The notes below the pieces were generated by a model, which made no database searches, was not told the origin of the DNA, and worked only from the letters and a program-made list of their open reading frames with translations. The position numbers were made by a program, and so were the translations under genes. 64,000 nucleotides of DNA from Chiloscyllium plagiosum (lineage: Eukaryota): contig NC_057749.1 of the NCBI RefSeq assembly GCF_004010195.1, positions 11,389,540 to 11,453,539 on the forward strand. The letters run 5' to 3'. Below, one piece after another: positions 1 to 64,000 of this stretch. Every line of letters starts with the position of its first letter. Position 1 is the stretch's first letter.

Positions 1-306
1 ATTATGTTTTTTTTTGCCTTTGTGGTTCCTCAATTCCACCCACACAGCCTCCACATCATCCGACGCTATGTCATTCAATACCATAGATTTAATTTTGTTC
101 TTAACTAACAAGGCAACCCCACCCCCTCTGCCCACCTCTCTGTCTTTTCGATAAGTTGAAAAACCATGGAGGTTTAACTGCCAGTCCTGACCCCCCCGGT
201 ACCAAGTCTCTGTGATGCCTACTACATCATAATCATTCACTATTATCTGTGCCATTAGTTCATCGGCTTTGTTATGTATGCTACGAACATTCAGGTAAAG
301 TGCCTT
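1..306 (-). mobile_element. CR1-type LINE fragment, ORF2 AP-endonuclease N-terminus
   Basis: Minus strand reads KALYLNVRSIHNKADEL...YDVVGITETW...GVALLV, the usual CR1 APE start. Confidence 0.8.
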
Positions 307-307
307 T

Positions 308-417
308 ACCTGAAGGAAACCACGGCACCCAACAGAAGGCCATGCAGGCATGGGGAGAACATGCAAACATACACAGATAGTGGCCTAAGGCATTGTAAGG
401 CAGCAGTGCCACTGTGT
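308..417 (-). mobile_element. Degraded HE1/V-SINE fragment
   Basis: Reverse complement of the V-domain (ggggagaacatgcaaac) and tRNA-like head (aggcagcagtgc). Confidence 0.65.
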
Positions 418-463
418 TGCGCAGGAAATTTCTCTGTGTTGGAAAATTGATGGGATTAAACAA

Positions 464-812
464 TGGTGGCATGGTGGCCTGGTGGTTAGCATTGACGGCT
501 CACAGCACCAGGCATCCTGGCTCGACTCCAGCCTGGGGTGACCATGTGGAGTTTGCACATTCTCCCGGTGTCTGCGTGGGCTTCCTTCCAGTGCCCTGGT
601 TTCTTCCCACAGTCCAAAGATGTGCAGATTAGGTGGCTTGGCCATGTTAAATTGCCTGTAGTGTCCAGGGATGTGCAGGCTAGATGGTTTAACCATGGGA
701 AATGCAGGGTTAAAGGGATGAAGTAGAGGAGTGGATCTGGGTAGGATGGTCTCCAGATGTCAGTTGGACTTGATAGGCCGAATGGCTTGCTTCCACTCTG
801 TACAAATTCTAC
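464..812 (+). mobile_element. HE1/V-SINE, older copy
   Basis: tRNA-like head (ggtggttagcatt), V-domain gtggagtttgcacattctccc...cccacagtccaaagatgtgcag, CR1-like 3' end. Confidence 0.85.
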
Positions 813-816
813 GTTT

Positions 817-1035
817 CTAAAGACTGATAAAACCTCAGGGACTGATAATCTACGTCCTTGAGTGCTTAAAGAAGTGGGCCTAGAAATATTGTATGCATTG
901 TTGGCCACCTTCCAAGATTCTTTAGACTCTGGAACAGATTGGAGGTTAGTTAACGTAACTGCACTATTTAAAAGGGAAGGTAGAGAGAAACAGGGAATTA
1001 AAGACCAGAGAGTCTGGCATCAGGAGTGAGGAAAA
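817..1035 (+). mobile_element. CR1 ORF2 fragment (pre-RT region)
   Basis: Degenerate LKTDK.SG.D...VLKEV...NVT.LFK...GNYRP-like coding. Confidence 0.7.
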
Positions 1036-2146
1036 AAAGCATTATCAAACAATTGTAAAAACAATCTTTCACAACAGCCACAGATGAGCAATAAATTGTG
1101 CTATTTCTAGATTGCAAACACTATAGGAATGAGCTCAAAGCCAGTTCTGTAGCAACTGGTCAGCAACTCATTCTTCCATTCCTTCTGAAGGAATTATTGT
1201 CCTATAATTCCCCTCTGAGTTACTTCTTTTCCCCCTATACTTTTGAGAATGATGAGTATTTTGCATGATCAGTGGTTCAGGATTGAGTAAAAAAACAAAT
1301 GTTCTGGAAATTGCTGTGCAATTTATCGGGAAACATTTATGTTGTGCATGTTGGATGGTGCCAATGCCTGCTGTGAGTTACTGTATCTCTAACAATCATA
1401 CACTTCACAGCCTCTCATTATGGATAGGTAATGGATAGACACAAAAGATCCAGCAGTCCAAGAAGTAACATTACGCCCTGTTTTTCTTGGATGTGCAGGA
1501 AAGCAAGCACATTGCTTTGCATAAATTATTCTAATTCTTCACCAAGTAATTCTTCCTCTTATCTTCTGCAAGCACTGGTGACACCCATGGCTTAGATGGT
1601 GACAGAAGCCATAACCTGAGCCCCTCCGTGCTGCACTATTTTTGAGGACAAAGACTGTGAAACCAGACAGGATGCAAATGATGTGTTTACCTACACCACT
1701 CACCAGCACAGATACTGTCACCTCAGTCGTACCTTAGCCAGAGGAGACCGAAGTTCACAGTCTCGTGAGCATGTCACTGTCACATGTATACAGTTGATGG
1801 AAGAACAAATACTTGAGATCTAAATCACAGAGGTCTTGTGGAGACCAGGCACTTGCTCAACCCCATGCAGAAGAAGTGACTCTGTACCCAACCTTAATTG
1901 ATATTGTCAACCTGCAGAGAGAGGCAGGGGAACATCAGGCAGGTGTGCCAGAGGCCCCAGTAGAATGGAACACAAGAATGAAGGGGTCTGTCCATGTTCT
2001 CCCTCTTGTGGTGGCTTCAGCGTGTGAGCATTTAACTGCCACCATAGAGGGAATGCAGCTGCCTGGGAGGCAGTGGACTTCCTAAAGTGATTCATGTCTT
2101 TGGCATAAGCACCATTTCAATGCAACCATCCAAGAGTGTGTGGAAA

Positions 2147-3946
2147 TGTTATGAAGCTGTGGGTGTACTGGACCTTTAAGAGAGAACTACCTGACAGCAC
2201 CAAATGTTCTGAAAGATAATGTAACCTTTTGGTCCAGCAGTTAGGGTAGCTGGTTGCCTGGAGACAAAAACAGATTCGAATTAGGCTAATCAGTTTAAAT
2301 TATATCTCCAAAAAAAACAAAACTCCAATCCAATTTGAATTGAATTTATTGTCACGTGTACCAAGGCATGGTGAAAAGCTTTGTCTTGCAAGCAATACAG
2401 GCAGATCACAGAGTTAAGTAGCATAGGTAAACAGCAGCAAAAACAAAAACACAGGTACAGGCAAATGTTAAGAGTTTGTGAATCCATTCAGTATTCCAAC
2501 AACAGTCAGGTAGAAACAGTTTTGAAACCAGCTGGTGCGTGTGTTCAGGCTTCTGTACCTTCTTCCCAATAGTAGAGGTTGTAGGAAAACATTGCCAGGG
2601 TGGGATGGATCTTTAAGAATGTTGGCGGCCTTTCCTCGACAGCGGGCCTGGTAGATGGATTCTGTAGATGGGAGGTTGGACTTTGTGATTGTCCGGGCTG
2701 AGTTCACCACTCTCTGTAAAAGTCTCTGATCTTGAATGGTACAGTTGCCATACCAGGTAGTGATACATCCAGACAGAATGCTCTCGATGGTACACCTATA
2801 CAGGTTGGCAAGGGTATTCACCATCATGCCAAATTTCCTCAGCTGCCTGAGGAAGAACAGATGTTGTTGGGCCTTTGTAACCAGTGTGTCCACATGAAGA
2901 GTCCAAGAAAGCTTGTTGTGGATGACCACTCTGAGGAGCTTGACACTCTCTACTTGTTCAACCTTTGTGCTGTTAATGTGTAGGGGGGGCATGAGTAACG
3001 TCCCACCAAAAGTCAATGATGAGTTCCTTGGTTTTGCCGACATTGAGAGCTAGGTTGCTCTCAGTGCACCATTTTTCCAGGTCTTCCACCGCTCATCTGT
3101 AATCTGTTTCGTTGCCATCTGAGATTCGGCTGACTATCTGTGAACTTGAAAATGGCATTAGTCTGGTATTTGGTGATGCAGTCATGGGTATACAGTGAGT
3201 ACAGTAGGGGACTGAGTACGCATCCCGGGGGGGGTGCGGTGGGCAGGCTCCAGTGTTGAGTGTTTAGTGAGGATGAAATATTGTCCCCAATCTTCACTGA
3301 TTGTGGCCTGTGGGTCAGGAAACTGAGGATCCACTTGCAGAGAGTGGGGCTTAATCCGAAATCACTAAGTTTAATAATCAATCTCAAGGGGACAATAGTG
3401 TTAAAGGCTGAACTGTAGACAATGAGTAGGATTCTTACAAAGCTGTTCTTGGTTTGAATTTAGTCTATTGACAATCTTAAAAACCAATGACACAATTCAA
3501 TGCTTTGAGGTTATAAGAGCAGGGAACAGTTGAGAGGAGAACTGCCAAGCCACCAACACGTAAAAACTGCCTGAAAAATAGCTCTCTTAAATGTACCTTT
3601 ACCGATCAGTAACGTGTAAAGCAAAATCCCCAAGAAGATAAGAAGACAGAAATACGGAGATGAACCAAAAGCTGCCTGGTTTTGAGATAAGAAGTTTTGT
3701 TTTGTAAATCTTAATTGGGATTTTTATTGGACCTGTATTGAAGAGGGGAAATTAAAAGATTGGTTCGAGGAAGGAGTTATAAATAGTTGTTAATTATTCC
3801 CTGTTATACTTTAAGAAATAAAGTTGTTAATTTTTTACTTTAAATAGTTCTTGGCCTCTCGAACTTTTACAGATTACTGCGTGGGATAAATCTTTTCTGT
3901 GTTGCTGGTTTAAGTTAATCAGGAGGGTTTACCCCGTGTCGTAACA
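2147..3946 (+). mobile_element. Solo LTR (~690 bp) split by a Rex1 insertion
   Basis: Begins TGTTATGA (2147) and ends TCGTAACA (3946), imperfect inverted termini. AATAAA near 3837. The two halves rejoin at the duplicated tttgaatt (2334-2341 / 3453-3460). Confidence 0.6.
2342..3452 (-). mobile_element. Rex1/Babar LINE, 5'-truncated
   Basis: ORFs 3061-3387 and 2468-3043: WILSFLTHRPQSV, GCVLSPLLYSLYTHDC, KAQQHLFFLRQLRKFG, YRCTIESILSGCITTWYGNC. Short AATTC-type tail. Confidence 0.9.
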
Positions 3947-4713
3947 GTACTTCGGTACTATCATTGATCCAGGGCAAGGTTTGTGTACATGCTTTTCACA
4001 TTGCTTTCATAGAGGGGAGGACAAAAGAACCTCATTTGAAAGGAAAAGTCAACACATAGAGTCATAGAGGATGTACAGCATGAAAACAGACCCTTCGGTC
4101 CAACCCGTCCATGCTGACCAGATATCCCAACCCAATCTATTCCCATCTGCCAGCACCTGGCCCACATCCCTCCAAACCCTTCCCATCCATATACCCATCC
4201 AGATGCCTTTTAAATGTTGCAATTGTACTAGCCTCCACCACTTTCTCTGGCAGCTCATTCCATATATATATATATACCACCCTCTGAGTGAAAAGGTTGC
4301 CCCTTAGGTCTCTTTTATATCTTTCCCCTCTCACCCTAAACCTATGCCCTCTCGTTCTGGACTCCCCCACCCCAAGGAAAAGACTTTGTCTGTATATCCT
4401 ATCTATGTCCCTCATGATTTTATAAACCTCTATAAAGTCACCCCTCAGCCTCCGACGCTCCAGGGAACACAGCCCCAGCCTGTTCAGCCTCTTGCTATAG
4501 CTCAAATCCTCCAACCCTGGCAACATCCTTGTAAATCTTTTCTGAACCCTTTCAAGTTTCACAACATCTTTCCAATAGGAAGGAGAGCAGAATTGCACGC
4601 AATATTCCAACAGTGGCCGGAGCAATGTCCTGTACAGCTGCAACATGATCTCCCAACTCCTGTACTCAATACTCTGACCAATAAAAGAAAGCATACCAAA
4701 CGCCTTCTTCACT

Positions 4714-4838
4714 GAAGGAGGGCTTATGCCCGAGACGTCGATTCTCCTGCTCCTTGGATGCTGCCTGACCTGCTGCACTTTTCAGCAACACATTTTTCAG
4801 CTCTGATCTCCAGCATCTGCAGTCCTCACTTTCTCTTA
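4714..4838 (+). mobile_element. Short Penelope 3'-end (pLTR) insertion
   Basis: 12-bp TSD gccttcttcact (4702-4713 / 4839-4850). Starts at a degenerate hammerhead-like motif. The same sequence terminates GIY-YIG-coding copies (12348-12815). Confidence 0.85.
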
Positions 4839-5963
4839 GCCTTCTTCACTCTTCTATCTACCTGTGACACCACTTTCAAGGAATTATGAACCTGCACTCC
4901 AAGGTCTCTTTGTTCAGCAACACTCCCTAGGACCTTACCATTAAGTGTATAAGTCCTGCTAAGATTTGCTTTCCCAAAATGCAGTACCTCACATTTATCT
5001 AAATTAAGCTCTACCTGCCACTTCTCAGCCCATTGGCCCATCTGATCAAGATCCCGTTGTAATCTAAGGCAAACTTCTTCGCTATCTACTACACCTCCAA
5101 TTTTGGTGTCATCTGCAAACTTACTATAGCTCTTATGCTCACATCCAAATCATTTATTGGTGAAAAGTAATGAACCCAACACTGACCCTTGAGGCACTCC
5201 ACCGGTCACAAGCCTCCAGTCTGAAAAATAACCCTCCACCACCACCCTCTGTCTTCTACCTTTGAGCCAGTTCTGTATCCAAATGGCTAGTTCTCCTGTA
5301 TTCCATGAGATTTAACCTTGCTCACCAGTCTCCCATAGGAAACTTTGTCGAACACCTTACTGAAGTCCATATAGATCACATCTATCACTTTGCCCTCATC
5401 AATCCTCTTTGTTACTTCTTCAAAAAATTCAATCAAGTTTGTGAGACATGATTACCCACACACAAAGCCATGTTGACTATCCCTAATCAGTCCTTACCTT
5501 TCCAAATACATGTACATCCTGTCCCTCAGGATTCCCTCCAACAACTTGTTCACCACCGACATCAGGCTCACCGGTCTATAGTTCCTTGGCATGTCCTTAC
5601 CACCTTTCTTAAACAGTGGCACCACATTAGCCAACTTCCAGTCTTCTGGCACCTCACCTGTGACTATCGATGGTACAAATATCTCAGTAAGAGGCCCAGC
5701 AATCACTTCTCTAGCTTCCCACAGAGTTCTAGGGTACACCTGATCAGGTCCTGGGGATTTATCCACTTTTATGCATTTCAAGACATTGAGCACATCCTCC
5801 TCAGTAATATGGACATTTTTTCAAGATGTCACCATGTATTTCCCAACATTCCATATCTTCCATGTCCTTTTCCACAATAAATACTGATGCAAAATACTTG
5901 TTTAGTATCTCCCCATCTCCTGTGGCTCCACACAAAGACCACCTTGCTGATCTTTGAGGGGCC

Positions 5964-6693
5964 TGCAAGCGGGCATCAGAGCCGCCCCGCATTTGCCACG
6001 GGACTATGCTTACATCGGTACATAGGAATTCATTTTGTGTTTTAAAAACGGCAGCCGCAGCTTAAACCCACAGAACTCAGCAGCTGCCGGTCCGCCCACG
6101 TGACCGGGAGATGGGAGCCAGAGGACAGATCAAATCCACACTAGGCCAGACACTAACCATGACTCATAGACCGAAACTCCGGAGCTAATTAATATGGAAA
6201 CCCATCTCCTAATCAAATCAAGAGACTGACTGAAACACACCCATATTCATCAATACAGAACCATACTGACACAAAGGACAGGCATCCACCAGACAGGAAC
6301 GAACAGACTAATACACACCAGCACTCCAAGGGAACAAAGGAGGGGTGCTAGCCCCCAGCCCTCACAGAGAGAGACAAGCAGATAGTACCCGGACCCGTTT
6401 ACATAATCCAATTAGCACCCTATTGTGTGTACACTGCAAATCTCCTGGGACGGCAGGAAACCCACCATTTGCACCTACTCCAGCAATGATGGGGAACTAT
6501 CATCCCATTCATACTCAAAATCCTCACATCCTGACAAAGAAAGGTATATAATGTATAGCAGCGCGCGGAAACAGCAGAACAGCCGAGATTCGGACCTCGG
6601 TTGGTCTCTGCCGGTGTTACTGTATCAATAAACGTTACCGATTGTTGAACCGCACTCTGGACTCGGACTGATATCATTTCATCCGCGCTAACA
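5964..6693 (+). mobile_element. Intact solo LTR, 730 bp (ERV class I or Gypsy)
   Basis: TG...CA termini, 4-bp TSD GGCC (5960-5963 / 6694-6697), TATATAA 6545-6551, AATAAA 6627-6632. The flanking CR1 is contiguous once it is removed. Confidence 0.9.
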
Positions 6694-8189
6694 GGCCCTA
6701 TTCTCTCCCTAGTTACCCTTCTGTCCTTAATGTATTTGTAAAAACCCTTTGGATTCTCCTTAACTAAATTTGCCAAAGCTATCTCATGTCCACTTTTTGC
6801 CCTCCTGATTTCTCTCAAGTATACTCCTACTGCCTTTAGACTCTTCTAAGGATTCACTCGATCTATCCTGTCTGTACCTGACATATACTTCCTTCTTTTT
6901 CTTAATCAATACCTCAATTTCTTTAGTCATCCAGCATTCCCTATATCTACCAGCCTTTCCTTTTACCCTAACCGGAATATACTTTCTCTAGACTCTCGCT
7001 ATCTCATTTCTGAAGGCTTCCCATTTTCCAGCCATCCCTTTATCTGTGAACACCTGCCCCCAATCAGCTTTTGAAATTTCTTGCCTACTAACATCAAAAT
7101 TGGCCTTTCTCAAATTAGAACTTCAACTTTTAGATCTGGTCTATCCATCACTATTTTAAAACTAATAGATTTATGGTCGCTGGCCTGAAAGTGCTCCCCC
7201 ACTGACACCTCAGTCACCTGCCCTGCCTTATTTCCCAAGAGTAGGTCAAGTTTTGCACTTTCTCTAATAGGTACATCCACATACTGAATCAGAAATCTTT
7301 CTTGTACACATTTAACCAATTCCTCTCCACCTTAACCCTTAACACTACGGCAGCCCCAGTCTATGTTTGGAAAGTTAAAATCCCCTACCCTAACCACCCT
7401 ATTATTCTTACAGATAGTTGAGATCTCCTTACAAATTTGTTTCTCAATTTTCCTCTGACTATTAGGGGGTCTATAATACAATCCCAATAAGGTGATCATC
7501 CCTTTCTTATTTCTCAGTTCCACCTAAATATCTTCCCTGGATGTATTTCCAGGAATATCCTCCCTCAGCATAGCTGAAATGCTATCCCTTATCAAAAACG
7601 CCACTCCCCCTCCTCTCTTGCCTCCCTTTCTGTCCATCCTGTAGCATTTGTATCCTGGAACATTAAGCTGCCAGTCCTGTCCATCCCTGAGCCATGTTTC
7701 TGTAATTGCTATGATATCCCAGTTCCATGTTCCTAACCATGCCCTGAATTCATCTGCCTTCCCTGTTAGACCTCTTGCATTGAAATAAATGCAGTTTAAT
7801 TTATCAGTCCTGCCTTATTCTCTGCTTTGTCCCTGCCTGTTTGACCTGTCTTTGTTCTCAACTGTACCAGTCTCAGGTGATCTCTTTCCTCACTATCTCC
7901 CTGGGTCCCACCCAACCACCACCATCCACGCTCCCCACCAGCCCCTCCCACCTTGACATACAGCAAGCAGAGGGATGACAGCCAACTCCACAAATGTAAT
8001 AATAACAAGAATAGCAAAACTCTCAACCCTATCTAATTACCCTAGAAATAGTGGCTAGAGTATTATCTCAGGCTTAAGTGCTGTCTATTCATCCTGAAAT
8101 CTTCCTGGCTCATCCCAGGATATTCATCCTGATCTTCCTTCTTAGATGCTTTCTCTCTAACTTGCATCTCCTCCTCAGAAACACATTCC

Positions 8190-8925
8190 CCTCTTGATTA
8201 CTGAGATGGTGGAGCGTATAGCACATCACCAAGATGTATAACACCCTGTCTGTAGTGTAATTTCTGGTTCTGTTTGACCAGTACAGGAATTGGAATCTCA
8301 TCTTCAGGAGGCCCATTGGCGGTCCTACAATAGTCCTCGTCAAAGTGTGGGCTGCTTTTTATCTCTTCTTGGTGGCAGTCTGAGGGGTTCTCTGGAGGAA
8401 TCATCAGCCAGGTATAGAGAGGGTATCCCTTGTCAATCAGCAACTATCCTTGCTGACCTTAACATCTGCAGTCCTCACTTTCTCCTAGTTGATTTTAATC
8501 TACTGCGAATCCTCTTGCAAAGATGCCTTCCTTGAAGAAGCTCTCTTCCTCCCTCTACAAGGATTTCAGTGAGTCCCTCTCTCACTGCAACCCCCAGGCC
8601 ATCTCCTCTGCCCTGAAACTCCCTACCTTTTACCTTAGCCTGCTTGGCACACCTTCCTCATTCCTGAAGAAGGGCTTATGCCCCAAATGTCGATTCGCCT
8701 GCTCCTTGGATGCTGCCTGACCTGCTGCGCTTTTCCAGCAACACATTTTTCAGTTGCTGACCTTAGGCCTAAGAAAGAGGGTGGTACATGTAAATGGTCT
8801 AGGTTGTATGAATCATGACAGTTCACTAGATATCTAATGTTGACCTACAAGATTTGAATGTTGTGGTCACGAATTTCTTGAACATTAAGGAGTAGAATCC
8901 TTTTCTGTTCACAAAGACTGCTGGT
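8190..8925 (-). mobile_element. PIF/Harbinger (HARBI1-like) DDE transposase remnant
   Basis: FVNRKGFYSLNVQ, CHDS, DKGYPLYTWLM.P, GLLKMRF motifs on the minus strand. Frameshifted and interrupted. Confidence 0.85.
8462..8753 (+). mobile_element. Penelope insertion with permuted pLTR order
   Basis: 12-bp TSD ttgctgacctta (8450-8461 / 8754-8765). Starts with catctgcagtcctcactttctc, which in other copies lies downstream of the hammerhead segment. Confidence 0.8.
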
Positions 8926-10158
8926 TTGAATTGATTTGATTTGATTTATTGTTGTCACATGTACCTAAGTACAATGAAAAATATTGTTTTGTGAGCGGAT
9001 CAAAGCAAATAAGAACATACAGATTAGAGGGTGCTTAGACAAAGCGAGGCATACAGGGTTACAGGTGCACAAAGCAAAATTAACATTAGATTTGAAATTA
9101 GAGAGGTCCTGTCAGCAGTCTAATAACAGCAGAGATGAAGCTGTTCTTGAGCCTGTTGGTGTGCATGTTTAAGCTTCTGTATTTTCTGCCTGATGGAAGA
9201 GGCTGAAAGCGAGTATTAGCAGGATGGGAGGGGTCCTGGATGATGTTGGCACCCTTCCCGCAGCAATGAGAGGTGTAAATGGAGTCCATGGATGGGAGGC
9301 TGGCTTTGGTGATGATCTGGACTGCATACACAACTTTCTGCAGTTTAAGGTTTGCATAAAAATTTGTAGCTTGGGTGCCGGTTGTGGGTATGTACACCGA
9401 GTTGGGAAGTTGATTTACAGATATTTTGTCCTCTGTCCAGCTGACATCTTCAGTGCTTTGGAGCCTTCTGCAAAATGCTGCTGTACTGTGTCTTCGGGAA
9501 CTTATTTGATGCTGTTCCTGCTGCTTCCATTGTTCGTTGTAGTGGCCGGCGTATTGGATCTAGGTTCATGTGTTTGTTGATGGAGTCCATGGATGAGTGC
9601 CATGCTTGGAGAAATTTCTGGTTGTCCTCAGTTTAACTTGTCCTATGATGGTTGTCAGAGAACAGCCGAGAATTCTTTGATGTATCGCACTCATCCATGA
9701 ACTCCATCAACAAACACATAGACCTAAACCCAATATACCGGCCACGACAACGAACAACTGGAACTGGCAACCAGAAGCAGCAGGAACGGAACCAAATAAA
9801 TTCCAGAAGATACAGTACAGCAGCACTTCACAGGGAAGCTCCAAAGCACTGAAGATGTCACCGAGACAGAGGATGAAATGTCTGCAAATCAAGTTCTCAG
9901 CTTGGCGAGCATACTCACAATCATGGTTTCTGCCGTTTCTTATGATCCTGGGCAAAGCAGTTGCTGTACCAAGCCATTGTGCACACAGATAGAATGTTTT
10001 CTATTATGCATCTGTAGACCTAGGTGAGGGTCCTTATGGACATACCATATTTTCTAAGCTGTAAGAGGAAGAAGAGGTGTTGTTGTGCCTTCTTGACCAT
10101 TGCATCTATGTGGGAGGTCCAGGACAGGTTGTCAGTTATTGTCACTTCTAGAAACTTG
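8926..10158 (-). mobile_element. Rex1/Babar LINE 3' part, interrupted by Penelope
   Basis: ANIIQDPSHP, QPLPSGRKYRSL, RLKNSF motifs. (AAATC)n tail. Confidence 0.85.
9347..9926. mobile_element. Penelope (second family) as two inverted arms
   Basis: ~9390-9625 and ~9660-9910 are reverse complements (SINKHIDLNPIYRP C-terminus plus 3' region). Imperfect TSD tttctgc[a/c]gttt (9335-9346 / 9927-9938). Confidence 0.8.
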
Positions 10159-10677
10159 TGTTATGGACCAGGCCCTCAAAACATTTCAAGCATGTAGCCC
10201 AGATCCTTACTTTGCTAGTTGTTTAAAGCAGGTGTACAGTGGATATTCCAGGAGTGATGCAGCTGGTCTAACCACTTAGTTTGAATCAAAACAGAATTTA
10301 TTTACAAGATCACCAAATGAAACAAACAAAAGAGAACAGAATACAGAATAACTTAACCTATCTGAAAACCTAAAAGGTTATCCCAACTTAATGATGTTGT
10401 TCCAAATACTTGCAACAATCCCCCATAAGCACCCCAGGGTACAAAAGGTAAAAGCAAACACAGGATCTTACAGGAGAGAGAGACAGATTCAGAACAGAAC
10501 ACCTTCTTCCACGTAGTTGTTTCTTGGACCAGCAGTCTCAAAACTGATTGCTTTCAGTGAAAAGCCAGACTGCTAAAAACCAAATCAAACCAAAGAAAAG
10601 CTAAGCTAGGAGAACTGGCCACTCCCCTTTCATTGTACAGGTTTAAAAAGGAGAGAGAGAAAAGGAGAGAGAGAGAA
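10159..10677 (-). mobile_element. LTR-like sequence running into the gap
   Basis: Starts TGTTATGG (TAACA terminus on minus). Minus-strand AATAAA near 10300. Truncates the Rex copy. Confidence 0.55.
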
Positions 10678-11177
10678 NNNNNNNNNNNNNNNNNNNNNNN
10701 NNNNNNNNNNNNNNNNNNNNNNNNNNNNNNNNNNNNNNNNNNNNNNNNNNNNNNNNNNNNNNNNNNNNNNNNNNNNNNNNNNNNNNNNNNNNNNNNNNNN
10801 NNNNNNNNNNNNNNNNNNNNNNNNNNNNNNNNNNNNNNNNNNNNNNNNNNNNNNNNNNNNNNNNNNNNNNNNNNNNNNNNNNNNNNNNNNNNNNNNNNNN
10901 NNNNNNNNNNNNNNNNNNNNNNNNNNNNNNNNNNNNNNNNNNNNNNNNNNNNNNNNNNNNNNNNNNNNNNNNNNNNNNNNNNNNNNNNNNNNNNNNNNNN
11001 NNNNNNNNNNNNNNNNNNNNNNNNNNNNNNNNNNNNNNNNNNNNNNNNNNNNNNNNNNNNNNNNNNNNNNNNNNNNNNNNNNNNNNNNNNNNNNNNNNNN
11101 NNNNNNNNNNNNNNNNNNNNNNNNNNNNNNNNNNNNNNNNNNNNNNNNNNNNNNNNNNNNNNNNNNNNNNNNNNNNN
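10678..11177. other. Assembly gap, 500 N
   Basis: Run of N preceded by a (GA)n tract. Confidence 1.
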
Positions 11178-11179
11178 TG

Positions 11180-11705
11180 CAGAGTTGTCATCCTTTGACC
11201 TGCTCTTGTATCCACAATATTATATGGTTGCCCAGTTTCTGGTCAGTGGTAATCCTCAGGATGTTGTTAATGGGAGATTCAATGTTGGGAATACATGAAT
11301 TGTCAAGGGCTGAATGGTTGGATTCTCTGTTTTTGGATGTGGCCATTTCACGGCACTTGTGTTACGTACATTTTATTTGCCACTTATCAACTGAAGGCCA
11401 AACTTTGTTCATGTTTTGCTGCATATGGACACAGACTTCTTCAGTATCTGAGGAATCGCAAATGATGCTGAATATTGTGCAATCATCCAAAAACATCTCT
11501 ACTTCTGACCTCATGTTTGAGGGCAGGTAATTGATGATGCAGCTGAGGATGGTTGGGCTGAGGGTACTCCCCTGAGGAACTCCTGCAGAGATATCCTGGA
11601 GTTGAGAAGACTGACCTCCAACAACCACAACCATCTTCTTTTATGCTCAGCATAAGTCCAATCAGCAGAGATTCCCCATTTACTCCTGATTCACATTCAC
11701 TCCAG
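11180..11705 (-). mobile_element. CR1/L2-group LINE RT fragment
   Basis: VVVGGQSS..QDISAGVPQGS.L.P...IN.LPS..RSEVEMFLDDCT. Confidence 0.85.
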
Positions 11706-11729
11706 TTTTGCTCATACAGATAACTGCAC

Positions 11730-12330
11730 CTAAGCCTGTGGCTCCTGTTCCAAGCAAGACCGCTATTGGTCTGTGGTGGCTATTGTTCTGCTGCTCCTTC
11801 TGGAAGCTGTGTTGCAAATGATGGCTTTTGTTGCTGATGGCGTTGTCTCTGCTGCATTTCATTTTCAGTAGTCAGACCACGTGAATAAGTGCTGGGCTAA
11901 CCTCTGTCATGTTGACTCAACTTGAAGTAGATCTGAGAGAGCAGTTAGGAAGCACACAGTCTTAACAGAGGGTGTTTCATCTTGACAGCCTTTCCATCAA
12001 GCCTTCAACTTGTATTTGAATGTATTACAGCTGCATTGTCATGGCTTGCAGTCCTGGAGACTGTGCGCCTTGGTCAATTAACAAGTGAGGTATTGAGTGA
12101 ATCTGTCTTGCTCCATTTACTGTTGTTGACTTCAGAGATCACAAGATGCCAATTAGGCTATAATGCCCTTTCAATCAGTACTTCATGAGATGAAGTCAGA
12201 ATTGGATAGTATGAGGAATTTTGACATTCTGCTTAACTGTGAATTGGAGGTAATTGTAAAGCACTGCGTAATTGCTGGCCAAATGATTACTTGAGTTATC
12301 CTTTTGGAGACAGCTTATTTAAGCCTGAAC
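11730..12330 (-). mobile_element. Very degraded non-LTR fragment (RTE-like?)
   Basis: Remnant resembling ANI...FKK...NYRPI.LL (HRPIAVLL). Confidence 0.35.
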
Positions 12331-12339
12331 TATGCCCCC

Positions 12340-12815
12340 TTTCAACTCTGTCAAGGACATGGAAGTCCTGGGCCTCCTCCATTGTCAGATTCTAGCCACC
12401 CAATGCCTGGAGGAAGAACACCTCATCTTCCGCCTTGGGACCCTCCAACCATATGGGATCAATGTGAATTTCACCAGTTTCCCCATTTCCCCTCTCCTCA
12501 CCTTATCCCAGATCCAACTCTCCAACCTGGCACCGCCCTCTTGAACTGTCCTACCTGTCCATCTCCCTTCCCACCTATCCACTCCACCCTCCACTCCAAC
12601 CTATCACCATCACCCCCACCTTCATCTACCTATCGCATTCCCAGCTACCTTCAACCCCCCTCCCCAGCCACATCCCCCCTCCCATTTATCTCTTAGCCCC
12701 CTTGGGCCTCCCCCACATTCCTGATGAAGAGCTTATGCTCGAAACGCCAATTCTCCTGCTCCTCAGATGCTGCCTGACCGGCTGTGCTTTTTCAGCACCG
12801 CAATTTTTGACTTTG
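12340..12815 (+). mobile_element. Penelope 3' part: GIY-YIG C-terminus plus pLTR
   Basis: DMEVLGLLHCQ...LEEEHLIFRLGTLQP.GINV.F, C-rich tract, then CTGATGA-A-GAGC-ttat-GCTC-GAAAC. Confidence 0.9.
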
Positions 12816-15100
12816 ATTAAGGTAAAGGAACCCTTACGAGGCAGTCATCATAACATGACTGAATTTACTCTGCAATCTGAGAAGGAGAAAATAAAATCAG
12901 ATTATGGTATTACAGCTGAATAAAGGCAACTACAGAGGCATGAAGGAGGACCTAGTTAGAATTGACAGAAAGAGGAGCCTAGTAGGAAAGAGAGTGGAAC
13001 AGCAATGGCAGGAGTTTCTGAGAGTAATTCAGGAGACACAGCAGAGATTCATCCCACAGAAAAAGAAGCATTGTACAGGGAGGATGGCTGACTAGGGAAG
13101 TCAGGAATAGCATAAAAGCAAAAGAGAAAGCATATAATGTGGCGAAGGGCAGTGGGAAACCAGAGGATTGGGAAGCTTACAAAGACCAACAGAGGGGAAC
13201 AAAAGAAGAAAAAGGAGAGAAGATTAAATATGAGGGTAAGCTAGCCAGTAAAATAAAGGAAGACTCTGAGAGTGTCTTTAGATATATAAAGGCCAAAAGA
13301 AAGGCAAAAGTGTAATGGGACTGCTGGAAAATGACGAAGGAGAGCTTGTAGTGGGGAAAAAGGAAATGGCTGAGGAACTTAATAATTACTTCACGTCAGT
13401 CTTCACTTAGGAAGACACTAATAATATCCCAAAAAATCATGAAAGTGAGGGGGTAAAACTGAGTATGGTGGCCATCACCAAGGAGAAGGTGCTAGAAAAA
13501 CCGAATAGCTGGAAGGTGGATAAATCACTTGGACCAGATGGACTACACCCAAGAGTTCTAAGGGAGTTGGCATGAAGAGATAGTGATGTGTTAGTGGTGA
13601 TCTTTCAGGAATCACTCGATCAGGGAGAGTCCCAGAGGACAGAAAGGGAGTAAGGCAAAAGATGGAAAATTACAGACCAATTAGCCGAACCTCAGTTGTG
13701 GGTAAGATCCTGGAATCTATTGTGAAGGATGAGATTTCTGAATACTTGGAAGTATATGGTAAAATAAGACATGGTTTCATCAAGGTGAGGTCACGCCTGA
13801 CAAATCTGCTAGAGTTCTTTCAGAAAGTAATGAGTAGGTTAGACCAATGGAGAGCCAATCAATGTTATCTACCTGGACTTCAAGAAGGCCTTTAACAAGG
13901 TCAAAAAGTGTGGAGCTTGAAAAGCACAGCTGGTCAGGCAGCATCTGAGAAGCAGGAGAATCGACGTTTCTGGCATAAGCCCTTCATCAGGACACTTTTG
14001 ACAAGGTGCCGGACAGAAGCTACTGGGTAAGATAAGGGCTATGGTGTCAGAGGCAAGGTGCTGGCATGGATAGACACCTGGCTGTGTGGCAGAAAGCAGA
14101 GAGTGGGGATAAAAGGGTCCTTCTCAGGACGGTAGCCGGTAGTGCTCCGCAAGGCTCAGTGCTGGGACCACAACTTTTCATTTTATACATTGATGATCTA
14201 GATGAAGCAACTGAGGGCATTCTGGCTTAGTTTGCAGATGATACAATGGTAGGTAGAGGAGCAGGGAGCATGGGGGTGGTGGGGAAGGTAGGCTGTAGAA
14301 GGATTTGGAGAGGTTAGGAGAGTGGGCAAAGAACTGGCAGATGGAGTACAACATTGGAAAGTGTGAGGTCATGCACTTCGGTAGGAAGAATAGAGGCATG
14401 GAATATTTTCTGAATGCAGAGAAAATTAAGAATTCTGAAGTGCAAAGAGACTTGGGAGTTCTAGTCCAGGATTTTCTCAAGGCAAACTTTCTGGTTGAGT
14501 CAGCAGTTCAGAAGCCAAATGCAATGATGGCATTTATTTTGAGTTCTTGAATATGAAATCAGGGGTGTATTTCTGAGGCTCAGGTCAGACTATACTTGGA
14601 GAATTGTGCCGCCATGTTTTCAGAGGAGGTTCAGGAGAATGGTCCCAGGGATGAAAAGCTTAACAAATGAGGACCATTTAAGGACTCTGCGTCTATACTA
14701 AATTGACTTAGAAGGATGAAGGGTGATCTAATTGAAACATAAAGAGTACTGTATGACCTGGAAGAGTGGATGTTTTGAAGATGTTTCCATTGTAGGGGAG
14801 ACCAGGAGTTGAGGGCATAGCCTTAGAGTAAAGGGAAAACCTTTTGGAACAGAGATAAAAGAGATAAGGAGAAACGTCTTCAGCCAGAGAGCGATGAATC
14901 TATGGAAGGCTGTGGAGGCCAGGTCATTGAGCATATTTAAGACTGATATAGATTGGTTCTTAATTGTCAAGGGGATCAAGGGTTACAGGGAGCAGATGGA
15001 AGAATAGGGATGAGAAACTTATCAGCTATGATTTAATGGTGGAGCAGACTCGATGGGCAGAATAGCCTAATTTCTGTTCTTATGCCTTACGGTCTTATAA
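12816..15100 (+). mobile_element. CR1 LINE (second family), degraded ORF2
   Basis: NYRPIS.TSVVGKILE, HGF.K.RS.LTNLLEFF, FADDT, WQMEYN..KCEVMHFG. 3' tail with cctaat...cttatg. Confidence 0.92.
13902..13996 (-). mobile_element. Short Penelope pLTR insertion
   Basis: TSD ttt[a/g]acaaggt (13891-13901 / 13997-14007). Hammerhead-like motif at 13963-13990. Confidence 0.8.
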
Positions 15101-16621
15101 CCTCCTTTAACATCTAAAATTTCTGTGGGCTAATCTTACCATTTTTTGGGTTGAGCCCAATTTGTGTCAAACATTTTTGAGTTTGTTGCTGCAAGGACTG
15201 GTGACTTTTCTCACCTTCGGTTCCCAAAGTGATTTCATTAATTACCTGGCTACACCCTTGAATCTCTGATGTCCAATTTCCATCCTATCTTACCCTGCCC
15301 CATTCCCACAACAACTTATCATTAAGCAGATATCTGTGGAAAGATTGCACCATCACAAATAAGCCTGTTGTGAATTGTCAGTCTGGAACTGCCCTGCATG
15401 GTTCCTGACATTTGCACTGGACATGGCAAACAGGGGGAAATTGGTGCTGCTTTTTATCAGCAAGGTCCTGAATGAATGGCTGGATGGGTGCATAAGCAGG
15501 ATGCCCTCTTTCCCCAAGACCATTGGGGAGGCCACAACATCAGACCATGCCAGCCTGATCTGAGGTTACCAACCGGGTTAAAGCAGTCTCAGGATGCACA
15601 GCACTGTAAGAAAGTCAATGACCTTTTCCACTCCATCATGTGCCATCATCTTCTCTCTGATATCTCACTCAGTCCACCTCTGCTACTGTACACATCTCCC
15701 AAGTCTCATGCTCTGCCACTCTTCCAATTAACTGCAACATCTTCTCTCACTAGTTCCATTCCCCAGCAACATGCCCTCTGCATTGCTTACTGACTTGCTC
15801 AGGACATCTCACCAAAAGTAACAGTGCTATTCACTTTCATCTCCTATAATTCCTGCCTTTCAGTCGTTCCAGGAGGAAATCCACAGCCAGGCAGGAAGAG
15901 TCAGGCCTGATGATGGGCTTCCCAATATTTGACTCCTCACCCATTGTGAGGAGAGATCTTGACTCTGGCCACCCTGAGCAGGCCCTGAATTAGCATTGGA
16001 GGCTGCTATTGACTTACTGTGCCAGAAGCCCCTTGATTTGACTGAGGACGGCTGACATTCATAACAAGCTTCCTGGCATTGTGACTATGCTTAACAGCAA
16101 GGCAAGGCAAGAAGTAAAGTGAACCTGATATCACTAGCTGAGGAGCAAACCACAAAGGCAAGGCAATGAAAGGCAGGCATGCTAAAAGTAACCAAGTAGA
16201 TTCAGAGTGACTGCGCTAAGAGAGTGAGTGAAAGTTCTGGAGGTACAGGCTGTTCCAGACCGTGAACTGAGTTGTGTCCGTGACAGCACAGTGTCCTTGC
16301 TATAGCATTACAATGATCGTTGCTGCTGCAGCATTGACGTATCTTGTAACTGTATCTTCTGAGATGTGTCTTATGGGTTCTCAGAGGTTCTCTCTCACTG
16401 GACATGGGTTGCTTGTCACTGGTGTCCATGGAGTGTTGTCAGAAATGTTGTGCCTAGCATCTAACATGGAGGTTGTTTGAAACATGCTGAATAAGCTCAC
16501 CCTACTATCCTTGTTGAGTTTTCCTGACATTGAGCTTGTTTGGCGAGTTTGGTAAGAAGGTAGATTAAATATTGATGAGGTAATTTAGGCTGTTAACAAG
16601 GTGTTTAACAATCAGTAATCC

Positions 16622-17011
16622 AGAATCTGGTTTCCAGCATCTTAGATTAGATTACTTACATGATTAGATTAGATTAGATTAGATTACTTACAGTGTGGAA
16701 ACAGGCCCTTCGGCCCAACAAGTCCACACCGACCCGCCGAAGCGCAACCCACCCATACCCCTACCTTTACCCCTTTAACCTAACACTACGGGCAATTCAG
16801 CATGGCCAATTCACCTGACCCGCACATCTTTGGACTGTGGGAGGAAACCGGAGCACCCGGAGGAAACCCACGCAGACACGGGGAGAATGTGCAAACTCCA
16901 CACAGTCAGTCACCTGAGTCGGGAATTAAACCCGGGTCTACAGGCGCTGTGAGGCAGCAGTGCTAACCACTGGGCCACCGTGCCGCCCATCTGCAGTCAT
17001 TGTTTTTACCT
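16622..17011 (+). mobile_element. Tiny Penelope-type insertion hosting a SINE
   Basis: 12-bp TSD aatcagtaatcc (16610-16621 / 17012-17023). Sequence is tctggtttccagcatct|gcagtcattgtttttacc. Confidence 0.7.
16642..16988 (-). mobile_element. HE1/V-SINE, young subfamily
   Basis: Full head, V-domain and (TAATC)n tail. Nearly identical to four other copies in the window. catct flanks both sides. Confidence 0.95.
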
Positions 17012-17199
17012 AATCAGTAATCCCTGTCAATTGGCAACCTGCCTTTGTCCAGCAAGAATCTCGCCACATCACTTGTAAAAAAATCATATTAAATGGTGGG
17101 AATGCTGCCAATATCAACATGGGTCTCTCTGCCTGATGCATGCACATGTTCTATCATAGTCTATATCACCCCGACAAGATTCTATCCTATGTTTTTATT

Positions 17200-17860
17200 G
17201 AGTTAATGAAGGAAATGACATTCTTGCTTGACCAAATTCTTTGAAATGTTTGAAAAGGTATCTGGCAGTGTAATCAATGGAATGAAATTGATGTAATTCA
17301 TCTGGATTTTTGGAAGTTCTTCAATAATGAGCCCATAATTAATGAATAAATGAAGTTAGAGATTGTGGAATCTGAGGACAAGTGGCAGAATGTATCGTGA
17401 ACTGGTTTAAAGACAGTAAATAGAGAGTGGGAGTAAAGGTTAGTCATTCAGAGTAATAAAAGTTGGGAAATGGAGTTCCATAAGAATATATGTAGCAGCA
17501 GTGCAATTCATGTTTTGGACTTTTGAATCAAAAAACATTTTCTAAATTTGCATATTACACAGATAGTCAATACTATGAAGGATTGCAATAAATTACAAGA
17601 GAATATGCACAAACATGAAGAATGGTAAATAATTTGCAAGTTAATATCAATGCTGATATACATGAGTAAGGTGGAAAAAATAAGGACTTATTACTTAGGA
17701 AATGAAAATTTAGATAGGGTAGAGACAAAAAAGAATAATCGAGTACAAAAGCACCAATCACGAAAAGTTGTCACAGGTTAGCAAGGCCACCAAAGGCAAT
17801 CCAAGTGCTACAAAGTGAGCTTTCTCATAAAACTATAGAATTGAAAAGTAGTGAAGTTAT
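17200..17860 (+). mobile_element. Old CR1 RT fragment
   Basis: Degenerate CLTN..E.FE, D.I.LDF.K.F and GVP.S motifs. Confidence 0.6.
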
Positions 17861-17897
17861 AAAGCGTGGATAGATTACACCTGCAGTCCTGAGTTTT

Positions 17898-18905
17898 CCA
17901 GCATGGAAACACACCCTTCAGTCCAACTCGTCCATGCCGACCAGATATCCTAAATTAATCTAGTCCCATTTGCCAACACTTGGTCCATATCCCTTTAAAC
18001 CTTTCCTACTCATGTAGCCATCCAAATGCCTTTTAAATGTTGTAATTGTATCAGCCTCCACCACTTCCTCTGGCAGCTCATTCCATACACGCACCACACT
18101 CTGCGTGAAAATGTTGCCTGTTAGGTTCCTTTTAGATCTTTCCCCTCTCACTCTAAACTTATGGCCTCTAGTTCTGGACTCTCCCAGAAAAAAGACCTTG
18201 TCTATTTACCCTATCCGTGCCCTTCATGATTTTATAAACCTCTATGAGGTAATTCCTCAGCCTCCAATGCTCCAGGGAAAACAGCCCCAGCCTATTCAGC
18301 ATCTCCCTATAGCTCAAACCTTCCAATCCTGGTAACATCCTTGTAAATCTTTCTGAACCCTTTCAAGCTGTGGAGGAGCCGGTGTTAGATGAGAGTAGAT
18401 GAAGTTAAAAATCACACAACACCAGCTTATCATCCAACACGTTTATTTGGAAGCTCTATCTTTTGGAACAGCACTCCGAAAGCTAGCACTTCTGAATACA
18501 GTACACCTGTTGGACTCTAACCTAGTGTTGTGTGATTTTTAACTTTGAACTCTTTCAAATTTCACAACATCCTTCCTAAAGGAGGGAGACCAGAATTGCA
18601 CACAATATTCCAACAGTGGCCTAACCAATGTCCAGTATAGCTGCAACTTGACCTCCCAACCCTTATGCTCAATGTTCTGACCAATAAAAGAAAGCATACT
18701 GAACACCTTCTTCACTATCAGACCTACCTGTGACTGCACTTTGAAGGAACTGTGAACCTGCACTCCAAACTCCCTTTGTTCAGCAACACTCCACAGTGTA
18801 TAGGTCCTGCCCTGATTTGCCTTTCCAAAATGATGCAGCACCTCACATTTATCTAAATTAAACTCCATCTGGCCCATCTGATCAAGATCACATTGCACTC
18901 TGAGG
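17898..18905 (-). mobile_element. CR1/HER1-like 3' part
   Basis: MEFNLDKCEVLH, RPLLEYCVQFWSP, WNELPEEVVEA. Confidence 0.92.
18368..18545. mobile_element. Penelope (third family) inverted-arm insertion
   Basis: aagttaaaaatcacacaacacc... is the reverse complement of ...gtgttgtgtgatttttaactt. TSD tgaac[c/t]ctttcaa. Confidence 0.8.
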
Positions 18906-19011
18906 TTATTTTATAAGGAGGAGATATATATATGTGTGAAGAGGATACAGAAAAGATTGACAAGGTTAATAATGAAATTAATGCTCAGATCCTATCCTAC
19001 AATTTAGGGTT

Positions 19012-22000
19012 AGAACATAGAAAAGTACAGTACAGACAAGGCCCTTCGGCCCACGATGTTATGTCAAGGATTATTCTTAATCTAAAATAAAATAACCTAA
19101 CCTACGCACCCCTCAATTCACTGCTGTCCTGTGCATGTCCAGCAGGCATTTAAATGTCCCTAATGACTCTGCTTCCATCACCACTGCTGGCAACACATTC
19201 CGTGCATTCACAACTCTCTACGTAAATTACCTATCTCTAACATCTCCTCCGTACTTCCTCCTAATATCTTCAAACTATGACCCCTCTTGTCAGTCAATCC
19301 TGCCCTGGGGAAACGTCTCTGGCTATTGACTCTATCCATGCCTCTCATTACCTTGTATACCTCAATCAGGTCACCTCTCTTCCTCCTTCTCTCTAGCGAG
19401 AAAAGTCCGAGCTTAGTCAACTTCTCTTCATAAGACAAGCCCTCCAGTCCAGACAGCATCCTGATAAATCTTCTTTGCACCCTCTCCAAAGCCTCTGTAT
19501 CTTTCCTATAATAGGGTGACCAGAACTGGATACAATCTTCTAAGTGTGGTCTCACCAGGGTCTTTTAGAGCTGCAGCAAAACCTCACGGTTCTTAAACTC
19601 GATCCCCCTGTTAACGAAAGCCAAAACACCATATGCTTTCTTAACAACCCTATCCATTTGGGTGGTAACTTTGAGGGATCTATGAACTCGAACACCAAGA
19701 TCCCTCCGTACCTCCACACTGCCAAGAATCCTGTCTTTAATCCTATATTCAGCATTCGAGTTCGACCTTCCAAAATACATCACTTCGCATTTATCCAGGT
19801 TGAACTCCACCTGCCATTTCTCAGCCCAGCTCTGCATCCTGTCTCTGTTGCGTTGCTGCCTGCAATAGCCCTCGATACTATCAATAGCACCTCCAACCTT
19901 TGTATCATCGGCAAATTTACTAACCCACCCCTCAACCTCCTCATCCAAGTCATTTATAAAAACTACAAAGAGCAGAGGTCCAAGAACAGAGCCCTGTGGG
20001 ACACCACTCAACAGTGACCTCCAGGCAGAATACATTTCCAGCTACAACCACTCTCTGCCTTCTGTCAGCCAACCAATTCTGAATTCAGTCAGCCAAATCT
20101 CCCTGTATCCCAAACCTCCTGACTTTATGAATGAGCCTACCATGGGGAACCTTGCCAAATGCCTTGCTGAAGTCCATATACACCATGTCCACTTTCGTTG
20201 ACCTGCCTTGTCACCTTCTCAAAGAACTCAATAAGATTTGTGAGGCATAACCTGCCCCTCACAAAGCCATGCTGACTGCCTTTAATCACGCTATGCTTTT
20301 CCAAATAGTCATAAATCCTATCACTCAATTCTTTCCAAAACCTTGCTGAATACAGATGTAAGACTCACTAGTCTATAATCGCCAGGGGTTTTGCTATTTC
20401 CCCTCTTGAAAAGAGGAACATTTGCCTCCCTCCAATCCCTCCGGTACGACTCCCGTAGAGAGTGAGGAAACAAAGATCTTCGCCAGTGGCTTAGCAAACT
20501 CCTTTCCTGTTTCCTGGAGCAACCCAGGATAAATCTGGTCTGGCTCTCTGGACTTATCAATGTTAATGTTTGCCAAAATTTCCAGCACATAAACTTCATC
20601 AATCTTGATCTGTTCAAGCCTGTTTCCCAGCTCCTGAAAGTTCTCATTCACAACAATGTCCCTTTGCTTCGTGAAAACCGAAGCAAAAAACTAATTTAGG
20701 GCTTCCCCATCTGCTCAGACTCCATGCACAAGTTCCCTATGCTATCCCTTGGTTTCATCACATGAAAAACCTTCCCAATAGGTTCACTGCATCCTGTCAC
20801 TGCCCCAGCTCCAACTACCCCCCTCTCAGATATGTAGCCCTGGTTCCCACCCCCTTGCCAAACTAGTTTAAACCCTCCTGAACAAACCACATGAACAAAT
20901 CTCCCATCCAGGACATTTGTGCCCCTCCAGTTCAGGTGCATCCCGTCCTTCATGTACAGGTCCCACCTTCCCCAGAAGGCATCCCAATGGTCTAAGTATC
21001 TGAAGCCCTCCTTCCTGCATCAGTCTTGCAGTCACGTGTTAAGCTGCACTATTCTTCACTTCACTGTATCGTAGCACTGGTAGCAAACCCAAGATCACTA
21101 TACTACTCTACTCGTCCTGCTCTTCAGCTTCCAACCTAGCTCTCTGTAGTCACTTTTCAGATTCTCAATCTCTTTCCTGGCTATATCATTGGTCCAATAT
21201 GTACCACGATTTCTGGCTGCTCACCCTTCGTCTTCAAAATCCTGTAAACCCGATCGGCGACCTCAAGGATCCTGGCACCGGGGAGGCAACATACCTTCCA
21301 TGAGTCCTGTTCCTAACCACAAAATCTCCTATCAATCCGTCTAACTATTGAGTCCCCTATCACTAGCGCTTTTCTATTCTCCCTCCTTCCCTTCAGAGCC
21401 TCAGTACCAGAGACCTGACAACTATGGTTTACCCCTGATAGGCCATCCCCACCAGCAGTATCCAAAACGGTATACTTATTACTGAGGGGAATGGCCACAA
21501 GGGATCCTTGCTCGATCTGTTGGTTCCCTTTCCTCCCCCTGACTGTAACCCAGCTGTCCTTATCCTGTATCTGAGGAGTGACCACCTCCCTGTACATCCT
21601 CTCAATTTCTCTCTCAGCCTCTCAGATCTGCAGTTCATCCAGTTCCCTAACCTGGATTTTGAGGAGCTGGAGTTGGGTGCACTTCCCGCAGATGTGGTCG
21701 GCAGAGACATGCGTCATGTCTCTCACTGCTACATTCTGCAGGAGGAACATGCAACTACCCTATCAGCCATACCCTGCAAATCTGAAAGTCCACACAGGAC
21801 TAAACAAGGAAGAGAAGAAAAGAAAAAACAAAAAAACCTGAAAACTTAAGAGTTTACAGACTCTTAGTAAGGTTAGAGGAGGTGGGTGGGAGTGAGGTCC
21901 TACGGTGTAGGGTCTCAGGTTAGGATCTCACCCACTTAAAAACTTTCCAGCAGCCCTCGTTTCTCTCCGCCCTCTCTCCTCACCGCTTTATTCAAAATGG

Positions 22001-22030
22001 AGGCCCGACTCTCGAGGTAAGTCCCTTTTT
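19012..22030 (-). mobile_element. CR1 LINE with 5' region, ORF1 (zinc finger + SGNH esterase) and RT, endonuclease deleted
   Basis: VACSSCRM near 21760, [41 protein letters not shown]1 end joins directly to GNLCMESEQMG near 20745. Confidence 0.92.
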
Positions 22031-22493
22031 TAAGTGGGAAAAACTGACCTTTAAAATTTTAAAATTCAGGATGTAAAAAATTATTTTTCGACAACCCACC
22101 ATTTGATGAGCTTATTTTTCGACATAAAGAGCTCTCACAAGAACATTAGAAAGAAGAGTGGGGCTACATTATACTTCCAGCTGTATTTTTCCCTAGATTG
22201 ATAGCTGATTCTCAGCCTCAACTTGAGTTTCGTTCCAAATCCTTAATTCACTTAGAAACCAAAAGTCTGTTGATTAATTCTTTGGATATGCTCATCAATT
22301 GAGCATGCAAGGTTCCATGAGATAGAGAATGACAAAGATTTGCAACACTCAGAATGAAAAAATTACTGATGCTATGAGTCCTTTCCGTCCAACCTCTTAT
22401 CCACAAAATGTGATACCTGAGTTCTCGACTGGTACCCCTTCAGCATTGACCCTGTCAAATCCCCAAAGAAATTTTTACCCAATTCAAAAGTAT

Positions 22494-22571
22494 TGATTTC
22501 TTCCTACTCAGTTGGAATTGACTTTCTTCCTACTCCGTACGAATTGACTTTCTTCCTACTCCATTGGAATT
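22494..22571. repeat. Three ~26-bp tandem copies (tgactttcttcctactcc...gaat)
   Basis: Directly visible. Confidence 0.85.
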
Positions 22572-23879
22572 CTGGTTTCAAGTGCTTTGATCATTACGTA
22601 AGAATTTATTTTATTTTTTCACAGTATGTGGGCATTGTTGGCCAGGTTACCATTTATGCCCTGGCATATGAAAATGCACCAGGAAAGAATCAGTTTTCTT
22701 TTGGAAATGGAAGGATAATTAAAGGAAATGTTACAATATATTCATAAGTGATTCTATGTTTAATTAAATGGATAATATTACATGATTCTGTTTTGATTTT
22801 GTATTCAGTTGAGTTCCATGGCTCACCTTGATTCAAGTTTCAGTTTTCTTTTTAAGAACAATCCAGAACTTACATCTTGTCTGCACAAAACTTCAGTTCC
22901 AAAAGGAGCTAAACACATTTGCAATAAACCTTCTGTGCTGTTAAATAAGATAATAGCAGATCTTCTATTGCAGTGTTTTTTATGCAGGGTTATTTATGTG
23001 AACTTATTTATCTCTTTTTCTCAATGATACTGCATGATTTATTGTTTCTTTCATTCTCTGGTTTTATTTTAGATTTCCAGCACCCGTAGTACTTTGATTT
23101 TATTTTGAGAACTGCATCTCCCTTGTGAGAGGAGAAGGCAGGAAACCACAGCATGTTATATCTGAAATACTTGTGGTTCAAGAGTTTCCTGCCACACTTC
23201 CCACCATCACTGAGATTGGCCACATCAAATCAACCGTACTGACTGCTGTATGGATTCTGCTTTTACAGTCCTATACAGTATTTGGTCACATTTTAACCTA
23301 CAGCATCAACTAGGAAAACAAACTGTAAAAACTTTTAAGCAGAATCAGCAACATAGGAACAGGAGTTTGGGGTGGGAGGGGGGAAGAGGAGGAGAGTGCA
23401 CAATGTAGGTACCCCGAGGTAGATGTGGTCTTAACATTAATTCATTTCGCATTCTGTTTTGAGGGAAAAAAAAGTTTGTATGAGACAACTGTTCTATACT
23501 TAAATAAGAGTATTTATGAAAATTTGAAGATGACTAGCTGAGGAACTAAATTAAGGGACAGATCAGTAGAGATACAGTGGCGGAAATTTAAGGAGATATT
23601 TCAGAACAATCAGAACAAAGATACATTCCAGTCAGAAAAATTTGAAGGTTAGAATGCACCATCTATCGCCAACTCAGGAAATACTTTAAGAAAGTATCTA
23701 GTTGAAAGAGAAAGAATACAATTTCAAGACGACTAGTGGTAGGTCAGAGATAAGTCAGAATAGTTCTTATAGACATCATGACATATATGGATAATATAGG
23801 AAAATGCCACTGCAATAGAAGATCTGCCATTATCTTATTTAACGGCACAGCAGGTTTGATAAGCCAAATGGACCTCCTG

Positions 23880-25130
23880 AGCTGAACAATCTCCTGAATT
23901 TCGGCCGTCACCTCCTCTCTCTCCTTCCCACAACAGCGACACTGTCCCCCTTGTTTTCACCAATCATCCCATCAATATCCAAATTTGCAGGATCATTAGT
24001 TGTCATTTTCACCATCTCCAGCAGAATGCCATCTCCAGATACGTAGTCCCTTCCCTTCCATTGTCAGCCTTCCACAGGGACCATTCCCTCCAGGACACTA
24101 TGGTGCACTCTTTCTGCACTCCCAACACGTACCCACAGCCCCAGGGCACTTTCCCCTGCAATCACATAAGGAATAACACTTGGCCATTTGCTTACTCCCT
24201 CCTCACTACTGAAGATCCAAACACACCTTTCCAGTGAAGCAGCACTTTACCTGCGTTTCATCAATCTAGTCTACTGTATTCACTGTTCACAATTCTTTTA
24301 CATTGGGAAAAGAAATGCAGACTGGGTAACCATTTTGCAGTACACCTCTGGTCTGTCTGCCAAAATGACCCTAAACTACCAGTTGCCTGCCACTTCAACA
24401 CACCACCATCTTCCCTGGCCAAGGTCTCTGTCTCAGGCTTGCTGCAGTGCTCCAGCAAAGCTCAGTGTGAGCTGTAAGAACGACGCCTCAATTTGTGCTT
24501 GGGAACTTCACAGCATTCTGAACTCAATATCAAATTAAAAGATTTTAGGGCCACATCCTTACCCAACCCCCACACACCAGGCTTTGTCATCACATCGAAA
24601 AATGTGGGACTGAAAAAGCACAGCAGGTCAGGCAGCATCCGAGGAGCAGAAGAATTGATGTTTCAGGCATAGGCCTGTCATCAGGTGCTTATGTCTGAAA
24701 TGTCGGTTATCTTGCTCATCAGATGCTGCCTGACCTGCTGTGCTTTTCCAGTGTCACACTATTCAACTCTGGTCTCCAGCACCTGCAGTCTTCAATTTCT
24801 CCTTGTCATCACTTGTGCTGCCACCGCGCACACAACCTATTGTTAACTAGTAATAGTCCACATTAGCAGCTATTCATTCTCCCAGGCTAACCTTTAACCC
24901 ATCCTTTGTTTGTTCAGCTGATTTTCTCAATCCCGTTGGGTTCTATATCCACTCATCACTTACTCCTCCCCACTCCACCACTTCATCTTCTGTATAAATA
25001 CTAAACTTTTCCTTGCTATCATCAGTTCTGAAGAAGGGCCACTGGACTCAAAATGTTAACTCTGCTTTCTTTCCACAACTGCTGTTAGACCTGCTGAGTT
25101 TTTCCAGCAATTTTTGTTTTTGTTTCTGAT
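23880..25130 (+). mobile_element. Old Penelope: GIY-YIG region through pLTR
   Basis: NLVYCIHCSQ..YIG motif. Hammerhead-like ctgaagaagggccactggactcaaaa at 25028. Confidence 0.85.
24593..24802. mobile_element. Penelope inverted-arm insertion nested in an older Penelope
   Basis: aaaagcacagcaggtcaggcagcatc versus gatgctgcctgacctgctgtgctttt. TSD ttgtcatcac (24583-24592 / 24803-24812). Confidence 0.85.
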
Positions 25131-25529
25131 CTCCCTTGTTTCTATTTTGTACATTTCTATGTGATGTAAAAAAGAAGCAACAATGACTAAAAGAATAATG
25201 AGGAGAGATAATTTTTTGGGAGTACAAGAGAATAAATATAAAACAGAAGTTCAACAGGTCTGGGGAATTAATGATGGAGAATAAGCAAGTGGAAGATGAA
25301 TTCATCATAAATTTTGCATCTGTCTTCACTGCAGAGTTTACAAATAAAATCTTAGAAATAATTGTAAATCAAAAGGTGAAAAAGAGCAAAGAACTTAAAA
25401 TAATTAACATTGCTAGGGAAAGGGTGATAATGAAATTATTGGAACTAAACAAGCACAAGTCCCCTGCTCCTGATGGGCTTCATTCAAAGATTTTAAAAGA
25501 AGTGGCTTCTGAAAAAAATAAATGTATGA

Positions 25530-27470
25530 GAACATAGAAGATTACAGCGCAGTACAGGTCCTTTAGCTCTTGATGTTGCGCCGACCTGTGAAACCAATCT
25601 GAAGCGCATCTAACATACACTATTCCATTTTCATCCATATGTTCATCCAATGACCATTTAAATGCCCTTAAAAGGTGGGTGGCACGGTGGTTAGCACTGT
25701 TGCCTCACAGTGCCAGAGACCCGGGTTCAATTCCCGACTCAGGCGACTGACTGTGTGGAGTTTGCACGTTCTCCCCGTGTCTGCGTGGATTTCCTCCAGG
25801 TGCTCCGGTTTCCTCCCACAGTCCAAAGATGTGCAGGTCAGGTGAATTGGCTATGCTAAATTGGCCGTAGTGTGAGGTAAGGGGTAAATGTAGGGGTATG
25901 GGTGGGTTGCGCTTCGGCGTGTCGGTGTGGACTTGTTGGGCCGAAGGGCCTGTTTCCACACTGTAATGTAATGTAATCTAATCTAAAAGTTGGCAAGTCT
26001 ACTGTTGCAGGCAGGATATTCCATGCTCCTACTACTCTGAGTAAAGAAACTACCTCTGACATCTGTCCTTTATCTATCACCGCTCAATTTAAAGCTATGT
26101 CCCCTCGTGCCAGCCATCATTATCCGAGAAAAAAGGTTCTCACTGTCCACCCTAACACTCTGATTATCTTATATGTTTCAATTAAGTCACCTCTCAACCT
26201 TCTTCTCTCTAACAAAAACAGTCTCAAGTCCCTCAGCTTTTCCTGCATACTCGGCAACATCCTAGTAAATCTCCTCTGAATCCTTGACAAAGCTTTCACA
26301 TCCTTTCAGAACTGTACGCAATACTCCAGGTGCGGCTGCACTAAAGTTTTGTATAGTTGCAACATGACCTCTTGGCTCCGAAACTCAATCCCTCTACCAA
26401 TAAAAGCTAACACACCATATGCCCTCTTAACTACCCTATCAACGTGAATGGCAACTTCCAGGGATCTAAGTAAATGGACACTGAGATCTGTCTGCTCATC
26501 TACATTACCAAGAATCTTACCATTAGCCCAATACTCTTTATTCCTGTTGCTCCTTCCAAAGTGAATCACTTCACACTTTTCCGCATTAAACTCTATTTGC
26601 TACCTCTCAGCCCAGCTCTGCAGCTTATCTGTGTCCCTCTGTAACTTGCAACATCCTTCAGCACTATCCACAACTCCACCAACCTTAGTGTCATCTGCAA
26701 ATTTACTAACCCATTCTTCTACGTCCTCTCCTAGGTCATTTATAAAAATGACAAACAGCAGTGGCCCTAAAACAGATCCTTGTGGTACACCACTAGTAAC
26801 TGGACTCCAGATGAACATTTCCCAGCAACCACTAACCTCTGTCTTCTTTCAGCTAGCCAATTTCTGATCCAAACTACTGAATCACCTCAATCCCATGCCT
26901 CTGTATTTTATACAATAGCCTACTATGAGGAACCTAATCAAACTCCTTACTGAAGTCCATATACACCACATCAACTGCTTTACCCTCATCCAACTGTTTG
27001 GTCACCTTCTCAAAAAACTCATTAAGGTTGTGAGGCATAACCTACCCTTCAGAAAACCGTGTTGACGATCCCTAATCAACTTATTCCTTTCTAAACGATT
27101 ATAAATTCTAAGACTTTTTCTAACACTTTATCCACAACTGAAGTACGGCTCACTGGTCTATAATTACCTGGGTTGTCTCTACTCCCCTTCTTGAACAAGG
27201 GGACAACATTTGCTATCCTCCAATCTTCTGGCATTATTCCTGTACACAATGATAACATAAAGATCAAAGTCAAAGGCTTGCAATCTCCACCCTGGCTTCC
27301 CAGAGAATCCTAGGATGTATCCCATCCAGCACAGGGGACTTATCTATTTTCACACTTTCCAGAATTGCTAAAACCTCCTCCTTGATAATCTCAATCCTGT
27401 CTAGTGTGGTAGCCTGTATCTCAGTATTCTCCTCGACAACATTGTCCTTTTCCAGTGTGAATACTGAATT
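25530..27470 (-). mobile_element. CR1 LINE RT and 3' end
   Basis: [46 protein letters not shown]. Confidence 0.93.
25674..25985 (+). mobile_element. HE1/V-SINE, young subfamily
   Basis: Head, V-domain and TAATC tail. Interrupts CR1 at an A-run. Confidence 0.95.
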
Positions 27471-27599
27471 TGAATTTTGAAAAAAAAAATCGTTTTTCTG
27501 AAAAAGTCCCAAATTGAAAGATTGTGAACCAGACAGCTCTGTTAAAGAAAGAAGGAAGATAGGAAGCTGCAGGCCAGTCAGCTGTCATAGAGAACATGG

Positions 27600-28390
27600 C
27601 AGAGTCTCATAGAAGTGGTAGTGAAACAATTTGATAAAATGCTGAAGGAGAGAATTAATCTCTACTTATAGAGGCAAGATTTGATCAGGGATAGCCAGCA
27701 TGGCTTTGTCAAATATGTTATCCTAGAAGAGATGGAAATGTGTTGCTGGAGAAGCGCAGCAGGTCAGGCAGCATCTAGGGAACAGGAGAATCGACGTTTC
27801 GGGCATTAGCCCTTCTTCACGCGCTGACTTACCGCGGGGGGAGGTGGGAAAGTGTTCCCCTCGCGCGGGGGTGTGGGGGAAAGAGTATCCGCCCTGATTG
27901 ACGTTGGTGGGGTGAGGCCGGGGCCTCTGTCCCTGTGCTGCGGCTTCGGGCTAATGCCCGAAACGTCGATTCTCCTGCTCCCTGGATGCTGCCTGACCTG
28001 CTGCGCTTCTCCAGTAACACATTTCCATCTCTGATGTCCAGCATCTGCAGACCTCACTTTCTCTTCATGTTATCCTAGAAATTTGATTGAATGTTTTGGG
28101 GAGGTGACCAGGTGTGAAGATGAGGATAATACAGTAGATGTAGTTGTGGAGATGTGGAAGTGCTAGTAATAAGTAAGGTTGCGGATGACACAAAGGTTGG
28201 TTGGCCGGTGGTTGACAGTGCAGAAGAAGGTCTTAGGTCACAAAAGGAGGACATAAATGGATTGCTCAGATGGAATTTAACGCTGATAAATGTGAAATGA
28301 GGCTTTTTGCAAGCAGTAAGAAAACAATGAATGATAGGATTCTCGGAAGCTCAGAGGATTCACGGGGTGTATGTTCACAATCCCTGGAGA
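27600..28390 (+). mobile_element. Degraded CR1 RT fragment (host of the chimeric insert)
   Basis: LIRDSQHGFV, KVADDTKVG, MEFNADKCE. Confidence 0.75.
27729..28066. mobile_element. Chimeric Penelope insertion: inverted arms enclosing a captured promoter segment
   Basis: Perfect 14-bp TSD atgttatcctagaa (27715-27728 / 28067-28080). 27816-27952 is the reverse complement of 28473-28609. Confidence 0.95.
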
Positions 28391-28399
28391 TAGAACTCG

Positions 28400-29060
28400 G
28401 AGGTGAAGCAGGAGACCGAGCCCGGAACTCCATTACCGATTTAGGAGTTTTAATCCCGAAATTACATACCCGAGCCCGAAGCCGCAGCACAGGGACAGAG
28501 GCCCCGGCCTCACCCCACCAACGTCAATCAGGGCGGTTACTCTTTCCCCCACACCCCCGCGCGAGGGGAACACTTTCCCACCTCCCCCCGCGGTAAGTCA
28601 GCGCGTGAACACTACCCCGCCCCTCTCCGCCGTCAATCAGCGCGGGGGGAATACTTTCCCACCTCCCCCCGCGGTAAATCAGCGCGGGGACACTGGCCCC
28701 GCCCCGTCCCCACCGCCTTCAATCAGCGTGGGGCGTGACCAGATGACGGGCCGGGAGCGCTCCTATTGGTCAGTGCCGGGAGCCTCGCGGCCTTGTTGTT
28801 TTGTGCCCGTGGAACCGGCCGCCGGAGTTCGAGAGGATAGCAGTTTGGAGCCTAGTAGACACGGGGATTGTCCCAGCTGAGTGGCTCTTTCACTATCGCA
28901 CAAGGATGCCCGCCTGCAGTCTGTGAGCCGGAGCAGCATTGCTGACCGAGGCCAGCATTCGTGCTTTTCCCTTAGAGAACTGCGAAAACAAGATGTCCGC
29001 CCGGGCGGCCGGAGTAGTGGGCAAGGTATGGGGTGGGGGGCGAGGGTGGCGTGTGAGGGG
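28400..29060 (+). promoter_or_regulatory. CpG-island promoter and 5' UTR
   Basis: Only extended non-transposon CpG-rich stretch in a CpG-depleted window. GC boxes (ccccgcccc), ATTGG at 28765, repeated caatcag motifs. Weaker CpG enrichment continues to ~29550. Confidence 0.9.
28993..29025 (+). CDS. TJP1: First coding exon MSARAAGVVGK, probably tight junction protein ZO-1
   Basis: ACAAGATGTCCGCC start, 11 codons, phase-0 donor AAG|gtatgg. Matches my recollection of the vertebrate TJP1 exon 1 (MSARAAAAK, then STAMEETAIWEQH). The match is short and exon 2 was not found in the window. Confidence 0.7.
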
Positions 29061-29252
29061 AAGAGAGAGAGAGAGAGCGAGAGGAGGGGGGAGGAAAGAG
29101 GTAGGAGGAGATTGGTTAGGAGAAAGACAGAGGGAGATTTGTGGGAGTGGAAGGGATCGGGGAGGAAAGTGGGAGAGAGATGGGGAAAAGTTAGTGGAAG
29201 TGAGTGTAGTTGGTTGGGGGAGTTGGAAGTGAGGAGGTCAGTGAAAGGAGAG
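29056..29252 (+). repeat. Purine-rich (GA/GGA) low-complexity tract at the start of intron 1
   Basis: (GA)n followed by G/A-rich sequence. Confidence 0.8.
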
Positions 29253-30532
29253 TGATGGTGAGTCCCTGTCGACGCGACAGGTACTGGGTTGTTCCCACCG
29301 GGCTCTGGCGGAATCCTGCTCTGACACTGGAGGAGTTTATGGTTGAGGGAAAGTCTGGGGAATGGGGTGCAGTTTAGCGGAGGGTACGCCAGGGACACGG
29401 CCACTTTGGTCAGGCTGTACAACGGGGTGGACCAATGATAAGGGAATTGAGATGCATTAACTGCAACTTAACTCCGGGTCGAGTTTCTTGTCATCTCTCG
29501 TTTACTGCTCTCAACGTCGAATGATATTGCTGGGTCCAGGTATCGCCAATGTAATGGTTTACAAATGTTCACTTTGCTGCTTGAACTTAAATAGTCTTTC
29601 CGGATGTTTTAGAGGTCAGTGATGTTTAGTAAGTTGGCTTCTTATTTGTAGGAAGGCGTTTGGACAGGGCACCATTGTCCTCTAGTGAGGTCTGGTTTCA
29701 CTTCGATGATGAAACTTTATGGTATGCGCTAGAGGAGAAAGGGTGCAACAAATATTTCTGCTGCTACCTAAGTCGTCATGAAACTAGTAGTCGATGTATT
29801 GAGTTTCCATCAAGATGTGGCTACAAAAGCACATATCTAAGCTAGTTTGTATTTGTACTGTGCGTACCTTGAATTGAACTCGATGACAGCTGAACACAAT
29901 TTTGCTGGTGCTATCTTTTTATTAAACTCAACAAATGTCTTTAAGTGCTCAGATCTTGCATGGTCAATACATTCTTAGTAATTCCATTTTGAACTGGAAA
30001 AGTATAGTCTCCGTAGGAAAGTAATCAAACTTTGTTTAACTGACTTGAAGGATTGATTTGAGCTCAGTATTTTAGGAGTGAACGGTTATAGTTAAGTCTG
30101 ATACTTCTTGTTAAGTTTCTGTGTTTGCAGATTCTTTTCGCGAGGTGGGAGCATGTGAAAATTGATCGTTCTGCACAGATAGGCAGTGGAAAATAAACAC
30201 ATGCCTTTGTTCCATGTGCATCAACTGACACTTCTATAACATTCTTTAAGATGGTACTGTACAAACAAAGAGAGATCTTGAATTGAAAATAGGGAGAGAT
30301 ATGGCAATAAAAGCCAAGTGTTGGATAAATTCGGGTTTTGACAGCATCTGTGGTTTGAGAAACCCAAGTTCATGTTTCAAGTTGATAGGTCTCTTCTGAA
30401 TGAATGCTCTAACATTCACAATACTTAGCTTTTATTTGAGAGATGTAACCATATTGAAGAATTTTGGAAAATGTGATGGATGAAGAGCACAGCAGACTTG
30501 AGTTGCCGAAGTGGGTGGCATAAGCTGAGACT

Positions 30533-32352
30533 TAGAGTCATAGAGATGTCCAGGATGGAAACAGACCCTTTGGTCTAACTCGTCTGTGCTGACCAGATAT
30601 CCTAATCTAGTCCCATTTGCTAGTACTTCGTCCATATCCCTCTAAAACCTTCCTATTCATGTAGCTATCCAGATGCCTTTTAAATGTTGTAATTGAACCA
30701 GCCTCCACCATTTCCTCTGGCAGCTCATTCCATACATGCACCACCCTCTGCGTGAAAAAAATGCCCCTTGGGTTCTCTTTATATCTTCCCCTCTCACCCT
30801 AAACCTATGCCCTCTAGTTCCGGACTCCCCCACCCCAGGGAAAATACCTTGTCTATTTATCCTATCTGTGCCCTCCATGATTTATAAACTTCTATAAGGT
30901 CACCCCTCAGCCTCTGACACTCCAGGGAATACACCCCCAGCCTATTCAGCCTCTCCCAATAGCTCAGATCCTCCAACCCTGGCAAAATCCTTTCTGAACC
31001 CTTTCAAGTTTTATATCCGGCAGGAAGGAAACCAGAGTTGCACACAATATTCCAAAAATGACCTACCCGATGTCCTGTACAGCCGCAGCATGACCTCCCA
31101 ACTCTTATACTCAATGCTCTGACTGAAAAAGGAAAGCATGCCAAACGCCGCCTTCACTATCCTATGTACCTGGGACTCCAGTTTCAAGGAGCTATGAACC
31201 TGCAGTCCAAGGTCTCTTTGTTCAGCAACACTCTCCAGGACCTAACCATTAAGTGTATAAGTCCTACTTTGATTTGCTTTTCCAAAATGCTTCATCTTGT
31301 ATTTATCGAAATTAAACTTCATCTGCTACTCCTCAGCCCGTTGGCCCACCTGATCAAAATCCTGCTGTACTCTGAGGTAACTTTTTTTGTTGCTGTCCAC
31401 TACACCTCCAATTTTGGTGTCATCTGCAAACTTAGATTAGATTACATTACAGTGTGGAAACAGGCCCTTCCGCCCAACAAGTCCACACCGACCCGCCGAA
31501 GCGCAACCCACCCATACCCCTACATTTACCCCATACCTAACACTACAGGCAATTTAGCATGGCCAATTCACCTGACCTGCACATCTTTGGACTGTGGTAG
31601 GAAACCGGAGCACCCAGAGGAAACCCACGCAGACACTGGGAGAACGTGCAAACTCCACAGAGTCAGTCGCCTGAGGCGGGAATTGAACCCGGGTCTCTGG
31701 CGCTGTGAGGCAGCAGTGCTAACCACTGTGCCACCGTGCCGCTTACTAACTATATTGCCTATGTTCACATCCAAATCACTTGTATAAATTACGAAAAGTA
31801 ATTAAACCAGCAGCGATCCTTGTGGCACTCCACTGGTAACAGGCCTTCAGTATGAAAAGCAGCTCTCCACCACCCCCCTCTGTCTTCTACCTTTGAGCCA
31901 GTCCTATATCCAAATGGCTAGTTCATCCTCTACTCCACTTGATCTAACCTTACTAACCGGTCTCATGAGGAATCTTGTCAGACGCCTTACTGAAGTCCCT
32001 ATAGATCACTTTGACAGCTCTGCTCTCATCAATCCTCTTTTATATCAACAAACTCAATTAAATTGTGAGACATTATTTCCCACGCACACAGCATGCTGAC
32101 TATCCTGTCCTTCAGGATTCTATCCAACAACTTGCCCACCACTGACATCAGGCTCACTGATCTACAATTCCCTGGCTTTTCCTTACCATCTTTTTTAAGT
32201 AGTGGAACCACATTAGTCAACCTCCAGTCATCTGGCATCTTGCCTGTGACTATTGATAGAAATATCTCCACAACGGGCCCAGCAATCACTTCCCTAGCTT
32301 CCCACAGAATTCTGAGGTACATCTGATCAAGTCTTGGGGATTTATCCAGCTT
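30533..32352 (-). mobile_element. CR1/HER1-like RT and 3' end
   Basis: LWEAREVIAGP, W.LTNVVPL.KK. Tail gactctatgactct. Confidence 0.92.
31432..31742 (-). mobile_element. HE1/V-SINE, young subfamily
   Basis: Full-length copy with ctta on both flanks. Confidence 0.95.
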
Positions 32353-33097
32353 TGAGAGTAACGTATTTTAAGGAAAAATATACTCGGTCACCAAGTCAGG
32401 AATAACTTGGCTGGTGCAGAGTGAACTTACATTGATTCTCCCCAGAATACATCTTTTGTTTTACTTGTTTCTCCTTCGAGTCCTAGAAGAATGCAGGTTT
32501 CCTGTTTTTGCTGTATGATGAGTCGCAACATTACAGTTTTGGACTGCCCACGAGAAACTAAGTTGAAGACTGCTGAGGTTAATTGCAATTAAAATCGGTG
32601 TAATTAATTGGAGAGGAGAGGCTTTGATTCAGTCTGGACAAGATAGCAAACCAAATAGATGTCTCACAGAATCTCAATTGTATTACATAGTTATTTAATT
32701 ATTTTTCAGCCTCCTGTCTGGTAGTGGTAAATGTGCCAAATTACTCTCTTTTTAATGTTGTCGATTTCAGGGAAGTCAGTTTTATGAACCTTTGCAACAC
32801 TGATCTCGAAACAATATATTTCAGCCCTTGTCCTTTAGGACTGATGCTTGCATTTGGGACTGATTGCATTCAGTAATTCTGGCAACCTCCTGTAAAACTG
32901 CATAGTCCCTACTTATGTGTCAAAGCTGAGTATAGTGAGTGAAACTGAGATTGTTTCAGTTTTTGGTGTCATTTCCTGTAATTGTTGAATTTTATAGTTT
33001 TACACAATGGCGACAACTGATTTTTATGCGGCTTCTAATGAAGGAAAACATTCCCAGACAAAACAAGGCAAGAACAAAGCAGGCGAAGTTAGTCAGA

Positions 33098-33722
33098 TAG
33101 TCATAGAATAAGACAACATGGAAACAGACCTTTCAGTCTAACTAGTCTACACTGACCATTTTCCAAGCTGAACTAGTCCCACTTGCATATGTTTGGTCTA
33201 TATCCCATTCATGTACTTATCTAAATGTTTTTTAACTGCTGTAATTGTATGACTTCCTCTGGTGGTTCGTTGCACATAATGCACTCTGCGTAAAAAATAA
33301 TATTGCCTTTTACATCCTTTTCTTATCTTAATAAAAAAAAGTCCTCCGGTTTTGAACTTGCCCAGCCAGGGGAAAAGACCCTTGCTGTTCCCCTTATGCC
33401 CCTATGGTTTTATAAACCTCTAGAAGGTCAACCCTCAACCTATTATGCTTCAGTGAAAAAGTCCCAGCCTATCCAGGTTATTTTTATAACTCGAACCCTC
33501 CATTCCTGGCAATATCCTGGTGAATCTTTTCTGAACTTTCTCCAGTTTTATAACATCCTTGCAGGGCAACCAGAATTGCACACAGTACTCCAGAAGAGGC
33601 CTCACCAATGTCCTGTAACAACCTCAACATGATGTCCTGACTGCTATGCTCAAAGATCTGAGCAATTGACAAGTGTGTTAAATGCCTGAACCATCCTGCC
33701 GATCTGTGACACAAATTTCAAA
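33098..33722 (-). mobile_element. CR1 3' fragment
   Basis: Similar to the 4054-4900 region (atggaaacagacctttcagtc...). Confidence 0.85.
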
Positions 33723-33799
33723 CCAGTAGCTTTGTCAAAAAAAGTGAATTTTATGGAGGTCCTTCACAAGCAATGCGTTGCGGCAGAGGAGTTTGAGAA

Positions 33800-34540
33800 T
33801 TCCAGAAGGGTCTTGGCCAGTTCTTTTGGCATCAGCATGCGCTGAAGAGAGTACACCTAAGGTCAAAGTCAGTGGCATGGAATATTTCATAGGGAAAGTA
33901 GATAAGAGGGCTTGCAGAGACTGGAACTGTGAAGCAATCACAGGAATCAAATTCTAGCTTTGGGGTTATAGTATCCAGGAGTCGATGTTGGCAGCTATGT
34001 TTTGAACAAGGTGAATTTAATATTTTACAAGAGTAGAGGATGAAAAGCCAGACAGCTGAGCCTTGGAATAGTAAAATTTGGATGCAATAAATCAGGACCT
34101 CAGCTGCAGATAAATGCAGTCTGTGTTAAGAATGCATGAAATTATGGTGATAAAAGTAAGTGTCTTTGTGATGGAGAGAATATGGTGGTAGTGGAGAGAT
34201 TAAGAGAATTGGAACTGGCTGTGATTTGACCTCATTTGTGGATGATCTTACCAAGTAGTAGCATGCAAGGTGGAGAGGCACCTAGAACAAATGTCCACTG
34301 GCTCAGGAAGTCATGGGATCATGGGCAAAATGGTCAGCGAAAGATTATCTGCCTAACAGCTGATGTGAGGCAAAGAAGCTAAATGGGGAAAGTTGAACTT
34401 TAGGTAATGATATCAAAGGCTGCAGAAAAGCAGTTGTGGGGTCAAGAATGAGGGTCATGAGTAGCGTCCAAAGTGATGGCTTTAGGGAGGTTTAAATCTT
34501 AGAACAAATTGAAGTGAGATAAACCTAGAGTGAAGTTGTA
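33800..34540 (-). mobile_element. Degraded L2-like LINE fragment
   Basis: Faint resemblance to L2 RT and 3' coding. No clean motif. Confidence 0.35.
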
Positions 34541-35539
34541 AGCATTACCTTACTCTGAAATATAAAGCAAATTGAGTTCTTTTTGTTCATTGGAGAGAAT
34601 GGGGTTAAAGGAGATGCTCAATAGTGAAGATAACCTGCATGTTATCTTTGCTCCCCGGTATAATTTATGAGAGGGGGAGATTTAAATCATAATCTGTTGA
34701 GATAGCATAATACTGCAAATGCTGGAGATATAAAATGAAAGCAGAAGATACTGGAAATAGTCAGCAGGCAAGGCAGCAATAGTGGAAACAGTTGACTGAC
34801 TTGTTGAGAAGTCACAGACATGAAACATCAGTGAGATAGATGCTAAATGCCTTGCTGTGTATTTCTTCAACATTTACTGTTTTTATTATCACTTGAAATC
34901 TGTTGATGTATAGGTTAATAGTTTCTCTGCCAGAAAGCTGAAGTTTGTGCCCCTTAACTTTCAGTCACCTAAGATGCGGGCTGTACTCTGAATTGACCAA
35001 ATGGTCAATGGAGATGATGAATGATGAATGGAGAACAAAAGTTTATTGGTTGGAATTTAGAAAGTGCAGTTGTAGTGATTTGTTGGAAGGATTTTGAAAA
35101 TGTTTAGCGGAAGCATTTGCAATCAAAACAGTTTTCTGCTGAGTAAACTGTTTTGTGCAATGAATGTTGCAACTACTTTAAAGGTCAAAATTATTTTGTG
35201 CCTTCGTGTTTGTTTGAATTTCTAACTCTTGAATTCTACTGTATGGAAATATATAATTATTCCAAATGCGTAATTAGATATTTCAAATGATCTGCTCTAC
35301 ATCAACCTGTCTCTCAAGACAATGAAATAAAGCTCTGGCATTGGGTGTTAATGCTGTTAATATTATCAGTGTGTGCCTGGAAATGGAAGCAAACACCAAC
35401 TCCAATAAAGGGACCAAAACTGAGGTGTGATCTCACCAATATTTGAATAACTAAAGCATAATATTGTGTATATTCATATGTAATTAGTTTTTAAAGGTTT
35501 TGTCACAGTGAACACCTCCACACTTTCTCACCTCGTTGA

Positions 35540-36740
35540 AACATAGAAAATATGAGTTCAAGTAGGCCTTTCAGCCCATCGACTCTGCCATTCAATGAGA
35601 TCACAACTGATCTGATAATCATGATGTGGAGGTGCAGGTGTTGGACTAGGGTGGACAAATTCAGATGTCACGTGACACCAGGTTATAGTCCAACAGGTTT
35701 ATTTGAAAATACAAGCTTTTGGAGCGCTGCTCCTATGTCAGGTAGTTAGTGCCACAGTCTGACTCCAGACTGGAACAAGGCAGACTCTAACTTGGCATTT
35801 AATGCATTGAACTGAGTTGTCACCTTTTGGTTTTTATACTGATAAAACCTTAAGTTATCTTGGGCAGTAAATTCTAGGGTTTACATATTAATCAATCAAA
35901 ACCTGCATCACTGTTCTAAGTGATTACAGACTTAACAGCCATCTAGGTTTGTCTAATACATCGCCTTAGTTGTATGACACTGATCTTTCTCATACATTCT
36001 GTGCCCCGTGTATCCTGCCCCACTAGCTACCTATGAAGGATCTGTTTTCAAATAGATCTAATAATCCTCAACTCCACATTCCTGCCTTCTACCCATAACC
36101 CTTGATTCATTTTACTGATTAACAATGTCTATCTCAGCCTTGAATATTTGTAATGACCTAGCCTTGGCAGCTCTTTGTGGGAAAGATTTCAATAGGTTTA
36201 TTACCTACTGAGAGAATTAACTCTTGTGAATTAAGTGAGTGACCCTGTTTTCTGAGGATAGTCCCTTGGGTCCTAGACTCTCCCACAAGGGAAAACTGCC
36301 CCTTCACATAGAGTCATAGAGATGTACAGCATTGGAAACAGATCCTTCAAGTCATCTTAATGGTATATGTTTCAATAAGTTCACCCCTCATTTGTCTAAA
36401 GTCCAATGAGTATAGGTCCAACCTAATTCACCTGTCCTCATAAGAAAATCCCTCCCTACATAGAATCAACCTTGTGAACCTTGTCTGGACTGTATAAATT
36501 GCAAATATATCTTTCCTAAGATAAGGGGACCAATCTGTTCACTGCATTACGTGCAAAGCTTTTATGGTAGATTTTTATGATTCATGCACAGGAGATGCTT
36601 TTTTTTTGCAGTTGTTCTCCATTTAAGTAGTAATCAGCTCCTCCAATCTTTCCTCCAGAATGCATTATACAATTTTTCAAAATTATATTCCATCTGCCAC
36701 GTTTTGCTCATTCACTTAAACTATGTTCTTTGGCAAATTC
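35540..36740 (-). mobile_element. CR1 3' part interrupted by Penelope
   Basis: Tail aacatagaaaatatgag...gtaggcc...cagcccatcga. Resumes after 36055. Confidence 0.8.
35621..36054 (-). mobile_element. Penelope (third family) with a short inverted end
   Basis: TSD gatct[g/a]ataatc (35609-35620 / 36055-36066). Hammerhead-like motif near 35713-35741 on minus. Confidence 0.75.
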
Positions 36741-36743
36741 TCA

Positions 36744-37100
36744 GGGCGGCAAGGCAGCTGAGTGGTTAGCATTGCTGCCTCACAGCACCAAGTACCCGGT
36801 TTCAATTCCTGCCTTGGGTGAATGTCTATCTGTGTGGAGTTTGCACGTTCCCCCTGTGTCTGCGTGGGTTTCTTCTGGGTGCTCTGGTTTTCTCCCACAA
36901 TCAAAAGACGTGCAGGTGAGGTGAATTGGCCGAGCTAAATTTGCCCATAGTTTTCAGGGCTGTGGAGGTAAGTTGTATTGGTCAGGAGTAAATATATGAT
37001 AATAGGGTAGTGGAGTGAGTCTGGGTGGGATACTCTTCGGAGGGTAGGTGTGGACTTGTTGGGCCAAGTGGCCTGTTTCCACACTGTAGGGATTCTGATT
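36744..37100 (+). mobile_element. HE1/V-SINE, older variant
   Basis: Head, V-domain, 3' end ggcctgtttccacactgtagggattct. Confidence 0.9.
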
Positions 37101-37348
37101 CTGTTAGACTCACTACTTGCTTTCTCACCTATTTTATGTTACCTACAAACCTGGCTACTGCTGTCAGTTGGGTTTTCTCAATCTACTGAAGATTCAAGTC
37201 AACCATGTACAGTTCTTTTTGCGTGTCGTCATTATCTTGTGGTTTATTCTTTCTGCTGTAATGCAGCTACTGTACCTATAGACTACTCCCACCAGTGTTG
37301 ACTTCCCTTGTTATTTCTTACCTCTGCTCATATGGATTCTATCTTTTC

Positions 37349-39250
37349 TTAAGACCATAAGACATTCGAGTATAAATTAGGCCATTCAGCCCATTGCGTC
37401 TGCTCTGCCCTTCAGTCATGGCTGATAAGTTTTTCAATGCCATTCTCCCACTTTTTCCCCATAACTCTTGATACTTAAGAACCTATCTATCTCGGTCTTA
37501 AATTTACTCAATGACCTAGCCTCCACAGCCGTCTGTAGCAAAGAACTTTGTAGATTCACCACTCTCTGGCTGAAGAAATAACCTCTTATCTCCATTCTAA
37601 AAAGTCTTCCCTTTCCTCTAAGGCTATGCTGTCTGGTCCTGGTGTGTCTTACCAATGGAAACATCTTCCCAACGTCCACTCTGTACAGGCCATTCAGTAT
37701 TCTGTATAGAGTCATAGAGATGTACAGCATGGAAACAGACCCTTCGGTCCCGACCAGATATCCCAACCCAATCTAGTCCCACCTGCCAGCACCCGGCCCA
37801 TATCCCTCCAAACCCTTCCTATTCATATACCCATCCAAATGCCTCTTAAATGCTGCAATTGTACCAGCCTGGGACCATTCTCATGAACTTCCTCTGAACA
37901 CGCTCCAGGGCCAGTACATCCTCCTTGAGATATGGTGCCCAAAAATGAGCACAATATTCTAAATATAGTCTGATCAGAGCTTCGGAAGTACATCCCTGCT
38001 TTCATATTCAAGTCCCCTCAAAATAAATGCCATCACTGCATTTGCCTCTCTGCCTACTGACCCAACCCACAAGTTTACCTTGAGAGAATCCTGGACTAGA
38101 ACTCCCAAGTCTCTTTGCATGTTAGACTTCAGAAATTTTTCTCCATTTAGAAAATAGTCCATGCCTGTCGTCTTCCTATGGAAGTGCATGACCTCACATT
38201 TTTCAATGTTGTACTCCATCTTCCACTTCTTTGCCCACTCTCCTAACCTATCCAAATCCTTCTGCAGCCTCCCTTCTCTTCAATGCTACCTGTCCCTCTA
38301 CCTATCTTTGTATCACCTGCAAATGTTGCCAGAATGCCCTCACTTCCTTCATTTAGATCGTTAATGTATGAAGTGAAAAGTTGTGGTCTCAATACTGAGT
38401 CTTGTGGAACACCACTTGTCAACTGCCACCCTGAGAAGGACCCTTTTATCCCTGCTTTCTGCCAGAGAGCAAAGCTTCTATTCGTGCTAACACCTTGGTT
38501 CTGGCACCATAGGCCCAAGTCTTATGCAGTAGCCTCCTGTGTAGCATCTTGTCAAAGGCCTTCTTGAAGTCCAGGTCGATAACGTTCATTGGCTGTCCTT
38601 TGTCTAACCTGCTCGTTACTTTCTCAAAGAATTCGAGCAGAATTGTCAGGCATTATTTACCTTGATGAAACAATGCTGACTTGGCCCTATTTTACCATAC
38701 ACTTCCAAATATTCAAAAATCTCATCCTTTGCGATTCCAGGATATTAACCACGACTGAGGTTTAGCTAATCAGTCTGTAATTTTCCATCTTTTGCTTTAT
38801 TTCCTTTTTAAACCGAGGTGTCATGTTAGTGATTTTCCAGTCCTCTGGGACCCTGCATGACTGTAGCGATTTCTGAAAGATCATCACCAACGACTCCACT
38901 ATCTCTGAGGCTTCAAACTCTGGGGTGTCGTCCATCTTGTCCAGGTGATTTATCCACCTTCAGGCCATTCATTTTTTTTCTAGCACCTTCTCCGTAATGG
39001 CCACCATACTCAGCTCTGCCCCCTCACTCCCTTGAATTTTTGGGATGTTACTCGTGTCTTCCTAAGTGAAGACTGACAAAGTAATTATTCAGTTCCTCAG
39101 CCATTTCCTTGTTCCCCACTACTGTCTCTCCAGTGTCATTTTCCAGCAGCCCAACGTCCACTTTTTGCCTCTCTTTTGCCCTTGATATATCTAAAGAAAC
39201 TCAATCTTCCTTTATATTACTAGCTATCTTATCCAAGATCATTTCTTACT
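37349..39250 (-). mobile_element. CR1 (same family as 12816-15100) with a nested HER1-like 3' fragment at ~37707-37870
   Basis: SGVPQ.SVL.PQLF, WKMEYNIEKCEVMHF, FFSQRVVNL. Confidence 0.9.
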
Positions 39251-39384
39251 TTGTACTTATTGCATCTCATAATAACCAAGTTACTCCACTACCCTTTTCT
39301 TCCTGACTATCATTTCAAAGTCATTTACCCTTGAATATTTTGTTCCCAGTTTTGATCTCCTTGTAGATATTTTCAAATACATCT

Positions 39385-39482
39385 GTTCAAAGATGTTATT
39401 ATGCACATTTTGAGCAGGTGGAATTCGAGCCCAGGCCTCCTGGCTCAGATGCAGGGATAGTACTACTGTCTCTCAAGGGCCC
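39385..39482 (-). mobile_element. tRNA-derived SINE head
   Basis: B-box-like gggctcgaattccac on the minus strand. Confidence 0.5.
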
Positions 39483-40919
39483 TTGATCATCTTGTAACCA
39501 TGTCTACATAATGATCACATTTAACATAGATGGAATCTTAACAATGTATCTTCTCTTTTTTTCAGCTGCTAATTGCCTGCACTGGAACCATTGGTTGAGT
39601 CATAGAATGTAAATCCTAAAGAATTCAAGTATATGCCTAATTGTGCCAGATGCTTGAATGTTGTGAGCATTCTGACTGATTCTGCTGCATAACTAGAAAA
39701 ATGTGTTGCACTCTTGGTACTGTGAACTAATGAATTGTATTCTGAACTTTCATTTTAGAAGTGCTATAATATGGAAAGGAGCAGAGAAAATGAGCCCTTC
39801 AACCTCAGATGTTGAAGATTAAATGAAAAGCCCAAGAAGAGGGAAATGCAAAATGAGATCAAAATTAGGCTTATTGTGGGAAGTGATAAGGCATGATAAG
39901 GACCTGGGCATTGTGCTGAGAGAACCCTGAGCAGCTCAAGCAGAGATGTTGAAAAATAGGGAAAAGCTACTAGAGTTTGAGGGAAATAAGTCAGAGACTG
40001 ATGGGCTAAAAGGAGGCAGGAGTGAGTCCACAGGAACTCAAAGGTGAAGAAAAAGCCTATAAGAGTCAGAAGGAGCTGGGATAGATCCAGTTGTGTAAGT
40101 TGGTGGTCTGGTTATATGAGATTTCCTTTCTGCATTTAATACATAGAACAAGGTGGCAGTATGAAGGTTCCTAATCAGGTACAGTTTGGGGAAATTTTCT
40201 CACCTTTTTAAAAGCAAAGAAGCACATCTTGCATGGTTAACACTATCCTGCTGGAAGAGTAATTGGTCTAACTTGTTGAAGCCTTGTTCTTAATTTTATA
40301 TGGGGACCTGGGTGATTGCCAAATAGACCCAGTGCTGGGGAGGAACCTGTCTGATCGAGATTTAAAAGGACAAAACAACAGCAGAGGTTAGCCAGATCGC
40401 TGTAGTGAAGGTGTCCCGAATGACATGGAACAAGCAAGGATGCAGGAAGTCCTGAACAATCCCTCACTGGCTGGATAAGTAGGAGATCTGGCAAGGCAAC
40501 ATCTGTCCACTGATGCGGAGGGACAGTAAGATCAAGAATAGAGATAGAGATGTGGGAAATACCTCACCAAATTGAGGAACTGAAAGGCAATGCAGTGGGA
40601 GATGGACAACCAAAGGTTACAAGACAGATTAGAGATCAATCCCTCCATAAAGCAACAGAACAGGGAAAGATAGTAATCTTGAAGTTCCACTGACCATGTG
40701 ACCACATCGAAAGATGTTTGTGCAGATGAAACTGAACTAAACACAGCACAGTCATCTGGTGAGTGCCTGTGAGAGGATGGCCAGTTAGAGGGTAACAAGG
40801 GGAATCAGTTGAGAATGAAGGACTGGCAGCTTTCCCAGTTGAATGCTACTGACCACAGTTTAGGTAATGCAATCTAACTTGAATATCTATCTGGCAGGCC
40901 AGCTGCTTCAAGAAATCCA

Positions 40920-41420
40920 CTGGAGTCTGTCCCGCTAATGGTCCAAGACATGGACATGGGATAGCGTCCACTTATCAAAAATACTGCCAGCTGAGCCCCA
41001 ACAAACTGGTACAGGTCAGACAGGAAACTCCACACGTACTAAACAATAAAACAGTTGAGCCCATCCAAGCAGTTGGAACATCCAATGCACTAGTCATTCA
41101 GGCTGTAATAAATGGTATGACCAGGACTGATTCCTGTAATGACAACATCCCTGTCTGTTCTATAAACCAAAGGTTGCATCAAGAAGATGGGTCACTCTTG
41201 CAACCTCAGCAAAATTAACATGTTAACTAGATACTGGCAAATCCCCATGACCCCTACAGTGAGTGAAGTCTCTCCTGGAAAGCCTATGTCACAGCATGGT
41301 CATATCCATTTTCCTTAATGCCCCAGCAGCTTTTCTTAGGCTGATCAACGAGGTAATAACTGGACTGAGCAAGAATGTTGTGTACCTAGGAAACCTGACA
41401 GTTAACAGCATCAAAAAAAG
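40920..41420 (+). mobile_element. Degraded Gypsy RT fragment
   Basis: NAPAAFLRLINEVITGL...VVYLGNL (cf. NAPATFQR...YLDD). Upstream DMDMG...IK..CQL and EP.S.W-like remnants. Confidence 0.7.
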
Positions 41421-42299
41421 TCATTTGGAAAGAGGCGTTGCCAAGTGGTCAATCTGTATTGTAAAGCAGGGAAGTTGCATTGCTCTTAATAGTTATGTAT
41501 ATGGCTTTAAAGAGTGAAAGATAGAATGAATGCCTACCCACACTCTTTCTTCAAGAAAAACTTTTAAAAATGGTGCACGATTAGTGACTTGACCATGTGC
41601 TGAAATATCAGAGCAACAGATTTCACAGCATTCTGTCATATCCTTTTGTTTTCATATCCTAAAGGCCGTAAGTGTTTTTTAATACTCAAACCTCTGCAAA
41701 CAATCTTATTTTATCTTATTGTGTTTGGCATTATTAAGAGGCATAACCATTTCTTCTTCCCTAGTACAGTTGTCCATGTTAACTAGTTATTGCATCTTCC
41801 CTGAATAAATTTTGTTTTGACAAAGCTGAAGTTTTAAAAATTTATTGAAATTTATTAAACCACCTAAGGAACTGCATTTCAACTCCTTTGGTTGCTGACC
41901 TGAACTCTAAACCCGAACTGCCATTGTCAAACCTGTTCCTATCTGTTCTTTTTGACCCCAAGATCAGCTTCAGAACAGATATCTTTTCCAATAAGAAAAT
42001 TACTGAGGGGCGGATCCATCATCTCTGGCTAAATAGAAATGTTAATATGTTCATACTAAAAAAGCATATCGTTGCTTAAAGTCAGGTGGCAGCTCAAAAT
42101 TGGAGGAGCAAGAAAAGGAAAGTGGGAAAAATGAAGTATGGGAGGAATTTGGCGAAAATGCTAGAGAAACTTGTCTGAAGAGAAACAGTTAACATTTTGA
42201 GCCTGATGTGACTCTTCTCTGCAAGATTTTCTGTTTTTATTTCAGATTACTAGCTTCTGCAATATTTTACTTCTAATTTGAGTTAACAAAATCAGGCTT

Positions 42300-43270
42300 G
42301 GTCCAATAGAAATGAGATTGTAAAATTAATGGACAAGAAGGAGATGGCAGATGAACTGAATAGTTATTTTGTGTTGGCTTGCACTCCAGAGGATACGAGT
42401 ATCATCCCAGAACCAATGAAAAATGTTGTGGGAGGGCGAGAGGAACTTTAAAAAAAAACCACAGAAGTGGCACAGAGTAAATTGGAGTTGTGGGCTTACA
42501 AGTGCCTAGGTCCTGATGGACATCATCTTAGGATCTTCAAAGAAGTGCACTGAGATTGATGCATTGGTTTTAATTTTACAAAACTTGCTTGATTTGTGGT
42601 GGTCCCAATTGATTGAAAGATGATGAAGGCACTCCTTTATTCAAAAAGCGATTGAGACAGAAAGCAGGAAACTGCAGGTCAGAGAGCCTATCATCTGTCA
42701 CACGGAATGTCAGAAGCTAAAAATTATGAAAAGAGTTGTAGGAGGGCACATAAATAAATTCAGGTGATTGGGCAGAGTCAGCATGGTTTTGTGAAAGTGA
42801 AGTCATGTTTGACCAATCTCTCAGTGTTCTTTGAGTGTGAAACTCCTGCTGCAAATAAAAGGGAACTGATGCATGTACTATACTTAGATTTCCAGAAGAC
42901 ATTTGCTGAGCTGCCGTATGAAAGGTTTGTATGAAAACTTGAAGCTCTGGTATGGGGAACATATTGACATGAATAGAAGATTGACTGCTAACATGAAGCA
43001 AAGAGTAGGTATAAATAAGTCTGTTTTGGGTTGGTGAGATGTAATGAGTGGTGTATCACAGGGATTGGTGCTGGGACCTCAATTGTTTCCAATTTTTAAA
43101 AAAATTAGAGATGGAATGACAGAATATAATAGGTTCCCAATCTGCTGACAAACCAAAGGTAGGTTAGAAAGTGAGCTATGAAGAGGGCATGAAACTACAA
43201 AAATATATAGATTGGTTAAGAATTGGTTAAAATCTGTCAAATGGAGTATAACGTGAGAAAAGTGAAATTA
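42300..43270 (+). mobile_element. Old CR1 ORF2 fragment
   Basis: EMADELNSYF, GPDG.H, SQHGFVK..SCLTNL, YLDFQK.F. Confidence 0.85.
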
Positions 43271-43384
43271 TTCCATCAGCCTCCCACCCCATACACATAC
43301 ACAAAATAAATGGTGTTTTTAAAAAAAAAAATGGGGAAGCAGTTCAAGGAGCCTAATTCACAAGGTTTGCAGAAATAGTCATAG

Positions 43385-45155
43385 GGACAAAAAACGGCAG
43401 ATGCTGTACTCCAACATCGACAGTAGGAGGCTGAAAGCACATAAGGCAGACAGTATCAGGAGGTGGAGAAGTCGACATTTCGAGTGTTACCCTTCAGGAC
43501 TGGGGGTGGGAAGGGGTACTAAAATGGGTGGTGACTGGGACACTTCCGCCAACTCCAACTAGACTCCAACATCAAGAACATCTTCCAATTCCCACCCCTT
43601 TCTGCCTTCCACCAGGACCGTTCCCTTTGACAGTCCTTGGTTTGCGTCACTCTCCCCACCGACTGAACCCCTAGATACCATTCCCTACAACTGGAAAAGT
43701 GCAGAACGTGCCAGTACACCACCCCCTCACCTCCATCCAAGGTCCCAAACAGTCCTTCCAGGTGAGACAGACGTTCACCTACCTCACCTAGTTTACTGCA
43801 TCAGGTGCTCCCAAAGTAGTCCCCTCTACATCTGGGGCACCAAGTGTAAACTTGTGGGAACGGTTCGCCGTGCATTACAGCTGAGTCTGCAGGGGCTGAC
43901 CGGAACTCCTAGGCACCTCCCATTTTAATTCCCCTTCTCACTCTCTTTCCAACATGACCATCCTTGGCCTCCATTGCTGCAATGAAGCACACCTCAAATT
44001 GGAGGAACACCACCAATTTTGCCTATATCCTGGAGGACTCAACATTGAGTTCTCCAATTTCAAATAACCTCCCTTCCCATCCCCTCCCTCTCCTTCCGTT
44101 CCTCCCAGCCATGAAACTGATTCATTCCTCCCATTGACCATGCAGGTTGTACCCTCTACCTGTCTTCACCTATCCCACTTCACCACCCTGCCTCCACCAC
44201 TGGCTTTCTCTGCAGCTCCCCACCACACCCACCCCCAGTCCTGAAGAAGCGATAGTCATAGAATCACAGCATGAAGACAGATCACTTGGTCCAACTCGTC
44301 ACCTACAAACGAACCCCACCACCAGAGAGATATTTCCCTCCCCACCCCTATCCGCTTTCCGTAAAGACCATCACCCCATCCGCTTTCCATAAAGACCATT
44401 CCCTCCACAACTACCTTGTCAGGTCCATATTTCCTCCCCCCCCCAACAACCCACCCTCCCCTGCCAGTGCAAGAATTGCAAAACCTGTGCCCACACCTCC
44501 ATCCAAGACCCAAAGGAGCCTTCCACATCCATCAAAGTTTCACCTGCATTTCCACACGTCATTTATTGTATCTGTTGCTCCCGATGTGGTCTTCTCTGCA
44601 TTGGGGAGACAGGACGCCTACTTGCAGAGCGCTTCAGAGAACCTCTCCAGGACACCTGCACCAACCAACACTACTACCCCATGGCTGAACACTTCAACTG
44701 CCCCTCCCACTCTGCTGAGGACATGCAGGTCCTGGGCTGCCTCCACCACTCCCTTATCACCTGACGTTTGGAGAAAGAACACTCCATCTTCCGCCTCAGG
44801 ACCCTTCGACGTGGATTTCACAAGTTTCCTTATTTCCCCTCTTTTCCCCCCCCCCCCCCCTTATCCCAGTTCTAACCTTGCAGCTCAGTAGTGCCCTCAA
44901 GACCTGTCTCTCCTGTCCATCTTCCTTCCCACCTATCTGCTCCACACCCCTCCAACCTATCACCATTAACCCCACCTCCATCCACCTATTGCATTCTCAG
45001 CTACCCTCCCCTCTAGACCCACCCCCTCCCATTTGTCTACTCACTTCTGAGGCTCCAAACCGATGAAGGGCTTTTGTCCGAAATATTGATTTTTTTTTTC
45101 ACTGCTCCTTTGATGCTGCCTGACCTGCTGTGTTCTTCCAGCACCACACTCTTGG
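43385..45155 (+). mobile_element. Penelope cluster: inverted pLTR (~43385-43520, minus) then two tandem GIY-YIG-coding segments
   Basis: Two copies of F...PLSAF..D.SL...LV, YCI.C..C..LYIG and PVA.HFN-like coding. Hammerhead-like ends at ~44241 and ~45061. Confidence 0.85.
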
Positions 45156-45209
45156 CTCTTCTATTCTTCAGTCTCTTTTTCAGCAGGCTCTTGGTTGACT
45201 GGTCTTTAG

Positions 45210-45590
45210 GTGAATGAAAGGGGGCTGATTGAAATGTGTAAAACTATGACTATACAGACTTGAATAGAGTGGATATTTTCCCTGGTTGTTGAGTCTAGAA
45301 CCAGAGATCTGCTCTGGTTGCTCACAATTGAGAGGCTGAACTATCTCTTCGCTCAGAGGGTGGTCAACATATGGATTTCAGTACCACAGAAGGATGTGGA
45401 GGCCAGGACACTCAGTGTATTCAAGAAAGCGATAGATAAAATTTTTAGATATTAAAGGCAGCAAAGTGTATGGAGAGTTGTTGGAAATATTGCTTTGAGA
45501 TAGATGATCATTCATGATGTTGAACGGTGAAGCAGGCCCAAAGGACTTAATGGCCTAATCTTGCTCGTAGTTTCTTTATTTCTATCTTTT
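45210..45590 (+). mobile_element. CR1 3' end
   Basis: GLIEMCK, QRVVNIW; ends ggcctaatcttgctcgtagtttc. Confidence 0.75.
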
Positions 45591-46949
45591 TACTACTTTG
45601 CAGGAGGCATAAACATTTAACCAGTAATTAAGAGACTTTGTAGTTAAGTGTTGTAACTTGCAGCAACTGGTGAGGGAAAATAAACTGGCTTTCTTCAGGA
45701 GAGACAAGTATTTTATATTAAAAATATACTTTATTCATAAATAACCTATGTAAGAAAATAAGTACAGGTCCGTACAGACTTTGCAGAAAAGCAGTGGAAT
45801 TTTGACATTCGTTGTTGATGCTTCAATCTACTTATAACAGAAGGGTACTTTCTCGTCATGAAAGGATACTATTTACATTCCTTGAGGGGGTCTTGGATCT
45901 TAACAGAATCTCAGACTTTAAATGGTGGCCTTTCCCAGTAAGCCGCTGCCTGAAGCTTTATTCCCACCCAAAGTCTAGTGCTGCATTTTCAAATTTACCA
46001 TCTGCAACACACTGAAGCACCATCTGTCAATATAGTGCACACCCTATAAGCTGTTCAGCTACCCAAGAGCCAGTTAGATAGTTGTGGTCAGACTTGCTTA
46101 GGTTGTCCTAACTAATTAGAACGATCTGAACTAATCAGCAATCTGTTGCCAGCCAGCATTCACTTTCTACATACCCCTTGGTGCCAGCCCATCTACAAAT
46201 AGTCTCATTCAGTGTTTGAACAAAGCAACTGTGTAAGCTTGACTTAAAATAAGTTTCAGTAACTTGTTTGTTAAAAGCACAGAAATTCCTCCAGTCCTTG
46301 GTTTTAAATCCACCCCTTTCCCATAATAATCCACAATGAAAAATGCAGAAAAATTAAACAAAATACAGTCTTTACACTTTGAAGACTTTCTGACTCCACC
46401 ACTCTTGGAGGCAGTGTGTTCCAGTTCCAGTCTCCCATCTTCCCAACTCCCCTTAGCCTTCTACTTCTAGCTTTAAATATATGCTCTTAGTTGTTGACTC
46501 CTGTACCAATGGAAAATCTGTCTGAGGTACACATTGATCTGGGTGCCTTGGTGTATGAATTACACAAGGTTAGTGTACGGCTATAGCAAGTACTTAGAAA
46601 AGCTAAGAGAATAAAGTGAGTGTACAAAAGTAGGGAGATTACGATTCACTTGTACAGAGTATTGATGAGATTACATCTGGGGTACAGTGCACAGTACTGT
46701 CATCACTTTATTTAAGGAAGGATATAAATATGTTAAAGGCACTTAGGAGATTAATGTCTGGAATGACTGATTTCTCTAATGAGGGCAAGTTGGCTAGGTA
46801 GCATCTTGGAGTTAGAGTTAAAAATGATTTGATTGAAACAGTATTGTGAGAGGCCTTGACGAGGTATATGTGGAGAGGATGTTTCCACTTAATGAAAGCA
46901 TCTACTAATAACAGTCGCATACAGCTCAGAAGCAGATCCTTCAATTCAA

Positions 46950-47580
46950 TGCAGATCATAATCCCAAACTAAACCAGTCCCACCTGCTTGTGCTTTGTTT
47001 GTATCGCTCCAAACATTTCTTATTCACATACTTATCTAAATGTCTTTTAAATGTTGTAACTGCACCTGCATCGACCACTTCCTCTGAAAGTTCATTCCAC
47101 GATCTTCTACCTAACCTTTTATATTTACTCTGTAAAGCCTTGATCCTTTTCCTAACTATGCCATTCCTACCAATGTGTACACTAACTTCTGGTTTCTCAC
47201 TCTCCCATTTATCAATTTGCTTCAAACATTTTGAGATGCCCTTAATCCTGGCACCAAGAAAGCAACATGCTATCCTAGATTCATGTTGACTGCTGTAGAA
47301 TCTCCTGTCTGGGTCCTTGACAGAAAAGTCTCCTAAAACAATTATTTGAAATTTTGATAAACCCTGCCTAACGTAAGAGACCTTCTTAGTGCCCAAGACC
47401 TGACTGTCTCTTGTATTTTCCTGTAAGAGATTATTGTTTCAAAAATACCCTACACTGAGTATCTGTTTGAGAGAGGAATAGCCATATGAGACTTCTGAAC
47501 TATCTTTTACCTTCCCTGACAGTCACCCACTTAGCTGACTGATCCTGCTGTGTAATCACTTCTCAAAATCTACTAGCCAT
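46950..47580 (-). mobile_element. CR1 pieces: ORF1 esterase remnant abutting a CR1 3' end
   Basis: ORF 46956-47396: IVLGD.SV..DRRF...CCFLGARI followed directly by WNELSEEVVDAG. Confidence 0.8.
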
Positions 47581-47585
47581 CTAAC

Positions 47586-47890
47586 TGGTGGCACAGTGGT
47601 TAGCACTGCTGCCTCACAGCGCCAGAGACCCGGGTTCAATTCCTGACTCAGGCGACTGACTGTGTGGAGTTTGCACATTCTCCCCGTGTCTGCGTGGGTT
47701 TCCTCCGGGTGCTCCGGTTTCCTCCCACAGTCCAAAGATGTGCGGGTCAGGTGAATTGGCCATGCTAAATTGCCCGTAGTGTTAGGTTAAAGGGGTAATT
47801 GTAGGGGTATGGGTGGGTTGTGCTTCGGCCGGTCGGTGTGGACTTGTTGGGCCGAAGGGCCTGTTTCCACACTGTAAGTAATCTAATCTA
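47586..47890 (+). mobile_element. HE1/V-SINE, young subfamily
   Basis: Near-identical to the 52841 copy. Confidence 0.95.
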
Positions 47891-49569
47891 AAAAAAACTC
47901 TGCGTCTCTTGTATGTCCTCAATGTCATTAAGCCTAAAAGGAATCAGCTTACAATAGCACCTTATAAATGAAATAATTTAGTTTTCTTTATCCAAAGAGT
48001 TAACATTAAGCATGTAAAAAAAAAGAAATACCCGTTTTAAAAAATCTTAAATAAAATCAACCACTTAGCTGGACAATTGAATTTTAAAAAAGACTTCTGC
48101 TCACGTGGTCCAGCAGAGAGCTTTCAATGTTCTGATTTTAAAAATCTAATTCCAGAGCTGTCCATGCATAGGTCTCTCCAAAAGCTCTGTAAATGCAACT
48201 CTATTTTTGAAGAAAACTCTCTTCTATGTGTATAATTTTATAGAAAAGAAAACTGAGCTATCCATGTGTAGTCCTCTCCAAAAGGTCCGTTAATGGAATC
48301 CATTTGAAAAAAATGCTTTTTCCTTTTTGTGATTTTGACTGTAAAAGAATTAAAATGAATCAAAATAAAAATCTTATGACAGAAATATAATACCTAAGAA
48401 ATCTGGAAGTAAGTCTAGAAATGAAGCTGAATCTCAGGAGCCGCTGCAAGATCAATGCTACTCTCAGCCCACCATTTTAGAATCCGTAGATGAAATATAA
48501 CAGACAGCATATGCATCGATGCTCTCACTGCCTTTAGAGAGAGAGGTGGGCCCTGCAGTGGATACAGTGCTTTATTTTCCGATGTAACTTCATTTTGATT
48601 TAGCCCCTTGGTGCTCTCCCTACCACCCATCTGCCCTCACTTTTGGTGGGTTGTATTGCCCATAATGGGCTTTGTATATACATTTCTAATTGGCTGCATG
48701 GTTGAATACTAGTAGTATTAAATAGTATAAAAAAAGGCAAAAAGCCATGGGAAAGTTGTTTCGTTGTGTATGATAACATTTCTGGATATAAAAGAAAAAT
48801 AATTAAAGCAGACCTAGGAGGTGCCCATTTAAAAAGACAGAATTGTGGTGACTGTTTAAAAAGCAGGGACTGTCCATTTAAAACAACCATGAAATGAAAT
48901 TTTTTTGAGGGTCGTTAGCCTTTGGAACTCTTTCTGAATGGATGGTGGAAGCAGTGACCTTGAGTATCTCCTGATAGCTGACAGCAGCATTTTGTGTCTT
49001 TTTAAAATTCACTACGAGCACTGTGATAGTTTCAAGACTCTTTATCCATGTTAAAGCTTCAGATTTTGGTTTTCTCTAGTGTTTATCATAAAAGTCATGA
49101 GTTATCATTGTCACATTTTTAATTTTATTTTTTAAAAACCTAAATTTGTCACACTGTCTTTCCCCCCGGTTTATTTGAAGAATAAGGTCATAACTTGGGA
49201 TGTTAATGTTGTTTTTCCACTCTGTTTTTGGAGTATTACCAGCATTTCTGTTGTATTAATTTTTCATATTGGTATGCAGCGCTGTGACCTTTTAAGCATT
49301 TGCCTTGCCTTCAGTTGGAAGGCATATTAGCTAAAATTGGAAATCTGCATTCGGCCATGAAATGCAGCTGTAAGGAAATTGCTACCCTCTTTTCCCCCCA
49401 TTGTTGTTTGTAACCTTCTTTTGCTTTGGGCTAGTTTTAATTAGTAAAATTGTAGTGTTGATAGAAAGAAATAAATATAGTAGGATTTTCTGCAAATTAC
49501 TGCAAACTGTTCTGAAGCAGACTAATTTTGAAATTTGTTTTGCTACTTGAATGTTTTATATGCTTTAAG

Positions 49570-50495
49570 ATGGTAAGACAGATGGACAGAATTAGGCCAC
49601 ACAGCCCAATGAGTCTGCTCCACCATTCGATCTTGGCTGATACTTTTCTCAACCCCGTTCTTTTGCCTTCTCCCCATAATTTTCAGTCCCCTTACCAATG
49701 ATGATTCCATCTATGTGTCTTAAATACACTCCGTGATTTGGCCTTCACAGCCTTCAGCAGCAATGAGTTTCACAGATTCATCACCCTCTCACTGAAGAAA
49801 TTCCTCCTCCTTTAGGGTTGGCCTTTCGCTATGATGTTGTCTTTGGGTCCTAGTCTCTCCGTGTCCAGTGTATCCAGGCCTCTCCGTATTCTGTAAGTTT
49901 CAATGAGATCTCCCCCTCATCCTTTGAAACTGAGTACAGACCCAAAGTTTTCACCTGCTCCTCATATGATAGCCCTTCATTCTTGGGATCATTTTTCTGA
50001 ACCTCCTCTGGATCCCCTCCAATGGGCCAGCACATTGTTCCTTAGATACCCGGCCCAAAACTGCTCACAATTTGCCAAATGCAGTCTGCACAGAACCTTA
50101 TACACTGTCAGCAATATGCCCTTGCTCATGTTTTCTAGCCATCTCAAAGTTAATGCAATATAATATTTGCCTTCCTAATTGCCAAATGAACCTGGTTCAA
50201 ACTGAGAATCCTGAACTAAGACACTTAAGTTCCTTTGCTTCTGAAGACTTTGCCCATTTAAAAAATAGTCTACACTTCTATTCTTCCTACAAACGTGCAC
50301 AAGCTAACGTTTTCCCATATTGTATTCCATCTGCTACTACTTTGCTCACTCTCCTAGACTGTCCAAGTTCTTCTGCAGCCTCTCTGCTTCCTCAGCCTTA
50401 TCTGCCCTTCTATCTTTGTGTCCTCTGCAAACCTAGCAACAAGCTGTTAGTTCATTTGTTCAGATCATTAATGTATGATGTGAATGATTGTGTTC
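49570..50495 (-). mobile_element. CR1 3' part
   Basis: GLSYEE.VKTLGLYS. Continues at ~51345-51490. Confidence 0.8.
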
Positions 50496-50507
50496 ACAAT
50501 ACATAAT

Positions 50508-51347
50508 TTCGAGCTGGACTGAGAAATGGCAGATGGAGTTCAACCTGGATAAATGCAAAGTACATTTTGGAAGGTCGAACTCGAATGCTGAATATAGGAT
50601 TAAAGACAAGATTCTTGGCAGTGTGGAGGAACCGAGGGATCTGGGTGTGCAAATATATAGATTCCTCAAAGTTGCCACCCAAGTGGATAGGGTTGTTAAG
50701 AAAGCATATGGTGTTTTGGCTTTCATTAACGGGTATCGAGTTTAAGAGCAGCGAGGTTTTGCTACAGCTTGACAAGACCCTGGTGAGACCACAATTGGAA
50801 GATTGTGTCCAGTTTCTGGTCGCCCTACTATAGGAAAGATACAGAGACTCTGGAGAGGGTGCAAAGAAGGTTTACCAGGATGCTGCCCGGACTGGAGGGC
50901 CTGCCTTAAGAAAGGTGGAATAAGCTCGGACTTTTCTCTCTGGAGAGGAGGAGGAAGAGAGGAGACCTGATCGAGGTATACAGGATATTGAGAGGAATAG
51001 ATAATCAATAGCCAGATCCTTCCCCAGGCCAGGGTTGATAGGTACGAGGGGTCATAGTTTTAAGATATTAGGAGAAAGGTTTAGAGGGGACGTCAGAGGT
51101 AGGTTCTTTACTCAGAGTTGTGAATGCATGGAATGCATTGCCCTCAGAGAGTTGTGAATGCATGGAATGCATTGCCAGCTGTGGTGTTGGAAGCAGAGTC
51201 ATTAGGGATATTTAAGCAACTGCTGAGCAGGCACATGGAGAGCAGTGAGATGAGGGTGCGTAGGTTAAGTTATATTTTACATTAGGATTAAATCTCAGCA
51301 CAACATTGTGGGCCAAAGGGCCTGTTCTGTGCTGTACTTTTCTATGA
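50508..51347 (+). mobile_element. CR1 3' part, same family as 19012-22030
   Basis: FGRSNSNAEYRIKD is shared with the 19565-20035 ORF. Tail ctgtacttttctatg. Confidence 0.92.
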
Positions 51348-52840
51348 TACTGAGGCCTGCAGAGTTCCACTAGTTGCTGGCGGCCGTCCTGAAAAATAAT
51401 CCTTTATCTCCTCTCTCTGCCTTCAACCAGTCAGCCAATTCCTTATCTAAGCAAATGCATAGTCCCTAACTCTGTGTATTCTGATCTTATTGAGCATAAT
51501 TAATAGAGTCTGCTTTGGTTTTAAAGCTGAGAGCACTGGGCGTGTTCCTGAATCAAGAAAATATTACCAGGGTTCTCCAGTGACCTAATTTTATGTTCAA
51601 CTATTAGTTTTTGTGTAGCTTAATTTTTGGCAAAAGTGCTTTCATGAAAATTACACAGTCAGCAAATCCTCCCTGTTTCTCTGCATTGCATTCCTGTGGT
51701 ATGTTATGGTCAGTTAACATTGTTCATAATGAAATGCTTGTTTAAGTAATTTTGTTTCATCAGCATCTGATTATTACTGAGGATTGTTTTCTCTGGAACC
51801 TAAAGAAGAGCAATGGCAAAGCCTTGATGCAGTCTTTGAACACTGGTTCATGCTGAGGGGGATGTGCATACCGGTCTTAAAGTCATAGAGCTATAGAGTC
51901 ATATAGCTTTAAATACAGACCTTTCAGTCCAAACCATCACGCCAACCATGTTCCCAAACTAAACTAGTCATATCTTACTGCGCTTGGCTCCTACCTCTTC
52001 AAACATTTCCTATTCTTTGTGTTGTAACTGCACCTGCACCTACCTCTTTCTCTGGCAGTTCATTGTACACACAAACCACTGTCTATTAAAAAAAAGTTGC
52101 CCCTCATGTCCTTTTTAAACCTGTCTCCTCTCACCTTAAAAATATGCTCCCTAGTTATGAACTCCCCCACCCTCCAGAAAAGGTCCTTGTATTTCACCTT
52201 ATATATCCCTCTCATGATTTCATAAACTACAATAAGGTTACCTCTAACCTCCTACCCTCCAGGGAGAAAAGTTCCAGTCTTTCCTGTTGACTTTTATATC
52301 TCAAACCCTCCATTCCTGGCAACATTGTGTGAGATTTTTTCTGCACCCTTTTAGGGTTTAATAATATTGTTTCTAAAAGAGGGCGAGCAGAGAAGTGCAT
52401 AGAGTAGTGCAGAAGAGGCTTCGTCAATGTCTTGTACAACTTCAACACAATGTCCTAACTGATATGCTGGTACTCAAAGGGCTGAGCAATGAATTGTACT
52501 AAGTGCAGCCTTAACCACCCTTTCTACTGTACGCAAATTTCAAAGAATTATGTACCTGACGACCTAGGTGTCTCTGGACAACACAACCCCGATCCTTACT
52601 ATTAATTGTACAAGTCCTGTCCTGTCCTTGATTGTATTACCAAAATGCATTACCTCGCATTTATTCTAATTAAACTCCATCTGCCACTTTTCAATCCATT
52701 GACCCACTTTTCACTATTGCATCATGGAGTCCTTAGAGATGTACAACATGGAAACAGACCCTGCAGTTCAACTAGTCCATGCCGACCAGATATCCCAACC
52801 TAATCTAGTCTCATTTTGGTAGCACGTGGCCCATATCTCT

Positions 52841-53164
52841 GTGGGCGGCACGGTGGCACAGTGGTTAGCACTGCTGCCTCACAGCGCCAGAGACCCGGGT
52901 TCAATTCCCGACTCAGGCGACTGACTGTGTGGAGTTTGCACGTTCTCCCCGTGTCTGCGTGGGTTTCCTCCGGGTGCTCCGGTTTCCTCCCACAGTCCAA
53001 AGATGTGCAGGTTAGGTGAATTGGCCATGCTAAATTGCCCTTAGTGTTAGGTAATAAGGGGTAAATGTAGGGGTATGGGTGGGTTGTGCTTCGGCGGGTC
53101 GGTGTGGACTTGTTGGGCCGAAGGGCCTGTTTCCACACTGTAAGTAATCTAATCTAATCTAATC
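52841..53164 (+). mobile_element. HE1/V-SINE, young subfamily
   Basis: Full-length with (TAATC)n tail and atctct on both flanks. Confidence 0.95.
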
Positions 53165-53499
53165 TCTCTTAACCTTACCTTTTCATATACCCATCCAGAT
53201 ACCTTTTAAATGTTGTAATTGTACCAGCCTCCACCATTCCTCTGGAAGCTCATTCCACACACGCACCATCCTTTGTGTGAAAAAGTTGCCCCTTGGGTCC
53301 CTTTTAAATCTTTCCCCTCTCATCCTAAACCTATGCCGTTTAGTTCTGGACTCCACCAGGGAAAAGACCTTGTCTATTTATCCTATCCAAGCCCCTCGTG
53401 ATTTTATAAACCTCTATAAGGTCACCCCCTCAGCCTCTGACGCTCCAGGGAAAACGGCCCCAGCCTATTCAGCCTCTTGCTATAGCTCAAACCCTCCAA

Positions 53500-53692
53500 G
53501 GAGAAAGTGAGGATTGCAGATGCTGGAGATCAGAGCTGAAAATGTGTTGCTGGAAAAGCGCAGCAGGTCAGGCAGCATCCAAGGAGCAGGAGAATCGACG
53601 TTTCGGGCATAAGCCCTTCTTCAGGAATGCTTCTTGGATTCTCCTCCTTGGATGTTGCCTGACCTGCTGCGCTTTTCCAGCAACACATTTTC
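53500..53692. mobile_element. Penelope inverted-arm insertion
   Basis: TSD agctcaaacc[c/t]tccaa (53484-53499 / 53693-53708). Intact hammerhead-like core at 53597-53624 on minus. Confidence 0.9.
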
Positions 53693-55545
53693 AGCTCAAA
53701 CCTTCCAACCCTGGCAATATCTTTTGTAAATTCTTTCTGAACCCCTTCAAGTTTCAGAACATTCTTCCGATAAGCAATTTTGTTGTCACCTTCAAACTTA
53801 CAAACCATGCCTCCTATATTTACGTCTAAATCATTTCTATAAGTGACAAACAAAAGTAGACCCAATACCAATCCCTGTGAAACATTCCTGGTCGCAGGCC
53901 CCCAGTTCAAAAAACAACCCTCCACCACCACTTTGTATCTCCTACCATAAAGTGAATTTTGTATTCAATAGGCAAGCTCACCCTGAAACCCAAGTGATTG
54001 TAACTTTACTATTTAGTCTACCGTGTGGAACTTGTCAAAGGCTTAACTAAAGTCCGAGTAAACAATGAATACCATTCTGCCCTCATCAATCTTCTTGGTT
54101 ACTTCCTCAACAAACTCAGTCAAATTTGTGAGACACAACTTCCCTTTCTCACAACCATGCTGATGATCCCTAATCAATCCTTGCCACTTCAAATGCATGT
54201 AAATCCTATTTTTAAAATCACTTCCAACAACTTGCCCGCCACTGTCAGACTTGCGGTCTGTATTTCCAGGCTCCTCCTCAAAGTATTTCTTAAGCAATGG
54301 CAGAACATTATCCACCCTCCAGTCCTCCACTTGTGTGTATAGATGTACAAATACTTCCGCTGGAGGCTCCGCAATTTGCTGCCTAACTTCCCACAACATC
54401 CTGGATATGCTCAATCAGGTTCTGGAGATTCATCTTCCTTTGTTTTCTAAGCCTCCTGCACTTCCTCTCCTGTAAAGGTGTGAACTGTTCTCAGAAAATG
54501 AGTATTCAATTTCTGAGTTCTTTAGCCTCCATTTCTTTCTCAACAGTAAAAGCTGACATCAGATAGCAATTTAATATCCTTCCATCTCCTGAAGTTCAAC
54601 ACAAAGATAACCTTGTTGATCTTTAAGGAGCCCTACTCTGTCTCTAGTTGCTCTCTTGTTCTTAATGATTTTGTACAATCTTTTGGATTATCTTCAGTGA
54701 TTCTATAGTCATAGAAATCTTCCTGATTTCCCTCGCAAGAAAGACCCTACACTCTTTATACTCTTCGTGAGATTCAATTGTCAATGTCTAACATATAATT
54801 CTTTTTATTCTTGACTAGAGCCTCAATATCTTTATCCATTGTTCCCTAATCTTGCCAGCCTTGCCTTTCACTCTAACAGGAGCATAATGTTTTTGAACTC
54901 TCATTATCACACTTTTGAAGGCTTCCTACTTGTCAGTTGTCTCTTTACCTCTGAACTGTTTATTCCAATTAATTTTTGAAACTTCTTGTCTTAAATCCCT
55001 TAAAATTTGCCATACTCCAATTAAGAAATTTAATTTTTACGGAAGAACTATTTTAAAACTAATGGTATTATGATCACTAGTCTCAAAGTGGTCCCTACCT
55101 AACACATCAGTCACTTGACCTGCCTTATTTCCCAAGAGAAGGTCAAGTTTTGCTCCTTCTCTGATAGAAACATTCACATATTGATAAAGAAAATTTCCTG
55201 GAACACATTTAACAAATTCTTCACCATCCAAGTCTTTAGCACTGGCAGTCCCAGTCTATGTTTGAAAAATTAAAATCCCCTACTATCACAACTTTATTAT
55301 TCTTGCACATATTTGAGATCTCTGTTTTGCTTCATTATTTCCAGCTGACTGTTGGGGGGGACCTATAGTACAATCCCATTCAGGTGATCGTCCCTTTCTT
55401 TCTAATTTTAAGCTATATGTTTTTACTAAATGATCCCTCAGAAATATTTTCTCTAATTAGAGTAGTGATGTTACTCTTAATCAAAAATGCCACACCCCCC
55501 TCTTATCTTGCATCTCTCTCTGTCCTTCCTATAACTCCTAAAACC

Positions 55546-55666
55546 CTGACGAAGGAGCAGTACTTCAAAAGCTTGTGATTTCAAATAAACCTGTTGGACT
55601 GTAACTTAGTGTCGGATGTCTTCTGACTTTGTCCACCAGTCCAACACCAGCACCCCCATGTCACAT
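55546..55666 (+). mobile_element. Short Penelope (third family) pLTR insertion
   Basis: ctaaaacc on both flanks. Starts CTGACGAAGGAGC. Confidence 0.75.
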
Positions 55667-55796
55667 CTAAAACCTGGAACATTGTGCTGCTAGTCCTGTC
55701 TTTCCCTCATCCAGGTTTCTGTAATAGCTTTGATGTCCTAGTCCCATGTTCGCATACACGTCCTGAGTTCATCAACCTTACCTGTAAAACCTCTTG

Positions 55797-55920
55797 GAGA
55801 AAGTGAGGACTGCAGATCCTAGAGGTCAGTCAAGAGTGTAGTGCTGGAAAAGCCCAGCAGGTTAGGCAGTAAATGAGGAGCAGGCGAATTATGTTTGGGC
55901 ATAAGCCCTTGATCAGGACG
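55797..55920 (-). mobile_element. Short Penelope pLTR insertion
   Basis: gagaaagtgaggactgcag...gggcataagcccttgatcagg, with ctcttg on both flanks. Confidence 0.8.
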
Positions 55921-56562
55921 ATCTCTTGAGTTGAAATAAATGCAGTTTAATTCTTCAGAGTTACTTCATTGTCTGACATGCTCTGGTCTGTCTTTTCTAA
56001 TTAACTTGCTCTTTTCTGAATCAGAACCAACTTCTCTTGCTTTCTATTTTCACTGTTATTTAGGAAGTCTCCACACCCCTGAAAAAGTTTAATTTTTGTG
56101 ACTTGTGACGATGGATATAGTGTATACATAATAAATAATAACATCGTGCACCCAGTGTTGTTGTTTGGCTGTGACTAAGCTTCTAATGAATCAAAATGAC
56201 ACACACCTAAAAGTTTCCAATTCTGTCATTTTTGTTTTATTGTACAGAGCATAGAACGGGTCTGTCACAGTAGTTTGGTCATACAGAAGCTTGTGTCGAG
56301 CATTTTGACTAATGAGAATTGGTGGTTATTCTGTCTACTTATTTGTACGTTGACAATCCAGTGCAATTCCAATGCTGTGCAGTGATAAAGGGTATATGAA
56401 CCACTCGACATGTTTAGCAGAATTTCATAAAATGTGTAAAATAGCTTGTGAGAACTTGGAGATGGGAAGGATCCGACTCAGCTTTGCACTGCATTGTGGA
56501 TTGTTAGATTACTGAGTGTCTTCATTTAAAGTTGTGATTGCACTCTGAAAATTGTACCGTTT

Positions 56563-57330
56563 TTAGAGTCATAGAAATGTACAACATGGAAACAGACCAT
56601 TCGGTCCAACTTTCCTTGCTGACCAGATATCCTAAATTAATCCAGTTCCATTTGCCAGCATTTGGCCCATTTTCCTGTAAACCTTTGCTATTCATTTAGC
56701 CATCCAGATATCTTTTAAATGTTGCGGTTGTACCAGCTTCTACCACTTCGTCTGGCAGCGCAATTTTTATACACACCACTCTGTGGGTAGAAAAAAGTCA
56801 TCCCTAGGGTCCCTTTTAAATCTTTCCCCTCTCACATTAAACCTTTGGCATCTAACATTGGACTCCCTCACCCCAGAGAAAAGACCTTGACTATTTATTC
56901 TATCCATGCCCCTCATGATTTTATAAACCTCTGAAAGGTCACTCCTCAACCTCTGCTTCAAGGAAAATAACTCTACTCTATTCAGCCTCTCCCTATAGCT
57001 CAAGCCCTCAAACCCTGGCAACATTTTTGTAAATCTTTTCTGAACCTTTTCAATTTTCACAACATCCTTCCTATAGCAGCAAGACCATAATTGCACACAT
57101 TACTCCAATGGTTGCTTAACCAGTGTCCTATACAGCCACAATATGACCTCCCAACTCCTCTATTCAATGCACTGATCAATACAGGTAAGCATACTAAGCA
57201 CCACCTTCACTATCCCATCTACCTGCGACTCCACTTTTAAGGAACTATGAAACTGCACTCCAAGGTCTCTTTGTTGAGCAACATCCCCAGGACCTTACTC
57301 TTAACTGTATATGTGCTGCCCTGATCCAAA
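56563..57330 (-). mobile_element. CR1/HER1-like 3' part
   Basis: KDVVKIEKVQKRFTKMLPG. Confidence 0.9.
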
Positions 57331-59366
57331 ATGTAAGAATATGATTACCTGAGCATTGGTGAGCCACTTGGTTGTTTGTTCTACACTTCCAAAGTGGTGA
57401 ATTTCCAATGATGGAAGACATACTACTGCTACAGCTTATTGACCCTGCTTGACATTTTATAGCATTGGTCATTTGTTGATGAAGGACAGGACATAGATGG
57501 GCTTAACGACACCCTTGCACCTGCCACTTGGTAACCTGGGGGTACTGAAGCTGTTTTTAGAACCAGGAATGCTACCCAACCGAGGATTGCAGTATGGACT
57601 GGCTCCAACCTGGGCTTTCTGGATTGTGGCTCAGTACTACACTGAACTGAACCTTTGGAGACTGAAATGGTTTTAACCCAATGTAATTTAGTTTCTTAAT
57701 GTGACATTTAACTTTCAAAAGACCTTCTTGAATAGGTTCATCCACCTACTGAATCAGGAAATTTTCTTGTATACACTTAACACATTGGAGGGTCATTGTG
57801 GACATGTTGGGCTGAAGGGCCTGTTTCCAAACTGTAGGGAATCTAATATAATCAAAAACAAGGATTAAATAAAGTACATTAACACTTCAGGAATTTCAAG
57901 AGTCTTTTCTTGACTCCGTATTTACCCTCTCCAATCTCAGTAAATTACTCTTTGATCTTAGTTCTCATTGTCTATCTGTTGCTCCTTTTTGTTTTCTCAC
58001 TTCGTTAATTCATTTTTTTTGTGTGGAATATTAGCCTCAAACATGTCTAAAGAAGAGTCATACTGGACTTGAAATGTTAGCTCTGTTTCTGTCTCAGATG
58101 ATGCTGCCAAGCCTGCAGAGCATCTCCAGGAATCGTTGTTTCTTTGAGATTTGCATCTGCAGTACTTTTCTTTCAGCTGAGGATTTAATTGTTTGGACTT
58201 TGAATTGGTATGGCTTTGGGAAAAGTACCATTAATTGGTGAAACTCTTTGCGTAGATGCATTGCTAGTTGGGGTTGCTTTTGTGTGCAGCTGTGTATGAC
58301 TGTAGGATGTATGAGTAGAAGTAGGCCATTCAGCCAATCAAGATCACTCCACTGTTCAAAAAGATCATGGCTGATTTGATAATCCTCAACTCCACTTTCC
58401 TGCCTTTTCCTATAACTCTTGATTCCCTTACAGATTAAAAATCTATCTTTCTCAGCCTTGATCATACTTAGCCTAGTGTTTAAGCCTTCTGTGGTAAAGA
58501 ATTGAGGGAAGTAATTCCTCCTCATCTCTGTCTTAAATGTGCAACCCCTTATTCTGAGAAATGTAAACTTGTAACCTAAGATTTTTTTACAAATCATTAC
58601 TGGTGGCAATTTAAATAGTCAAGGCCATAAAAAGGTAAATAATTTCTCAAGGTAATATGCAAAAGCAGTGAGATGATGAATTTATGCAAGACTTATGCAA
58701 CCTTGCAGGCATTGCAACTGCCATATTTGCCGACAGAAATCATTACATAATGAATTACTTGTTGAATTGTTAAGTATTTTGACAGATTTTGTGGAAATTA
58801 CAAGATAAACTTAATTAAGCTCATAGCAATCTGAATAATGGTCTCAGTGCACATCCGCTTGTTTACTAAAATGTAAAGCGAGAACAGCTTTTGGGTGACT
58901 GACCTTCGTTGTGTTGGCAGCAGAACACTATATATGATTACAGTACTTATCCTCATTACTGACTCTGTTGAAATGGTCTGCCTATCAGTTTTCATTAATA
59001 CCATGATACAAATTCTAGGGCGATCTGGAGAACAGATTATTTAGCTTATTGAGATCTTTGAAAGGCACTTGATTAAAGATTGCAGTCTTGGAGATGCAGC
59101 ATTATTTGCAGTTTCTCAAAGTATGCTGCAATTGAAATGCCAACATAATTCAACTGAGCCTTTGGAAATGAGATGTGACAGACATGTCTAGTAGCAATGT
59201 CTTGTACCATATCGCACATAACACAGAATATCTTGTGAATGGACAATGGGGCTATAATGTAACTAAGGGCAGACAGAGAATATTTGGTGTAGGCTGCACA
59301 TCTTAAATAATGAAAGTTGTAGTAAGTTAGCAGGCAAGCAGGTTTGAACCCCAATACTGACGGCAA

Positions 59367-60300
59367 CACAGGAACAGGTGTAGGCTATTCAACCAGTTAA
59401 GCTTGCCCCATCACTCAATGTGAGAATGGCCTTATCAAACATTTCAATGTCAATTTACCCCACTTGGACCCCATAATGTGCCTTTTGTAATTAAAAATTT
59501 GTCAGTCTTTGCCTTAAACATAGTCAAAAGATTGAGCTCCAAAGTCCTATGTGGTAGAGAATTCCACAGGTTCATCAACCTCTGAGTAAACACATTCTTC
59601 ACAGCTCAGACTGAAGTAGCACCCACCCCCCACTTTTAAATTGTGTCCCCTAGTTGTAGGGACCCCGAGCAGGGTAAGTATTTTGGCTGCATCTACCCTG
59701 TCTGTCTCTTTTAAGTATTTTGTAAGTTTTAATAGCGATTACCTCTCATTCTTCAAAACTCTCGACAATACAAGCCTAGTCTGCCCAGTCTATCTTCAGA
59801 GGATAGTTTATCCATCCTAGAAACAAATCTGATGAACTGTTGTTGCATTCCCTGTATAGCAGTTATAGTACTCCAGCAATCCAAGTGCCATCTAACCAAG
59901 CTCCTTTACAATTCAAGCAAGATTTCTCTGCTCCAGTACACTCACTCCCTCTTGCAGTAAAGATTAATAGCCCATAAGCCTTCCTAATAGCCTACTGCCC
60001 CTAAATGAGCTGTCAGTGACTTATCAAGGTCTCTTTGAATATATGCAATTTCCAATCTCTTACCATTTAAGAAAAACTGTTTCTCCTTTCCTCGCATCTT
60101 TCCGCATTGTATTCCACCTGCGATGTTCTTGCCATTCACAAAGCCTGTCTAAATCTTCCTTAGCTGCTTTACATCTTTCTCAGGACACATATTCCCACTT
60201 AGTTTTGTATAATACGCAAATTTGGAGAATATTTCATCTGGCTCGCCCCTGCAATTATTGATATATAATGTGAACAGTTGGGGCCTAATACCAATCCTTA
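59367..60300 (-). mobile_element. Old CR1 3' part (another fragment at ~58310-58560)
   Basis: acaggaacaggtgtaggctattc tail, agagaattccacagg, ctctgagtaaa. Confidence 0.75.
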
Positions 60301-60314
60301 CACTAAAAGGAAAA

Positions 60315-60530
60315 GGTAAAGTTGCCATTGTCCTACCAGATCATTGGACTGCTCTTCTATTATGAAGAGACAACTTGATGGTGATTTAACCTGGGTCAAC
60401 ACATCTGAGGTGAATAAAGAAGTTGAAGTGGAGAGTCCTTCATTGTAACCTCGGCCATTGTGAGAATTGAACCCATGTTATTAGTATCACTTGACAAACA
60501 GGCCATCCAACCAATTGGGCTAACCAACCA
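60315..60530 (-). mobile_element. tRNA-derived SINE of a non-HE1 family (related copies at ~60682-60785 + and ~63075-63250 +)
   Basis: A-box ggttagc.cagttgg and B-box gggttcaattc.cac. Shared 3' end ggttaaat.accacca...ggcaacttta. Confidence 0.65.
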
Positions 60531-63319
60531 CACTGATCCTCAGTTATAGCCTGCCAATGTAGATTGACACAATTCATCAACTGAGCCGCAAGGATTTCCT
60601 GAGGATTAGAAATTGGCCCTGACTTTGCTGTGGTAATGTTGAAGTGGTCAACTGCACTGAAACTAATAGTTATTTTGTATGGGGGTTGGTCAGCTCAGTT
60701 GTCTGGATGGCTAGTTTGTGATGCAAAGTGATGCCAACGGCATGGGCTCAATTCCCACACCAGCTTAAATAACAATGAATGTTAAGCCACTACTGCTAAG
60801 GTCTGGTAAGACTTTACCTTTTAATTGGTAACCTGGTTTTTAACTCCATAATTGTCATATCTTAAGCTTTTTGTTGCTGACTACAAAATCTGAGCTGTAA
60901 AGATTGACTTTCTAGTGTTATGTATCCTGGACACTGCATTTTATGATGTTGCTAACATAATTTGGTGTTTTAGAATCCTATAATCTTATAGTACACAAGG
61001 ATGCCATTTGGCCTATAATGTCTACCAGCTCCTGAAAGAGCTACCCCAACTAGTTTTATTGTATTAAAAATAATTTCCATGTTTGAGTTCTGTTGGTGTT
61101 TCTGCAGCTTGCTTTGTGCAACAGCAACCAGGTCTGGAGTACTATCCCGAAATCAACTTCCCTCAGTTTCAAAAAAAAGAGTCCAATTGGACTCAACATT
61201 AACTCTGTTTTTCTCCCTACAGGTGCTGCCAGATGTGATAAGATTCTCCAGCACTTTAATTTTTACAATAAAAATGTATAACTGTTTGGGATATTGAGCA
61301 CTGAGGATTTATACAAAACAGTACAGCACTGAAATAAATCATCAGCCTGTGTCACTGTTTCTATTCATTGCAAGTAACAGTTCCCATCGTGTTTACCCAT
61401 GTTGTTTCCTTTTTCCTTTTCCTTCTTCAACTTGGTTTATGCCTCTGTCACCAAGCGTACAAGAAAACTTTGCAGCCTTTAACTTTGAAATTTCTTGTGT
61501 CCCCATTCTGAATTTGGAGTGAATCTTGTACCTATGAGTATTCATTTCAGACCCTCAACTTGTATAAACAGAATGCTTCCATCTTCCTTTTTTTTATAAT
61601 TTAAAGATTGGTAATCACTTTGTAATGTGCATTGTTCTATCCGAATTAGATCCAGTTTTCAATTTGTATTTGTGTTTTCCTATACCAGGCTACATTTATG
61701 TTACACTGCAAGGTTCAGTTAACTTCTATTCCCTCTCGCATGGCTGACTATTTGGCTTGAAATATACAAAATTAAGGTTTTGGGGGATTTTGTTTTGTTG
61801 ATTTAACTGTGCCATCTCTTTATTGCTTTCAAATGGAATAAGTTCATTAGTGGGAAACGTGGTTCACTGAGCAAGCTGGATCTGACTTAGCCTGCTAAAT
61901 CTTAACTCTACTGAGTTGAAACTTAGCTTACCAAATAAGGCAAGCGGTTTGAGAGGCTGCAATTTGGGATTCCTAGTTGCCTGCATGGGAGACAAGCTGT
62001 TGAGTTGTCAGCTGTGCTTTACTATCTGATAATATACACCCATGAATAATTATATTTGGTTTCAGAAACCAAAGATTTTTGCTACGTCTTTTGAGCAGCT
62101 GTGCTCTCCTCTGGAGCTGTTTCCTATCCTGAAGGAAGGAAATGCTCAGGGAAGCAGAAGGACACTGATAAGAAAATCTGCCAGTGTTACAATCATACTT
62201 TATTACTTTAAACCTCTTAAGTAGAGAAACTAAACTTGGAAGCAGGTTGGCGGGTTGGGGGCTTTCAATGTTCTTAATGTAAATATTTTGAATGCTAACT
62301 TTGTCCAATCTATAATCTGCCTTTGTAGAACCACAAAGTAGTGGCTACATTGTTATCAGAAAATGCCTTCAAGGCCGCTTTTGTTGGAGACTGCTGATAA
62401 CTTTGTTAATTATTTGTTTGAGATATGTGACAGGGTGATGTGGGAGTGGTGCCTTTTCAAAGGCACTTCAACTGCATCCAAAAGAGACCCTTCTGCAAAT
62501 GTTATCATTCTTAATCTTCTGAATCATCAATATTAGTGCATGTCTTTAAGGCATTCTGGATAAAAATGATACATTGAGTTTTTTGTTCACTTTTGATTCC
62601 ACAATTTTTCAGCAAAATAATTTTCTTGTCTTTCAACTGTCTTTTCATTGCTTTGCATAATTAAAAGGTTATGTACTGAATTTAGAGATTATAACTTTCT
62701 GACAAACTCTAATGTTGTATATGTAAGCAACTGTTCCTGTGATTAAAACAAGTCTTTTATAACTGGGTTACATTAATATCTCTGGTGGGTAGAGTTTTGT
62801 ATTTAATTTTATCAAATTGGTTACTAGCCTGCACCTCTGAAGTGGGGATCCATGTGTTGCATGTGTCATAAAAAAAGTTTATATACCCAAAGCTCTTCTC
62901 AGTCAACCAGTTTACTTCCTGTAATTTTTTAAATATTCATTAATTGCATGGGGCATCACTGAGCCAGTAAATATTACCTTTCCCATTCCTGTAAGCTACT
63001 GGAGAAAATTGGCTGATAAAGCTTTTCACAGTAACGATAAGTAAGGTTAACATTCTTGGAGTTATGTAGTGGAGTTACACAGGGTTGGGTTGTGCTGTGT
63101 TGTCAACATAGTTGCACATAAAAGATTACCATGCAGATTCAGCCTTTTCAACCCCACCCCTTGTCTGAGGCACGGTGCCCCGCAGGTTAAATTTGCCACC
63201 AGTAATCTTTTTCTAATGAGTGAACAGTCCTCTGGGACTGTGGCAACTTAATCTGACCTTTTGACATTTTTTTTACTCTTTTTAGTGCTGACATTTGCTT
63301 TCAGGTCATCTACAGAGAA

Positions 63320-64000
63320 TGTCTACTAAGATACCAGATCAGGTGGAAAGTTTATTATCTTTGCTTGCCTAAGATAAAAGGCAAAGGTATATGCCAAGTC
63401 CTTAGTTGCTTAATGGTGACGATGCCACGCTAGAGTTCCGTTCTGAAGAAAGATGACAGCAAATGGACAGTCTCATTTGGTAATTATCATCAGAAAGAGA
63501 CAGTCATGGTCCAGGATGTGGCCATATATCTCATTGATAGTGTGACATTGGATGTTAATGAAAGCCTCCTGTATCTTAGCTTCACAGTCACCAGCAGTCT
63601 GTCTTGATGTTGAAATCTACATTTGTACAGCAAAAGCGGCAGCTGTCATGACCATACAGTAAGATGGTACGGAACAACTGCGACCTGACAGAACACCAAA
63701 CTTCACATCCACTAACCCATCTTAAAAGATTTCTCTACGGTAGTAAAGCCAAGAGACCACATGCTCGGCAGAAGGAAAGGCTGAATAATTTCAACTTTCT
63801 CTTTATCTCAGATGTGTCCTTTGTGTCTCTTCTTCCTGAAGAAGGGCTAATGCCCGAAACGTCGATTCTCCTGTTCCCTAGATGCTGCCTGACCTGCTGC
63901 GCTTCTCCAGCAACACATTTCCATCTCTTTGGCAAGACAATGGCTCTAATTCGGAGCCCCGGAACCTACTCCTTGCTACTTGGGATGGCTCAAATGTACT
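63320..64000 (+). mobile_element. RTE-clade LINE RT fragment
   Basis: TRSGGK, (F)GDDA, VMVQDV, LYGSKA..T.ARQK.RLN.F, WQD remnants. Confidence 0.75.
63831..63929 (+). mobile_element. Young Penelope pLTR insertion with intact hammerhead-like core
   Basis: CTGAAGA-A-GGGC-taat-GCCC-GAAAC-GTC at 63836-63863. Interrupts the RTE. Confidence 0.9.

Follow-up and report, generated by a model that had tools for sequence, protein, structure and literature searches.

An inverted copy of nearby promoter DNA lies between the head-to-head arms of a recent, probably Penelope-like insertion in Chiloscyllium plagiosum

How does a piece of a host promoter come to lie, inverted, between the two arms of a retroelement inserted about 0.4 to 0.5 kb upstream of it? 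The question arises in a window (the whole stretch of DNA that we analyzed) of 64,000 nucleotides from Chiloscyllium plagiosum, contig NC_057749.1, positions 11,389,540 to 11,453,539. An earlier note on this DNA proposed that a single integration of a Penelope element captured the piece by switching templates. The relevant features, in window coordinates, are as follows (TSD, target-site duplication; PLE, Penelope-like element; o/e, observed/expected).

27560..27714, plus strand: decayed reverse transcriptase (RT)-like repeat, host of the insertion (..LIRDSQHGFVK, stops in frame; local alignment)
27715..27728, no strand: left TSD copy, ATGTTATCCTAGAA (direct repeat, 100%)
27729..27819, minus strand: antisense PLE arm, tail-less (inverted repeat, in-register alignment)
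27816..27952, minus strand: templated filler, an inverted copy of 28473-28609 (inverted repeat, 136/137)
27948..28066, plus strand: sense PLE arm, 119 nt, with a 35-nt tail at 28032-28066 (repeat search, family alignment)
28067..28080, no strand: right TSD copy (direct repeat, 100%)
28473..28609, plus strand: source of the filler (inverted and direct repeats; GC 0.67, CpG o/e 0.83)
28473..29030, plus strand: CpG island with first coding exon, presumed promoter (GC 0.64, CpG o/e 0.84)

The composite sits in the decayed repeat at 27560-27714, which aligns to an RT-like ORF at 54043-54414 of the window (local alignment score, 58). A repeat search found ATGTTATCCTAGAA at both 27715-27728 and 28067-28080, identical at 14 of 14 positions, so that the perfect 14-bp TSD described earlier holds. 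The same search recovered the inverted arms (27728-27812 versus 27948-28032; 85 nt, 96%). When arm positions are counted from the G of GGGCTAATG as 1, the antisense arm covers -7 to +84; when the two arms are aligned in register they share 84 nt with three mismatches, at arm positions 31, 37, and 68, and they end at positions 84 (left) and 119 (right). The inner end of the antisense arm is TTCTTCA, the last four bases of which (27816-27819) also belong to the filler; its hammerhead box is incomplete, lacking the first C, and the sense arm, which begins at GGGCTAATGCCCGAAACGTC, is without the CUGAAGA box. Compared with 106 family arms, the antisense arm carries no rare bases. One TSD encloses the whole composite, the arms have no TSDs of their own, and the tail is confined to one arm, as is the rule in this family (see below); all three support the proposed single integration. 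The scar is real and recent.

Alignment of 27816-27952 with 28473-28609 gave a reverse complement identical at 136 of 137 positions, with the sole mismatch at 27888, as the earlier note had read it; 128 nt of the filler (27820-27947) lie outside both arms. Identity between filler and source ends abruptly: the 10 bases past either end are unmatched. At each junction a few bases are common to arm and promoter copy, TTCA (27816-27819) on the left and GGGCT (27948-27952) on the right, again as claimed; overlaps of 4 and 5 nt at fixed junctions would arise by chance with probabilities of ∼0.004 and ∼0.001, reckoned from simple base odds. The strand of the filler that is co-linear with the sense arm is, as had been stated, the promoter's minus strand.

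Two trivial accounts of the filler, that it is a high-copy repeat or a normal part of the Penelope consensus, did not hold. A search of the 3.56-Gb assembly with all 137 nt returned four matches, only two of them full copies: the filler itself, its source (99%), 47 nt at 94% in the adjacent tandem unit of the same promoter, and 51 nt at 84% on another contig. Other copies of the element run 5′ into different, conserved element sequence. The source, 393-529 bp to the right of the insertion, lies at the 5′ edge of the CpG island within an array of related ∼40/81-bp units reaching to ∼28731; since it belongs to such an array, the promoter copy came first and the filler derives from it.

The source ends ∼385 bp upstream of an ATG at 28993 that opens the exon (MSARAAGVVGK, then GT at 29026). 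The earlier note named the locus a putative TJP1 promoter: the CpG island is there, as is the exon, whose start resembles that of ZO-1 (MSARAA), but the window holds no further exon by which to name the gene; a second exon with ZO-1-like motifs was sought across the window and not found. The insertion thus adds an inverted duplicate of GC-rich promoter modules, and with it a 137-bp inverted repeat, ∼0.4-0.5 kb upstream of a CpG-island promoter. Such a duplicate could affect regulation or stability; no function is implied.

The arms belong to a very large family. The right arm has at least 52 near-identical matches genome-wide (with 40 of 147 first-look candidates scored), a 17-mer from it occurs 22,159 times in the genome, and the family numbers well over 20,000 copies. 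Among 29 loci found with the right arm, 13 have a head-to-head inverted partner adjoining the arm, each unit with its own flanking repeat; the remaining loci either extend 5′ into a conserved longer element or begin near CCTGAAGAA. Longer family copies read CCTGAAGA-A-GGGC-TTAT-GCCC-GAAAC-GTC, which by eye fits the minimal hammerhead of PLEs, described in the relevant passages of PMC4209133 as lying in the terminal repeat and consisting of CUGANGA, a bulged base, helix II, and GAAA, without helix III. Rfam gave no family match in the region and no hammerhead in four canonical copies, the palindromes matching only hairpin look-alikes (plant and animal miRNA models). Full-length canonical PLEs encode an RT together with a GIY-YIG endonuclease. 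At one locus (L032), an ORF ending ..YIGETGQLLAERFREHL..LGTLQPQGMNSD in a GIY-YIG-like stretch directly precedes the arm; a Pfam search of this ORF returned nothing useful, and the best ESM Atlas cluster for it (score, 0.94) has GIY-YIG on 46% of its members, which we take as a lead only. The Penelope identity assigned by the earlier note is supported by the architecture and by the hammerhead-like core seen by eye, but Rfam and Pfam did not confirm it.

Inverted arms are the norm for this family; the filler alone is unusual. Of 42 head-to-head pairs examined, 41 have the 35-nt tail on one arm and no more (25 on one side, 16 on the other), the sole exception being the inner pair of a scrambled junction. 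An automatic test found TSDs of 8-15 bp in 27 of 42 other pairs, and the one-tail rule holds for every one of the 27 pairs whose TSD is ≥8 bp. The copy in the window obeys it as well, with 35 nt on the right arm only. The pattern agrees with published work: in the sections of Craig et al. (2021; PMC8557442) on insertion structure, PLE insertions often have an inverted, 5′-truncated copy and a 30-40-bp tail at one end, and Frangieh et al. (2024; PMC11167929), in the part describing the purified PLE protein, report that it cleaves and extends both target strands and, in vitro, initiates reverse transcription at two sites within the RNA, whose positions set the limits of the tail.

Were both arms made from one RNA? 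The three differences between them are states present in other copies, at 12%, 15%, and 28% of 106 arms. Because the differences are shared with other copies while the TSD is unchanged and the filler has a single change, the comparison suggests different RNA variants as the templates of the two arms. The same observations (shared states, 1 change in 137, and none in the TSD) disfavor a self-primed hairpin, in which the left arm would have been copied from the cDNA of the right arm. We rejected one further argument for two RNA templates: position 68 is T on the tail arm and C on its partner in the window and in all 12 scorable head-to-head loci, but this is largely ascertainment, because the T form is rare (17-mer count of 60, versus 22,159 copies) and the loci were chosen by a T-bearing query. 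LINE-1 twin priming and 5′ inversions are alike in that both strands prime reverse transcription, the 5′ part is inverted, and the inner junction has microhomology. Twin priming, however, draws its two parts from separate stretches of a single RNA that do not overlap. Both arms in the window span one and the same set of 84 positions, so that each needs its own template pass, which is at odds with LINE-1-type twin priming on one RNA.

Does filler of this kind occur at other insertions? Using exact 15-nt cores of one subfamily, we counted head-to-head pairs by the distance between cores, of which 6344 have 0-39 nt and 1286 have 40-400 nt (all for one core variant); a second subfamily contributed 262 head-to-head pairs with 60-400 nt. 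Short junctions vary, each a patchwork of element pieces such as repeated switching would be expected to leave, and the inner ends seen in the window, TTCTTCA and GGGC, are also joined without filler at other sites. We examined 25 of the 1286 long spacers (the first 15 and the 41st to 50th listed on contig C1), mapping filler by exact matches within flanks of 1.5-4.8 kb, a procedure that detects local donors and would miss distant ones. The earlier note suggested that spacers might map within a few kilobases: 3 of the 25 sites have local filler, from 90-580 bp away. Most long spacers are just extended, asymmetric element palindromes. The three are listed here by length, source position, orientation, and side.

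L054: 101 nt, 100% identity; 383-483 bp right of its 14-bp TSD; direct; tail-arm side
L052: 22 nt; 562-583 bp left; direct; non-tail side
L048: 17 nt; 92-108 bp left; direct; tail-arm side

All three come from non-promoter DNA, from either side of the insertion, and in direct orientation; the filler in the window is the longest of the four and the sole inverted one. The next best genome match to the L054 filler, among 40 of 2986 candidates scored, is 93%; this filler shows little or no microhomology, with 5 unexplained bases at one junction. The L052 filler rejoins the element via a 6-nt overlap (GCATAA), and the L048 filler is followed by its own fold-back copy. Other local matches were dropped: those at L037 (12 and 12 nt), L042 (12 nt), and L059 (14 nt) were at chance level, and those at L041 (16 and 21 nt), L050 (24 and 12 nt), and L056 (12 and 18 nt) were element derived or a recurrent repeat. 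L037 and L041 each look like two separate insertions. For the fillers of L035 (22 nt) and L045 (∼17-26 nt), no source was found within 1.5 kb; by eye, both resemble element-related sequence. A generic self-BLAST scan of the DNA analyzed for inverted repeats gave nine pairs and nothing new.

With moderate confidence, we read the composite as a recent, dead-on-arrival insertion of the 3′-terminal part of a PLE, whose opposed cDNAs were joined via microhomology-primed template switching onto nearby single-stranded DNA. A switch to a template ∼0.4-0.5 kb away, the core of the earlier proposal, is still the simplest reading, and the three further cases from the same family strengthen it. The element endonuclease would cut both strands 14 bp apart, and each 3′ end would prime reverse transcription of element RNA, giving two cDNAs that face each other; the inner start site would yield the arm ending at 84, and the outer start site the arm ending at 119 with its 35-nt tail. 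A polymerase of the cell or of the element would then join the cDNA ends, normally directly, through a few bases of microhomology. In the window, one 3′ end would instead have paired by 4-5 bases with single-stranded DNA of the right flank, 393-529 bp off, copied 128-137 nt, been released, and paired by another 4-5 bases with the other cDNA. The 4-5 nt shared at both junctions are the trace expected of a 3′ end annealing to a new template.

The simplest geometry would have the right-hand cDNA (..AGCCC-3′) fold back on the strand to which it is attached, with 5′ resection, or an R-loop in the CpG island, laying the template strand bare. On the bottom strand the product runs ..AGCCC and then GAAGCC..GCGTGAA, which means that its template matches the promoter's minus strand in sequence; because the right-hand cDNA would be attached to that same strand, the fold-back would explain the inversion. 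For fillers in direct orientation, the opposite cDNA would anneal to the same kind of exposed 3′ strand. What the sequences display directly is the anatomy, a source both local and unique, microhomology at the junctions, the usual layout of the family, and the recurrence; we infer in which order these steps ran, that the template was DNA, and which polymerase acted.

The template might instead have been RNA: while copying the 5′ part of the element RNA, RT would have jumped to a promoter-upstream antisense transcript or to the RNA of an R-loop, copied it to ∼28609, and then switched to the other cDNA. We consider this unlikely, although the geometry of the case in the window fits equally well and the resulting sequence would be alike for DNA and RNA. 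It is the promoter's minus strand that runs co-linear with the sense arm, and the source, a CpG-island promoter that is G-rich on the copied strand, makes an antisense RNA plausible. Divergent transcripts commonly start at the upstream edge of CpG islands, which is where the source lies. The length of the filler also suits a processive RT better than it does polymerase theta, and a difference-free public-read contig at 28205-28452, from a run guessed to be RNA and given without contig strand, adds very little. The three other fillers weigh on the opposite side: they derive from non-promoter DNA on either side of the insertion, in direct orientation, 90-580 bp off. Nearby single-stranded DNA covers all four cases, whereas RNA needs a suitable local transcript at each site. 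Jumping between RNA templates, of which U6/L1 chimeras and R2 end-to-end jumps are examples, resembles the window in that the switch occurs at or near the 5′ end and leaves a chimeric insertion. Its known donors are abundant unlinked RNAs. An RNA mechanism would be expected to draw on such RNAs as well; the four donors mapped here, in searches of the local flanks, all lie <600 bp from the target. We favor DNA as the template, since local donors in non-promoter DNA on both sides fit the simpler, DNA-based rule.

A history in two steps, which we likewise regard as improbable, would begin with an ordinary PLE pair joined as TTCTTCA|GGGC, the center of whose palindrome later broke and was repaired by microhomology-primed copying. 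Short-spacer palindromes are known to be fragile, the same inner ends occur elsewhere without filler, and repair would account for the microhomologies just as well. Against it, at least 6344 short-spacer pairs persist in the genome, so that such palindromes are mostly stable, and the TSD (no change in 14 bp), the left arm, and the filler (one change in 137) all look equally young, leaving little time between two events.

A broader version of the preferred switch onto nearby single-stranded DNA would make it routine: PLE joining would regularly sample single-stranded nucleic acid within ∼0.6 kb, through a fixed architecture of the intermediate or, at promoters, through copying of nascent antisense RNA or R-loops. 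We hold this to be rather improbable. The donors of the two long captures (137 nt in the window, 101 nt at L054) both lie past the tail-bearing arm, at 380-530 bp, and this common position could reflect a fixed loop, the length of resection, or a second contact of a dimeric element protein. If joining did routinely sample nearby nucleic acid, regulatory modules close to the insertion sites of PLEs would regularly be duplicated and inverted.

It is very improbable that a fold-back or chimeric read set an inverted promoter copy between two repeat copies during assembly. PLE inverted structures do trouble assemblies, according to the portion of PMC8557442 that deals with them, and contigs of four public runs (X2, X4, X14, and X13; likeness, 88), in which the arms are swamped by repeat copies, give no cover at 27849-27909. 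One contig of X2 (561 nt) matches 28041-28601 with one difference; 26 of its letters lie in the arm, too few to bridge the arm/TSD junction. An artifact, however, would not yield a TSD-flanked unit that follows the one-tail rule, with two microhomologies and one difference between copy and source, and L054 is a second locus with the same layout. A contig of organism B, a sister species, matches 27438-27714 and stops exactly at the start of the TSD, with 42 more letters unmatched; it could mark an empty or a different site.

Least credible of all are two independent PLE insertions flanking a pre-existing inverted duplication of the promoter: with >20,000 family copies, neighbors do occur, as L037 and L041 appear to show, but the arms lack individual TSDs within the one perfect 14-bp repeat around the whole, the tail is on one arm only, as in single events, and each junction coincides precisely with an arm end and has bases in common.

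Neither this type of insertion nor this type of repair is new by itself. Canonical endonuclease-containing (EN+) PLE units are like the insertion in the window in TSD, head-to-head arms, one-end tail, a family core that by eye looks hammerhead-like, and the many dead short copies; the insertion in the window differs in that 128 nt between its arms are host DNA whose source is 0.4-0.5 kb distant. Host-derived filler at the arm junction is absent from those portions of PMC8557442 and PMC11167929 that describe PLE structure and integration, and a full-text literature search, with subscription journals outside its coverage, found no description of host-templated filler at a PLE arm junction.

On the repair side, it is well established that sequence flanking a break can be copied into the junction after minimal base pairing, as a templated insertion generally of <25 bp (PMC12426944, passages on such insertions). 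Filler made by polymerase theta in microhomology-mediated end joining, also at T-DNA integration, is alike, as those passages present it: it is copied from the flank, primed by a few bases, and found in either orientation. Several rounds of copying are seen likewise at L048 and L052. Minimal pairing at the switch points is visible in TTCA and GGGCT in the window and in GCATAA at L052, and was not seen at L054. The size given for such filler, <25 bp (PMC12426944, same passages), is matched by L048 (17 nt) and L052 (22 nt) but not by the window (128-137 nt) or L054 (101 nt), and the ends joined in the window are retroelement cDNAs. Because the 101- and 137-nt fillers exceed the usual insert size, a more processive enzyme, possibly the element's own RT, may be at work; alternatively, the analogy to polymerase theta is a loose one for fillers of 128-137 and 101 nt.

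The tandem and inverted structures of PLEs are called unexplained in the part of PMC8557442 that treats them, and the in vitro results presented in the corresponding part of PMC11167929 cover the first steps of integration only, in which both strands are cut and extended from two start sites. Genomic scars such as this one would show the last step in vivo, when opposed cDNAs are joined and switching sometimes strays by a few hundred bases. Thousands of insertions would then offer a countable read-out, the side, distance, orientation, and microhomology of their fillers, against which models could be tested.

Foreign-looking spacers were also seen at C1:44177711, 56422933, and 70246908, at C3:28767288, and at C3:125331432, among others.

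The terminal extension of roughly 35 nt, or tail, was present on exactly one arm in 41 of 42 head-to-head pairs of the Penelope-like element (PLE) among loci L006-L059 of the same genome; both arms carried it in none of the 42. The focal insertion at window 27729-28066 follows the same rule. Independent choice of start site on the two strands should also yield pairs with two tails and pairs with none. Set against that expectation, the two priming events of PLE insertion seem to be coupled.

Genome-wide, arms with T at the variable position 68 numbered 60 copies versus 22,159 with C. A tail junction followed 49% of the C-variant arms (10,939/22,159) and 26 of the 60 T-variant arms.

The window holds a second head-to-head copy of the focal family:

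53497-53705, head-to-head pair, tail on the left arm

Its left arm is followed by a short junction (CTTCTTG) and then by a right arm cut off at about position 21, and its flanks read GCTCAAACCCTCCAA and GCTCAAACCTTCCAA. Many single short copies (L010, L011, L016, L034, and window 63836-63930) share a common start point at CCTGAAGAA, which looks like the mark of a template RNA whose 5′ end is fixed at that point. At L016, the 5′ junction is stuttered, with short pieces of the element repeated between the TSD and the element.

Another sequence (..GTGCAGTGAGAGAGGGACTCA..TAGAGGGAGGAAGAG..GGTTAAAATC) turns up repeatedly, both within long spacers and beside tail ends. Its occurrences are as follows:

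L041, 1516-1640
L050, 4820-5000
L045, within the spacer
further sites among the long-spacer pairs listed in the genome-wide search

Possibly this sequence is the ORF-proximal, downstream portion of the element itself, or else a preferred target, which insertion of the PLE into its own copies would predict.

As for the presumed promoter beside the focal insertion, a repeat search of the window found that 28508-28731 is made up of four to five related units of roughly 40/81 bp, which consist of C-runs and TCAATCAGCGCGG-like boxes. Because the promoter is built of repeated units, the filler (27816-27952), an inverted copy of 28473-28609, duplicates about one and a half promoter modules in inverted orientation. 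A 248-nt contig, from a run that is putatively RNA, matches window 28205-28452 with 0 differences; it sits between the PLE insertion and the CpG island and ends 20 bp short of the source segment. Directly 3′ of the first exon's splice donor, window 29030-29260 is low-complexity, purine-rich sequence, rich in GA/GGA.
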